64,000 nucleotides of DNA from Catajapyx aquilonaris (lineage: Eukaryota), in NCBI GenBank assembly GCA_000934665.2, contig KZ538289.1:62001-126000 (forward strand), written 5' to 3'. The notes under the pieces were generated by a model. That model searched no databases. It saw nothing but the letters and a program-made list of their open reading frames with translations, and was not told the DNA's origin. Position 1 is the first letter of the stretch; each line of letters begins with the position of its first letter. This document shows positions 1 through 64,000 of the stretch, one piece after another. The translations under genes were made by a program, and so were the position numbers.

Positions 1-999
1 GAAAAAACACGCGTCCTTGACACACTCATCCTAAAACCGGTCCTTGTTAAATAGGAAGGATGTTCTCCTCCCCACCCTCCCCTCTCGACTCATTCTCATC
101 CCCTTTTGTGTGTGTCTGTGCCGCTCGCCCAGCCCCAGCAGCCCTCGCCGACAGAGTCTAATGGGCGAAGGCTGGCAGCCATGGGCCTCTGCCCGTATTG
201 ATCTGGGTAAATCCCGGAAGAGCCCACATTAGCCTCAAATGAACATGCTTAAGCCCTATCTTTCAGAGTGTGAAATCACGTCCAAAAGGGAAACTGACGC
301 TGGAGTAATCAGACAACTGAAGCCTCGCGATGGGCCAAGGAAATTACCCCCGCGTTCGCACGTTCTTCCAGGCTCACCCACTCGGAGCCCAGTTTCCGAC
401 AAGGACTCGCCGATTTCCCTGACTCGCCTCATTGGCCAGGGTAGGAACCACCAATCCGGGACGGGCACGTGGCCTGCGACGAGTGGAGTCTGACGTGATT
501 CAAAATGAGTGGGGTTCACACTGGTCTTTTGTCGTTGTTGTTGGTTCTTGTCATTCCCACCCAGCTTTTCGAATGGAGTCTTAGGGGGGATAAGCATAAC
601 CGTTAATTTTCTAATTGTAGAGTTAATGCTCAAGTACGATCTGCGAATTTATGATGGGCATGAACTACTCCCATCCACCAGAGGCGCTGCCTACTCCCAT
701 CCACCAGAGGCCGAGACGCTGCCTCCTCATTGCTCACATTACACACAAATTTAACATTAAAAATTAATTGCAAAAGTTTAAAAAATTCTAATTCGAATAT
801 GTAACAGCTAATATATTTACGCATTATTAAGTGGTCTTTAATTTTGACTGATTACTTTTTTACTATTTTTACTTATATTTCAGAGAAAAATATGTCACTC
901 AAGCTCATTTGTTTTGTATTAGCTGTTACTTATAGATAGCTGCTAAATATTTTTATCAGCCACAGAGTAGCTGCTAAATGCACATTTCTTCAGAAAACT

Positions 1000-1159
1000 T
1001 GTCAGACATTGTTCGGTCTTTGGTCGTTAAGTTGTAACAACCTAACGACCAAAGACCGAACAATGTCTGACATATTATCGTTGTTTTCGTAAAGTTCATC
1101 GTTGTCATTGGTCAACAGTTGACCAATGACAACGATAAACTTTACTACGAAACCAACGA
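1000..1159. repeat. Two adjacent palindromes
   Basis: 1000-1072: 36-bp arms with one mismatch around a single A. 1078-1159: imperfect palindrome centred on gtcaac-a-gttgac. Confidence 0.9.
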
Positions 1160-1637
1160 CTGCCTCACACTAACATCACTGTCTTTGGATCCTCTGGCAA
1201 ATTCCAACCGCAACGACCCACAGACTCCGTGTGAACCCTTCTCTAGTTGTTGGGTTGCGTACATCTCAGGATGGTGGCCATCAAGTAGAGGAGTAATCTT
1301 CAGGGTAATGGTTGGATAGGGGTGAGGGCTGGTATGGAGTGTGGGTGGGGTAGAGATTTGCAGGAATAGCAAAGCGATGCATCACAAAGGCTTTGGTGCG
1401 AAGGGCTTTGGTAATCGTCCGATAAGGACGTCAGACTTAGGGAAAAGGGTTGAGGAAAATGAGGTAGGTGCTGGTGCAGGGGAGGGGAGGGGAGGGGAAG
1501 GGAGTTTGCAGCCCAGGCCGAGTCTGGATAATCCAGGCAACTCTTCTTTTCCTCTGGCTCCACCCGTGCCATGGCTCAAACCGAAGAGCTGGTGCATGTT
1601 CCGGGGAGTTTCTTGTCGACTACTGACCTAACTAAAT

Positions 1638-1859
1638 CACTGAAAACCTATGTGCAATTTTACACACTTGGTACATAGCCTATGTGATGCGACACTAACT
1701 TGTATGTGAGTGAAAATACATTTGAAAATACTTCAGGCGTAATAATGCAGCTAATGAGCTTTATATGACTGTATTTTTACACACCAAGTGCATAATTTGA
1801 CACATTTGGTATGACATGACCCACAGTGTGTAAAATTACACATACCAGGTTTTTAGAGT
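1638..1859. mobile_element. Degenerate MITE with CACT-starting TIRs
   Basis: Left cactgaaaacctatgtgcaattttacacact, right agtgtgtaaaattacacataccaggtttttagagt. Confidence 0.55.
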
Positions 1860-1912
1860 AGGCTAGATAGTATTTGTCAATGGTAGATACATGATCACGA
1901 TTTCAGGGTTTC

Positions 1913-2091
1913 GCAACCGGAGTTCCGCGAACAATCGGCGAGTTCCGGGAGCAATCGGCGAGTTCCGGGAGCAATCGGCGAGTTCCGCGAGCAATCGGCG
2001 AGTTCCGCGAGCAATCGGCGAGTTCCGCGAGCAATCGGCGAGTCCCGTGAGCAATCGGAGAGTTCCGCGAGCAATCGGCGAGGACCGCGAG
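1913..2091. repeat. 20-bp minisatellite
   Basis: About 9 units of gcaatcggcgagttccgcga. Confidence 0.95.
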
Positions 2092-2293
2092 AAATAGTGA
2101 TGAATAGGGAAATCATATTGAGTCATTACTTGAAGAAGTGGTAATAATTTTTAAGTCAGTGAGACATCAGTATTATTTTAAGAGTTCCGAAAGGTTACAA
2201 AGGTTGAGAAACCCCATTTAGGTGACATTTTGAACATGTCTGTCCAGTTCCAAGGGCGGAGATACTCCGGAGCAAGTTGTCTGCCACTAACCC

Positions 2294-2381
2294 CATATCG
2301 TCGGTGATCATGCAAAACCTCGTATCACCAGCAAAAACCAATGGAAGATACGAGGGTTTTTGCATGATCACCGACGATATG
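2294..2381. repeat. Inverted repeat / hairpin MITE remnant
   Basis: catatcgtcggtgatcatgcaaaacctcgtatc ... gatacgagggtttttgcatgatcaccgacgatatg. Confidence 0.85.
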
Positions 2382-3147
2382 TGGAAACAGACTTTACCAT
2401 TGATGAACCCTATATCCAGAATTAGTCCAATCGTTGGATGATACACATCCAACTGGTAATCCCTAGTATACCGGGAGGGATGTGACTACTACTCCTCCTC
2501 CTCCGGCTCCTGCTCCTGGTGCTCTACACGGATCATTAATCCCACCCCCCCGCAGCTTGGGCCTCACCGCCAAGGGGGAAGCCAAGACTGGATAGAGACA
2601 AATTCGCGGTTACCTGGTCGGTTTACTGAAAGGGCCAGCGATGGATGGGGAGGCAGCCGAGCGCTTTGTCCACGTCCAGCCGCGTCTTGTGCTGCTGCTG
2701 CCTGGTCCTGCGGGGGGAGCATTAGGAGAAGCACCACCGACATAGTGTAGAGGGGAGAGGGGATGGGGATGGGGAGCAGAAAACGTCAGGACCAACGGAA
2801 CGTGTCTGGGCCTGTTTCACGCCCCGCCGCACCGCAGACGCTGCCATTCGCCATCAGGATGGACGTCTTCGAATCCGTCGTCGTCATTCTTCCACCAGCA
2901 GGGAGCCTTGCAACCGCTCGCTTTCGGCCTGGGATGGGGGGGGGGGGAGGTGAGGGGAAGGGAACGTATAGGACCAGATGATGGCTAATCTGCAAGTGTT
3001 TATCAAATTTAAGCACTTGGATCGGAAAAATGGGGCGTTGAACTAATGTCTTTTGTCAGCCATGTGCAGTTATAGGCTAATAAATAACCATGAGGAATAA
3101 CAGATTCGATATTTAATGTTAATTTCTGTTCAGAATTTTTAGAAGTA

Positions 3148-3395
3148 TACGGTAAAACTTGTGAAGTTGGACACCTTCATATATTGAACAATTTGCTTGG
3201 AACCGTCAGTGTCCAACATAGATTTTACTGTAATAAAAAACATGAGGATAACATATTTTGACATTTAATGTTATTTTCTATTATTAATTTTTAGACTTAC
3301 AGTAAAACCTGTGAAGTTGGACACCTTAATATGCTGGCGACCTTCCTACAGTATGTTGGAATCGTTAGTGTCCAACATAAACAGGTTTTACTGTA
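3148..3395. mobile_element. Two tandem short pogo/Tigger-like MITEs
   Basis: TA-CAGTAAAACCTGTGAAGTTGGACAC ... GTGTCCAACAT...GTTTTACTG-TA, twice. Same family recurs at ~18935-19350 and ~20135-20287. Confidence 0.75.
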
Positions 3396-3520
3396 ATAGT
3401 TGCAAATATTTTCACAATGTAATGCTAGATGGGTTGCCTGGCGCTCAGGATATTCTCTGTTGGTAAACATAATCTATGTCCGAAATTAGTTAAAATCATG
3501 ATAATCAATTATTACAAAAA

Positions 3521-3588
3521 TTTATTTGAGTTTTATATGGAAGTATACCCTCAAAGGGGTAAAACCCAGGGAATTATTATTATTATTG

Positions 3589-3684
<96 letters not shown>

Positions 3685-3755
3685 ATAATAATAATAATAA
3701 TAATAATTATTATTATTATTATATTAATAATTATATTATATTATAATATTATTAT

Positions 3756-3828
<73 letters not shown>

Positions 3829-3885
3829 TCCCTGGGTTTTACCCCTTTGAGAGTAGCCTGTACTTCCATATGAAACACCAATAAA
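3521..3885. mobile_element. Inverted-repeat element with a compound trinucleotide microsatellite core
   Basis: ~55-bp arms (atggaagtataccctcaaaggggtaaaacccagggaat / attccctgggttttacccctttgagagta...tacttccat) enclosing (TTA)n(CTA)n(ATA)n blocks. Confidence 0.8.
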
Positions 3886-3963
3886 AATGTCTTAATTTAT
3901 TGTTGTTGTTGTTGTTGTTATTACTACTTCTACTATTATTATTATCATCGTTATTCTTATTGT

Positions 3964-4012
<49 letters not shown>

Positions 4013-4014
<2 letters not shown>

Positions 4015-4256
4015 GTGGCGGATCCAGGGGGGGGCGAAGGGGCGATAGCCTCCCCCCCTATGGCCCCCAGAGGAAAAAAACGGAAAGAAAGAGAAAAAAA
4101 CGGGGGGGAAACTCGCAAAAACCCTCTACAACATGTTGTAGAACAGTGCAAAATTGCACTGTTCTATGGGTTATTTTCCATTTTGCGGTCGCGACCCCAA
4201 ATTTGNCCCAACCTATACCCTTGTCCCCCCCAGAAATTTTTTTGGATCCGCCCCTG
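4013..4256. mobile_element. hAT-like MITE inserted in a (CTA)n microsatellite
   Basis: TIRs CAGTGGCGGATCCA / TGGATCCGCCCCTG with 8-bp flanks ctactact on both sides. Confidence 0.85.
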
Positions 4257-7200
4257 CTACTACTATAGGCTACTATTACTACTATTGTACTTCCGTATAT
4301 GGAATTGATGAAAAAAATTGTTTAAAAACTACAAATGTAAGCCCCCAATTATTAGGAACTTGTAAACTACATCTACAACAAATTCTGTAAAATAGTTTCC
4401 CATTATAGTGCTAAACCCCCATACATTGATGAAAAAATAAAATCCCCAAAAAATGTCTCCTACCTTTAACCCCATTCTTCGTCCTGTACGAGCAGCAATC
4501 CGGAGAAGGTCCCCATACATCATAAGTCACTAGGGGGCACCATCCTACCCATTTTTTGGGCGGAGGAAAAAAGGGGGGTGGGTAGGAGACTTGCTCTTTG
4601 TATAAGATAGACTCCTTTTTTATTCCGATTGTAGCCTGGAAGCGGGACTTAGGGGAAGACACTGAATATTCCACTCGCCACCCAGTGGGCATTATTCTTG
4701 TCTCTATCTCCTCTTAACGGTTTGAAAAGTGGGGGAAGGTTGGGGCGGGGAGGAAAAAAAATCCAGCACTTCTTATCGGGCTGGAAAAAAATAACTTGGG
4801 GGAGGAAAGGGATATAACCAGTCTAAAGACACTAGGCCCATCCTCCTCTTAATATTCCCCCNGGGGGGGGTTGAAAATTAAACTTCCACCGAGTCATTGG
4901 AACGGGAGGTTCTCTTCAATAAGTGATTTGGAGGAGAAGGGAGCGGAGAAAAAATTGTTTTCATTAACTGCCGCTCAGTTGAAGAAAAAGACGAAGGGCA
5001 AAATCTTGGGAGGTGATAGGAAAAAAAAGGGCTGTCATTCACACGCAAGCTTGTATTCCGTTAATTGCATTCTGTCGGCTCCGCCTCTTCCTTTATATGC
5101 ATCCACAGTGGGGCCTATACTGTGGACGGAGCCTACAATCTCAGATCTTTTATATTGATTCGGCCCTGGTTTTGCATTCGACGTCTGACATGGGCTCTTT
5201 TTGCAGAGAAAAAAAAAGTGCGCAGAAATGGTGCATATAGGGCTGACAATATGATCCAAAATTTCAATTTCAAAAAAAATATTTAACAAGTATGTCCTAC
5301 TTGTAGAATTAGCATCTTCAAAAATTCAGAGCTAGTACAGCCATTAACCGGTTTATAACAGGTATCATTATTTTTTTGAATTGTAAATGTTCATTACATA
5401 CGAGTACATTACATTACTTGCAACCGTGTCCCCTCCCCAAAAATCCCTATCCTTACCCAATGTCGAAGAGAAAAATATGGTGGTGTCCCACCCCCCTAAG
5501 ACAGCCAAGGGCTCTATCACGGGATAGCAAAAATTTTAAAAATAAAATAAATATGTATGTAGTAGATATGTAACAAACCTTGTCTGAAGGAAAGGTGTGA
5601 TATTGCACAAAAGAAGGCCAAACAATTAGTGATTCAACTTCATTAATACAAAAATTAGGCAAGTTGCCCCCCACCATACTAATGGTTATCATAACAAATA
5701 ATGTCCTAAAAATCACATTATATGGTTCCAAAAAATTGGTGGTATTCCACTCCCCTGAAAAGTGCTCAAGGCCCGAGAACGGGGTACAAATTTTTTTTAA
5801 ATGTCCTAAAATATATTACTTGGTTGAAATTTATTTTCCGATATATTTTCCTCGAAAAATGGTAATCGCATTGTCTCTCCTCCAAAAAAAAAATCGTGTC
5901 CTAATTAGTCACATCCTCTGCGTACCTGCACTTTCTGAGCGACAAAGGTAAGAAGCAGGACACACACAAAAAAAAGGTAGGAATTGTGGGGAATTATAGG
6001 CCAGAGGAAGAGGACAAAGTAGCTGGAGGTCGGAGGCAAGGTCTACCTGTAAGCCCCCCCCCCCTCCTCCTCTTTCTCTCTCCTCCTCCTCCACCTCCCT
6101 CTCTCTTGCCCTCGTCCTCCCTAATCAACCATATTCTCTACGGTGCCATAGGCACTAATTAGAGGAATTAGCTCCTGCCCTAACTCTCGCTCCTCGCTGC
6201 CATTCGAATAATTATGAAAACAGCCTTCCACGGCGGGGGAAAGGATGAATTTATCATGCAGCCGGGACGAAGTTCTTTGTTAATGAGCACTGCTGAAGTA
6301 AGCATGGCACATGGGCGTCTTGATTCGCCCGTTTGGACAGGGTGGCTTGGCAACCTAGGGGGGGGGGGGGGTGCCTTGCCCGAGGACCCACACACTTTGA
6401 GGGATTCTTTCGAAGAAGCACAAAGTCGTTTCAAACTAATGGGGGAGATGTATAAGGAGTCAAGTTTTAACAATGGTGGTGAGGATGGATGAAAGTACAG
6501 CGACTGCAACGAACAAACGATATAGCCTGAGAAAATGCCGCCTTGGTTCACATGGCAACAGTTATGCCTTGAGGATTACTCATTCACAGGTGAACAATTA
6601 TTTCAGTTACCGTTTTGGTATGTGTACAGTGCAGGCTAAACACACAAAAAAATATATGTAGGCTGCTACTGTAAGTTACGCTCTGGGCACATCTTGAAAT
6701 CGATTTGAATTTAAAATTATGTGACAGATTCTCTCTCGTAATATCCGTTATGTTGACCACACTTGCTGCTAACCCCCCAAGCAAGAACCAGTTTCAGACA
6801 CCTACCATTTCCATTTGCTATTAATTACTAGGTTCATTGTTGCCAACAATTTGCAAACACCCTGATCAACTGACCCTTGTGAATTAATCTGCATCATTTA
6901 GTAACATGCTGGTCAGTTTATATAGCCTACACATGCACAGTGTTCCTTGACGATAATACTTTAAGCACACAAACTTCAAACGCCATCAAACTACATATCC
7001 AAAACCTGTAGTTGAATCGTTTAAATATGCACAGTACATATTAATTACCCAGTATTAATCAGCAAGTAATATTACAGTAATTCACATTCATATTCAATAA
7101 TATGGCAGATTTGAACTAATCCTACATCCTACAGCTGAATACTGTAAGCATCACACTGTAGCATGCATTTTTGTCCCACAAAAAATGTCATTATTAAAAA

Positions 7201-7713
7201 AGGAGCCCAGTGGTCATCCGTCTGTATGCAGCATGCTGGTGGTCCACTTTGCCTCTTTAAAAAAAAAAACCCGAGCCTCCAAAGCACAGGGTTTCAAATC
7301 TGTCCCTTTTTAAAAAAATTGCGCCTGCCCATTGGTCCCCATCTTCTTGAAAAACTTTCTGAGATGTAACTTCGGAGGAGTCCGCAAGGGGACCCCTGCC
7401 CTCGACCGAATATCTCAAGAAAAGTCGAAAGGCGGCTGCCTCTCTTTATGATATTCCCAACTCTTCCTCACAGATGGCGCGGACTGTACGAAAAGAAGAA
7501 TAAAAATTCCGACTCTCTTTTCTGAGGGGAAAATCTCCCCTACTCCTACTCCTCCTAGTGGGGGGTGGAGGGGGAGGAAATTTCTTTTCCTCGGCGCCTG
7601 CCCCCTTTCGATTCTCGGGGACGCTCGGGAACACTTCCCGCTGAATCCGGTTAGTCGGCATCCGGCTCTGGATGCGGACGGTAGGGGCTACTCAGGTATT
7701 TTCACGAATAACT

Positions 7714-7828
7714 GGGTTTCACGGGGTTTCACGGGGTTTCACAGGGTTTCACAGGGATTCACAGGGATTCACAGGGATTCACAGGGATTCACGGGGATTC
7801 ACGGTGTTTCACAGGGTTTCACGGGGTT
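7714..7828. repeat. 10-bp tandem repeat
   Basis: About 11 units of ggg(t/a)ttcac(a/g). Confidence 0.95.
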
Positions 7829-8249
7829 GCTCGAACGGCGACTATATGTGGAGACGCGAAAAATTGGGCTCGAAATTCTCTCGCAAAATAAATTGTGTAG
7901 TAAATTTCTGAATAAATACACAAATTATTAGTTAATTTAATTGTGCATAGTCACATGAATTCTACGAACTTCTACGATCTGGTTGAGGATTCGTTTTTAT
8001 CATGTCTAGATGACTATGATCTATGATCCCACCGCGTGCAGCATTAGAGCTGCAAACCCAAGGCGGTTGCTAGCGGTCGTAGCGGAAGAAAGGGCGGACG
8101 TTACACTTTAAAAGATGGGCCCCGGTTCAACAGAGATCCCCCGCAGGGTTGATTCGCTTTGGTTGGGGTTGACCGCACTGTTCAGAAAATTACTAGTTGT
8201 AAAAAAAAATTGGATATTATTTTTTTCTGACAAGGACCAGACGTCAAGG

Positions 8250-8485
8250 AAATGAGATCCTGAAGAATCTCAGGTGTGTAGGTTTCATGGGTGTCATAAG
8301 ATGAAATAATCATATTTGTTGTAATAATACAGTAATATTTAAAATGTGTTCCCAAATATTATTTGGAATTTTGGGATGAAAAATTCTATTATTGTCAACA
8401 ATTATTACAACAAATCCATCGTATGACACCTACAGGAGCCTTCACCTATGAAACCTACACACCTGAGATTCTTCAGGTCTCATTT
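8250..8485. mobile_element. MITE-like inverted repeat
   Basis: aaatgagatcctgaagaatctcaggtgtgtaggtttcat ... atgaaacctacacacctgagattcttcaggtctcattt. Confidence 0.75.
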
Positions 8486-9212
8486 GAACATAATTGATAA
8501 TAAATATTGTTTAGGAGCAAATCCCCCCCCCCCCCCTATTATTGTCAATAGTTCAATTGCATTCTGGCACCCTAAGGTGAACGCACCCTCTGCTCTTTTG
8601 CAGTATCCCTGCTCATCCCCCATCTTCCCCCCCCCCTCACCACCCTTAAAACTTCTAACTCCCCCACCTCCCAACCTTCCTCCACCTCCCACCGTAACCC
8701 GGCGAAGCAAATGGCCTATAAAACCGTTTAGGTGTACGTAAAATGCTGGGGAGATCAGACGGAAAATCTGCTGGGTGTTTTTTTGGAGGGAAGGCTGCTT
8801 CGCCTTTGTGTGCCCTGACCTCAGGTGATCATAAAGAGGGAGAGATAAACCCTTTTCGGCTGGTTGGACCGCTGCTCCAGATTGGCTGCTGGATACAGAA
8901 GCCTACTAGCTACTGTGCCTACCATCAGGGGAGAACCTGGCTTGTGTTTACACCAGAGGCTCTCACTCCATATGGAGGTGTCATGTTCTGCCGTCGAGAC
9001 TTATATCGATAGTTGTGCAGACATATGGACTGATGGGACCAAAAAATACAAATTTTTGATGAAAGTAAGTAGAAAAACTGATGTGAGCTATCTACATAGT
9101 GTTTGTGCCTGATTTTTTAACAAATTGGCAAAAGGAAATATCGAAAATCGCAATTTATCGATATATCGAATCGATATCTGATTTATCATATCAGATCAGT
9201 CCATATTTTTGT

Positions 9213-9426
9213 CAAAAATATTACCTTCCAAAAAATATTACCTTTCAAAAAATTACCTTCTGAAAATATTACCTTCTAAAAATATTGCCTTCTAAAAATA
9301 TTACCTTCCAAAAAATATTACCTTCTAAAAATATTACCTTCTAAAAAATTACCTTCCAAAAATATTACCTTCCAAAAAATATTACCTTCTAAAAATTACC
9401 TTCCAAAAAATATTACCTTCCAAAAA
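9213..9426. repeat. 18-21-bp tandem array
   Basis: About 11 units of aaaaa(ta)ttaccttc(c/t). Confidence 0.95.
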
Positions 9427-9834
9427 GTAGCGTAGAATTACCGTTTATGTGGTGCCTTTACAATACCCCTCCGTACTCTATAGGGTTATAGGATGGGATT
9501 TCAGGCGTTTTAGGAAAAGTCCCGTGTCCCTTTCAGCACCAAAGTAGCCGCAAACCAAAAGTTTTTAGTGGCTATTTTACTACGTACTGGGAGTTACCTA
9601 ACCGTAAAATCAGATTTCAAGTTGGAAGCTGTGTTTGCCAAAGTTAATCGAAGATCCTTTTTTCGGTGCGTCCGTAATACCCGGCCTCTGTGAAACCCGT
9701 AATGTTAGAGCTGCCAAGTTTTAGTGCAACTTGGAAACATGTGAGTACTTCAGGTACATATGTACACTGTTTTGGGGATAATTTGTGTCTGACAGTCTGT
9801 GGATGGATATTGTAGGTAATCATAATTATTGGTA

Positions 9835-10592
9835 CACTGTACTCCCGATTATCCGGGTGCGGATTATCCAATGTCTAAAATAATAAAAGTCCGGAAAATA
9901 TCGAATTTTCTCGAAAACAAAGAAATATAACAAACTTTTTGTAGAAGACAAACTCAAAATCTTCGGAAATTTTTCTGATTTTGATTAAATATTATTTAAA
10001 GCAGAATACAGTATGTACACTGTACTCCCGATTATCCAGGCTAATGGCTGCACAGGACGGTGTCGCCGGTCCGGAAAACACGGATAATCGAAAAATTGTC
10101 CTAGATACCGTAAAATGAGATATTCAGAGATTTTTAATGTACTATACTGTACATACTGTATTCTGCTTCATATTTAATCAAAATTAGAAAGATTTCCGTA
10201 GATTTTTAGTTTGTCTCTTGCAAAACGTTTGTTATACCGTTATTTCTTTGTTTTCGAAAAACATTGACAATTTTTGACTTTTTATTGTTTTAGCCATGCA
10301 CCGTTAATCCTACAGACCGATAATCCGCACCCGTATAATCGGGAGTACAGTAGTACATGATTAAAAACCTCTGAATATCTCATTTTACCGAGGGGATATT
10401 CACTTCTGGGTATCCGTGTACACCTTCGATGGTGATCCACGGTGATCCACGGTGATCCGGTGCTTTTGGTGATCTAGTGTACCCTTTAGTGAGGAGTGAT
10501 TACACCCTTGTATTTTACGATATGTAGGACCATTTTCCGATTATCCGGGGACACCCGCGCAGCCATTAGCCTGGATAATCGGGAGTACAGTG
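9835..10592. mobile_element. TA-flanked MITE containing an inverted copy of itself (10018-10352) and a second insertion (10389-10510)
   Basis: Four termini of type TA-CACTGTACTCCCGATTATCC at 9835, 10018, ~10351 (rc) and 10592 (rc). Segments are ordered A-B-A'-B'. A related terminal fragment lies near 57810-57848. Confidence 0.8.
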
Positions 10593-10603
10593 TACCGGTA
10601 TAG

Positions 10604-10740
10604 CAAGGGGTTAACCACTTCGATATTTCGGTGTACACCTGCAGTGGTACTCCCAGGTACTCCTTAGGTACCTTACTCTTTGGTACTCCTTGAATTTGGT
10701 ACTCCAGTGTACACTTTACAGTCCAGTGGTTAACCCCTTG
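10604..10740. mobile_element. Small MITE with 16-bp TIRs and internal ggtactcc repeats
   Basis: CAAGGGGTTAACCACT / AGTGGTTAACCCCTTG. Related in layout to 10389-10510 (internal ggtgatcc repeats, flanks cattttac/tattttac). Confidence 0.8.
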
Positions 10741-10756
10741 GTGTATATAGTTACAC

Positions 10757-10941
10757 CTTTAAAAAAATAAAAATAAAAAACCCCCGTGATAGGGCTCGAG
10801 GCGCTCTTAGGGGGAAATGGGAGGTTCCCAAGGGAGGGCGCTGTGCGATAGTCATTTCTGACAGTTTTTAAACACCATGCCTTTTCTTCTGGCCCTGGGC
10901 AGAGTAGGGAGTGCAATTCTGCCCCGGCATGTCGGGTGATG
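10757..10941 (-). mobile_element. 5'-truncated copy of the same SINE
   Basis: Shares the body with 53792-53949 (51 nt identical) but lacks the tRNA head. 11-bp TSD tatagttacac at 10746-10756 and 10942-10952. Confidence 0.8.
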
Positions 10942-11725
10942 TATAGTTACACTTTGTCATTGTTGTTGTTAGAGAGATGACTGAATCTTCACGATTGTCC
11001 ATCGCCGAATGGGTGCCAGTGTCTAATGTTTGAATTTCGGTTATCGCATAGTGTGATCCCTTTTAAATATGGACAATACATCCCCCATTTCCAAACGGGT
11101 TAAGCGAGCGATAACACCCAATGCCCCGATACCTCCAACAATGAAACTCAACAATAACACCCCCGATACTCCCGCAAATTAAAATATCACAGCCGGCCTC
11201 TGCAAGGGCCCAACATGTCCATCATATTTTTACACCCCCATAAAACTTAGACCCGTAACAACATGAGCTCAAAAGGCAAATCCTAGCAGGTAATTTTCCT
11301 CCCCCCTCCCACTCCCCCGGATTCATCCCCCCCCACCTCTCCCCACTCCCCCCCACCTCCATTTCCGCTCAACCAACCGGCCCTTCATGTAATGCCATCA
11401 CGTCCTGTAGGCCATATAGAGCCCACCCCATCCTCCCCAACCCTATATCCACATCTGCTGCTCATTCCCCAATGAAACCCATCCAACCCATAGCCTGAAA
11501 TACACGCTTGCAGCCAATCAATAGTCCATCGCAATAAACCGAGCCTTGACGATCACTTGTTACAAAACGTTCTCGTTATCGGCTGCAGGGGTCAACATTC
11601 TCAGCCTAGTTGGGTCGANCCCTCCCTCCAACAATCATAATGGGGGCAACAAAGGGTGGGATGGACAATGGAAGTGTTGCTGTTCGAAAAGTAGCAGCTA
11701 TTTTTGAGCTATTTTAGCGCCTCAG

Positions 11726-12016
11726 TATAGGACTGTGCGATATCCGAAATTACATATCTACTTTCGATACTTAAAAATATAGAATCGAAGTCGATATATC
11801 GAAAATCGAAAAACCGACATCGAAAAAGATCGAAAACCGAATCGAACCGACATCGAAATATATCGAATCGAAGTCGATATATCGAAAATCGAAAAACCGA
11901 CATCGAAAAATCGCGATATTCGATACATCGAACATGCCAAGCGTCGGATATCGCAACTTCGATATTAGGAAAATATTGTATCGACAGTCGATATATCGAA
12001 ATATCGCACAGCCCTA
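11726..12016. mobile_element. hAT-like MITE, TCGA-rich, copy 1
   Basis: TIRs TAGGACTGTGCGATAT / ATATCGCACAGCCCTA. 8-bp TSD cgcctcag at 11718-11725 and 12017-12024. Confidence 0.88.
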
Positions 12017-12248
12017 CGCCTCAGATACGCTGTCATATATAGGGAAACCCCGCACTTCTACCTACAGTACTTTCCTAGGCCTATCTGCTGAAAGATAGGC
12101 GTGTATCCGCTGAATATGAGGCTGTATCCGCTGAAGATATGGGTGTATCGGCCAGGAAGTAAAGTTACGTCATGGGGTATGGTGGTACACTGTGCTACAT
12201 TCGGTCCGAAAAGGCTCGTTTTGGTTCAAAACCTGTCACCATATTATA

Positions 12249-12498
12249 CATGGTGTTAATTCTAAGCGTGTCACCAGAAAAGGTGGTGGTAGAGGGCGCA
12301 GGTGTGAGCATTTTTGCATAAGGAACTAGGGGTCGGAAACGCATCCTCACCAAGTTACGCCCCTTTCAAGTTTGCGGCAGGCGGCGGAGTGACTCGGTGA
12401 GGGTGCGTTTCCGACCCCTAGTTCCTTAAGCAAAAATGCTCACACCTGCGCCCTCTACCACCACCTTTTCTGGTTACACGCTTAGGATTAACACCCTG
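12249..12498. mobile_element. Tc1/mariner-type palindromic MITE
   Basis: TA-CA(T/G)GGTGTTAAT termini, ~110-bp near-perfect arms, TA on both sides. Confidence 0.88.
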
Positions 12499-13414
12499 TA
12501 TTATACTATCCTTCAACTTCCTTTCCCGCTCACAGGGAGACCGAGAATACTGGAGGGAGGGAGGGGGGTGATTTTCGCATCTGTCACTGATCTAAGTCAC
12601 TCAAAGTCATACTTTTTCTGGTATATTTGGCAACAAAGAGGCACTATACAAGAACGTTTTTAAAAATTAATTGACTTTTCCTCATTCTCCTTATTGTGGA
12701 CTTGTACCAAATCAGGCTATTGCAGACGCCTATTGGCTGGCTTATGTCGAGCAGAATAAGCAGGAACGATGCGTGTGTGTGTGTGTGTGTTCTGGTGGAG
12801 GTCGTGACCTAGGCTCCTTGTTCCAGGCCACTTGGTGGATGCGGTCAGCACGCAGAGGTCGACAAGTGGATTCCAGGCGTTCAACTTCAACCCCTTTTAA
12901 CCCCTAGCAAGGGCTGGCCCCCCACCCCCGAATGGGGTCATTCCGCTCCCAACGAAACTAGGTTGTAACGCTTCATGCACAACAGAGCAAATTTCAGTCC
13001 TATTTGCCCTGCATCTAGCGCACTCGTATATGTATGTACATGTGCGTGTTTGGATAACTGTTACATGTTAAGCCCCCTCCATTGCGATGGCATACGCGAA
13101 AGCGACATTTTTGAACTGGCGGGATTGCCTTTGATCTCATGACCCGGGGTTGCCACATGGGCCGGCAGGGCTTTGCATCCGCCCGGACCCGGCCAGCTAT
13201 AACCGCGACAACAATGCTTGTTTGTTCAAGAGTGTTTACGGATGCAACGGGTTGGGGGGACTGGTGTTGGGCCATGTTGGGTTGGGTTGGGTTTATGGGA
13301 TGAGCTGGTTATGCTGGGTTATGCACAGCGGGCTGGCATGGTGGAGGCCAAGAGTAAACTCCCATGCTCACCTTCGCAATAGGCACATTCTGTCAGAGTT
13401 GGAGTGAAATTCAT

Positions 13415-13520
13415 GTACCGATTCATGTACCGACTTGGAGGCGTTATTTTGTGAAAATACCGTCTAAAAGTCAGCACTGTAGACGGTATTTGACATCCAA
13501 GTCGGTACATGAATAGGTAC
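13415..13520. repeat. Inverted repeat
   Basis: gtaccgattcatgtaccgacttgga ... tccaagtcggtacatgaataggtac. Confidence 0.75.
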
Positions 13521-13529
13521 CATTTTCAA

Positions 13530-14056
13530 GTCAGTACTGCTAGCGACATTCTCTGTTGCGGCAGAAGTGCAAATCTGAGCCGTGCGAGTAAGAAGAGGTA
13601 GGCCTTGAGTGACGTCACCGGCTGGAGGGCAATGGGGAAAAGGTCTGTCGTGTCCCCCAGCCAGTGACTAGGGCTGTGCGATATTTCGATACGATATTTT
13701 GCTAATATCGAAGTTGCGATATCCAACGCTTGGCATGTGCGATGAATCGAATATTGCTATTTTTCGATGTCGGCTTTCGATTTTCTTGGATATCGGTTTT
13801 CGCTATTTTTCGATCTCGGTTCGATGTCGGTTTTCAATGTCGGTTTTTCGATTTTCTATATATCGAATTCGATTCGATATTTTTGAGTATCGAAAGTCGA
13901 TATGCAATTTCGGATATCGCACAGCCCTACCAGTGACGTCACTCAAGGGCTACCATTTCTTACTCGCACGGCTCGCACTCTACCACTTCAATTTGTACGT
14001 CTGCCGCATCGGAAAATGTCGCTAGCAATATGACGGAATTAATGTCCAGCACTGTA
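13530..14056. mobile_element. Palindromic TA-flanked MITE (CAGTGCTGGACATTAAT terminus) hosting a hAT MITE
   Basis: Arms gagccgtgcgagtaagaa...ccttgagtgacgtcac / gtgacgtcactcaaggg...ttcttactcgcacggctc. Same family at 29279-29890. Confidence 0.75.
13669..13929. mobile_element. hAT-like MITE, copy 2 (opposite orientation to 11726-12016)
   Basis: TAGGGCTGTGCGATAT / ATATCGCACAGCCCTA with perfect 8-bp TSD ccagtgac at 13661-13668 and 13930-13937. Confidence 0.92.
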
Positions 14057-15479
14057 CTGTACATCCGAAGATGGACTGTTAACAAGTCAGTACCACGTAG
14101 ACGATATATGTTGACCACAACACCGTAGCCGACACATCTTGGTCAACTACCACATATACGCTTCTGCATAACCTGCGGTTCTCACTGATCCGCGGTTTGC
14201 AGTGTTCCAAAAAAAAACTAATGCTAATTGATTACCACAACATACCTTTTCAACCCTCCCATTTTTGGGGGGGTGGAAACCAACCAATGTCGCCATAACG
14301 ACCCCTCCCGCTCTAATAATAATTCTGGTCGGATGATGGTGTCCTGTCGGCAACCTCGACATCCACCCCCTGCCAATATGCTTAGTCACATGACGCTGCT
14401 GATTCATCCCCCCCACATATTGACACGAAGGGTGTCCTCTCCCCCACCCCCTCTGAACTAGTCACGTGGTCACTCCAAGCATAGTCCGTGGCGGGAACAA
14501 TAGATCAGGGCGCCAACTTTAGCGCTCTCCAAAGAGGAGGTGGGGGGGGGGGGGGNGTCACTCCCCGAGACTGCTAGGAAGGGGCTAAGGTCAAACCCCC
14601 ATCCTACGACCTCCGTTCATTACCAGATACCTGCCACAACAATGTGAGAGTTTGCCCACTGCATTGTTTACAAATACCTGAAATCGTAATTAAAATTAAA
14701 ATTCGGTCCAACAATCAAAACAGGCTGCCAGATTGTTGCAAAATTCATGCTGATTGTCAAAGGATGGCATTTTTTATATTAAAAAATGGTTAGCCACTCT
14801 CAACAACATTGGATATGCTCGGGTTAGGGCAACCTGACCTTTGTACCGGATTCCTCTCTAATTTTACCGCTAAACAGGTGAAGGTGAATAATATTTTTAG
14901 TTCCGCTTAATAATGTATAAGTGTTTTAAATATTTTTTTGCTCAGTACAGTACGCCATTTGAACACTCCCAGGTACGTTCATACTACGTGTAATAACACC
15001 CCTGTGTTGAAAGCACCGATATACTGGTATGCGAGTTATAATTAATAAGCGGTGATAATCCCCTGTTTGTTTGGCAGCTGCAGGAGTAAAGTGCGGCTGG
15101 ATATGAACACCAGGCCAGGCCATCCCGCACTTGACGAGTGTAAATGAACTGTTATTTGCGAGCTAGGAATTACCCAAACCGAGGTAACACTCATAATTCA
15201 ATCACGCTGCACGATCGATTTTCAATAATATGTGCAATATATTAATGAGGTAAAGTTAACTTACATCACTAGGCTTGTGTTCACAGCTCCCCCCCCCCTC
15301 CCCCTACTAGTTATGTGAGGGTATGTTTATTTAGGCGGCATGTTTCGGTACATAGGACCCCTGTCCCCTCTCTCTCATTATTGACATCATTATTTCGGAT
15401 GATCGATTATTGTGGGGGGGGGGGGATATTTTGTTGAAAAAACGAGGATGTGTTTAAAAAGGGGCAGGTGCTAAACAAA

Positions 15480-16806
15480 TCTTTATTTTTCTCATCTTAA
15501 ACCTGGAACAATACATTGCACATTGTACTGCCACTTTTTTTTCCCAATAAATCTCTTCACAAAAATGTTAATAAAACTATGATTCACCACTTGGATTTTA
15601 TTACAGGATTAATTATTTTTTTCTGTTTATCACACACCAAAAAAGTGTACTGTATGTGTAACGGCGGCAACATTGCACAAGAGAAGACGAAATAGTCATG
15701 AACAGATCACTTCGGGATGGGTTTGGGTTATTTTTTTTAAAGGGTTGAAAAATGGGGACGAACGTACAGTACCTCTATACACATTGTGACTTACATCATT
15801 TTTTTTAGGGAGGGGGGTAAAACTAGCAACCAACAACAGGTTAAGAAAACAGCTAATACTGCAGTTCTATTGACACCTCGCAGTCACCTTTTTGGGTGGA
15901 TATATTACATATGTATCCTTCCTTTATGGAAGATTTATGGCCGCAGGGGAAAATTGTGAGACAGCCCAACAGTGCTCGTCAAATAATCTTTTTTTTGGTC
16001 AAAATGCAATACTCCTGGTAATTAAATTAACAAAATATATGTGTATGTATAAAGTGAGCAGTTAAGTCCAATTAAATCATGACTTGTAAGTACTTGCTTC
16101 TGTAAGTTACCATTTTTTTTGTTTCAGAGCAAATTGTTAGGATCTACATTTCCGACTAGAAAAATTCACTGAGCTATAAAGCAATATTCCAACTGGTAAC
16201 TTCCACTGTTATTGCTTCTTTTTTTGTCCCAGAAACGCATCCAGACTCTCTCACCGGATAGCACTTTGGCTTACGTAACTTCAAGTATTGCACACGTTCA
16301 ATAGGTGTCAAGCACACCGCTCAAAAAGAAATTAGTAAATAGTCCAGTTAATATCCAACTTTAAATAATCCAGCAATTATGAGCACTAGCACTGCTATCA
16401 TCTTTTCGTTGTGTACGTAATTATAACTATAATACTTTCTTTTGGAATTTTGTCGTACAGCGCTAGTAATAAAACACAACAATAGTACTCGTTTCGAAAT
16501 GCCGATAAAATGTTGGATATTAACTGGATACGAACAAATCAGAACAATGAACAGTACTGGCTTATTCCATATTTTGCAGTTATTAATTTTGCTCCGTTAC
16601 TCCAAAAGTAAACGAAATTGTGACAGACTGTACCGGAATAACCATCGAACTGCGCACTATCGGTAATATTCCAACACATAAGCATAAGCCAGCAATTAAA
16701 GATCCAAGTGACTCACCCTCACTATCAACGTCCAAAAACAAAACGCGTATTTACAACACCATGTCATATTGCAGCGAGCCATGACCAAAAATAACAACCT
16801 ATTCAC

Positions 16807-16866
<60 letters not shown>

Positions 16867-17084
16867 GCCAGCAACATTAGACAAGACTGAACAGATGGGC
16901 TGGTGGGTTGTATTTCACAGGGCACATTCACTGCAGCAGACGCTTCCAGTTTATTAATTATATATCTTCAAATCCTCACTCGGCCTAGTTATATTTACAC
17001 AGAGTAGTAATAGTATTAGTAGTATCACAAACAACGGAGCAAGGTCCCCTTGAACAATAGTCCACGATTGATATGCCAGAGTAT
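15480..17084 (-). other. Probable Runx 3' UTR
   Basis: AT-rich, free of recognisable TEs, follows the stop. AATAAA on minus strand at 16950-16955, 15597-15602 and 15482-15487. The true 3' end cannot be fixed from sequence. Confidence 0.6.
16808..16864. repeat. (TAA)n microsatellite in the Runx 3' UTR
   Basis: About 19 perfect TAA units. Confidence 0.97.
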
Positions 17085-17935
17085 CTAGTAAGGCCTCCAG
17101 ACGGAGGCGTCGGAGTGAGTCCTCCCTGGCACATGCCCCAACGCCCCGAGGCGCTGCGTGGTAGTCTGCTGCGGACTGGGGTCATCGGGGCTCTGGGGCG
17201 CGTGTCCGGAAGGGTTACCGGTCAGGGAGGGTAGCACCGACCGGGAGAGGTTGCCCCCCGTCCCACCTCCGCCTCCAAGAAGGTCAGCCGCGGATGAGGA
17301 TGACCTCTGGTTGATCTGCTCCATGGCACTCTGTAGCTCCGACCCGTGGAGATGGATCTGGTTCTGGCTGACACTGGAGTAGAGCTGGGAGTAGAGGAGA
17401 GAGGCGGGCAGGACGGGGGTGCCCAGGTATAGACTGGTGGTGTTGGGTCCGGAGGCGGACGTGTAGCCCCCTTGGTGGTGGCCCATCAGGGAGAAGTTTG
17501 AGTTGGCTGTGGCGGCGGTACCGGCCAGCAAGGAAGAGACGCTGGTGGCCGTGCTCTGGTGCGCCGAGAGGGTGCCGCCGTGACCGGTGCCGCCCATGCC
17601 CACGCCGCTCCCACCCATACCGCCCATCCCGCCACTGTCCACTCGACTCACCCCGAGGCCAAAGTCAGAGCTGGAGTATCGCGGCACCAGCACGGCCGCG
17701 CTTCTGTCGGCCGAACCCGCTCCCGAGCCGCCGGACGATCCAGAGCCGCCCGAACCGGCGCCTGCCGTGGTGCCTCCGCCGCCTCCCGTTCCGCCTCCGC
17801 CTCCGCCGGACCCGCTCCCTCCGCTGCCTCCGCTGCCTCCCAGGGGGTCCATCTCCGCCTTCAGACGCGTCTCGCCCAGGCCGCCGCTGCCAAAGTCCGC
17901 TCCGCTGCCCGACGACCCCGTCGTGTCAGGGAGTA
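17085..17935 (-). CDS. Runx: Runx terminal coding exon 5 (Gly/Ser-rich region ending in VWRPY)
   Basis: Acceptor ccttccctgctttcag|, phase 1 (LLPDTTGSSG...), ends ...SDASVWRPY-TAG. VWRPY is the RUNX-specific Groucho/TLE recruitment motif. Exons sum to 355+114+150+216+851=1686 nt (561 aa plus stop). Confidence 0.95.
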
Positions 17936-18792
17936 CTGAAAGCAGGGAAGGCACACCGGGGCATGACACCACTGAATTTGACAGAACATGTCCGTAATGG
18001 ACAAGACAATTCCAGAGATGGTCTAGATGATGTGAATATTTGGCCTAAACTCCTTACTGTTCGCATACACGTCACACACACCTGTATGCATAATGTCTAC
18101 CCTACAAATTGAAAGTCAAATGCAACTCCTGACACCCACATGTCCGAAGCAGAAGACTTCGCCACAAAGCGAAATGATCCCTAACGTATCTTATAAATAG
18201 GGTCTCAACAATCAGAGTAAGGTAAACTGCGGTTGTTCCGTGGGACCCCCAACAGTGAGGCCAGCATATAAAAGGAGAGGAACAGAACGCACGAGCCTTT
18301 TTCTAGCGCTGGCTACCCATATCCCTTTCAGCGGTGAGTGCGGTTTTTTGAACATCAGGTTAATAATCCTCTCGAGACCGCTGCAGTCTCCTTTCGCTTG
18401 GGTCAAAATTGATCCGTTCTCGCTGGCAAATGACCCTAACTGGTTGCAGAGGACGGGGGAGGGAAATAGGGGAGAGGAGGGAGGAGAGAGAGGGAGGGAA
18501 AAAAAGGTGAATAGTCCGGAGTTTAGAGTGAAATGGGACCTTGCATTCGAGGTATTTTTCTCACTCGGCGACAGTTGGACACGAGTTTTTTGTGTGGATG
18601 ATTGCAGGTGTGTTGTATTTACAGTATGCGAAATGTATGGCGAAAACTTGATACGATGAAGTTTTCTACATATAAGCTGGTGTGGTATATGTAAAATAAA
18701 ATCTATTATCTTAAATGAATTATTTTTGCACAAATTATAAGGTTTCAAAAACATTGAAATATCGCCAAAATTTGCCAATGTTTTGAATGATG

Positions 18793-19483
18793 AAGTGCAT
18801 AACTATAAAGCATCAAAATCGGACCAAAATAACGTTTTGCATTTTCTAGCCATACAATCCGTTGAGCACAATTAAAATATCTCCATTTCTATTTCTATTT
18901 TTAATAAAAATTGTAAATGAACTATTTTGAATTATGAAACCTGTGAAGTTTGGACACAGCCTTGTTGGACAATTTATATTGAATTTTATTAACAAGCAAT
19001 AACTTATTGAACGTTTTAATAATTAAAAATTGTCAGACAACTAATTATTGTTTTGAATTATGAAACCTGTGAAGTTGGACACATCCCTATGTTGGACAAT
19101 TTCTTTAATAATTAAAAAGTTATATAGGTTAGCTCAAAACCTTCGTCATGAAATTTCCTATAAAATTTATGCTGTTACTTTTTAAATTTTAGCCATTTTT
19201 TAATTTATAAAAATAACCGCGGCCGCGCGCGAGCCCCCGGAAAAGGCTTCGCGACCCCAGGTTGGGAACCACTGGTTAGCTTGATATTTAATAAATCTCA
19301 ATAGAAATTGTCCAACATAGGGATGTGTCCAACATCACAGGTTTCATCATTCAAAATAGCTTATTGACAATTTTTATTTAAAAATATAAATGGCGATATT
19401 TTAATGTGCTTAACGGATTGTATGACTAGAAAATACAATACGTAATTTTGGACCGATTTTGATGATTTATAGTTATGCACTTC
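18793..19483. mobile_element. Long-armed inverted-repeat element with nested pieces, in Runx intron 4
   Basis: Arms gaagtgcataactataaa...ttttctagccatacaatccgtt / aacggattgtatgactagaaaa...tttatagttatgcacttc. Inner tgaaacctgtgaagttggacac arms. Central hAT-Charlie-like end GGTTGGGAACCACTG (19260-19274) with gttagct direct flanks. Confidence 0.8.
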
Positions 19484-20134
19484 CTGTGACTATGCAAACT
19501 TCCTACATTCCCATCTACATATGCATTATCTCGGTGATTTAAAAACCATCGGTTATCCTCCTGGGAAACACACTCCTGCGGGCCAGAATTGAGCACCATT
19601 TGTTCTCTGTTGGCACCCAGTGATTTATAGTCCGGACCTGGCTAAGGGTGAGAAGGGAGTGAAAGTGGTTCGTGGAAGAGTAACTTCCTTTCGCATGCAG
19701 ACTCTATAGACCACCAACCGGCTGATTCTTCTATGTAAAAAAAGACCTGTCTTCGAAGTGGAGGTGGGCCAAGTGGTCAACCCGTTGGGGCCCTCCACAA
19801 ACCCTGGCCCCTAATCGCACACCAGCTGGCGATCAACGACTACCTTGGGCCATTTTGATGACTTCCTCTCAACCCACCCACTAAAACCAACTTATACAGC
19901 GCAGAAGGCTTCCAGGGGAAAAAGAGGGCATTCTGTCCTCCACAGGAGTGCGGGGAGTAATTGCTTCATATCGGTCGTTACGCTGTTTTCTACGGACAAC
20001 CAATCACCCTAATGCGGTCTGTACTTCCCTAGGGTTGGACCACAAGATAGCTCGGTCTGACCAAACTGCCCGATTTTTACACATAAATTGTTGGGCACAC
20101 TGATAGATCACGAGAGTTTATTTAAAATAAGAAT

Positions 20135-20287
20135 TACAGTTAAACCTGTGAAGTTGAACACCTCCCTATGTTGGACACTGACAGTTCCAATGAAAATTGT
20201 CCAACTTTACAGGGTTTATTGTTAAATAAACTGTACGTTGGACAATATTATTGGAACCGTTAGTGTCCACCATTGACAGGTTTCACT
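20135..20287. mobile_element. pogo/Tigger-like MITE, same family as 3148-3395
   Basis: tacagttaaacctgtgaagttgaacacc ... gtgtccaccattgacaggtttcact. Confidence 0.7.
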
Positions 20288-20979
20288 AATTGCACGATTA
20301 AAGCCTGTAGTCACGTTGTTGCTAAGCGGTTAGTGCAGATTCAGCAAGGTATAGGTGCTGAAATCAAAAATTTACCGAGTTGAACATTAAGGGAGAGATA
20401 AAAATTATTCATAATCCTCCACAGTAGCGGCTGCCAAAACTCTCCATTTGCATTATTAAAATAAAACGCTTATTATTCCAACCTCATGTCAGTTACGTGT
20501 TTTTCACCTATCTCCTTTGCCCCTATCTTTATCCCACCCCCAAGTTCTCTCTCTTCTGTTCTTGCCACGGTGTTTCAGCCCACCTATTACTCTCTGCCCC
20601 AAGTTCCCCTTGGGTAACAAGGCGTCACATCCTCACCCAACAAGAACAGAAACCTCATTATCTCTTAATTAAGTCCTCGTTGGTTCCTCCCTTCAACTCC
20701 TCCCTCTTTCCCAAGGCCTGGGGTCTTTGCAGGAGGAGACTGCCCAGAAGGAATTATTGCTCAGATTGGGGGTTGCTGAGGGGAAGAGGAACTCGAGGCA
20801 ATGGAGGTGAGTGAATGCGTCAGGTATAACGATGGAAAGGGGGAAGATTGGGCAAATTGAGTAACCGTTTTTGGTACTTAACGGCCATAGATTGCTCTAA
20901 GCTCTGCTTGTTTTTAATCAGTTATTTTCGTTCAGCTATGGAACATATTGGGTTTGAATAGTAAAGAGATGGTACTTAC

Positions 20980-21195
20980 ACGAAGACATGGAGGCTCCGA
21001 AGCCGTCGTGGGTGGTGGCGCCCTGTCCGTTCAGGTCAGTAGAAAACCCTAGGGTCGGGGCATTGAATCCTCCACTTTGCAAAGATGACGCTGCACATCC
21101 AGACAAACCTCCTCCAAGGTATGGCGAGTAGGCAGAGGCAGAGTAGGAGCCCCAATGACTATTAGCCGCACTCAGACCGAACGCTTGACTCATAT
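20980..21195 (-). CDS. Runx: Runx coding exon 4
   Basis: Acceptor tttctttccag|, (N)MSQAFGLSAANSHWGSYSASAYSPYLGGGLSGCAASSLQSGGFNAPTLGFSTDLNGQGATTHDGFGASMSS, donor GT|GTAAGT. 216 nt, phase 1-1. Confidence 0.88.
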
Positions 21196-21334
21196 CTGGA
21201 AAGAAATGGTTTAAAAACGGTTAAAATGTGGCAAAACTCGCAAAAGCTGCGTGCGCCATCTACTGATTTCATTTCCAACTTATTTCAGAGGCATTGTACA
21301 AATCTGTGCCTGTTACATTTATAATATTAAAATA

Positions 21335-21642
21335 CTCACAAGGGAACGACCAAGGTCGGTCGTCTCGGATTTGGTTGAAACTCGATTAATGGGTCACTCA
21401 TGTGCGATAGACACCGTGATGAAAGTCCTAGATGCCACTGTCCATCCGTTTCCGAGATATGAGTGACAGAAACATCCAAATTTTGGCCGCGCAGCCAAAA
21501 TTCGGGTTTTTTGGTGCTATCTCGGAAACGGCTGGACAGTGGCATCTAGGACTTTCACCATTGTGTCTATCGCACATGAGTGACCCATTAATCGAGTTTC
21601 AATCAAATCGGAGACAACCGACCTTGGTCGTTCCCTTGTCAG
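21335..21642. mobile_element. TA-flanked palindromic MITE in Runx intron 3
   Basis: CTCACAAGGGAACGACCAAGGTCGG / CCGACCTTGGTCGTTCCCTTGTCAG, ~125-bp arms, TA on both sides. Confidence 0.9.
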
Positions 21643-24600
21643 TATGACCGAGTATGGCCCGCATTCTGTGTCTGCGCAATGCAATGCTGGTGGATGGATT
21701 TACGAGCACAACTTATAGTTTATGACTAAAGTTGAAAAAATAATCCCTTTAACCTCTATACATGACATGATGGCAGTGTCCATGATCTTGAAACACATTA
21801 GCAGGTGATTAGCCAAACGCCATAGTGCCCCCCATGCCCATAGAGAGATTTGGGTTTTGCAGCAGACACACGCACGACCACTAGGTGCATCTTTGCCAGG
21901 AAGTTGATGACCGCTAAAGCACATAGAGTACACCGCTCTGATGGGGCCTTACAATAACGTATTCGCCAGAAAGGGTCGCAGGTGGGACATTACCCAGGCC
22001 ATTCAGCTTGGTGAAAACTGGTCTAAAGTGATGAAGGGGAGGATATTGTGGGCCAGTATCCGGTGCCCTCTAAACGCCAATGGCTTTGGGCTCAGGGGCC
22101 CATATAAACCAGTTGGTTGTGCGTGCCGTCCGGAAAATCCGCTTCGTGATCTTAAACCAAAAGATATCTCCGGCGCTAAAACTGTTCCCAGTCCATTGAG
22201 ACCTTTTAAGCCCCGACATAATACCAAAAGGAACGACGAGATCCTTTCCTGGCAATCATTGGGAGACCCACACAGCTATCGACCAAATGCGCGCGGTTTT
22301 CCCGGATTTTACCGCGCGTTCATTTTTGGACGCCCCCCTCCCCCCCTCCGAAACCTCGTGACATGGCAAAGCCGTAAAATCCTCCTAATATGCCATAAAA
22401 GAGGGAGACACCCTCATAGACTTAAAGTCATGCGCTATGTAATTAACCGCAACGAAGCTACGGTCAACGGGAGCAAAAATAAAATAAGCTGCCAAGGGCG
22501 TTATGCCTTTGGCCCTTCCACTTTTGTGCCTCCCATTTACATGACGGAACCTCCCGCAGCACCAGTAATTTTTCGCCGCCACGGCAGCGGATCTATTTCA
22601 ACAACCGCCCGGATGGGTGCTGCCTAGTCATCATTTTTTTTTCCCCCAGCCCTTTTTACCCCCCTACCCACACATACTCCACCTCTTGTCTCATTTTAGT
22701 TTCATGTGCGGAAATGGTATATTGTAATTATGCCCTGGGGGAGTTTGGGCTGGGACTAGGTCCTGAGGGCTGTTGACTGATTCGTATAGTGAAGTCACTC
22801 GTCAAGCGATGCCCAGAAGTGCTTTAGCAGTGTCCATTCGTTTTTGTCTGGTAGATATACGAGGGGGGGTCCATTCGTAATAAACGCGGGGACATGGCAA
22901 TAGATGAAAGTGCTCCCGGTGCGCCCTTATGAAATGGTGTTGCCGCAGGGCCTCTCCACTGGCTGTGGTGATGCGGTGCATTCAGGCAGGTAATGTAATT
23001 TAACATATTGTGAAAATAGTATTTCCAACCGGTGCATTATTTCCAACTGTTCTTGTGACGATATAAAGTTATCCCAAGCCGGTACCACAATTTCCTTGCC
23101 ATAAAAAACCAGGGTTAACCCCTCTTTAGAACGGAGCGTCACGAATCCTCTTTGTCCCTGGGTGTCGGCGCATACCAGTCCTTCCTTCAGGTTCTACCTG
23201 CGGCCAAACTCATATAGAAAAGGGTCTGGCCATTGAAGAGGGACCCTATGGCACGTCGCAGGGGGTTCGTGACGATATGACATCGACATTGGCTTCTCAA
23301 AATGGAAGAGAGAGGACCTCACTCCATGCCCAGCCACATGTTCGCCGCACTTTATATGGCACGCGAACCTCCTCAGCGGCTCGCAGTGATATAAAGCCCC
23401 CCAATTTCGATGAATTGTTGATAGAAGAGGTGGGGAGAGAAGCTATAGGATCATCCCTTCAATATTATTGAAGCGATTGTAAAAAAAAAGGTACTTGAGG
23501 TTAATATTCACCTTGCTAGAGTGCGTGCAATTTGTTGTTTAAAACTTTTCATGACGTAATGCGCATTACTTTGAAAATTAGCTACTGTAACAGCGAAAGC
23601 TGGAATCGGATGCAGCATCCATGTTGCGAGACGAAAGCAGCTCGAGTCGTAAGTGGGCCTCCGCTGGAGTTTCCATAACAATGTGGGCTTGCTAACAATG
23701 TCGTATGCCAAGTGATGGCGAGAACACGTCATTCCTCCCCGTCGTTAGGCATATTTCGCGGTGACCGCAAAAGTTGTAGAGGCGCGCAAAGCAAGGCTTA
23801 CCCCCGAAAGCGCCAGTTAGTATGCAGAACAGACTACTAGGGGCATGAGGGGGGGAAAGGGGGTGAAATGGCGGCAAAAGGAGTGCCCCCCTTCCTCCCC
23901 AGTCCTCCCTCTTTATGGATTATTTAACCAAAATGAAAAGTTGGCCATTTCGTTTCGGTTGGCGCCTCTGATGGCTAATTGCCGTGTGGCCCGTCGGGAC
24001 CGGAAGCGACGGGCCTCTTTATAGCCTCAGTTTGTAGCCCCTACTCCACTGAGGCAGCCATCTTGCACTATGCCACCCTATCAGGTCAGCCATGACACTT
24101 TAGGGCAAAAATTGAATTTTTCTGTCGTTCATATCTGTTATAATAAATAATAAATCATGTAAATGACACTCGGCCATCTTGCAACGTGGCCATCTTTGCG
24201 TAATGGCAGCGTGTCCTGGCATCTTTGATCAGGTCGTGCTTTGCAAGGCAAGCCCCGGCGATTTCCCTCAATCAATCAGCCGCCATGGAAGGGAAATGAG
24301 AGCCGTTTCCGCCGAGAGGTCAACCACGGCGAAACAGGGCCGACCGCCAGCACGCCGCCGGTGGACCAACCCCCCATTTATGTCTGCTGCCCAGCAGGAT
24401 GACCTGTCCCGACAGGTTATTAACAACCTCCTAAGGACACAATACCAGTGTTTATTATACCGTACCAAAACCCCCCCTGCGTGCGTCGTGTGCTGAGGTA
24501 TTGAATGCGGATATGGTTGGGACATCTACCCAATATCGGCTAAATGTGGTGATACGCGGAGACGACCATCATGTGGTGACATCCTTAGGTTACGGTAGTG

Positions 24601-24779
24601 TCGGTAAAATATGCTCGGTTGCATGCTGGGGTTGTATTTTTATGAAGGCCTTTTCCAAGCCTCCGAGCTGAGCTAACATTACACGGTAAGAATAATTTAT
24701 AGGTAGTTACAATCGATGTTCTTTTCTCTAGCGAGTATGTTCCTGCATAGTCGCTGTTTCTAGGAAAATTGCTATAAAA

Positions 24780-25316
24780 TGTGAGGTAAATTTTTGTGAA
24801 AGGTACGAATTTGTGCAAGGGAAGAATTTGCTAAAGGTACGAATTTGTGAACGGTACTGTGAAAGGTACGAATTTGTGAAAGGTAAGAATTTGTGCAAGG
24901 GAAGAATTTGTTAAAGGTACGAATTTGTGAAAGGTACGAATTTGTGAAAGGTACGAATTTGTGAAAGGTACGAATTTGTGAAAGGTACTGTGAAAGGTAC
25001 GAATTTGTGAAAGGTAAGAATTTGTGCAAGGGAAGAATTTGTGAAAGGTACGAATTTGTGAAAGGTACGAATTTGTGAAAGGTACTGTGAAAGGTACGAA
25101 TTTGTGAAAGGTACTGTGAAAGGTAAGAATTTGTGAAAGGTAAGAATTTGTGAAAAGTACGAATTTGATAAAGGTACGAATTTGTGAAAGGTACGAATTT
25201 GTTAAAGGTACGAATTTGTTAAAGGTACGAATTTGTTAAAGGTACGAATTTGTTAAAGGTACGAATTTGTTAAAGGTACGAATTTGTGAAAGGTACAATT
25301 GGCGCCCAACGTGGGG
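24780..25316 (+). mobile_element. LTR-like unit made of a 17-bp tandem array followed by a tRNA-Lys primer-binding site
   Basis: About 30 units of TGTGAAAGGTACGAATT and variants (24795-25297), bounded TGT (24780) ... ACA (25297). After a 2-nt spacer comes TGGCGCCCAACGTGGGG (25300-25316), the complement of the 3' end of tRNA-Lys(CUU) including CCA. Confidence 0.6.
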
Positions 25317-26439
25317 TGTGAAGGAAATGTTTACAAACGTCTATTAATGTACTTTTTTAACAAATTTACCCCAGCTTTTGTGTATCACCGGGTGTTCCAT
25401 ATCTACCTGGCCTGTCCGCTGTAAGCTGGTTGACACCAACCGAGAGCCAATTTTTGGGCTGATTGTGTGCGGATAAAAACAACGCGACATATTCCTTCTG
25501 AATAATGAAAGGCTTGCGGACAGCTTCAATTACCGTATATTGTTCTGGAACGCTCGGAATAACAGTAGTTAGCACCGATCCATGAACCGGGGCTATAATC
25601 AAGACAAACCTAACAGCTGGCAATGCCCCCCCCCCNCCCCCCCCCCACCCACCCTCCATGTATACAAATTACCTACACACGAGCCTACACTTCGGGATAA
25701 CATGTTGAAAACAGGAAACATTTAAAACCCGGGCTGAGCAGTGGGTGATCACAGGTCCCGGATAATTTAACCGCTGTCCACCTTTTTTTTTGTGTGTAAA
25801 ACCCTGTGTCGGAGGGAGGGCCGTAATTATCATAATATCCTGATAGCCATCATGGGCAGGGGTACACACTTAGTATTGGAAAGCCACTTTTACACCAAGG
25901 AAACTAGCAATTTATGTCAGGTATAAGATACACGACATCCTTTCCGGAAATTACATCATATCCTAAAAATTTGTATGCAAATTATTCCAGTTTCAAGCAC
26001 AATAAAATATGCATTTTATGGACACATCAACTTTTGAAGATAGTTTTTGGACCCGGTTTTAACATGGTGCAAGTTTAGGTCCCTGTGTACCTCCCTAGTC
26101 CTTGATTCAAAATTTATTAATTAATGCAGAATTAATATCTTGGAGCCTACCGCAGACACTTTTCTTGTGTCGCAAACTTCTGCAGGCATTAAAGTTTCAA
26201 TGGTCTGTTGAAGGTAGACACGTTATCTCATCTAATGATTTTCTCATGAGAGGAACAACGAATATCTGCAGTAGGAACGAGGATTATGATTATTATGTAT
26301 ATTTTTATCTTCCAGTTTTTTTTTCCTCACCACTTTTCTGCACCATTCTGGTCCTGTCAAACTATTAGTATGGGAGGCTACATCCAGAACTGTCAAAACA
26401 AGCCCAGGGTAATCGAATAGTTTGTTGCTCAGGGATCGG

Positions 26440-26440
<1 letters not shown>

Positions 26441-26506
<66 letters not shown>
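26441..26506. repeat. (CT)n microsatellite
   Basis: About 33 CT units. Confidence 0.97.
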
Positions 26507-26509
<3 letters not shown>

Positions 26510-29278
26510 TCTTTTGTGCAGAAAATTTAACGAGTTTCCTGTTTTTTGAAAATAAAAAATTCGAATCCCTCCCGAATTTTTGATTATGCACGAAGGCCGT
26601 CTGCTTGAGCATGTCAGAATTGAATGTTTGTCTGCGGAATTTGTCTGTTAGTTCCATCTGTGGATTGGACAGCAGTGATTAATGGGTCCTTTCCAACCCT
26701 CCAGATTTTATACAGTAAGCAACATTTCGGTTGGACACACCCAAAAAAAAACTATTTTTTTGTTTTGTGGTTTTCGTCGCATCCGACGGACATGGAGGAA
26801 GAGACTGGGGGAAAAAATTGTCAAGCTTTGGCGAAGAGTTTTTTTTGAGTAGAAATTGTATGTTTCATTTCAAAAATGCGAGGGTTTTGTCAAATAAGAT
26901 TGACAGCTTTGGATTCTGGTAAACAACTGCAGGTGAAGTAAACAATATGCAAAAATGTCCGGTAATGCATGATAGCAATTTGATAAAAATAACTCCAAAA
27001 TTATTCATCAGTTATATGAATACCGTAGTCACAATGTAATATTCAAAAGGTTTAAACTTTAATCGATATTTAAAACTTTCCATTATATTATTTTCATAGC
27101 CTCTCGAACGGATAATCCACGAAGCGCATTTGACTACAGTGATTTTTACAGGTGCTGGAATTAAGCTATTCAAGTTATGTGATATAATTAGGAGATTTGA
27201 GTGGGAATTAAGTACTGTACTGATGGTGAGCATTATCCAATCAAAGCCGTATGCACTGGAAAAAGGGGGGCCCCCCAACACATGTAAATCCCCAAACCCT
27301 GCTGTTTCATCCATATGCAGTAATGTTACACCTGCTCTCCAGCAATCCTCGTTGCACGTACCAAACACACGTAAAAAAGTGGCTCGAGTGCTTAATGTCG
27401 AGAATTTCAAATGTATGTGGGTATGGCCCCCACATCCCGAAATCCAACACCTCTTGTTGATCAGATCCGATCCTCCGTGTCGTATTGCCCCCACCAAAAA
27501 GTGTCTATTGGAGCGAGTGGTCGTAATGCTCATCAGTCGAACAATCGTCATGTGTTTGGTCGCACTTGTTCGGCTCTTCCGAAAAAAAATCGGTCTCAAC
27601 TTTGCCCACAATGAGTCCAAAAACATTTCGTCCAAACAAAATTCGCCCGAAGTCAGTGGGTCCAATCAAAACTCTCCTAAACGCACTCTGGCCTATCAGA
27701 ATGCTCCTAAAGGTACTCTGGGCTTTCATAACACTATGCAACACGATATTTGTCCATGGAAATTCATCTTCGTGTTCCTTAGGTCACAAGTAACCCGTAA
27801 TAATGGGCATTCATTTTGTTTTTGATTTGTTTTTGACCTCGGGGCAGGCAAAACACCAAAATCGTCAAATACAGCAGTATTTTTCCCAATCAAGTGGGCC
27901 TAAATGCTGCTAGACCATCTCGGATTTTTCTGAAAATAATCACAGCTGTACACACCTATACCGTAACACTGCATATCAAGTTTCAGCCAAATTGCGAAAT
28001 ACCGTGGGGAGGGGAAAAATCGCGAAATTTTGAAAATGGGGGCTTTTTTGGATATTTTTCTCGGTTATTGGAAGTGGTGAAGACCCAACATCTGCCGTCA
28101 GATGTGAGAGGACCGTAACTCATTATCCACTTCCCTTGCTGCGAGAAAAGAAAGCAAGTGTTACCGAAAGCATCCAAGAGGTGGCGTTGGGGGAAGGGGG
28201 GAAAAAGGAACGGCCATCCCAACTGCACCTGTTGGGTGATTTTGGTACCACTGCTTTTTTTTCTCGCCGCAAGGGGAAGTGGACATTGAGTTACGGTCTT
28301 CTCATATCTGACGGCAGACATATGCATCAAATGAAAGAGAAACGCATATAATGCGCCTGTGGAATTTGTTTTTCTGTAAAATGCACTCAGAAAAACACAT
28401 GTGGCCCAATGAAAATTAGCTCGAAGGCAATTCGTCCAATCAGAATGCTCCTAAAAAAACACTCTGGCCAATCAGAACTCTCCTAAAGACACTCTGTCCA
28501 ATCAAAACTTCCCAAAGAATTTTCGTCCAATTCGCCATCGTCACTGGAACCAAGTGTTACAATATCCCTCAAAAAATAGTTCCGTATCTGAAGTGGGCAG
28601 GTCCAGTCAGGCAAGTTGAAACCGAGGTCTGCACGCAAGTTTCACGGCTCAACTTGCGGGCCTTTCTCCGCAAAACGGGTCTTCCATCATAGGGCTGTCC
28701 CGCGCTGGTGGGACCCGCACCGCAAAGTGACAGCCACCATTGTGGAGATTGGTGGGGGGTTAGGAGCCCGTTAGATATTGCGTTTATGAGTGCCGGGAGC
28801 ACTAAGAAAAATGAGCGGCACTTTGTACCCGACAACTGAATGGATTGGAATTCGATGGCGCCTCTCCATCAGCATGGGGAGAGAGGGAGGGTTTTTGGAA
28901 CCTCCCTCTCTGTAAAACCCAACATAGGATCGGCTCTGGCGCCTGCATGTGTGTGTGTGCTCCATGGCGCCTCGTTTATGCTCGGTACTCCCGGATATAT
29001 GCGACGCACTTTTCTCCGACAGGACCAGGCACGTTCAAGCGTGATCCTGAATGGAACAGCTTCAATTTTCGGAAGCGCGGACTTTCAAGCTGAACTACCA
29101 AAAAGTTGCACAGTGCTGGACGTTAATGGTGTCGTACTTGTGGCGCCACGATCCGATGGCGGCAAAAGAGTTAATCAAAATTTGCTTCCGTATGACTACC
29201 TTCACTTGATCATAAATCATAACTGGAGGCAAATTTCGTGGCGTCACACAGTACGATACCATGGCCAGCATCCCTGTA

Positions 29279-29890
29279 CAGTGTTGGTCATTAATCGCGG
29301 CATACTGCTTGCGACACTTCCCGGTGCGGCAGAAGTGCAAATCGAAGTGATAGAGTACGAGCCGTGCGAATCAGACGTCACCGGCTGGGGGTCAATGGAG
29401 AAAAGGCTTGCAGCTCTCACCCAAGGGCTACCATTTCTTACTTACACGGCTCGCACCATGATCTTAGAATACTAAGGTCTGGACACTCCCTCTTATCGCT
29501 TGCCGGGGCGTTTTGCATGAGGTGCTCACTTGAGAGCGCCATCGCCGCCATGAGACTACCGGACTGCGCTGAACTAAGGTAGAAGAGAAGCCGCTACATG
29601 CGGGCCCAATGGCCGCGCCGGCGACCATGTTGGGTCCCCCAATGTAGCGCTTCCCTTTTGTACCTATAAAGTTCATCGTAGTCCGGTAGGGTCGCCACAT
29701 AATAGCACAATGAAAAGCTGTCTCATGGCGCTCTCAGGTGAGCACCTAATGCAAAACGTCCCGGCAGGCGATAAGATAAGATTGTAGGGGAAGTGTCCGG
29801 GGGCTGGCTCGCACTCTATCACTTCGATTTGCACGTCTGACGCATCGGAAAATGTCTCTAGCAATATGATGGAATTAATGTCCAGCACTG
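29279..29890. mobile_element. TA-flanked MITE (family of 13530-14056) with a nested inverted-repeat element at 29481-29798
   Basis: CAGTGTTGGTCATTAAT ... ATTAATGTCCAGCACTG-TA. Inner arms tcttatcgcttgccggggcgttttgcat / atgcaaaacgtcccggcaggcgataaga. Confidence 0.78.
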
Positions 29891-30635
29891 TACGACTCTG
29901 AGTAAAAGAAGTCGTCAGGTGGCAACAGTGAGGAAAACACCACAAGTGAATGCGAATCAAGATGATGTTTTCGCATAGTGATCGTTTAAAAATTCAGTGC
30001 CTTCAGAGCGAATTTGAGACACTAATGGAGTCAGGCTACATAGCCTAGGCTCTGAGAGCCTCGTTAGTCCTCATCCAGTGAGAGTATATACTGAGAGAGG
30101 AGGGGTGTTGGGAGATTCTCATTCTGTCAGCTCGGAGGAGGCAAAATGTCTCCCGGATCCTCCTGGAAATTGATGAGGAGGCCCCGAACACAAACGCACT
30201 CTCTCTCCAGTTTCACCTAACCCCTCACCTCATTAAGATCACAAACACTTGCAAGCTTGATAATGGTGAACCTCAATTAAAACTATAGCAGCGAGAGCTC
30301 CCCGATCGGACAATTCTCAGCCCGCGATAGTTAGCAGCGTCGTCTAATCGATAGTTATTACTCTTAGAGTCGAGATGAGACAGGTTCTCTCTCTCCCCCC
30401 CCCCCCATCCCAACCCTTCTCTTGTCTTCCTCTGCCATCGGCTTGGAAGCTGTACAATCTGTGGCGGCAGATGGGTGCGGATAAAGACGCTTGCTGGCTT
30501 TCTGTGCGGAAACTGTTCCATCACCCTAAATGGTACCCTTGGTTTACCCACCATGGTCTGAGACCACCACGGATAGTCTTATTTCCAACTCGTTTGATGT
30601 ATTTCCAACCGGCAACACCTGCGCGTGATACTCAC

Positions 30636-30785
30636 TTTGGCAGTTGGCCATGGAGGGTGGCATCCTGAACCCAAGTCCACTGGATAAGGGGTCTGCTCGT
30701 TGTAAGGGGTCGAGGGGTGAGGCGAAGTGTCCTCCTAAGAAGGGACGTTGTCCAAAAGCGAAGGCGTGGAACTGTTGTTGTTGTC
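30636..30785 (-). CDS. Runx: Runx coding exon 3
   Basis: Acceptor gcag|, (R)QQQQFHAFAFGQRPFLGGHFASPLDPLQRADPLSSGLGFRMPPSMANCQ, donor AA|GTGAGT. 150 nt, phase 1-1, in frame with exon 2. Confidence 0.9.
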
Positions 30786-33700
30786 CTGCCATGCAATGAA
30801 ATAACACTTGCGATTAGTACGCTGATGACATTGTTACTCTAACTGGTGTCATCTTATCCTATACTCATACCGTCTAAAAGTCGAACAAATTACATAAATA
30901 TTATTAGTATTTTAAATATCCGAATGTGAGCCCATGCCGAGAAAATGTTTTGTTCCTCTCCGAATGTTCAACTCATGTCGAATTTAAGACCAATTAACGC
31001 AAGCGTGCCCACAGTATAACCTCTGGGGCACAAAACTCAAAAAGTTCAGGTGACAATGTTCAGAATAAGGAAAACCACAGCAAAATGTGGCATCTTCCCT
31101 GTACTCACCTTATGGAGTACACACATGTCACACGACTGTGAGGCTGGGATTGTTGAATACCATTAATATTATGTCTTTTGATGTTGAATGTGTAATTTAA
31201 ATGAGGCTCTTAAAATAATGCTTCAACACAGCTTAGTCGCCATCATCAGTATATAACGCTTGATACGCCCTGTTGCTTCTCAACAGAGTCGACATCCGGG
31301 ATGCCGCTGGTCCCATATGGCCCTCCATATACGAGGAAATGTTGCCCTATATCTACACCACATGCCTCTCACTCACATACTTTCCTATACATTCTCTTCA
31401 GGCTTATCGCATAAGTATATGATGGGCATTCACTGGTCCGGACAGTAAGGTATTGCGTAAACAACCAACATCAATCACCGGAAATTAGCGCAACACACCC
31501 TGTGACCTCACCTTAAGTAATTGGTGAATGTTGACCAATATGTAGGTCAATCGACTGCATACAAATGACTCTAACATCTGATAGAAATATCTAGCAATTG
31601 ACGTACTAGCTGCCAACACTTGTTCTTTCCTATATCCGCAGACAGAAATGGTGAGCTGGAAAGTTCAAAGTTGCACTCGGGAACACAACCAAACCAGCAA
31701 TAACAACTTGATTACTTCTCCAAATCGCTTCATGTTTTCGAAGCTCTTTAAAACAACAAAAAGTCCTCGCCGCTTGGATACAAAAAAAGAACTATCCGGT
31801 GACAAACGTTCCAAAACAGTTAATCAAGCCGAGCATGCTCAATATGAACATTTGATGGCCATCGTCCTCCCCTGCGGATCCGATTCCAGGACTGTTAAGA
31901 GCTCCCGGGTTTCCACCCTGCGCCCCCAAACGAACGGTATAAAAATCAAGCTCTCCCGCCAAAATTAACGGTCGGAATTGGGCTAAGCAGTTGGGCCTAC
32001 ACAATCGCAGAAAAAGGATACATCTGCGGTGTATCCATTAGCTATCAGATAACCTTTGAACTTTGGATGTTCCTTGACAATGTAAAGCCACAAAAATAGC
32101 TGTATGAGGTGCTGTGAGAGTGTGAAGAAGCCAGTATCACAGTGTGTGGGAACATGTACCTCTTTTTTTGTTGTTGTTGAGTTGAGGGTTTGTAGGAGGT
32201 GAAAAAGCGTTGATAGCAGTACAGTACGTGTGTGAACAGCTACTGCCAAGCTTCCCCGCTGCATGTCAGCGAAGTGCAATCGATAATTTCATAGTCCCCA
32301 ACCAATTACGTGCCCCCTTTGACGACCACAGGAAGTAGGGAGGAGTAAAGTTCGATCTCGTGCCTGCTTTCATTAAGCTTAAGAGATGGTATATACGTGG
32401 AGTCTCTGGCGAGCAAGACAATCCTTGGCCCATCCCAGTTAGATCCTTAGCCCTTCTTCTCTAACCGCATGGTAATTGCGGGAGTTATTGGTTTAAGAAG
32501 ACGGGGGATGCGTGGAGAGGAGCGATGGAGGATTTAGGCCCCCCCAAGTTTGTGGCTGCCACAGGTATAAAATCGTACGTGCGATATGGGCTGCATACGA
32601 CATCAGAAGACTTTGCAGGCACGCCCTTACTCACGAGGGGATATTTATTCCGGGTTAAATCATGGGGATAAGGCTATTTTCTTACTTGAAAGTACACGCA
32701 AGCGTTATATAGAAGCATGCACTCAAATGTTACGTTGACATTTAAGAAATTTGCAGAAAGTTCAGAAAGTGAAATGTGAAACGATAGACACTGCCACAAT
32801 GCACCATGAAAATCAAAAAGAAGCGCATTGTGTTTGTACTCACAGGTGTTGCAATGATATGTAAATGTATGAATTTTCAAAAAGAATTTGCACAAATTTG
32901 TAAGAAAAAAACTGTAATCCACCGTGGAGTCAATAATGAATCAGGAATGAAATTAAATAAATATTATTGTGAAAAGATTCGTATGTGTGGCAAAAATTAT
33001 TTTCTATCTAAAGGACATGTCAAAACACAGGTTTGGGACATATTCCAGAGGCAATTAAACTGGGAATTTGTGTTCCTATAGGTACTATTGTGTTATTTAC
33101 TGATTGTTTGCGAGTCAAAAGTACAGAGAATTATTGCTATTTCAATCCTAGGAGTGACATTTTGAAATTTTAATGAGAACCAAAGAACCAATTACCCTTG
33201 TTACAAAGGCAAAGCTTGTGAGAAATTATAGCAATTTTCTATGCTATGTAAGTTACTTTTGAGCTATAAGCAATTAGGAAATGACATCACTACCTAGGAA
33301 CAAACAGGAATTAATATTTTGCTACTCGGTATTATTTACATGGACATCTATAATCCGACTGTTGCTGAACACTTCGTTTTAAAAATGCTGTAAAATTAGG
33401 CGAATAAGCAATCCATAAATTTTTGAGCTATCCTCAAATTTTTCAAAAAGGGACGCTCATACATCTGCTAATGTGTCCAGCTTCTATTGTCCTCCCTACT
33501 TCTCCAATATGTACAAATCAGATTCGAATCCAGTGCATTGTTGTAAAGCTGGTATTACAGTGAGTTCAGCATCTGCACGGGCCACCACAGCGAAAACCTT
33601 CTTGCTTTGAGCCCCCCCAAAAAACCTGGAATTTGAAAATCCTGTCTCTCTTTGTTGTGGCTGCGGCCGTTTTTGGGTTGTCCCTAACGTCACCTGCTCC

Positions 33701-34441
33701 GCGCGCAAAATGGCGCTGTTCTAGGGGGGTGAGTGTTGAGGGTGGTGTGCAAAAAGTGGGAGGGGGGGGGGGGTGAGTGCAAGAGGTAAGTGCGACCGTC
33801 CCATGAATATTTGCACATCTACTGCAACACCACAGGCCTTGCTGCCGGGTAAATAACAAGCCATAACCCGTGTGGGTCTGGGCCCGTGCATATTTCACAC
33901 ATACTCGTCGGGGCTNGGGGGGGGTCGAAAACGGCGGCTGCTAAAACAAGTCCGGCTTGACCACCTCTTGTCATTTCATTGACTTGTCTCGCAGGGACTG
34001 TTGTTTTTTGGTTCAACAACATGGGCAGCAGAACTAGGGTTTCAAATCGAGACCTTCCCGTAGGAATTGGCGAATTTTATAAAACTGTACTGGAGGCTGA
34101 CGGTAATCTGAAATGAATGATTTAAACTAGGGCCAGCAGAGAGAGAAGGGTTTTTTTTCTCTTTCCAAAAAGAGCCTTTGTTGCATAGGGTTTTAATTCT
34201 TCATCGAGGCCGAGAATTGTTGTCATGCAAGCCGTTTCGCTCTCAAGCCTGCTTATTGTTGCATGGGCAATGGTAGAGCAAAACCTTCACCCATTTTTGA
34301 GGTCTGGGTTTGTATGCAGGGTGTATCAAATGCCAAATACTTTTTTTTAAATACCGTAATAAATATTGAATATTATGTCCATCATCAAATAATTGCAGTG
34401 AAAATATTTTAATATAATGTATCGAATGCTACTCACACTTT

Positions 34442-35040
34442 ATACACTGGTATGGTCACCTTTTTCCCACTGAATCCGTTAAAAGTCCGTTAAAAGTCCG
34501 TTAAAATCCGTTGAAAATCCGGAATTCAGCAAAATATTAAATCAAATTGAAGGAGAAATTTACTCTAATAATATTGTTATTGAACATACACTAGTAGGGT
34601 CACCTTTTTGCCACTGAATCCGTTAAAAGTCCGTTAAAAGTCTGTTAAAATCCGTTGAAAATCCGGAATTCAGCAAAATATTAAATCAAATTGAAGGAAA
34701 AATTTACTCTAATAATATTGTTATTGAACATACACTAGTAGGGTCACCTTTTTGCCACTGAATCCGTTAAAAGTCTGTTAAAATTCGTTAAAAATCCTGA
34801 ATTTAGCAAAATATTACAATTAAATATTACAAAAAATCACACTGAAGGAAAAATTTACTATAATAATATTGTTATTGAACATACACTAGTAGGGTCACCT
34901 TTTTGCCACTGAATCCGTTAAAAGTCCGAAGTCCGTTAAAATCCGTTAAAAGACCGTTAAAATCCGTTAGAAATCCGGAATTTAGCAAAACTTTAAATCA
35001 CATTGAATGATAAATTTACTCTAATAATATTGTTATTGAA
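34442..35040. repeat. Four tandem ~145-150-bp units with an internal ccgttaaaa(gt) subrepeat
   Basis: Each unit starts atacact(a/g)gta(g/t)ggtcaccttttt(g/c)ccactgaatccgttaaaag and ends taataatattgttattgaa. Confidence 0.93.
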
Positions 35041-35150
35041 TAATTGACACTTAAACGCTATTTCATAAAGTGGAGCAGTGTCAGCAAATTATTGTTGATA
35101 TATTAAACAGCAAATCGCCTTGTGTCTTATTACACCGTTACGTATGTCTA

Positions 35151-35354
<204 letters not shown>

Positions 35355-37749
35355 TTAACACTAATAATAGCTACAATTCTGTATGATTTCTTGGAAATAC
35401 TTGAATTTATGTTTATTTCACTTTTTTAAATTGTACTGTATTCATAGACCTTAAAAGAGCAATTTGGCATCAGTGGAATCCTTAGTAGGAATAGAGAGAT
35501 TTTCCACAGTCGTTCCTGACTTGTTGGGAACGTCAAAGGGACCTGTTCCAATTGCAATTTTATCGGCGATTTATTTTGATAGTAGGTTAAGACTCGGTTA
35601 AAATGCAGCGTTTCGAGTTGTAATGATGGACGTGGATGGAATCACAACTATTTTACAGTCGCAGATAAACCGTCGTCAGCACCAAGAAAACACGGTGGGG
35701 GGTAGGGGGGGTTCCAAATTCAATGGAAGGAGGCTGCTCTCGGTAATCAAAGAAACTTATTCCCTTTACCCTTTTCTAAGAATATTAAACGTGCCAAGTT
35801 CTCAGTTTTTGGAAAGTTTTGAAAAGGGAGTGGCGAAGTGGGAATTTGCTCCTTTCCCCCCCGGATTGGGACTGACTTTTAGAGAAATTGTGCCCGACAT
35901 CAACCTAGCTCATCTTAAAATCACCACTACTATTACATCTGTAGAAACTGCATATGTAGCTTGTTAATGATAAGGCTACTTTTGTATAGATGCTAAGAAA
36001 AACTGTGGTCGTTTCCAATAAAATTGGTGTCAAAATATTAAAATTTGCGACACACATTTTCAGCTCAAACCAATTTTTGGGCTACGCTTACAGCAAAAAA
36101 ATTAAAATTAGAAAACCCATATAAGTTTGAAAATTCAAATTGTACGTAATTAGATAACATAAGAGCAAAAAAGAAGTTACTTTCAACTACTGCTTTGACA
36201 TGGCGTGTATTGTCCTGTAACCATTTCAGGTCCATGCAGCCTGTACTAAAACGAATCATTTAATAATTATAGCTCTCCAATTAAAGCAGGGCTCCAAATT
36301 ATGACGCTGATTGAGGCTTCCCAAAAATACCGTACTTCACTCCACACATGGGTGAGCATGGAGATAACATACTATATGAATAGTACGCACTGTGTTATTA
36401 AACAGGGCCCCGCAAAGTGGGTGTACAAAAAGAATATTATTACTGCTAGCGTTTTGTCTTATTTAGTATTTACATCAAAAATGTACATTTTTTCTAAAAT
36501 TGATGATGATTTTCGTATGTCAAGCATTAACGCTAAGTAGTTACACGCCTGAGACTCAAAAATGTAATGACTGTTTACTCCGTAAAAAGCACTAACAATT
36601 TTTACAATGCAGTCGACAGTAATGGTCACAACGACGCAAGGAAGTAACAGAGTTATTTTTAAATAGTTTGTCGTCTGTTATCCCTGCAAAAATCACGTCG
36701 TTTTATTATTTCATTGCTATGTAAGTGTGAACATGCTTTGACGAACAGCACGTATCCGCCTCTACTCTACAAACTCCAAATATTAAACTAGCCACAGAAT
36801 ACAAAATAGCTTTAGATTAATATTTCGCATTTCCACAAAGTTGCATTATTCCACGTCCATATTCACAGAATATGTTTGTTAGTTGCGGTTTTCTTACAGA
36901 GGGAGCAACTATATCCACTAATATTCTATTCAGAATTTAATAACAAGTTGTGTAAATGAACACAAATTAAACATATGAGGCCTACACGTATTGTCAACAA
37001 TATGCGTTTGGCACATCAAAAAATAATAATTTTTAATTTAAAAATTTTGCCAAAACTATACTATTCACTAAGTCCTACTTTTTTGCCTGGTGACACTACA
37101 AATCTGCACTATTACTTTTGCTGCCAATTGGCTTAGGCTTGTGGAATGACTACTCATCACACTTTAGCTACATACCCCTCCTCTTCCTCAAAAAAAAAAA
37201 AAAAAAACTCCCCATTCCCTCCACCAGGGGGAAAGCAAATTATGTTTCCAACACCTCTGGCTGCTGTTTCAAGTTTATCACGCGGGGAAGTTAAATAGAA
37301 TTCGGATGACGAGTGACGAGCAAGAAAAGTTTAATTACTGAGGCTCTGGGATGGGGTGTATAGGGGGGCGGGTGATGGGCTCCCAAGTCTGATGAGTGGG
37401 TTGGGAGGCTGGGGGGATATGGTGGTGCCGTCGGGACGGAATCATCTCTTTTTTGGGGGGTTGGAAATGCCAGTTACTCCCAGTTAGACTCGGTTTATTG
37501 GGGTTGGTGTCATAATCTGCCCAGTTACATGCGGCCCGATGTATGGCCGCACGATTGGCCACAAAAAGGAACCCGGTGGTTGCTGATATCTGCGGAGAAT
37601 TGCGACTTACTGCGGACCCCCTTTTTTTGGCGGGAAAGTAGATGGCGCTATGGGCTAGACGCCATTTTGAAATGTTCAACTGTAAAATTGGATCTGCAAA
37701 TATTTTATAACATCAGGCTGTGATTCGTTACCGAAATCGCTCCAATAAT

Positions 37750-37927
37750 GTAAATACAGCTTGAGAAAATAACAGCAAATTTTATGATCACTATCAGCAC
37801 AAATAACTGGTAATTTTTATCGCTTTTAGTAAAAATTACCACGTAAATACAGCTTGAGAAAATAACAGCGAATATTTTGATCACTGTCAGCCAAATAACT
37901 GGTAATTTTGATGGCTTTTAGTAAAAA
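37750..37927. repeat. Tandem duplication with ~93-bp period
   Basis: gtaaatacagcttgagaaaataacagc...caaataactggtaatttt...gcttttagtaaaa, twice. Confidence 0.88.
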
Positions 37928-38930
37928 CTAAAAACTTTCCCCGTTAAAAACTACCCCTAATGATGGTATTTAATGAAATGTGTATAAGATAACTAATAAT
38001 TTTTGATTACTGGTAGTAAAATAACTGGTAATTTTTGATAACTGACAAACGATCGCTGTCAAAAAATAACTGCTATTTTCATCACTGTTACAATAACAGC
38101 TTTTTCCACATCCTTAAAATGTGGGAGAGCGTCAAGCACAACTCATGTCATTACCCATTTGCCCATAGCAATAAGCACTCCTCTCTCAAATACTCCTCGC
38201 CAAAGGGCCGCGTGCATTACACCGAACTACTGTAACATGCGACTTAACCCAAAGGTGAACACTCATGCAAAGTGCGCTTTGCACTTAAAGTAATTTGCGC
38301 AATTCGCACACACAATATTGCAGTAGGTAGCTGCAAGGAAACTTGCTGTGCTCTCTATATAGGTTCCAGAAAGTGGCTCGGTAGATTAATATTTTAAGAT
38401 TGGCATATATAGTTGGAAAACAGAGTGTGCTTTTCGCGTCCGGTGGATAGCTGTGATTGGTGCAAACCTCATCAACCCAGCGACGCCCCGTGTAAACCCA
38501 TCTTTCAGATCAAGACCACTCTTCCTCCTTTTAAACTCCCCATATCCGCCGATAGAATAATCGCATCTTTCCGGTGATCTCAAGAAGCGGAAAGTATTAG
38601 CGTCCGCCGCAGGAAATTGTTTTCGTAACGTCCTAACGAATCTCGTGGAATGAGCGCGATTATCAAAGAAATTGCATTACCATCGACCAACCTTCAAAAA
38701 CAATCTCATAGCCCTATACACTTTCACCCCATTAAAATAAAAAAAATAAGTTAATAATAATATACGTACAAACATGAACAGAAAATATATTAACAGCATG
38801 CATAAAATACACAAAATAAATAGAGAATAATATGTGTCCAGACTTTTGGGTCACCCTGCATAATAAATGCATAATGAAGTATGCCATTAGTAAAATGCGA
38901 AATAAAATATTAATAAAATTAAAATTAATT

Positions 38931-39077
38931 AAGTAAATTTTAAGAATAATTCAGTAATATTAATATTATCAAGTAAATTTTAAGAATAATTAAGTAATAT
39001 TGATATTATCAAGTAAATTTTAAGAATAATTAAGTAATATTAAAATTGATATTATCAAGTAAATTTTAAGAATAATT
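38931..39077. repeat. AT-rich ~40-bp tandem repeat
   Basis: aagtaaattttaagaataatt recurs 4 times. Confidence 0.9.
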
Positions 39078-42000
39078 ACGTAAAATTAAAATAAAATAGA
39101 TAAGCTTTGCAATAAATGAGTCAATGGCATAAAATATATTACTAGAATTTATAATCATAAAAAATTCTAAGGGGGGGTCCCATCTTGACCAAAATCTCCA
39201 ATCAACATGGCCACAAAATTCCTCGACACCCCTCATTAGTGGGACCCTCATCTCTTCTTCTTTTTTTTCAATTTTTTTTTTTTGTTTCAGCCATACCTCC
39301 GGTCCTGAGGTCAACCCAATCGCGTTTCCATCTCTTCTTCGGCTTGCTGCACCACACCTCAAAAAGCCCACCCCAAAAAATCAATGTCACACTCATTTCC
39401 CTCGCTGCTTCCGAGATAATTCCGCTGCCTGTTGAATTTCACCCCCACTATTTGTTCACGCTGGAAAGCAAAGATTTATGCGGCTCATGGTTCGTGCAGA
39501 CCCCGTGGAAAAAAAACCCCCGGGTTTTGTCGGGTTAAAAAAAAAAAAAAAAAAACGAGAGAAGAGTTGCGCTTTTTATGGCTCGCCCGGTGGTGTGGGT
39601 TGGCTCACTTTGCCGGTGTCAAGATGGATAGAATTAGGGATTAGCGGGTGTTTTTGAGGCCTCAAAGCTGGGATCTTGCACCAGAAAGTCTCATCACTCA
39701 GGTGAGTATTGTCAGGTGAAATTACCATATGTAAAAAAAAAATCACACCTGTAATAGTGATAGCACTTGTACGCGATTGATGGAAAAGGGTCGTTGAAAT
39801 TCTGCACAATAGATGTGAAGAACTATCATTTTCACTGCACTACAATCTATGGCCCTCTTCACCTGAATCAGCTCTTCATAAAATATCTATATTGCTCCAA
39901 TTTGTGGTTGTTCAAACAAAATGGGCCGATTGAAATTTTAGTGTAAAAAACTGAGTACCGTACACAAAATATTTGTATTGAAATATCAGAACAAATTAAT
40001 TCCAGGTTCGTGAGTCTGTTTGATAACTGATATCGGCCGATAGCAGTTATCAAAAATATTACACATATACAAATAAAATTATAACAACCATGTAGAAAAA
40101 AACATAAAATGCGCCACATATTTTCATTAAATTTCAGATGATAGAACCAGTCCTATGCCATTCATAATCGGCCTCATTCTTACACTCCCAAACCAGCGAA
40201 GTTCCGGAGGAAGCTCGTAATAGAGACATCCTCCAACATTTTTTTTTCTCCCCTTAACCTAAATAAGACGTCAGATACCAGCTTGCGCCAGGTGGGCAAC
40301 GTACATACGTATATCATCCCCCCCTTTCATACACACACAAAAAAATAATTTGAAACCCCTCCCACCAATCTCACCTTCCAGCCAAATATGATATCATCTT
40401 GATATCGTGATGGGAAATTAGGAAGGTGGGCTCGTGAACCGCGGCTCACGTCACGAACGGAGCAGTGAATAAGGGAATTAAGCTTTTTATCGTACTGTAC
40501 ATCTCGGTGTTAACAGCAGGATATGTGACATTAACACGTGCTCCTGACATGCGAGCCAATTTGCCAGCAGCAGCGTTATTCACGGCGGTCGCTTGGCTTC
40601 TCCAGGTTCCTCTGGTTCTATATATGCGATGCAATAATGCTGAGTTGGAGAGAGAGATTTCGATGGTGGAAAAGTTATTGTTATTGAAGCTGAAGGGTAT
40701 GGGAACTTATAGACCTCACAGGTGCCTCACAGGTGCCTCACAGATGCGTTTTTTGAGGAATTGCTGCATTCCCGTTTTACGCCCTGAATATTGGTTTCCT
40801 TTGAGTTAGAAATCAGTGAAAAACCTGCCGCATTTTTGCCGTTCAAAAGTTTCCGATGCATTTATAGAGTCCATTAAAAATCTAAAGAATATTGCAAAAG
40901 TGCGACTTTCCATCATTATGGTAGTTGTGATACCTATTTTTTAAGTGTGAACCAAAAATTGTTGTGTACGTAACAAAAATGTTTTTCAAAGTCGCTTTTC
41001 AATATTCCCATGAAAATTAACAGGTCGCAAGATAAATGCGCTAAGTTGTGACTATACGAGTATAATGTGGAAACAACAGTTTAAATTAAAACTCAAACTC
41101 TATCTTTTAAAAAACCATATTATTGAGCCAAGTAAACACTTAACCGGCACTGAATTTCACGTACACCTGAGACCTGATGTATTAAAATTACGACACATGT
41201 TATTTGTATGCTATAGACTATATTTTAGGTGATTACGTGTAATTCGCTGCTATTGTCACGCACTCACATCATAAGTCAGACAATTACTTAAAAATCTGAT
41301 TTCACAAAATGAAACGGAAAGTAACATTTTCCATTTTGCCTCATCACGGCATAATTCCACACACACAAAGCTCTCACCTACGCTTAAATTACAATCGGCG
41401 TACTAAGTTAGCCCGGATTTACAACACATGACAACCCGCGCTTGCAGATAGAAACATTTTCACTGCTTGAAGTCTTTAACGCCCTGCAGCTGTCGGCAAA
41501 TTAAAAAGTCGAAAATGCCGTCTGTTACACCCACTCCCGGCATGTTACCGCTTAGTAATACCAGGCCACCACCAGAAGTAAGCCCATTTCAATCATGTAT
41601 GAGTTAATAATGACATTAGGAGTGGCATAAAAAAAACAAGGGTTCTCAACATTTCATAATCCGATGATCATCGCGTTAACACCAAGGGGGTGAGGTGTGG
41701 ACAGGGTGATTTGCATATATTCTGGGCTTACCCTGCGGTAAGAGCTCCCCGGGTCCAAAAGCATATCCAAAAAATTAATTCCTTAATCCCTTCCCGGTTA
41801 ATGATAATTACCATAAATTACGTCACTGTTTAAGTAGTCAGTTCCATTGATTCCTATATAGTCCCCGCGAAAAAGGCCCGCAAGCACCTCATTATTTCAT
41901 TCCATTACGAAACAATATTATCGCAAGAGAGTTAATGCCATAAAAATAATAATCCACAGCAAAAATTCTTCCCTCTCTCGGGAGCCACGATCCTAAACCT

Positions 42001-42827
42001 ATAGACTAGGTAATAATGAAGTGGAAAGTATGTGGAATATGATATTTCGCTCTAGTTTTTTTTTTTTTTCCCAGCTCTCTAACTCGCTTTTCCCCACCAC
42101 CGCCACCCAGCGACCAGAACCATCCCCTGTTCTTTTCATTTGCAGAATCCGGAGATTAATTTACTGTTTACACATTCAATATATCCCTAGCCCTTGCCCC
42201 CCTACCCCCGCCGGCGCTTTTTCTCATATTATATGGATGGGGATCATGAGGGAATGTAAGCATGTGTGCCTTGTGTGCATGTGTGGAGAGATGTTGCCTC
42301 CGCTTTTTTTCCACCCCTCAGATAATAATTCTGGCATATATACAGTGTTGACAATCTGCAGGTTTTTACACACTCGGTTTTTACTATATAACTAGGCTCA
42401 TACGGGATTGTAGATGAATTGTAATTTGCGCAATATTTAGGCTGATCCACGCGATTTCGTGGATTCACGAATTCGGTGCTTCGCGGGGATTCTCGAATTC
42501 GATGCTTCGCGCTATTTCGGGGATTCTCGAAATTCGTTGCTTCGCGGAACTGCAGATTTTCTGATTGTCGATTCACCTGGTGAAATATCGTAAACTTTAA
42601 GAAGTGACCCGTTTTTCAGTGCAATTGGCGAATTTTGGCGCGAGTGCATCTTTGGCAAGTGAGGCCGTATATTTCGGGCCGGGGGTTCTTTTCCGGCCGG
42701 CACACCACCGACGTCTCCCCAATCCAGACCTGGTGCCTGCCATCCAGCCACTCACTTGGCTCCTCCTGAGTAGCACCCCCTGCGTTTTTCCACCCCCTCA
42801 CCCACCCACCCACCCCGCCTCCCCCTA

Positions 42828-43760
<933 letters not shown>

Positions 43761-46700
43761 TTTCCAACCCTCCCCCACCACCACCACCACCTACCCTCCT
43801 CCACCCCCCCCCCACCAACTCCCACCAGACCTCCCCCACCAACCCCCATCCCACCCACAACCCTTTCCATCCACCCTCCATGTACTCTGCTGTACACTCT
43901 GCCTCTGCAACCAGCCCCCGGACTGGTATTATGAAGAGACAACAATCGGGGTCTGCAACAAGTTGGCATCACTGATGGGGGAATTGGCATCTTGGGAGGA
44001 ATGGTCCCAAAATTTCGGATTTCGCAATTGATTGGAATAGCAGCTAATATTTTCAGGCTATGAAAGTAGCCACCCCCACAGTTTGAAAAATTCCAGTCGA
44101 AAAAAGAGCCGGAAAAGTTTTTCGCTGAATTTTCTTCCAAAAAGTAGAGATGACATTTTATGAATGCTTTTTTTTAAAAATGTTGTGCAACAAGTTGCTT
44201 TATGTACAATCTATCACAAAAACTTTTGACCACTTTTCCTTTCATTTTTGGACCAAAAACTTTTTGTGACACATAGTACACCGCGTAACTCAATAGCTAT
44301 CCAAAAAACAAGCCAGCTCAAATATTGGTTTCCAGCACGCATGTTTGCGTACAGCATAATCCAAAAACTAGTCAAAATGTGGACACACAGAAGCCATCCG
44401 GCTCATTGGCCCACAATCGACAAATGTCCAATCTCTCCTCGCCCTCCCCCTCCCATCCCCTCTCCCCTCTCCCCCATCCCTGCTGATCCCTCGCATGCTT
44501 TTGAAGAAGTTTAATCATGAGCCCGTTTAAACGACAATGGGCGGTGCTTGGTTGATCGATAGAATGAGGCCCCCCCCCCCATGACCATCCAACTCCCCAC
44601 CCAGAGGACCTCTAAAGGGGTGGGGGGGGGGGTGCTATAACTACTAGTTCCAATAGTAGCCTACTCCAAAAAATTTAAATTCCAAATCTTTTTTAGGTTG
44701 GCTGGTGCCTTTGCTTACCTTCCCTTAGTTACTGCTAACTATTTTTGGCTCTATGTCGTTCCATGAAAGTGCCGTCGCAGGAGCTTGTTGGGCAAAGACG
44801 GCCGCCTAGAGATACATGTAGAAGAAGACATTTTTTCAAACTGGAGGACACTGGTCAGATGTACTGGACGTGTGACATTGTTCAGCACTCTCTTCTTGAA
44901 CATTTGTGACACCCGGTATTTAGCTGGAGAGTAATGGCTTCATAATACGGCCAATCAGTAATACAGTAGCGGCGTTAATTTCAGCTCTTTTGATGAGCGC
45001 TTTTTTTTTTAAAAAAAAAAAAAGAACTGTATATGGGAGATGGAAAAACCGCGATTTTTTTTCCGTATCAAATCCTGGAGATCATCTGGTAAAAAGAATG
45101 CTGCATTAAACGCATACCTAGGCCGGAACGGCAATATACTTTACAGGAACATATATGCCTGCAACACACCGTACTCATTTAGTGGCGCTTAATGTGAGTC
45201 CACATGGTTTGTTTATTAACGTGCAGTGGTTCCACTCTAGGCCTGCTTGTAAGCTGTATATCAAAGAGAAAGTCTCAGTTTTTGAAAAAAATTTGCAAAG
45301 TAAAGGATGCCGTCACAATGTATTCATCCTGGTATGACGCAACCCAACTGTCAATTTTGAGATTTATTTTATTTTATTTATTTTGTTTACCCCGTGAGGT
45401 CACTACTAGGCTAGGTTGTCAGACACCTCCAAGGTGCGGGTCAGAGACCCCCCCTACGCAGGTGAAAGGGAACTCCAAGGCGGGGATCACCTGGGACCTT
45501 TCGCTCAATTTTGAGATTACAAACGTTGATTTTTCTGGCCACTCCCTATATGTCAGATTGATGAAGATTGGGACACATTCACATATGGAAGCTCAGCTTT
45601 AAGCGCCACCCACTTTCTCTCTCCCTACACCCCCCCCCCCACCCCCCTCTCATAAAACATGCGGCCGGCTCGAAGCCCATTACAGGATTGCACGGGAGAT
45701 CGACTTTTGGGTCGCCTCTACTTTGGGCGAAAATCAAACCAAAATGCCCACCAAACTGTATCTCACGTGGCCTGGAGGGGTGAGGGTAAAGGGGTGGAAA
45801 GGGATGACGGAGATGGTGGGGCCCAAAATGGGGATCCATACGTTTGGTATTCCGGAAATTTTCCATTTACAGATTCCCGTTCACGTTCCAAGTTGCGAGG
45901 ATGGAGAAACAACTCTGGAGGTAGGGTAGTTTTGGTCGGTTGGGTTTTGGCGGGAGTAGGGAGTGTGGGGAGAGGCGGGGGGGGTTTACTCCCGCCAAAC
46001 CCCTGGTGGCTTGTGAGGGAACTTCCATGGGTTGTAGGGTTTGTGCGGGTCATGTTTCAGATATATAGGGTTGAGCTTATGCAGGGTTGAGTTTTAACGT
46101 AATTTTTAAATTGTTATGGAAATATATGTCAAAAAATGTTTCGGACAGTTGGTATTATGGCACTATGCAACCTTCAGCACTTTAGTTAGGTGATTATACC
46201 TTATTTTTCTCTTGCTATACAAACATATTCTTGGTTTTAAAAAGAAATTAGGCACCAACTTGCCAAAATTATGCAAAATTGCGAAAGTGGAGAGAGAGAG
46301 AGAGAGAGATGCGGACCAGGCAGCGACATCCGACGGTGAAGTACCGAAGTCTAAGTCGCCACCCAGGAGGTGGCGCCCCGCGCCCGGAACGGCGGAAACG
46401 GCAATTCCGTGGAAAGGTCGTAGTCGGGTTTTTTTTGAGGCGGTCGGCGTTTTTTTGCGCTTTATAAATTTCCTGGACACTATTTCCAAAAAACCTAATT
46501 TTATTGCAAATATAGAAAACGCCGGCTAAATTTTGACACCACTCTCAATGCTGTAGGCCGTACGGTGCGGGAGAAGTGGGAACACTCCGGTATTAATAAT
46601 ATAGATACAAAAAAATGCTTCAGGTAAACAGATCAGATCAGACTAAATACTACAAACTATACATTTCTGCCATAGGGCAATGAGAGTAAATTTAGCTTCT

Positions 46701-47359
46701 ATTAATACTGTAAACATATGTGTCACTCGGGAGCAGTTGGTGAATCAGGAGAGCCAAAAACACACGTGAGTGATTTACAGCCTCACATGTTGGAACAGCG
46801 TGTCATTCAGGTTACTAAACTACTTGGCAGTATTAGACACTTGGCCTTGCTTTTCTGTGCCAAGTACATTTGCGAAAAAAGCCAAAATTTGAGGCGACAA
46901 TAAACATTAGCCTAAATACGCTGTTTGTTGTTCTGACACCTTTGAACACATATTGGCCAATATTTTACTCGCAAAAAATACACTTCTCTTTTGTAAGTGT
47001 ATGTTGTAATTGAATGGCACAACTTATTTTTGGGTAGTAGACTTGACTTATTGCCTAGTTCAGCCATAACTCACTCCCAGATAGGAACTTCGGTATCCTT
47101 CTCGACCCATCTCAAAGGTATAGGAAAGTTCCCCATTTTTCTTCTCCCCCTGAATTCGCCGGTCCAGAATCTCTGCAAAGCGACGTAGGTTTTAAAAAGG
47201 GGAATAAAATCCGCATAAAAACCGATCGTAAATTTTCCTCACTGACAGTAAAACCTGAAGAAATCAAAGGGGTTCTCCGCATCGACCAACACGACGTAAG
47301 ATTGCAACAATCAATGGTGTCCCTCAAATTGTTATCTTATTACGCCAATTGAATAAAAC

Positions 47360-47488
47360 AATATCCAAATTATTGACTAAATATCCAAATTGACTAAATA
47401 TCCAAATTGACTAAATATCCTAATTGACTAAATATCCTAATTGACTAAATATCCTAATTGACTAAATATCCTAATTGACTAAATATCC
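47360..47488. repeat. 17-bp tandem array
   Basis: About 7 units of ctaaatatcc(a/t)aattga. Confidence 0.93.
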
Positions 47489-50189
47489 CCCCAAAAATTC
47501 TATACATAATCATAGATTTTCTTCAACTCTTCGGTGACATTTGTTTCTATAGAATGACACTTTGTTCTGAAAATGCGACGTAGAAGCTTCGTGTCTGTTT
47601 GTCCCATCAGAAGATGACCTTCCTGGAAGCCTGATGGGTAGGGGGTCTTTGCAACAAACTAAGTCAAGAGAAGAGGGGGGCGTGAATGAGGCCACCAGCC
47701 TCCCGCCTTCGCCACGGGACCCCCATTACTTAGTGACGTCTTTATGAGAGAGTAACAAACGGCTCTAGTGAGCCAGCCACGCCTCATTCGACCGCTGCTG
47801 GCCACCGGGTATCCTCAGGGTCAGGACAGGTTCAAACTGATGGACCCCTTTTGCAGGTGGGAGAATCGCAACAAGGTGACCCAAAATGTGACCAGTTGCA
47901 CCGCAGTGTCGACAAAATAGGTTGGTAAACAAACTTGTGGTCTACGTTTGTAAGAAAATTCAAAAATGTCATTTTGAAGTCGACTTAGAGTATTTTTAAA
48001 ATATATAAATATATTTGAGACGTATACCTCGCGGGATGGTGTTGGCGCCTGCACGGTATGAACCTATGCGGAATTTGCTCTTTGTGTCTATTGTGTGAGA
48101 GTCGTGATACAATCCGACTCCGGGCTAGTCTTATAAACAGGTAGCTTCGAACAAGTTGATGGACCACGACCCTGATGACCTGAGGAGATCAATCATCATG
48201 CAGCGATTTACTGTAGAGTAAATCGCGAATATGAGCTGTTTTCAAACTGACAGCAAATTCGCCAATTTAGAGTTAAAGTTAACTCAAAATTATTTCTTAA
48301 AACTAGAACTGGTCTTAAATTTAATTCAACCATTTTAGTACTTATATTGAAGTGTTGCCCAACCTTTCACAATGCAGGGTTGAGTTTAGAAGGGATGTCC
48401 CCTTGACAAAAGCTGCAGTGTAAGATAACTGTCCTGGAGTGGTAGTGTCCTCGAACAGGACCCTGGGCTGGCACCCCGGGCAGAACGATTCTTTCGAGCA
48501 GGATTTCACAGCCGTCAAGTCCTGAGAGTCTGGAGGCTGCCCCCCGACTGCTTTATTGCCCCTCTTGGACTCCTCTTGCCACCATTTGTCTCGCTCATCC
48601 CTGCCAACCATTTTTTTTTTGTAGTGTAGAGGAAGCACAACATCCCCTTCACTCCATACAGTGGACAACGGTGCTCTCTACAATAGTTCACACTATTTTT
48701 TAAAAACTAAAAATCGATTTATCATGTGGGGTTAGTTGGTATTGCCTGCCTAAGCATTATTAACTGCTTGCGTGGTGTCAACAACGCAATGAGGTTTGGA
48801 TTGGATAATTAAATGTTATTCTTTCACGTCATTCGATGATTAAATATTGAGTTTTAAACCTCGGATCCAACAGTACTATAGGTAAATTATTTTAGGTTTT
48901 TCCCCCGCACTTTTGGGATAGCAACCAGTGTATTTGGATGTCATGGCTCAAAAATTTGTATAAAATATTGTGTTCAAATTGATTGAACATGATTATTTTC
49001 AATCTTCACGGACCTTACCCAGATACATAAACTGGTTGACCTGTTCAACCAGTTTGTACCTGCAATTGCAAGTTCAATGATAATATTAATTTGCATCAGC
49101 GTCCACTGGCCTCTGGACAAGCTTTGTTTGAATAGTGCTGTGAAAATTTGAGCGTGTTATGGCGCATCTGAACACAAAGAGAGTATATAGAGAGAGGGAC
49201 GTAAAAACGAGCAATCACAACCCCAGATGTGGGTGTCAGGCAGCGGAACACAGACAGCAAAATCCAATATTATTTTCACGATTTTCAAGTCCTAAAACTA
49301 ATTATTGCATAATCAGGCATAATGGCGTAGTAGAAGAGGTCATTTCCTGCCAATTGCACCATGCATTGACATCGATATGTACCGCTCGCGTCGGAGAGTT
49401 TGCGTCATTACAAAACGTGTGTGTGTGTGTGTCGATTCCATTTACCAACCCATTTTGAATCGAATTGTTGTCGGTGTTTCGAAGCACAACTATCACGTTC
49501 AGCAAAGGAAGGTGCAAGTGCCTTTTTGTGTCCAACTTCATCACGGACACCTGGTTCCCATAGTTTAGTTGCAAAGCCCACCCCCGAAATAAAAGTTAAC
49601 TACTATATACCCCGGCCACCCTTAGGGCGAACGGGCTGACATCCGCGCATTGATGTCACTCTAATTTGATCACAGCTGTCATTTCCACTATTTACGCCAA
49701 TCGATCAGACCGATGGGACTAAACCCCCCCCCCCCCTTTCCAACCTACCCACCCTCTACACATACACACACATGCTCGGCCCTTTACTTCCCAGGGGACC
49801 TGTCCAACACTGAACCCATCCATCCATCCCATAGTACCTGTGTGCTGGACACACGTACACACTAGGCTCTGATAATTCCCGGGGCACAAAGGCCAACAAT
49901 GCCTGGCCTTTGTTGCGAGTGACGAGCCCAAATTGGCGGAGGCGTCGACTTCGCCCGCCTTCAATCATTCGGTCGGCTGAGTGTCCAACGGGATTGGGTG
50001 TCTGGCACTTGGTCGCTGTCGCCTGCTGCGTGGTCTCCGTGACAGCGTTGGTCACCTACGTGACAGGCCTGCTCGATACTCCCCGAAAATTTAAATATCG
50101 CGGTGCAGACATCGATGTTACAAATTTATGGTCGAATTATGCAAGCCTATGACTCTAACGACATAATATATTATCTGCAAATGTATAAA

Positions 50190-50790
50190 TTAAAAAGACA
50201 ATATATCGATAAGTCGATATAATCGATAAATAAATAGAAATACAATATATCGATAAGATATATCAATAGAGAAATAAATAAAAATACAATATATCGATAA
50301 GATATATCAATAGAGAAATAAATAAAAATACAATATATCGATAAGATATATCGATAGAAAAATAAATAAAAATACAATATATCGATAAGATATATCGATA
50401 GAAAAATAAATAAAAATACAATATATCGATAAGATAGAGAAATAAATAAAAGTACAATATATAGATAGGTCGATATATCAATACAGCGAGAAATAAAACT
50501 ATATCGATAAATATACAAATATATCGATGTATTGTGAAATTGTTATATCAAGAAATCGAGAAATTGAGAAACAAATAAAACGATGCATTGAGAACTATGT
50601 AAATATATTTATGTATTGTTAAATCGATATATCAATAAATCGAGAAATTGAAATAAAACGATGCATCGAAATTTATAAAATATCGATTATCAATAAATCG
50701 ATGCATCGAAAAATGTACAAATCAATAAACCGATGTATTGTTAAATCGATATATCAATAAACCGATATATCGAGATATCGAACACATCTT
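50190..50790. repeat. TCGA-rich satellite with a 46-bp unit grading into degenerate units
   Basis: aatacaatatatcgataagatatatc(a/g)ataga(g/a)aaataaataaa about 5 times, then atcgat/tcga-rich sequence. Confidence 0.88.
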
Positions 50791-53699
50791 TTAATATGAA
50801 AAATTGATTATCAGACGATATGTTTGAAAGATAAATGCATAGTTTATGAAGTAAATTGCTTCAATCATTAGCCACTTTGATACAAAACGTCTCTAATAAT
50901 CTTACCAGACCAACACCGTTTGATCGTGGTCACCGTGGCCTCACCGAACCCCCCGCAAATTTTGACGCTTCCTAACACGAGGTCATCGTCCACTCCTTAA
51001 CAGCCCACTTGGTCCTTTGAACCACTTTTTACAACGCTTCTGCAAGTAGTAAAAGTTCAGGCACGAGAACAGCCATCCAGTACAATAGGACCCCCCCTAA
51101 CTTCCCGAGGACTACAACACACACAAAAAACCGAATCTAGAAAGAGAGACCTTTCCGAGAGCCAGTTCATTCATACCGGTTCCAACATCTTTGCCTGTCA
51201 GTTAGATTACCTTATTGGCCTGTTGAGGTTCAATCTCTGTCAAGATAATACTAACACTAGGGCAATTTACGAGCTGTCACGAGTCATCCAAACTCACGCA
51301 TAACAATACAGAAGCCGCTCAACTGCTTTTTTTCAGCGTTTTTTTTGTAAACTCCCCTCTCTAGTGAATTGTTTTCTTTCCCTGAGGGTAAGAAAATCAA
51401 TGGGAATTTGAGAGGCATGAATGGACTAGACCTGTGGGCATCAAAATCGTTATACTGTTCCGGAGTAGGTGTCATTTCAAGCTAAAACCGGTTGGCTATA
51501 TCAAAATTGGGCAATATTAAAAATCTTTATGAAATTATGAATATATTAACTAAAATGCATCGTTACGAACATACCTATAGTGTATCTATTTCCGCATAGT
51601 TATATCTCCCCCTGGTCGCGAGCTATTCGAGCAACACCTGGTCCCATCAGCCTGCCACCTATGATCCGGGTGATCACTTACTGACTTGGAGCTCCTGCAA
51701 ACTGGGTCCTCTGCAGTGGCCGGAGCCATCTGATGACGGTCTTTCCAACCCCCCTGCCTTTCGGTGGAACCAATAACGGCGCCCGAGGCTTCGGGTCATG
51801 CAATTTCCACGCACATTCCGGGACTAACATCAGACCCGGTAGGTTGTCGTATTGCCCAGGTGTGCTCAGCTGTCTTCAGTACAATGCATGGACCGGTACC
51901 GGTACATCGCTGAAAAATATTGAAACGACAAATTGTGCTAAATTTTCTCAATTGATATAGTAGACATGGTATGTTATACCACAAGCATGTTCATCAGAAT
52001 TTTTCGACTCATGACATGCATTGATTACTATATTTTTAACTAATAAATATCACGTTAAAATTTTAACGGTGCAGATCCACTCCGGGATGTTTATGCTACA
52101 TGTTTCTACTTTAAAATAAAGTTAATTTCAGCACTTATGATGATCAAAATGAAGGGAAAGTCTAATGGCTTATTGATTTTGGGAGAACATAAGAAAGCAG
52201 CATTCGTCTGTCACTCGTTCATTAAAATCGCTACATTTTTATCGTTTGGCAACCTTGCTCCTTAACATCGCAAATTCGGCTATAATTATAATAAGTATAA
52301 TAATAATTGTTATTATTATCTCTATTGGCGAATTTGTACTTTGTAACTATTGTAATTTCGCAATATGGCGCCTACCTTGACACAATTTCACTCTAGGCCA
52401 TTTAGTGTCCCAAAATAATCCCCTAGCCAATTGAGCAGAATCCGGTGCAAAAGTGGTGATAATGTAGGGCCAGAAAAGCAAGCATTTACATGTGTGCAGT
52501 ACCTGGCTTCACCTCTCCCTCCCTGGAAGTGGCAGGAAGTGGCCAACACGGAACCACCTCAGGGCCCTAAAGCAACACTTCCGCCCAATCAAATGTAAAA
52601 GCTTCCACTACTCCCTTATACAACGGCGTAGATTTACTTACTCGCCCAGAATGCCCTTCAGGGGAACAGTTCCAACACCAACCAACGCTTTGCTCTTCAT
52701 CTGGCTTGTTCATAGTGTTAATTTGGTGCGTATATCGTTGTACAAAGGCTTGAAAGCATAATTATATGGGTGGCGCCATGTTTGGTCCAAATTACATAAC
52801 GGCGCCATGTTTGGTCCAGCCCACCTATCTTTTGCTGTCAATAACAGTCCACATGCATATTATCCCCCTCTCGAAATCCATAGCGCAGGTAATCCAATAC
52901 CATGCAGGAAAAGCACCATGGCGATCCACACTCAAAAGCCTCCTATCCCTCCCGTTTCATACAAAAATTTTGCGGTGTGGTCAACCAGAAAAAACCTACT
53001 ATATAGAGGTTGTTCAGCCGAGTAGTAAAAATCTGCTCTATTCACGTTTTTAAGTGGCATGGGTCGGGCAGGCAACTCAGGCCCTCATCTTTTGATTGGT
53101 ACAACTATGTGACACAACAGGAAAAAAAAAACCAGGTGCTTGAAGGTGCCCCCTTTACACAAGGGGGGCGTTGGCTTCGGTTTTCCAAACGGAACAGATT
53201 TGTCACCTTTTGCAACCCGAAAAGCCACTGGACCTTTCCACGCCCAGGTTATTTTCAAAACACGTCCTCCTGGGAATAATGGCGGGCCTGAATTTATGTT
53301 GGATGTTGAGAGTAGTTGTTGCCTTTTGCTTGCCCTTTTCCAGTTCATTTCGGGGGAGAGCCCCAGGACCCCTTGATTAATGGCAGAGGCACCGACCTGC
53401 CCGGGGTTTTATGACACCAGGGAATTTTGGGAGCTCAGGAGGCCAACCGATTTTTGGATAGGCCCTACTGTACTGAAGGGTCTCAGAAAGTCGGTTCTGA
53501 CACACCCGGTCATGCCATCTTCTAAAAAGGACTGTACTGCTCAATATTTGCACAGTAATGTGCTTATGAATGAACGGCGCCATGTTTGGTCCAAATCACA
53601 GCATGGAATTGAATCCGCCATGTTTGGTCCAGCGTTCTGGAGAGCAATGCTTTCATTTCCCTGAGAATTAGAGTTAATAATTATTAAATAAACCAAATT

Positions 53700-54090
53700 C
53701 CTACATGGCCCAACATGGGGTTAAATAAATAAATGAAAATAAATGAATAAAATTTATTCGTTTATTTTTATTATTTATTTGTTTTAAATACCCCATGATA
53801 GGGCGGAGCCCTCTTAGGGGGGAAGGGGAGATTCCCAAGGGTAAAACCTGTAATTTTTAGTCATTTCTGACTTTGTGAAATACACCAGATCTTTTCTCCT
53901 GGCCCTGGGCAGAGTAGGGAGTGCAATTCTGCCCCGGCATGTCGGGTGAAAAGTGGAAAAAACCGGCCAAGCAGACGGGGTGACGGGATTTGAACCCCGG
54001 CCTCCCGCTTGGTTGGCCAGTGGCGTAACCACTAGACCACCATGACTCCCTTATTTTTATTTATTTATTTAACCCCATGTTGGGCCATAG
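53700..54090. repeat. Hairpin element split by the SINE insertion
   Basis: atggcccaacatggggttaaataaataaat (left) versus atttatttatttaaccccatgttgggccat (right). Confidence 0.8.
53781..54050 (-). mobile_element. tRNA-derived SINE, full-length copy
   Basis: Minus-strand head with Pol III A box TGGTCTAGTGG (54029-54039) and B box GGTTCAAATCC (53986-53996). Body shared with 10782-10939. Flanked by near-identical direct repeats ttatttttatt(t)atttattt (~53762-53780 and 54051-54070) as TSD. Confidence 0.85.
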
Positions 54091-55954
54091 GCATTTAGGG
54101 GAGTTAATAATTAACACCTGGCATACCTCTCGACAGACGTTAAAACAATGTTAATAGTAGGGAAGGCCATGTGATATGGACATCGCCATGTTTAGTCCGG
54201 CCTTGTGGATATATACTGATTCTATACTCACACTCAGTGTAAGAACCAAGGTTGCGTCACTGGCGTCCAGTCGGAACCCTCTCAGGTCCGGCATCATCCA
54301 CAGTCAACATTGTCGAGACGGAAAGCAATCTTGAGCAACTCCTATCTAATCTGAGTGGCTTTTCTCCCTTCCCGATTCTTCCCTTTTTTGTTAGACCTAC
54401 TGTGGGTGGTAGGGTGGGCTATGCGGTGCAGTGATCTCCTTCCCCGGAGTGTCCGGATCCCAGAGGCGGTGTGGCCACCGCCATCCCATCCTGAGCCCCA
54501 TCCCATTCTATCCGCCAAGCGGATTCTTCACGGCCAATTGGCCCTCTTGATAGAATCGGCCCGAGTCGAGACTTCTCCTTCTTATGCCCTCCCTTTTTCT
54601 TTCTTTTTTTCTCTTCAGGAAACGGCCGCCTCTGAGGTGATTTGATGTCGGGATGGAATAGCTTATCAAATACATTTATCTTCTCCCTACGGCCGCCACC
54701 CTCCCCCAAATCCATTCTTTTTCATTCTAATGGAGCCCTCCTGCAGTCTATTCGCCACCAGGACTGAGGAAGAAAAAAAAAGGAATAAGATGGAGTAGCG
54801 GCTGGGACGTGGGGGAAAGGACACTCCTTTCTGGTGAACCCACTATGGCAAAACTCGCCATCTATCAGGATATTGGCTCTTTTTGGACCCACTGGCTTGT
54901 ATTTGCACGCTCAACAATGTGGGGCGAAAAGTGAGTGAGTGGTCGAAACTAAGGATGTAAATTAAAAAGTAAAAGACATCATAGATTATAAGATATGGCG
55001 CATTGAAATATGACCCATTGAAATATGACACCCGCGGAAATGTCGGTTGGACATAACCGTAAAATTGGTTCAAAATTGATATATTTTAGAGTGTAAGGAC
55101 AAAATATATTTTCGGGTCATGAGTTAGGTTGGGGTTGAGATTGCTTGGGGGCCGGTAGATGGCGATGCGGCCTAACCGAGTTGGTTTCGGTGGGCGCTCG
55201 GCTCATGGACGTCTTGGGACTTGAGCGCGATTTAGTACAACCTCTATCGGCAAATCCTATCTCCGTTAAAGGCCCGCTCGAAGACTTAAATTCAATTGGG
55301 AATGCCACCTCCATTTTTTTTGGGTGGGAATGTGGTCCTAGGAATATGTTGGCAACTTCATTAATGCCAGTCAGGTATAGTATAATATTTAAATTTATTT
55401 TAAAATTTATTTACGATGTGCATAATTATGTAGACCTCCAACTTAGGTACTATTAGGTAGTTGCAACAAGCTGCTGTGCGCTATTCTATGACGACGACGA
55501 CCCCCCGTTAGTTTCTGTATACTTGGCAGAATAGGTCACTTGGATTTGCGCAACACGAGATTGCACTTTGTTGTGCAGCTCGCTAATAGGACAAGCGCCA
55601 AGTGCGACAACACATGCCGCTGGAGGGGACGATGGAGAAGAGATGGGAACACCGCTCCCAGAAAATCCGCCGAGTGCATTACAGATTCACACATCCTTGG
55701 TTTGCCATTTTTTCGGATGAGGTGTCACACGTACTTACTGTACGGGTATAGTGTACGCCAAAAAAGTGTTGGACGCTATTCTGGTTGTATAGTGCGACAT
55801 GTACTGTCGAAACGTTAATAAAATTGGCGAACACGTCCTTTCTACGAAATCGCAGGCGTGTCCTTCATACAAAAATTCCCAAGGTGCTATATAATCCGAA
55901 TTCAACGCCTCCAAACTGCGTATGACCCCAAACCCGGAATAACACGTCATGTTG

Positions 55955-56019
<65 letters not shown>
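55955..56019. repeat. (ATT)n microsatellite
   Basis: About 21 ATT units. Confidence 0.97.
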
Positions 56020-56752
56020 GCCAGCCGGTGTCGGATTACTCATTTTGGTGGCATATGTGTTCGAACCCCGGGTATGATAATGCAATGACTCACATTCTTC
56101 CTAATCCTATTTTGGCACCCTCTCATCCAGCTGACTTGTCTTCAACCATGCACATACTAAATACACATACATATGCGCCATTTGATGAAGGCAATTTGAG
56201 CATATAAACACAGACCTCCGGATACATCCCGCTGGTGCAATGCCTGGCGGGTTATAAGTCGCCGGGTGTGGCATATATAAAAAACGACGAGGGGGGGTGT
56301 TCTGCCATGGGTGTGTATACATATAGGGAATAAGCCCAAGGGTGACGGAGGGAGCGTGTCGAATGGCGGCAGGCATCAGCTGCATGGAAAGAGCGATGAC
56401 GCATCCCACTGGCACGACGACGGGAACACCCCCTCCCCCCCGCCCCTTCCTCTCTCGACACGGCTCACTTTTGCCGGAATAATTGAATAAATTGCAACTT
56501 TTGGCGGAACCTTTTTCGAAGGGTGCGCGGAATTCGGCAGGGCTTTCTGATCGACGATTTACCTAACAAGGGAGCAACGAGGGGATTTTCTGATATGAGG
56601 TGCCGCAGGAGATGTATAGTCACCAGCAAAAAGATTCGAAGAGAGCAGTGGCAGGAGTTCTATTTATCCCCCCGGTGCACTCCATGTGCATGCACATACA
56701 GATGTTGGGTTATCAAGTGAAAGACCAACGAAGAAACAGGGTGTATAAGCCT

Positions 56753-58253
56753 TTAATTTCTTATAAACATTGTGAAGCCACGGATAGCCATCCAGACGGA
56801 CACTAGGAGGAAGTGGCCGATGATGAAGGGTGATGAGGTCTGCAAAGTGTACGCAGTGTTGCATAAGTCATGTGCGCAGTAGCACAAGACGAATTCTGGT
56901 TCCACTTCAGGGCAATGATTGTACTTCTCATATAAGCTCTCTCTGGTGCTTTCTGGCAGCCATACAATGCATCGTCTTTGTCTTGTGAAAAAGAACATAA
57001 TCCATGAATGGGTCATCCTACTACAGTGGTCTGGAGATTTTTTGTCAAAAAAAAGAGTATTTGGCCTGGGATTCCCTACGCATGACAGTGATGGGGTAGG
57101 ACGGGACATGTATTTCTCCCCTTTCTAGTACACTACGCCAATAATTGTCTCTAATTGCAACAGGAAAGGGGTAGTACGTATGGTACATGGCATTTCTTTT
57201 TACCAAAATGCTGCACTTTTTGATTGGAATATGCCACTTTCAGGGATCATAATGTCATAATAGAGCTTTTAAGATACGGAGCCACTTCAAAATCAATGTA
57301 GGTCACCAAAATAATTACCATTAAAGATGGCCGCCACCGGTTTCCTAAAATGGCTGCATCTCAGCTCATACAGTGGCCCGATTGTAATTTAGATTATTTT
57401 GTTTGCAGGCTCAGGCTAAGCGAAAATATTTACAGTCGATAACTCGATAACTCGAAATAATTCTCGCCAAGTAGAAGAAAATTTTGGGACTTGCGGATTC
57501 TCCATTTACTATTACTACATACTATTATTTACTATTACTATTTGTACGGGTGCTGTTTTCCCGACCATATTTGATAAGTCGATTTTTTAAATCGGTCCCA
57601 TGGTGGTTCGAGTTATCGGGATTTGATTGTATGAAAACATACACGTGTCTTTAAAACCTCAAAGGTTTCGCACAAATAAATAATTATCGAAATGTCACGT
57701 TTCACATGAACTTCATTGTTAATACCTTTGTTAACAACTAATATCATTGACATACTATATTTATACAACATTTTAAATGATCAGAAATGCTGCTGAAAAT
57801 TATCACTATATACACTATACTTCCGATTATCCGTATGCGGATTATCCGCATAAGAAATAAGAAAATAAACAGTGACGACAATCTCTTTGAACGTGATAGT
57901 ACAGTACACGCAATGCTTACGAAGGCCTCTCGTCATTTTCAAGCAATACCACTTGCAATCTTCAAAGTCATCTTCGCAAGCCTTATCTACGAATCCTTGC
58001 CAGCTGGAGCACTTAGTCCTTATCCGGCCTGAGAGGTAGTTGCACGGCTTAACTTCGCAGTTGTAATAGTAGCACTCCAGACCGGTGGCTGCCGACAAGA
58101 ACAATCGTTGAGCGGTAAGAAAAGCACGGAACCGGCACACAGTGTGCATAAAATGGCTCACCTGGCATGGCCATCATGACGATTGACGAGGTCAAGGAAG
58201 ACCAGGACGAGGCAGCCCACACCCCCACCACCGGGCAGCAGCATCGAGGTCAT
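56753..58253 (-). pseudogene. Ly6/uPAR (three-finger, quiver/sleepless-like) GPI-anchored protein gene, apparently frameshifted (pseudogene or assembly indel)
   Basis: Signal-peptide-like exon 58253-58162, 73-nt GT-AG intron, exon 58088-57921 (ATG|LECYYYNCEVKPCNYLSGRIRTKCSSWQGFVDKACEDDFEDCKWYCLKMTRGL), last exon ending ...HCPEVEPEFVLCYCAHDLCN plus a hydrophobic tail (SPFIIGHFLLVSVWMAI). LxCY start and CxCxxDLCN end are Ly6 hallmarks. Exon 1 is 92 nt but phase 1 (91 nt) is needed. Confidence 0.75.
57433..57629. mobile_element. pogo/Tigger-like MITE in the Ly6-like gene intron
   Basis: TA-CAGTCGATAACTCGATAACTCGAA ... TTCGAGTTATCGGGATTTGATTG-TA. Confidence 0.7.
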
Positions 58254-61200
58254 CCTGGCCACGGCTGCAGTGGTCTCTGACCAGGGAATTTACTGTCTCG
58301 GGGTGGGGACACCAGTTCTTTCCTCAGCGACTTTCCTGCTCGCTCACCAAAATCGAACTGACTGGAATTACAATCATCAACATCAACAAACCAAGGGAGA
58401 CCATTGTTGTCCCAAGTTACTCCAAAGAGTTCTGCTATAATACGCAAGACAGGTAACCAACTAACCAAGCTCACCGTGAAGGGGCACCGCAGAAAGCGCC
58501 GCGTAAAACCCCGGTGGCGAAAAAAGCAAACAGGAGAAGGAATTGGCCTCTATGCCGAGCCAGTGTGTGTACCTCTATCCCACAGAGCCCTCAAACCTTA
58601 CCCAGGTGGAAGGCAGCCGAGCGGATATAAGGGAGGGAAACTGCTCTCTCTGGATAGGATTTTCTTCTCTCTTTTTTAATAGTAAGGGGGGATGGGGGTG
58701 GGGGGGGGGAACGATAGGCCTGAGAGAGCCCCCCCTTTCTCACTTTTGTAGAGTTTGACAGCCACTGGCGTCAAAACTGCAGTCCCCCTACTCGGCCCTT
58801 TTCTTTCTCCGCCAATATGTTGAAAATCTCTTTGAAATTCAGCAGAGAAAAGAATGTTGGGGGAGGCTAGTGGATGGAATGAAGCCAACATTTATTTGAT
58901 GTCTCCATAGACGACTAGGGGAGCTATAGGATGACAAAAAAAGGGAAAAGATAATAGAGTTTTACATGAGGAAAGTGGCCATTTCTGTACCAGAGATGGG
59001 CAAGTTTGCTGCAGTGTCAGGACATATGGATCAAACTGCATTGGACATTTGTATGCTTAAAAATGGTGCAGAATGCTCAGTATAAATTCTGATATTAAAT
59101 GTAAACATATAAAATTCATTGCTTAACAGCTTCATTAAATTCTTGGACACTTTTCAGCCTCCGCCCCTGAGTTTTAAGACGGGCAGATGGCCCCGTCCTT
59201 TCTGTTCAAACTTGGGTTGTAAACGTGAATTCCGGCGCCTATTCTTCGTCGGTTTCTTTTCCCTTTCATTCACTTTGAAGATTACGAGGAGATTAGACGG
59301 AACAGGGAGATTTAACAGACAAGTTTGTGTTGGTGGACAGATTCGCTGGGCTAAAGAAAGCCTAAAGAGCTCCCACAGTGAAACCCGAGCCTAATCTTCT
59401 ATCCCCCCATCTAACAAACCGCCTTATTTCACCAAACATGTTACCAGTTTTTGTGCTTATTTTTGGCAATATTATATGCCCTGCATACTTGGCCCATAAA
59501 AGGCAAAAAGGCGTGATTCTGGGACCCAGAACCAGATTGGGGGACCAAATGAAGAGCGAAGCAAGCCAAGTGGCCTCACGGCCACCATGACAACCACATT
59601 GGCCTACCTGGGACGCAAAGGACGGAAGGAAGGAAGAAAAGGAAGAATGGAAAAGAGGGGGGATTCTGAGTGCTCCATGTTTGCACACTCGGATGATCCG
59701 GGTGAATAGCTCTGGACCCGAGCTGGATCGGCGGGTTCTGCGGGTTTCCAGCCTCCTTTTTGGAAAGCCCAGCAGTTCTATACAGACTACACCTGACCAA
59801 ACTGCCCCCCTCCCCACCCCATGTATACAGCTCCATGTCCACCTTTTCTGGTCCATGTCAGCAAGTTCTGTCGGTTGAGTGCGGTAACGAGCAAAAACCG
59901 GTGGTGAGAACCGCACCCCATACTGGTGGGCAACATCTTAACAGTGGTCGTGTAACCACATGCACAGTCGCTGACAGTGATGGCTTCACTCTGTGTGCCG
60001 GTACAGAACACGTGGGTGTCATGCCTAGATGGAACACCAGGCCTAGCACAGCCTATAGCGAAACTGTGCATATGATAATTAACTAGCGCAATGGACAGGT
60101 AGATATATGAAAAAAATGTTCCCAGCAGGACCCTAGGGTGCCCAGTGAGTAAATCGGCGCAACGGTTCCTGAGGAGTGACAAGGGGCAGGAGCCACTGAG
60201 GCTAACCCAAGGATTGATCAATGGACAAGGAGGCCTCTTTGTCAGCATCCCATAGCTCGTAGGTGCCCATTTTCCTCCTTATGCGTCTCCTTTCCACGCC
60301 CACGGCGATCCCCTCGAACCCTTAGTCCCCATTATTATTTTCCATGCCCCCCCCCNCCCCCCCCTCTCACCCCCCATGTTTTTTATTCGGCCTAGGATTA
60401 GGGCTGTCATAATAAGGCTGCCGTGATGTAATTCCATCCCGCGCTAATTTCCTTGGATAGGCTATTTGTTAGGATGGGATGAGTAAGAAAAACCTGGTGG
60501 TGACACATGTAAGCCCCCCCCTCATGAAATGCAAATGATGGGACTGGAACCTTGGAGGGCACGGGACATTTGGCAAGATCTTTTCAGATGCTGGGTGACC
60601 TTATAGGGTTATATTTAGGCTAACCAGGTGCTCCCACCAGAAAGGCTCACAATCAGCTTGGGAGTAGGCCTAGCACATGGAGCTAGGCCTAGCACTGATG
60701 GCAAAGTACCATTGGCAAATCCTAACAACCCTACACCCCATTAATGAAATCTGGTTCTCCCATAGCGATATCGCGTATTCCGCTCCTGAGACGAAATTCC
60801 CTTGGGTCGAAGCAATGAAGCAACATTCCCCACTGGAAAAAAGCAGAAGGAGGGAGGGAAAGAAGGCGACCTCGAGCCAGTCGAGCGCAAACTCATCGCA
60901 GCGCCTTGTCACTTGGAAGTACAGAGCGCATTACTAACGAAGAAGGATGCCCAGAATCAAAGGCCATTAAATGGGCCCTTGCACGCTCTTCTTTGGCCCT
61001 TTTCTCTACACCCTCTATTGCTATACTCTCTTCGCGCTCAACTTGCCTTGATCGGCCTTAACAGAAGATGGTATGGCCACTCCTTTACAGACGGAGCATG
61101 TATATTTTCTATGCCTGGGCGGAGACGCTGGCCATGCCTGTGATAATTGGGAGGAAAATGGCGGAAGAAAACAAATATGAATTACCTGAGCTCAAAATGT

Positions 61201-62399
61201 TCTCTAAATGATTTTGATTCCATTTGAGTAATTTATTATTATTGTGACTCTTTTTAAGTTTGAAAAACTGAAGTACTGAACAATCAAAGTCACAATCTAA
61301 TGAGTGAGAAACTTTCAATTTGAATGTTGCATTGAATGTTGGATCATTTCTCCATGAAAAAGTGGACTGGCCAGGTAGAGTAATATTACATCTAAAAAAA
61401 ACACTATATTTGTGTAACTCATCTTCGACCAAAATGCGGCTAACAATCTGTGAAATAATTGGTAAATACAATTCAATTCAGAATGGCCGCGTGTGTGTAA
61501 CCTCGTGTTTCCCCTTAAGCTCACAGGGACGTCCCCATGCACAACAAGGTGTAGTGGGAACTTTAGTGTGCGTGTTAAAAAACCATCAGCCCTGGTTCTT
61601 GGCAAGGGAGCTCGCCAGTTCAGGAAATTAGGCAGCGAGGCGTCGTTCGAATCATTTTCTCAGCCCCCATTCGCTTTCCACAGCTGCACCTTATACTCGC
61701 TTCCCACCCTGTTGTAATCTCACTTACTGGTTCATAGTACTTCACCTTATCGGCTCAGTACTTGTATATACACTTGCTATGTATGAGCGAAACACTTCGC
61801 ATGCGGTTTTGCCTTCATGCAACACCTCAAAGACCGATATTGCAAATTGAGGTTTTTACACTGTTTCAACACCAGAATGTATTTCACGTAATTGGCTAAA
61901 TTCATTACAGAAGTAATGTTTGCCAAAATTGTGATAAAAATCACTACAAGCTCAAATGAAAATCAGGTGATTTGGTGCTTCTTCAAGGAATTATTGCAGA
62001 AGTGTGATGGCTACTCAAAATAATTGACTCTATCCTTCTTAAATGACGAAATTCCTAATGTAAATTTTCAGCTGATTTGCGCACATATGTCTTCAGATTG
62101 ACAGAAGCAGTGTTCTCAAAATTAAGCTCTTCAGCGAGAGTACAACAAAATTAGCTTTTGAGCACCCAATGAATTAAATTTGGTTAAAAATACGTCCCAT
62201 CAACAACATCCTGATCCCACCTCCTCATAATCACGATTAAGCCAGCTTACTTTAAGTCACCACCCCAATAATGACAGTCTCCCCCCACCCATTTTCCTAT
62301 AGACCCCATCTAGACTGATCCCTTGTCCAAATATTGGCAAAAACTAGCGAGTTGGTTGGCAGGAAAAGGGCTGCCTTTCCTTGAGAAACTGGGCGAATC

Positions 62400-62910
62400 C
62401 TATTGGTACACTCAAGAGACCGGACCAATCGAAGGGCGGAGTAGGAGGTCTGGCGGCGCGTCGGCGGGTAGACCAAAGCCACCAAGAATTACCGGGGGTT
62501 CCATCAGGGGGGTTCCCCCATCTCTAGGGGGTTCCATCGTCAGCCCCCCAGAAGATTACCAAGGGAGAGAGAGAGAGAAGGGGAGTCCCAAGTGTGAGCT
62601 GGCCCCCCCTCTAGTTTCCCCCCTACCCTACCCATAAACCACTCCCTCCCTGCTTCTCCTCCACCCCCCTCTATCCTCCCCACGACCCCAACCCGGCGTC
62701 CGTGGTGTGCTATTGACCAGATCACAAGCGGAGAGGGAGCCAAGCGGACGATTCACAAGTGCGCGCCAGTCTCGCCGTCACAGGCGCCCTCTCTGAGTCG
62801 GAGTTTTGTCGGAGTTTGTGTCGGTTGGGTACGACCGGGAGCTCTGCAGTGTCGCGCGTGGATTTCGTGTCGGCTGGATTGGAACGACGCTGATTTTATT
62901 CGATAGACAG
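62400..62910 (+). promoter_or_regulatory. Putative divergent promoter and non-coding first exon of a gene continuing beyond the window
   Basis: CCAAT plus GC box (gaccaatcgaagggcggag, ~62424-62442), CpG-rich ATG-free segment ~62765-62910, donor-like ACAG|GTTGGT after 62910, then a drop to AT-rich sequence. Confidence 0.4.
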
Positions 62911-63382
62911 GTTGGTATGGTCATATTCGGAGGGATGGACATTGGGGTGGTAGCACGTGTTTGACAGTGGAAGAAGCATGGCTAGAAATTTGAATTTCGC
63001 AAAAAATTTGAGTGGTGGACTGAACATGTGTCACATTTTGATTTAAATTGAGTTACAGAGTATTACACTCATTGTCAGTTGGGATGTACTACTCCCATAC
63101 TCGTATGTCGCTCAAAATCATAGAGACGATTTTGAGCGGTACCTAACCTGCAGAGAAATGATTGAAAAATTGGGGGTTTCGATCATTACGTGCCGTACTT
63201 GAATCGCACTTGAATTTATAGCGCTCTTTTGTTTTTGTGGTACTGATATATTATGTCTATAAAATGTTTGGAAAATATGAAGGGTGTGATGTCAAGTACT
63301 TTATAATTAGCTGTCACATAACGTCAGAAGTGCTTGAACTAATTTTCTGGCAATGCGTTTCAGGCATTATGTAATACCGGTA

Positions 63383-63782
63383 CAGTTGAATCGAGGATAT
63401 GACAGACATCAAGGGACCGTTAGAAAAAAATATTGTTATAACCGAGGTCTGTTATAGCCAAATCGTCACTTTCACAAAGTTTTCTGGTTTCTATATGCCT
63501 ATAATTTAATGATTAATGAAATCCGTCATAAATGCAATATTAGCTCACCCGAAAATTATTCAAGACTAAAAAATCCAAAATTTTCTTCTGTCGTCTCCGT
63601 TTTGCCAATTTTATATCAGAAAAAGCGTATTTTCCCTTCAAGGGGCCCGAGGTGAAGTGAAAATGAGTATGTTATGAGTAAAAATACACAGGGGCTTATG
63701 GAAGTATGGCGGGACCGGACTTTCGAGTCTGTTATAACCGAAAGTCCGTTATAACCGAGGTTGTTATATCCGGATTCAACTG
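63383..63782. mobile_element. pogo/Tigger-like MITE
   Basis: TA-CAGTTGAATCGAGGATATGACA ... TGTTATATCCCGGATTCAACTG-TA, with internal gttataaccga subterminal repeats. Confidence 0.82.
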
Positions 63783-64000
63783 TACTTCCATTTAGTGATT
63801 GAAGTTGGAAAAATAGTGTGTAACGTTTGGAAATTGCCAGTTACGTACACCGTAAGTTAGATTATACTTCACATCGCAACAATTTTATAGGCCTGTGATT
63901 AGCACCAAATTTCCTTCGACTAAAAGCATTTTGCCGCCTGTATGTAGCAAGAGTCATACTGTTTGTTGGTTAAATAAGTGACCCGCCAAAAATGGCTTAC

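What the first reader, a model, noticed from the sequence alone, without database searches (positions are those of the whole stretch)
24780..25316. Satellite-built LTR-like unit abutting a tRNA-Lys primer-binding site
Seen: ~500 bp of 17-bp tandem units with 12-bp and higher-order variants, starting TGT and ending ACA, then AT, then TGGCGCCCAACGTGGGG. Established: this is 17 of the 18 nt of the tRNA-Lys1,2 PBS (TGGCGCCCAACGTGGGGC). It includes the complement of CCA, which eukaryotic tRNA genes do not encode. This geometry is that of an LTR-PBS junction, and Drosophila gypsy is tRNA-Lys primed. No gag/pol ORF, clear polypurine tract or second LTR is visible. Inference: a minimal non-autonomous retroelement whose strong-stop DNA is pure repeat, so RT template slippage or switching could expand and disperse the satellite (a tRNA-primed satellite). 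Alternatively an array expanded in, or replaced, a decayed LTR.
Basis: partly seen in the sequence, partly recalled or inferred. Interest (0 to 1): 0.72.

Follow-up and report, generated by a model that had tools for sequence, protein, structure and literature searches.

The report
Retrotransposon primer scar beside local minisatellite
A 500-base tandem repeat found at only one place in this animal genome ends in a real copy of the lysine-tRNA priming site used by resident retrotransposons, so it is most likely a dead scrap of retrotransposon DNA beside a locally grown repeat, not a satellite that spreads by reverse transcription.

Summary
In detail: 31 units (17/12 nt) end in ACA-AT, then 17 of 18 nt complementary to this genome's tRNA-Lys(CTT) plus CCA. 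The 'tRNA-primed satellite' reading meets its own refutation test. The unit occurs only here (20 of 20 and 19 of 19 hits), and 1 of 67 PBS loci has a non-PBS array against the PBS (chance expectation 0.13-0.66). No second LTR, pol remnant, polyadenylation signal or convincing TSD. The PBS belongs to a genome-wide class: 21 loci of multi-copy LTR families (one with identical LTRs and RT-RNaseH-integrase) and 46 'orphans', 33 with ACA+1-3 nt before the PBS, 11 reading on into the tRNA (9 mismatched opposite A58), 16 stopping at 17 nt like this one. Best reading (0.65): a dead-end plus-strand strong-stop-type cDNA end lodged in a probable Runx intron, with a minisatellite grown by ordinary chromosomal slippage. 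Which came first is unresolved. The scan noted this PBS-fossil class before on other DNA of this genome.

The parts
24780..24794 (+). Degenerate left-edge unit of the array (15 nt, starts TGT)
   Evidence: resembles 25317-25332 at 13 of 16 positions
24795..25284 (+). Single-locus minisatellite: 30 units (26 x 17 nt, 4 x 12 nt) with nested variants and higher-order blocks
   Evidence: all genome hits of the unit lie here
25285..25297 (+). Last unit, ending ACA: the inferred LTR (U5) right end
   Evidence: ACA+1-3 nt precedes the PBS in 33 of 46 orphan loci against 5% background
25298..25299 (+). 2-nt spacer (AT) between the LTR-like end and the PBS
   Evidence: sequence; the same AT spacer in L007, L036, L037
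25300..25316 (+). Primer-binding site: 17 nt complementary to the 3' end of mature host tRNA-Lys(CUU), including CCA
   Evidence: 17-nt ends occur in 16 of 46 orphan and 0 of 21 family loci
25317..25335 (+). Unit-like tail (TGT...ACA, 19 nt): duplicated target sequence, right edge of the array, or a second mini-LTR end
   Evidence: best match is the locus's own left edge; no other PBS locus matches after correction
25349..25373 (-). Weak inverted similarity to the array's left end (inconclusive)
   Evidence: p about 0.02-0.03 uncorrected; 36 of 1262 background windows score as high; at, not above, the decoy threshold

Best explanation
A single-locus minisatellite ends in an LTR-type ACA, a 2-nt spacer and a 17-nt copy of the tRNA-Lys 3' end, which is likely the fossil end of a dead-end reverse-transcription intermediate of a resident Ty3/gypsy-type element rather than a mobile satellite. 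Shown: the junction, the host tRNA, resident tRNA-Lys-primed elements, a class of 46 orphan junctions, and the uniqueness of the array. Inferred steps: (1) plus-strand synthesis copied an LTR end and then the tRNA primer, stopping at or one base short of the methylated A58; (2) the second strand transfer failed and the fragment entered the chromosome, by repair at a break or by a one-ended integrase event, keeping only the last few LTR bases; (3) the near-repeat around the junction (AGGTA-AATT / AGGTAC-AATT, with unit-like sequence on both sides of the PBS) either seeded the array or offered the microhomology that caught the fragment at the end of an existing array; (4) the array grew by repeated chromosomal slippage or unequal exchange, as its nested variants show. 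It would not be copied by RT today.
For: Unit unique to this locus: 3 of 3, 20 of 20 and 19 of 19 hits; local counts in the window equal the genome counts. Junction unique. Resident donors exist: L101 has 231-bp LTRs at 100% identity, this PBS, and RT-RNaseH then integrase (best PDB match Ty3 RT, E 1e-51); L103, L104, L105 are two-LTR elements with 4-bp TSDs. Orphan class: ACA+1-3 nt in 33 of 46 against 5.4% background; 11 of 46 read on to at least tRNA nt 55, 9 of these with a non-T base opposite A58 whereas every gene copy has T; three hold a near-whole tRNA copy with CCA (match 75, 76, 68 nt); 17-nt ends in 16 of 46 orphans and 0 of 21 family loci. L051 is a direct model: 40 nt of a known family's LTR end plus the PBS, in unique flanks. 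These lengths match the known strong-stop products P1, P2 and P4 (PMC13191261, PMC8599865, passages). Capture of retrotransposon cDNA intermediates at breaks is shown in yeast (PMC11372161, passages).
Against: This locus itself has no read-through and no A58 mismatch, so its cDNA origin is inferred from the class. The 18th base is T before G, which could be a decayed CpG of an ordinary 18-nt PBS (3 of the 16 17-nt loci read TG there). No donor LTR ending like this one was found. No empty allele was seen (one sample only). The orphan/family split was made by hand, the 21 family loci are only a handful of families, and most orphans had only 1.4-2 kb of downstream sequence (a few 0.4-1.4 kb), so some may be 5' ends of longer elements. 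'ACA-AT' may be array-derived.
Confidence: 0.65

Rival explanations
1. The junction is the remnant of the 5' LTR and PBS of a once-complete integrated element; the array grew inside its U5 (or replaced the LTR) and the interior was deleted or has decayed beyond recognition.
For: Geometry is that of a 5' LTR/PBS; a TATAAA lies just left of the array; the T after the 17-mer could be CpG decay of base 18; the post-PBS 22 nt weakly resemble L016 and L054. Tandem repeats inside LTR elements are common (PMC3286476 passages).
Against: No pol remnant in the 64-kb window (best tblastn E 2.6); no repeat of the upstream sequence nearby or elsewhere; no AATAAA/ATTAAA within 900 nt upstream, whereas 7 of 7 family elements examined have one 77-97 nt before the PBS; the L016/L054 likeness is not significant over 66 comparisons. 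An intact PBS with a vanished interior needs a clean deletion.
Confidence: 0.19
2. It is an integrase-inserted micro-element (mini-LTR, PBS, mini-LTR) like L042, whose left mini-LTR later multiplied into the array.
For: TGT...ACA pieces of 13 and 19 nt flank the PBS. Such micro-elements with 4-bp TSDs exist here: L042 (ACCG), L005 (ACCA), L013 (ATTA). TSD-bounded sites: 6 of 55 against a decoy mean of 2.1 (p=0.014; this locus is one of the 6).
Against: The outer ends give AAAA against AACG, no TSD. The only TSD candidate is AATT, which precedes nearly every unit and so is cheap. No terminal inverted repeat of 6 nt or more.
Confidence: 0.11
3. It is a tRNA-primed satellite: a minimal non-autonomous retroelement whose strong-stop DNA is pure repeat, expanded and dispersed by RT slippage.
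For: The array is in phase with the LTR-like end and PBS; active-looking helper elements with the same primer exist; 6 of 67 loci have short arrays whose unit includes the PBS. A fragmented assembly (20,583 contigs) can miss arrays.
Against: No second copy of unit, junction or flanks; 0 of the other 66 PBS loci carry it; no second LTR, PPT or polyadenylation signal to allow strand transfer; nested variants differing by up to three substitutions and re-duplicated in blocks point to many rounds of turnover, not one RT pass (inference).
Confidence: 0.04
4. The array and the PBS touch by pure coincidence, with no mechanistic link.
For: An array end within 10 nt of a PBS is expected 0.66 times in 67 loci for any array and 0.13 times for arrays of 100 nt or more; 1 was seen.
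Against: The last unit itself supplies the ACA+spacer that typifies the class, by a one-base change seen in 0 of the 26 full units, and unit-like sequence resumes right after the PBS.
Confidence: 0.01

Closest known systems
Plus-strand strong-stop products of retroviral RT (P1-P5; PMC13191261 and PMC8599865, passages read) and Ty1 cDNA intermediates captured at double-strand breaks in yeast (PMC11372161, passages read)
   Same: LTR end joined to a tRNA-templated stretch that ends near A58, with minor products to nt 55 or the whole tRNA; such fragments can enter chromosomes. The orphan class here shows the same lengths.
   Different: Here they are germline fossils in an animal genome, some with 4-bp TSDs. 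This locus keeps at most a few LTR bases, stops at 17 nt and is fused to a minisatellite. The papers concern HIV/MLV and yeast Ty1.
Osvaldo-lineage Ty3/gypsy elements, including Culex cqgypsy_1 (PMC3286476, passages read)
   Same: PBS 'invariantly' tRNA-Lys, mostly 4-bp TSDs; cqgypsy_1 has CCA-bearing tRNA copies flanked by a 26-nt duplication of the LTR end, as in L042 and L032 here.
   Different: Osvaldo LTRs are 1-2 kb; the resident families have 230-300 bp LTRs, and their lineage was not placed on a tree. The finding's locus has no coding sequence or LTR pair.
TRIMs and tandem-array TRIMs (PMC6934838, passages read)
   Same: Tiny, non-coding, PBS next to a terminal repeat; prone to tandem arrays. 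The PBS-containing arrays at L011, L021, L110 look like this.
   Different: No pair of 100-250 bp terminal repeats, no PPT, single copy, and the PBS is outside the repeated unit.
Satellites derived from retrotransposon tandem repeats (PMC7004042, search listing only) and non-autonomous Culex LTR elements full of tandem repeats (PMC3286476, passages read)
   Same: A tandem array tied to LTR-element sequence.
   Different: In the Culex elements the arrays lie between two LTRs of a complete element; here the array is at one locus and not inside a complete element.

Membership tests
LTR retroelement 5' junction (LTR end + PBS) | PBS complementary to the 3' end of a host tRNA including CCA | tested here: met
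   17 of 18 nt; host tRNA-Lys(CTT) genes lack CCA
LTR retroelement 5' junction (LTR end + PBS) | CA end 1-3 nt before the PBS | tested here: met
   ACA-AT; class frequency 33 of 46 against 5.4%; could also be a unit variant
Non-autonomous LTR element / TRIM | Two terminal direct repeats (100-250 bp in TRIMs) | tested here: not met
   No second array or LTR in window or genome; only a 16-nt likeness after the PBS
Non-autonomous LTR element / TRIM | Polypurine tract before a 3' LTR | tested here: not met
   No 3' LTR to precede; none of the G-rich tracts seen before family 3' LTRs is visible at 25317-25400 (by eye)
Non-autonomous LTR element / TRIM | 4-6 bp target-site duplication | tested here: inconclusive
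   Outer ends AAAA/AACG; AATT candidate is part of the unit
Non-autonomous LTR element / TRIM | Dispersed copies | tested here: not met
   One locus
Autonomous Ty3/gypsy element | gag/pol with RT-RNaseH-integrase | tested here: not met
   No tblastn hit below E 2.6 in the window; met at L101 elsewhere in the genome
Captured plus-strand strong-stop cDNA | tRNA copy ending at or near A58, not followed by the element's own leader | tested here: met
   Ends at 17 nt; downstream shared with no other PBS locus
Captured plus-strand strong-stop cDNA | Proof of tRNA templating (read-through past A58 with a mismatch) | tested here: inconclusive
   No read-through at this locus; present at 11 of 46 orphans, 9 mismatched
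Captured plus-strand strong-stop cDNA | Upstream sequence traceable to a donor LTR; empty pre-insertion allele | tested here: inconclusive
   No donor found; contigs of the same sample show no empty site
Satellite DNA family | Long or multi-locus arrays | tested here: not met
   About 0.5 kb, one locus: a minisatellite
Osvaldo lineage (for the donor families) | RT phylogeny | not tested
   Only primer type and TSD length agree with PMC3286476

The most novel reading that the evidence does not exclude
In this genome the RT of tRNA-Lys-primed gypsy elements routinely stalls on its primer, jumps back onto the LTR end and leaves tiny integrated LTR-end/PBS concatemers; these built-in near-repeats are seeds of new minisatellites, and this locus is the one that has outgrown its seed to 31 units. 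Six further loci with PBS-containing arrays would be earlier stages.
Probability: 0.15. Interest if true: 0.55.

Novelty: new member of a known kind. Interest (0 to 1): 0.24.

Why it matters
As a single dead locus it matters little. Its value is as one of about 46 fossils of failed reverse transcription in one animal genome, which record where RT stops on its tRNA primer and that such fragments reach the germline. If the array is shown to have grown from the junction, it would be a dated example of a minisatellite born from a retroelement scar. The more striking idea, a satellite that copies itself by tRNA priming, has no support.

Tried and rejected
Dispersed satellite: searched with five patterns and one DNA query; only this locus, apart from one unrelated hit with a 3-nt spacer (L115, not examined). 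Chance PBS: rejected. Host tRNA gene or pseudogene: rejected, genes lack CCA and the match ends at 17 nt. Coding array: minus-strand open frames across the array are a by-product of the repeat; the one Pfam row has 0 significant stretches. Shared leader with L016/L054: not significant after 66 comparisons; a pattern search found no further family. Inverted copy at 25349-25373: inconclusive. Expression: no RNA holder listed. Literature: 7 searches; none of the listed titles or read passages describes a tRNA-primed satellite, but the library lacks most subscription papers and no supplements were read, so absence from print is not shown. That Drosophila gypsy is tRNA-Lys primed is recalled, not checked here.

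Full report
Observation. The sequence is as described. One search splits 24780-25316 into a 15-nt edge unit, 30 units (26 of 17 nt, 4 of 12 nt), a last 13-nt unit ending ACA, the spacer AT and the 17-mer at 25300-25316. TRF gives period 17, 31.1 copies, 84% matches. The 17-mer is the only exact match in the window, against a shuffle mean of 0.09 at three mismatches. It is complementary to this genome's tRNA-Lys(CTT) plus CCA: one search returned 26 hits, 19 without and 7 with the CCA complement; ARAGORN called tRNA-Lys(ctt) in 9 of the 10 CCA-less loci given to it (L095 is a broken copy), and none of the genes encodes CCA. Two things qualify the picture. ACA-AT-T equals the array unit minus one G. 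And the bases right after the PBS resemble the array's left edge (13 of 16; anchored p=0.0003, one of 4 self-comparisons; unanchored p=0.095).

Is the array a family? No. The junction 26-mer has 1 hit. The two-unit 34-mer has 3, the degenerate unit 20, and a 26-mer at up to 2 mismatches 19, all inside this array; the first two counts equal the local counts. The 1.8-kb region matches only itself. The assembly has 20,583 contigs and could hide arrays; read depth over the array was not measured.

Do PBS loci carry arrays? The 17-mer has 76 exact hits, 0 for the reversed control. All were fetched and reduce to 67 loci. TRF finds a non-PBS array against the PBS in 1 of 67, this one; 6 others (L008, L011, L021, L024, L039, L110) have 2-5 copy arrays whose unit contains the PBS. 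An array end within 10 nt is expected 0.66 times by chance, 0.13 for arrays of 100 nt or more, so adjacency alone is not significant.

What the PBS belongs to. By hand from the clustering, 21 loci are members of multi-copy families and 46 are orphans. Among the families, L101 has 231-bp LTRs at 100% identity and frames with RVT_1, RNaseH and integrase domains in Ty3/gypsy order (best PDB match Ty3 RT, E 1e-51); L102 has similar frames. L103, L104, L105, L107 have two LTRs about 2.6 kb apart and no pol frame on the PBS strand, three with 4-bp TSDs (ACCG, ACGT, ACCG). Osvaldo-lineage elements use tRNA-Lys and mostly 4-bp TSDs (PMC3286476, passages); the lineage here was not tested. Among the orphans, 33 of 46 have ACA plus 1-3 nt before the PBS (background 5.4%), and 11 continue into the tRNA to at least nt 55, 9 of them with C, G or A where all gene copies give T, opposite A58. 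Three hold near-whole tRNA copies. Sixteen end at 17 nt, as this locus does, against 0 of 21 family loci (the family loci are not independent). L051 holds 40 nt of a known family's LTR end plus the PBS in unique flanks. Some are bounded by 4-bp TSDs (L005, L013, L042; 6 of 55 sites against a decoy mean of 2.1, p=0.014; 3 of 55 against 0.7, p=0.026). Twelve of 46 have a direct or inverted copy of upstream sequence just after the PBS; this locus falls at, not above, that threshold. These lengths match the plus-strand strong-stop products described for retroviral RT, which stops before m1A58, with minor stops at 55/54 and full read-through (PMC8599865 and PMC13191261, passages). Insertion of retrotransposon cDNA intermediates at breaks is shown in yeast (PMC11372161, passages; bioRxiv 2024.03.07.583931, passages). 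That a mismatch opposite m1A58 marks RT read-through is recalled knowledge. Limit: most orphans had only 1.4-2 kb downstream, so some may be 5' ends of longer elements.

This locus. There is no pol remnant in the window (best E 2.6), no polyadenylation signal within 900 nt upstream (7 of 7 family elements have one at 77-97 nt), and no similarity to the 108 other loci beyond the PBS and its edges. No repeat pairs with the upstream region in 15-40 kb. No other PBS has the same LTR end. The outer ends give no TSD; an AATT candidate is part of the unit. Contigs of the same sample cover the junction and both flanks at similar depth with no joints or loose ends; they are not independent and show no empty allele. 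The locus lies between a minus-strand Runt-domain exon (42825-43403) and a minus-strand frame ending VWRPY (17085-18044; motif recalled as the Runx C-terminus), so probably in a Runx intron.

Mechanism. Best reading (0.65): a failed reverse-transcription product, LTR end plus tRNA copy, entered the chromosome and kept only its last LTR bases; the array is a local minisatellite that either grew from the near-repeat at the junction or caught the fragment by microhomology. The nested variants (one- and three-substitution forms, a 5-nt deletion form, re-duplicated in blocks) argue for many rounds of chromosomal turnover, not one RT pass; this is inference. Against: this locus has no read-through mark, no donor LTR was found, and base 18 may be CpG decay. 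Rivals: decayed 5' LTR (0.19), integrase-inserted micro-element (0.11), tRNA-primed satellite (0.04), coincidence (0.01).

Comparison and novelty. It works like nothing mobile today. It fails the TRIM tests for paired repeats, PPT and copies (definition from PMC6934838, passages) and the satellite-family test. CCA-bearing tRNA copies with an LTR-end duplication are already described in Culex cqgypsy_1, and tandem repeats inside non-autonomous LTR elements likewise. Earlier scan notes on other pieces of this genome report the same class of PBS fossils; my reading was entered before I saw them, and a word search for an array beside a PBS found nothing. Verdict: real, explained, a new member of a known kind; interest 0.24.

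Noticed in passing
L032 (G000:C1264:13417), L042 (G000:C1847:37265), L070 (G000:C11902:1391): Near-whole reverse copies of tRNA-Lys with CCA and a mismatch opposite A58 (G, A, C), each directly after an LTR-like end; L042 is a 21-nt mini-LTR, tRNA copy, repeat of the LTR end, bounded by ACCG on both sides.
   Followed up: partly
L005, L013, L036, L041 (PBS +18 to +24): tRNA match stops at 22 nt (before position 54) and is followed by CA, recreating an LTR-like end; L005 and L013 are bounded by 4-bp duplications, suggesting integrase can insert these fragments.
   Followed up: partly
L029, L041 (head to head), L036 (tail to tail): Inverted pairs of the PBS 11-17 nt apart; and perfect hairpins directly before the PBS in L015 (23-nt arms) and L017 (10-nt arms), as fold-back synthesis would give.
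   Followed up: partly
L008, L011, L021, L024, L039, L110: Tandem arrays of 24-55 nt whose unit contains the PBS; L011 and L110 are two copies of one locus with different unit numbers.
   Followed up: partly
L101 (G000:C3968:1459-7649): Young gypsy-type element with identical 231-bp LTRs in which pol starts about 540 nt after the PBS with no evident gag frame before it; GC-rich frames of unknown nature follow the integrase.
   Followed up: no
window 17085-18044 and 42825-43403 (minus strand): Exons of a Runx-family gene (Runt domain by Pfam; terminal frame ending VWRPY) flank the finding.
   Followed up: partly
window 28090-28318, 29276-29893, 18792-19483, 21332-21645: MITE-like fold-back elements; the first two have copies in L034 and L027.
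   Followed up: no
window 24757-24790: Two short contigs at about half depth, one with a single other letter, cover the array's left edge in each of three runs: possibly two alleles, both entering the array.
   Followed up: no
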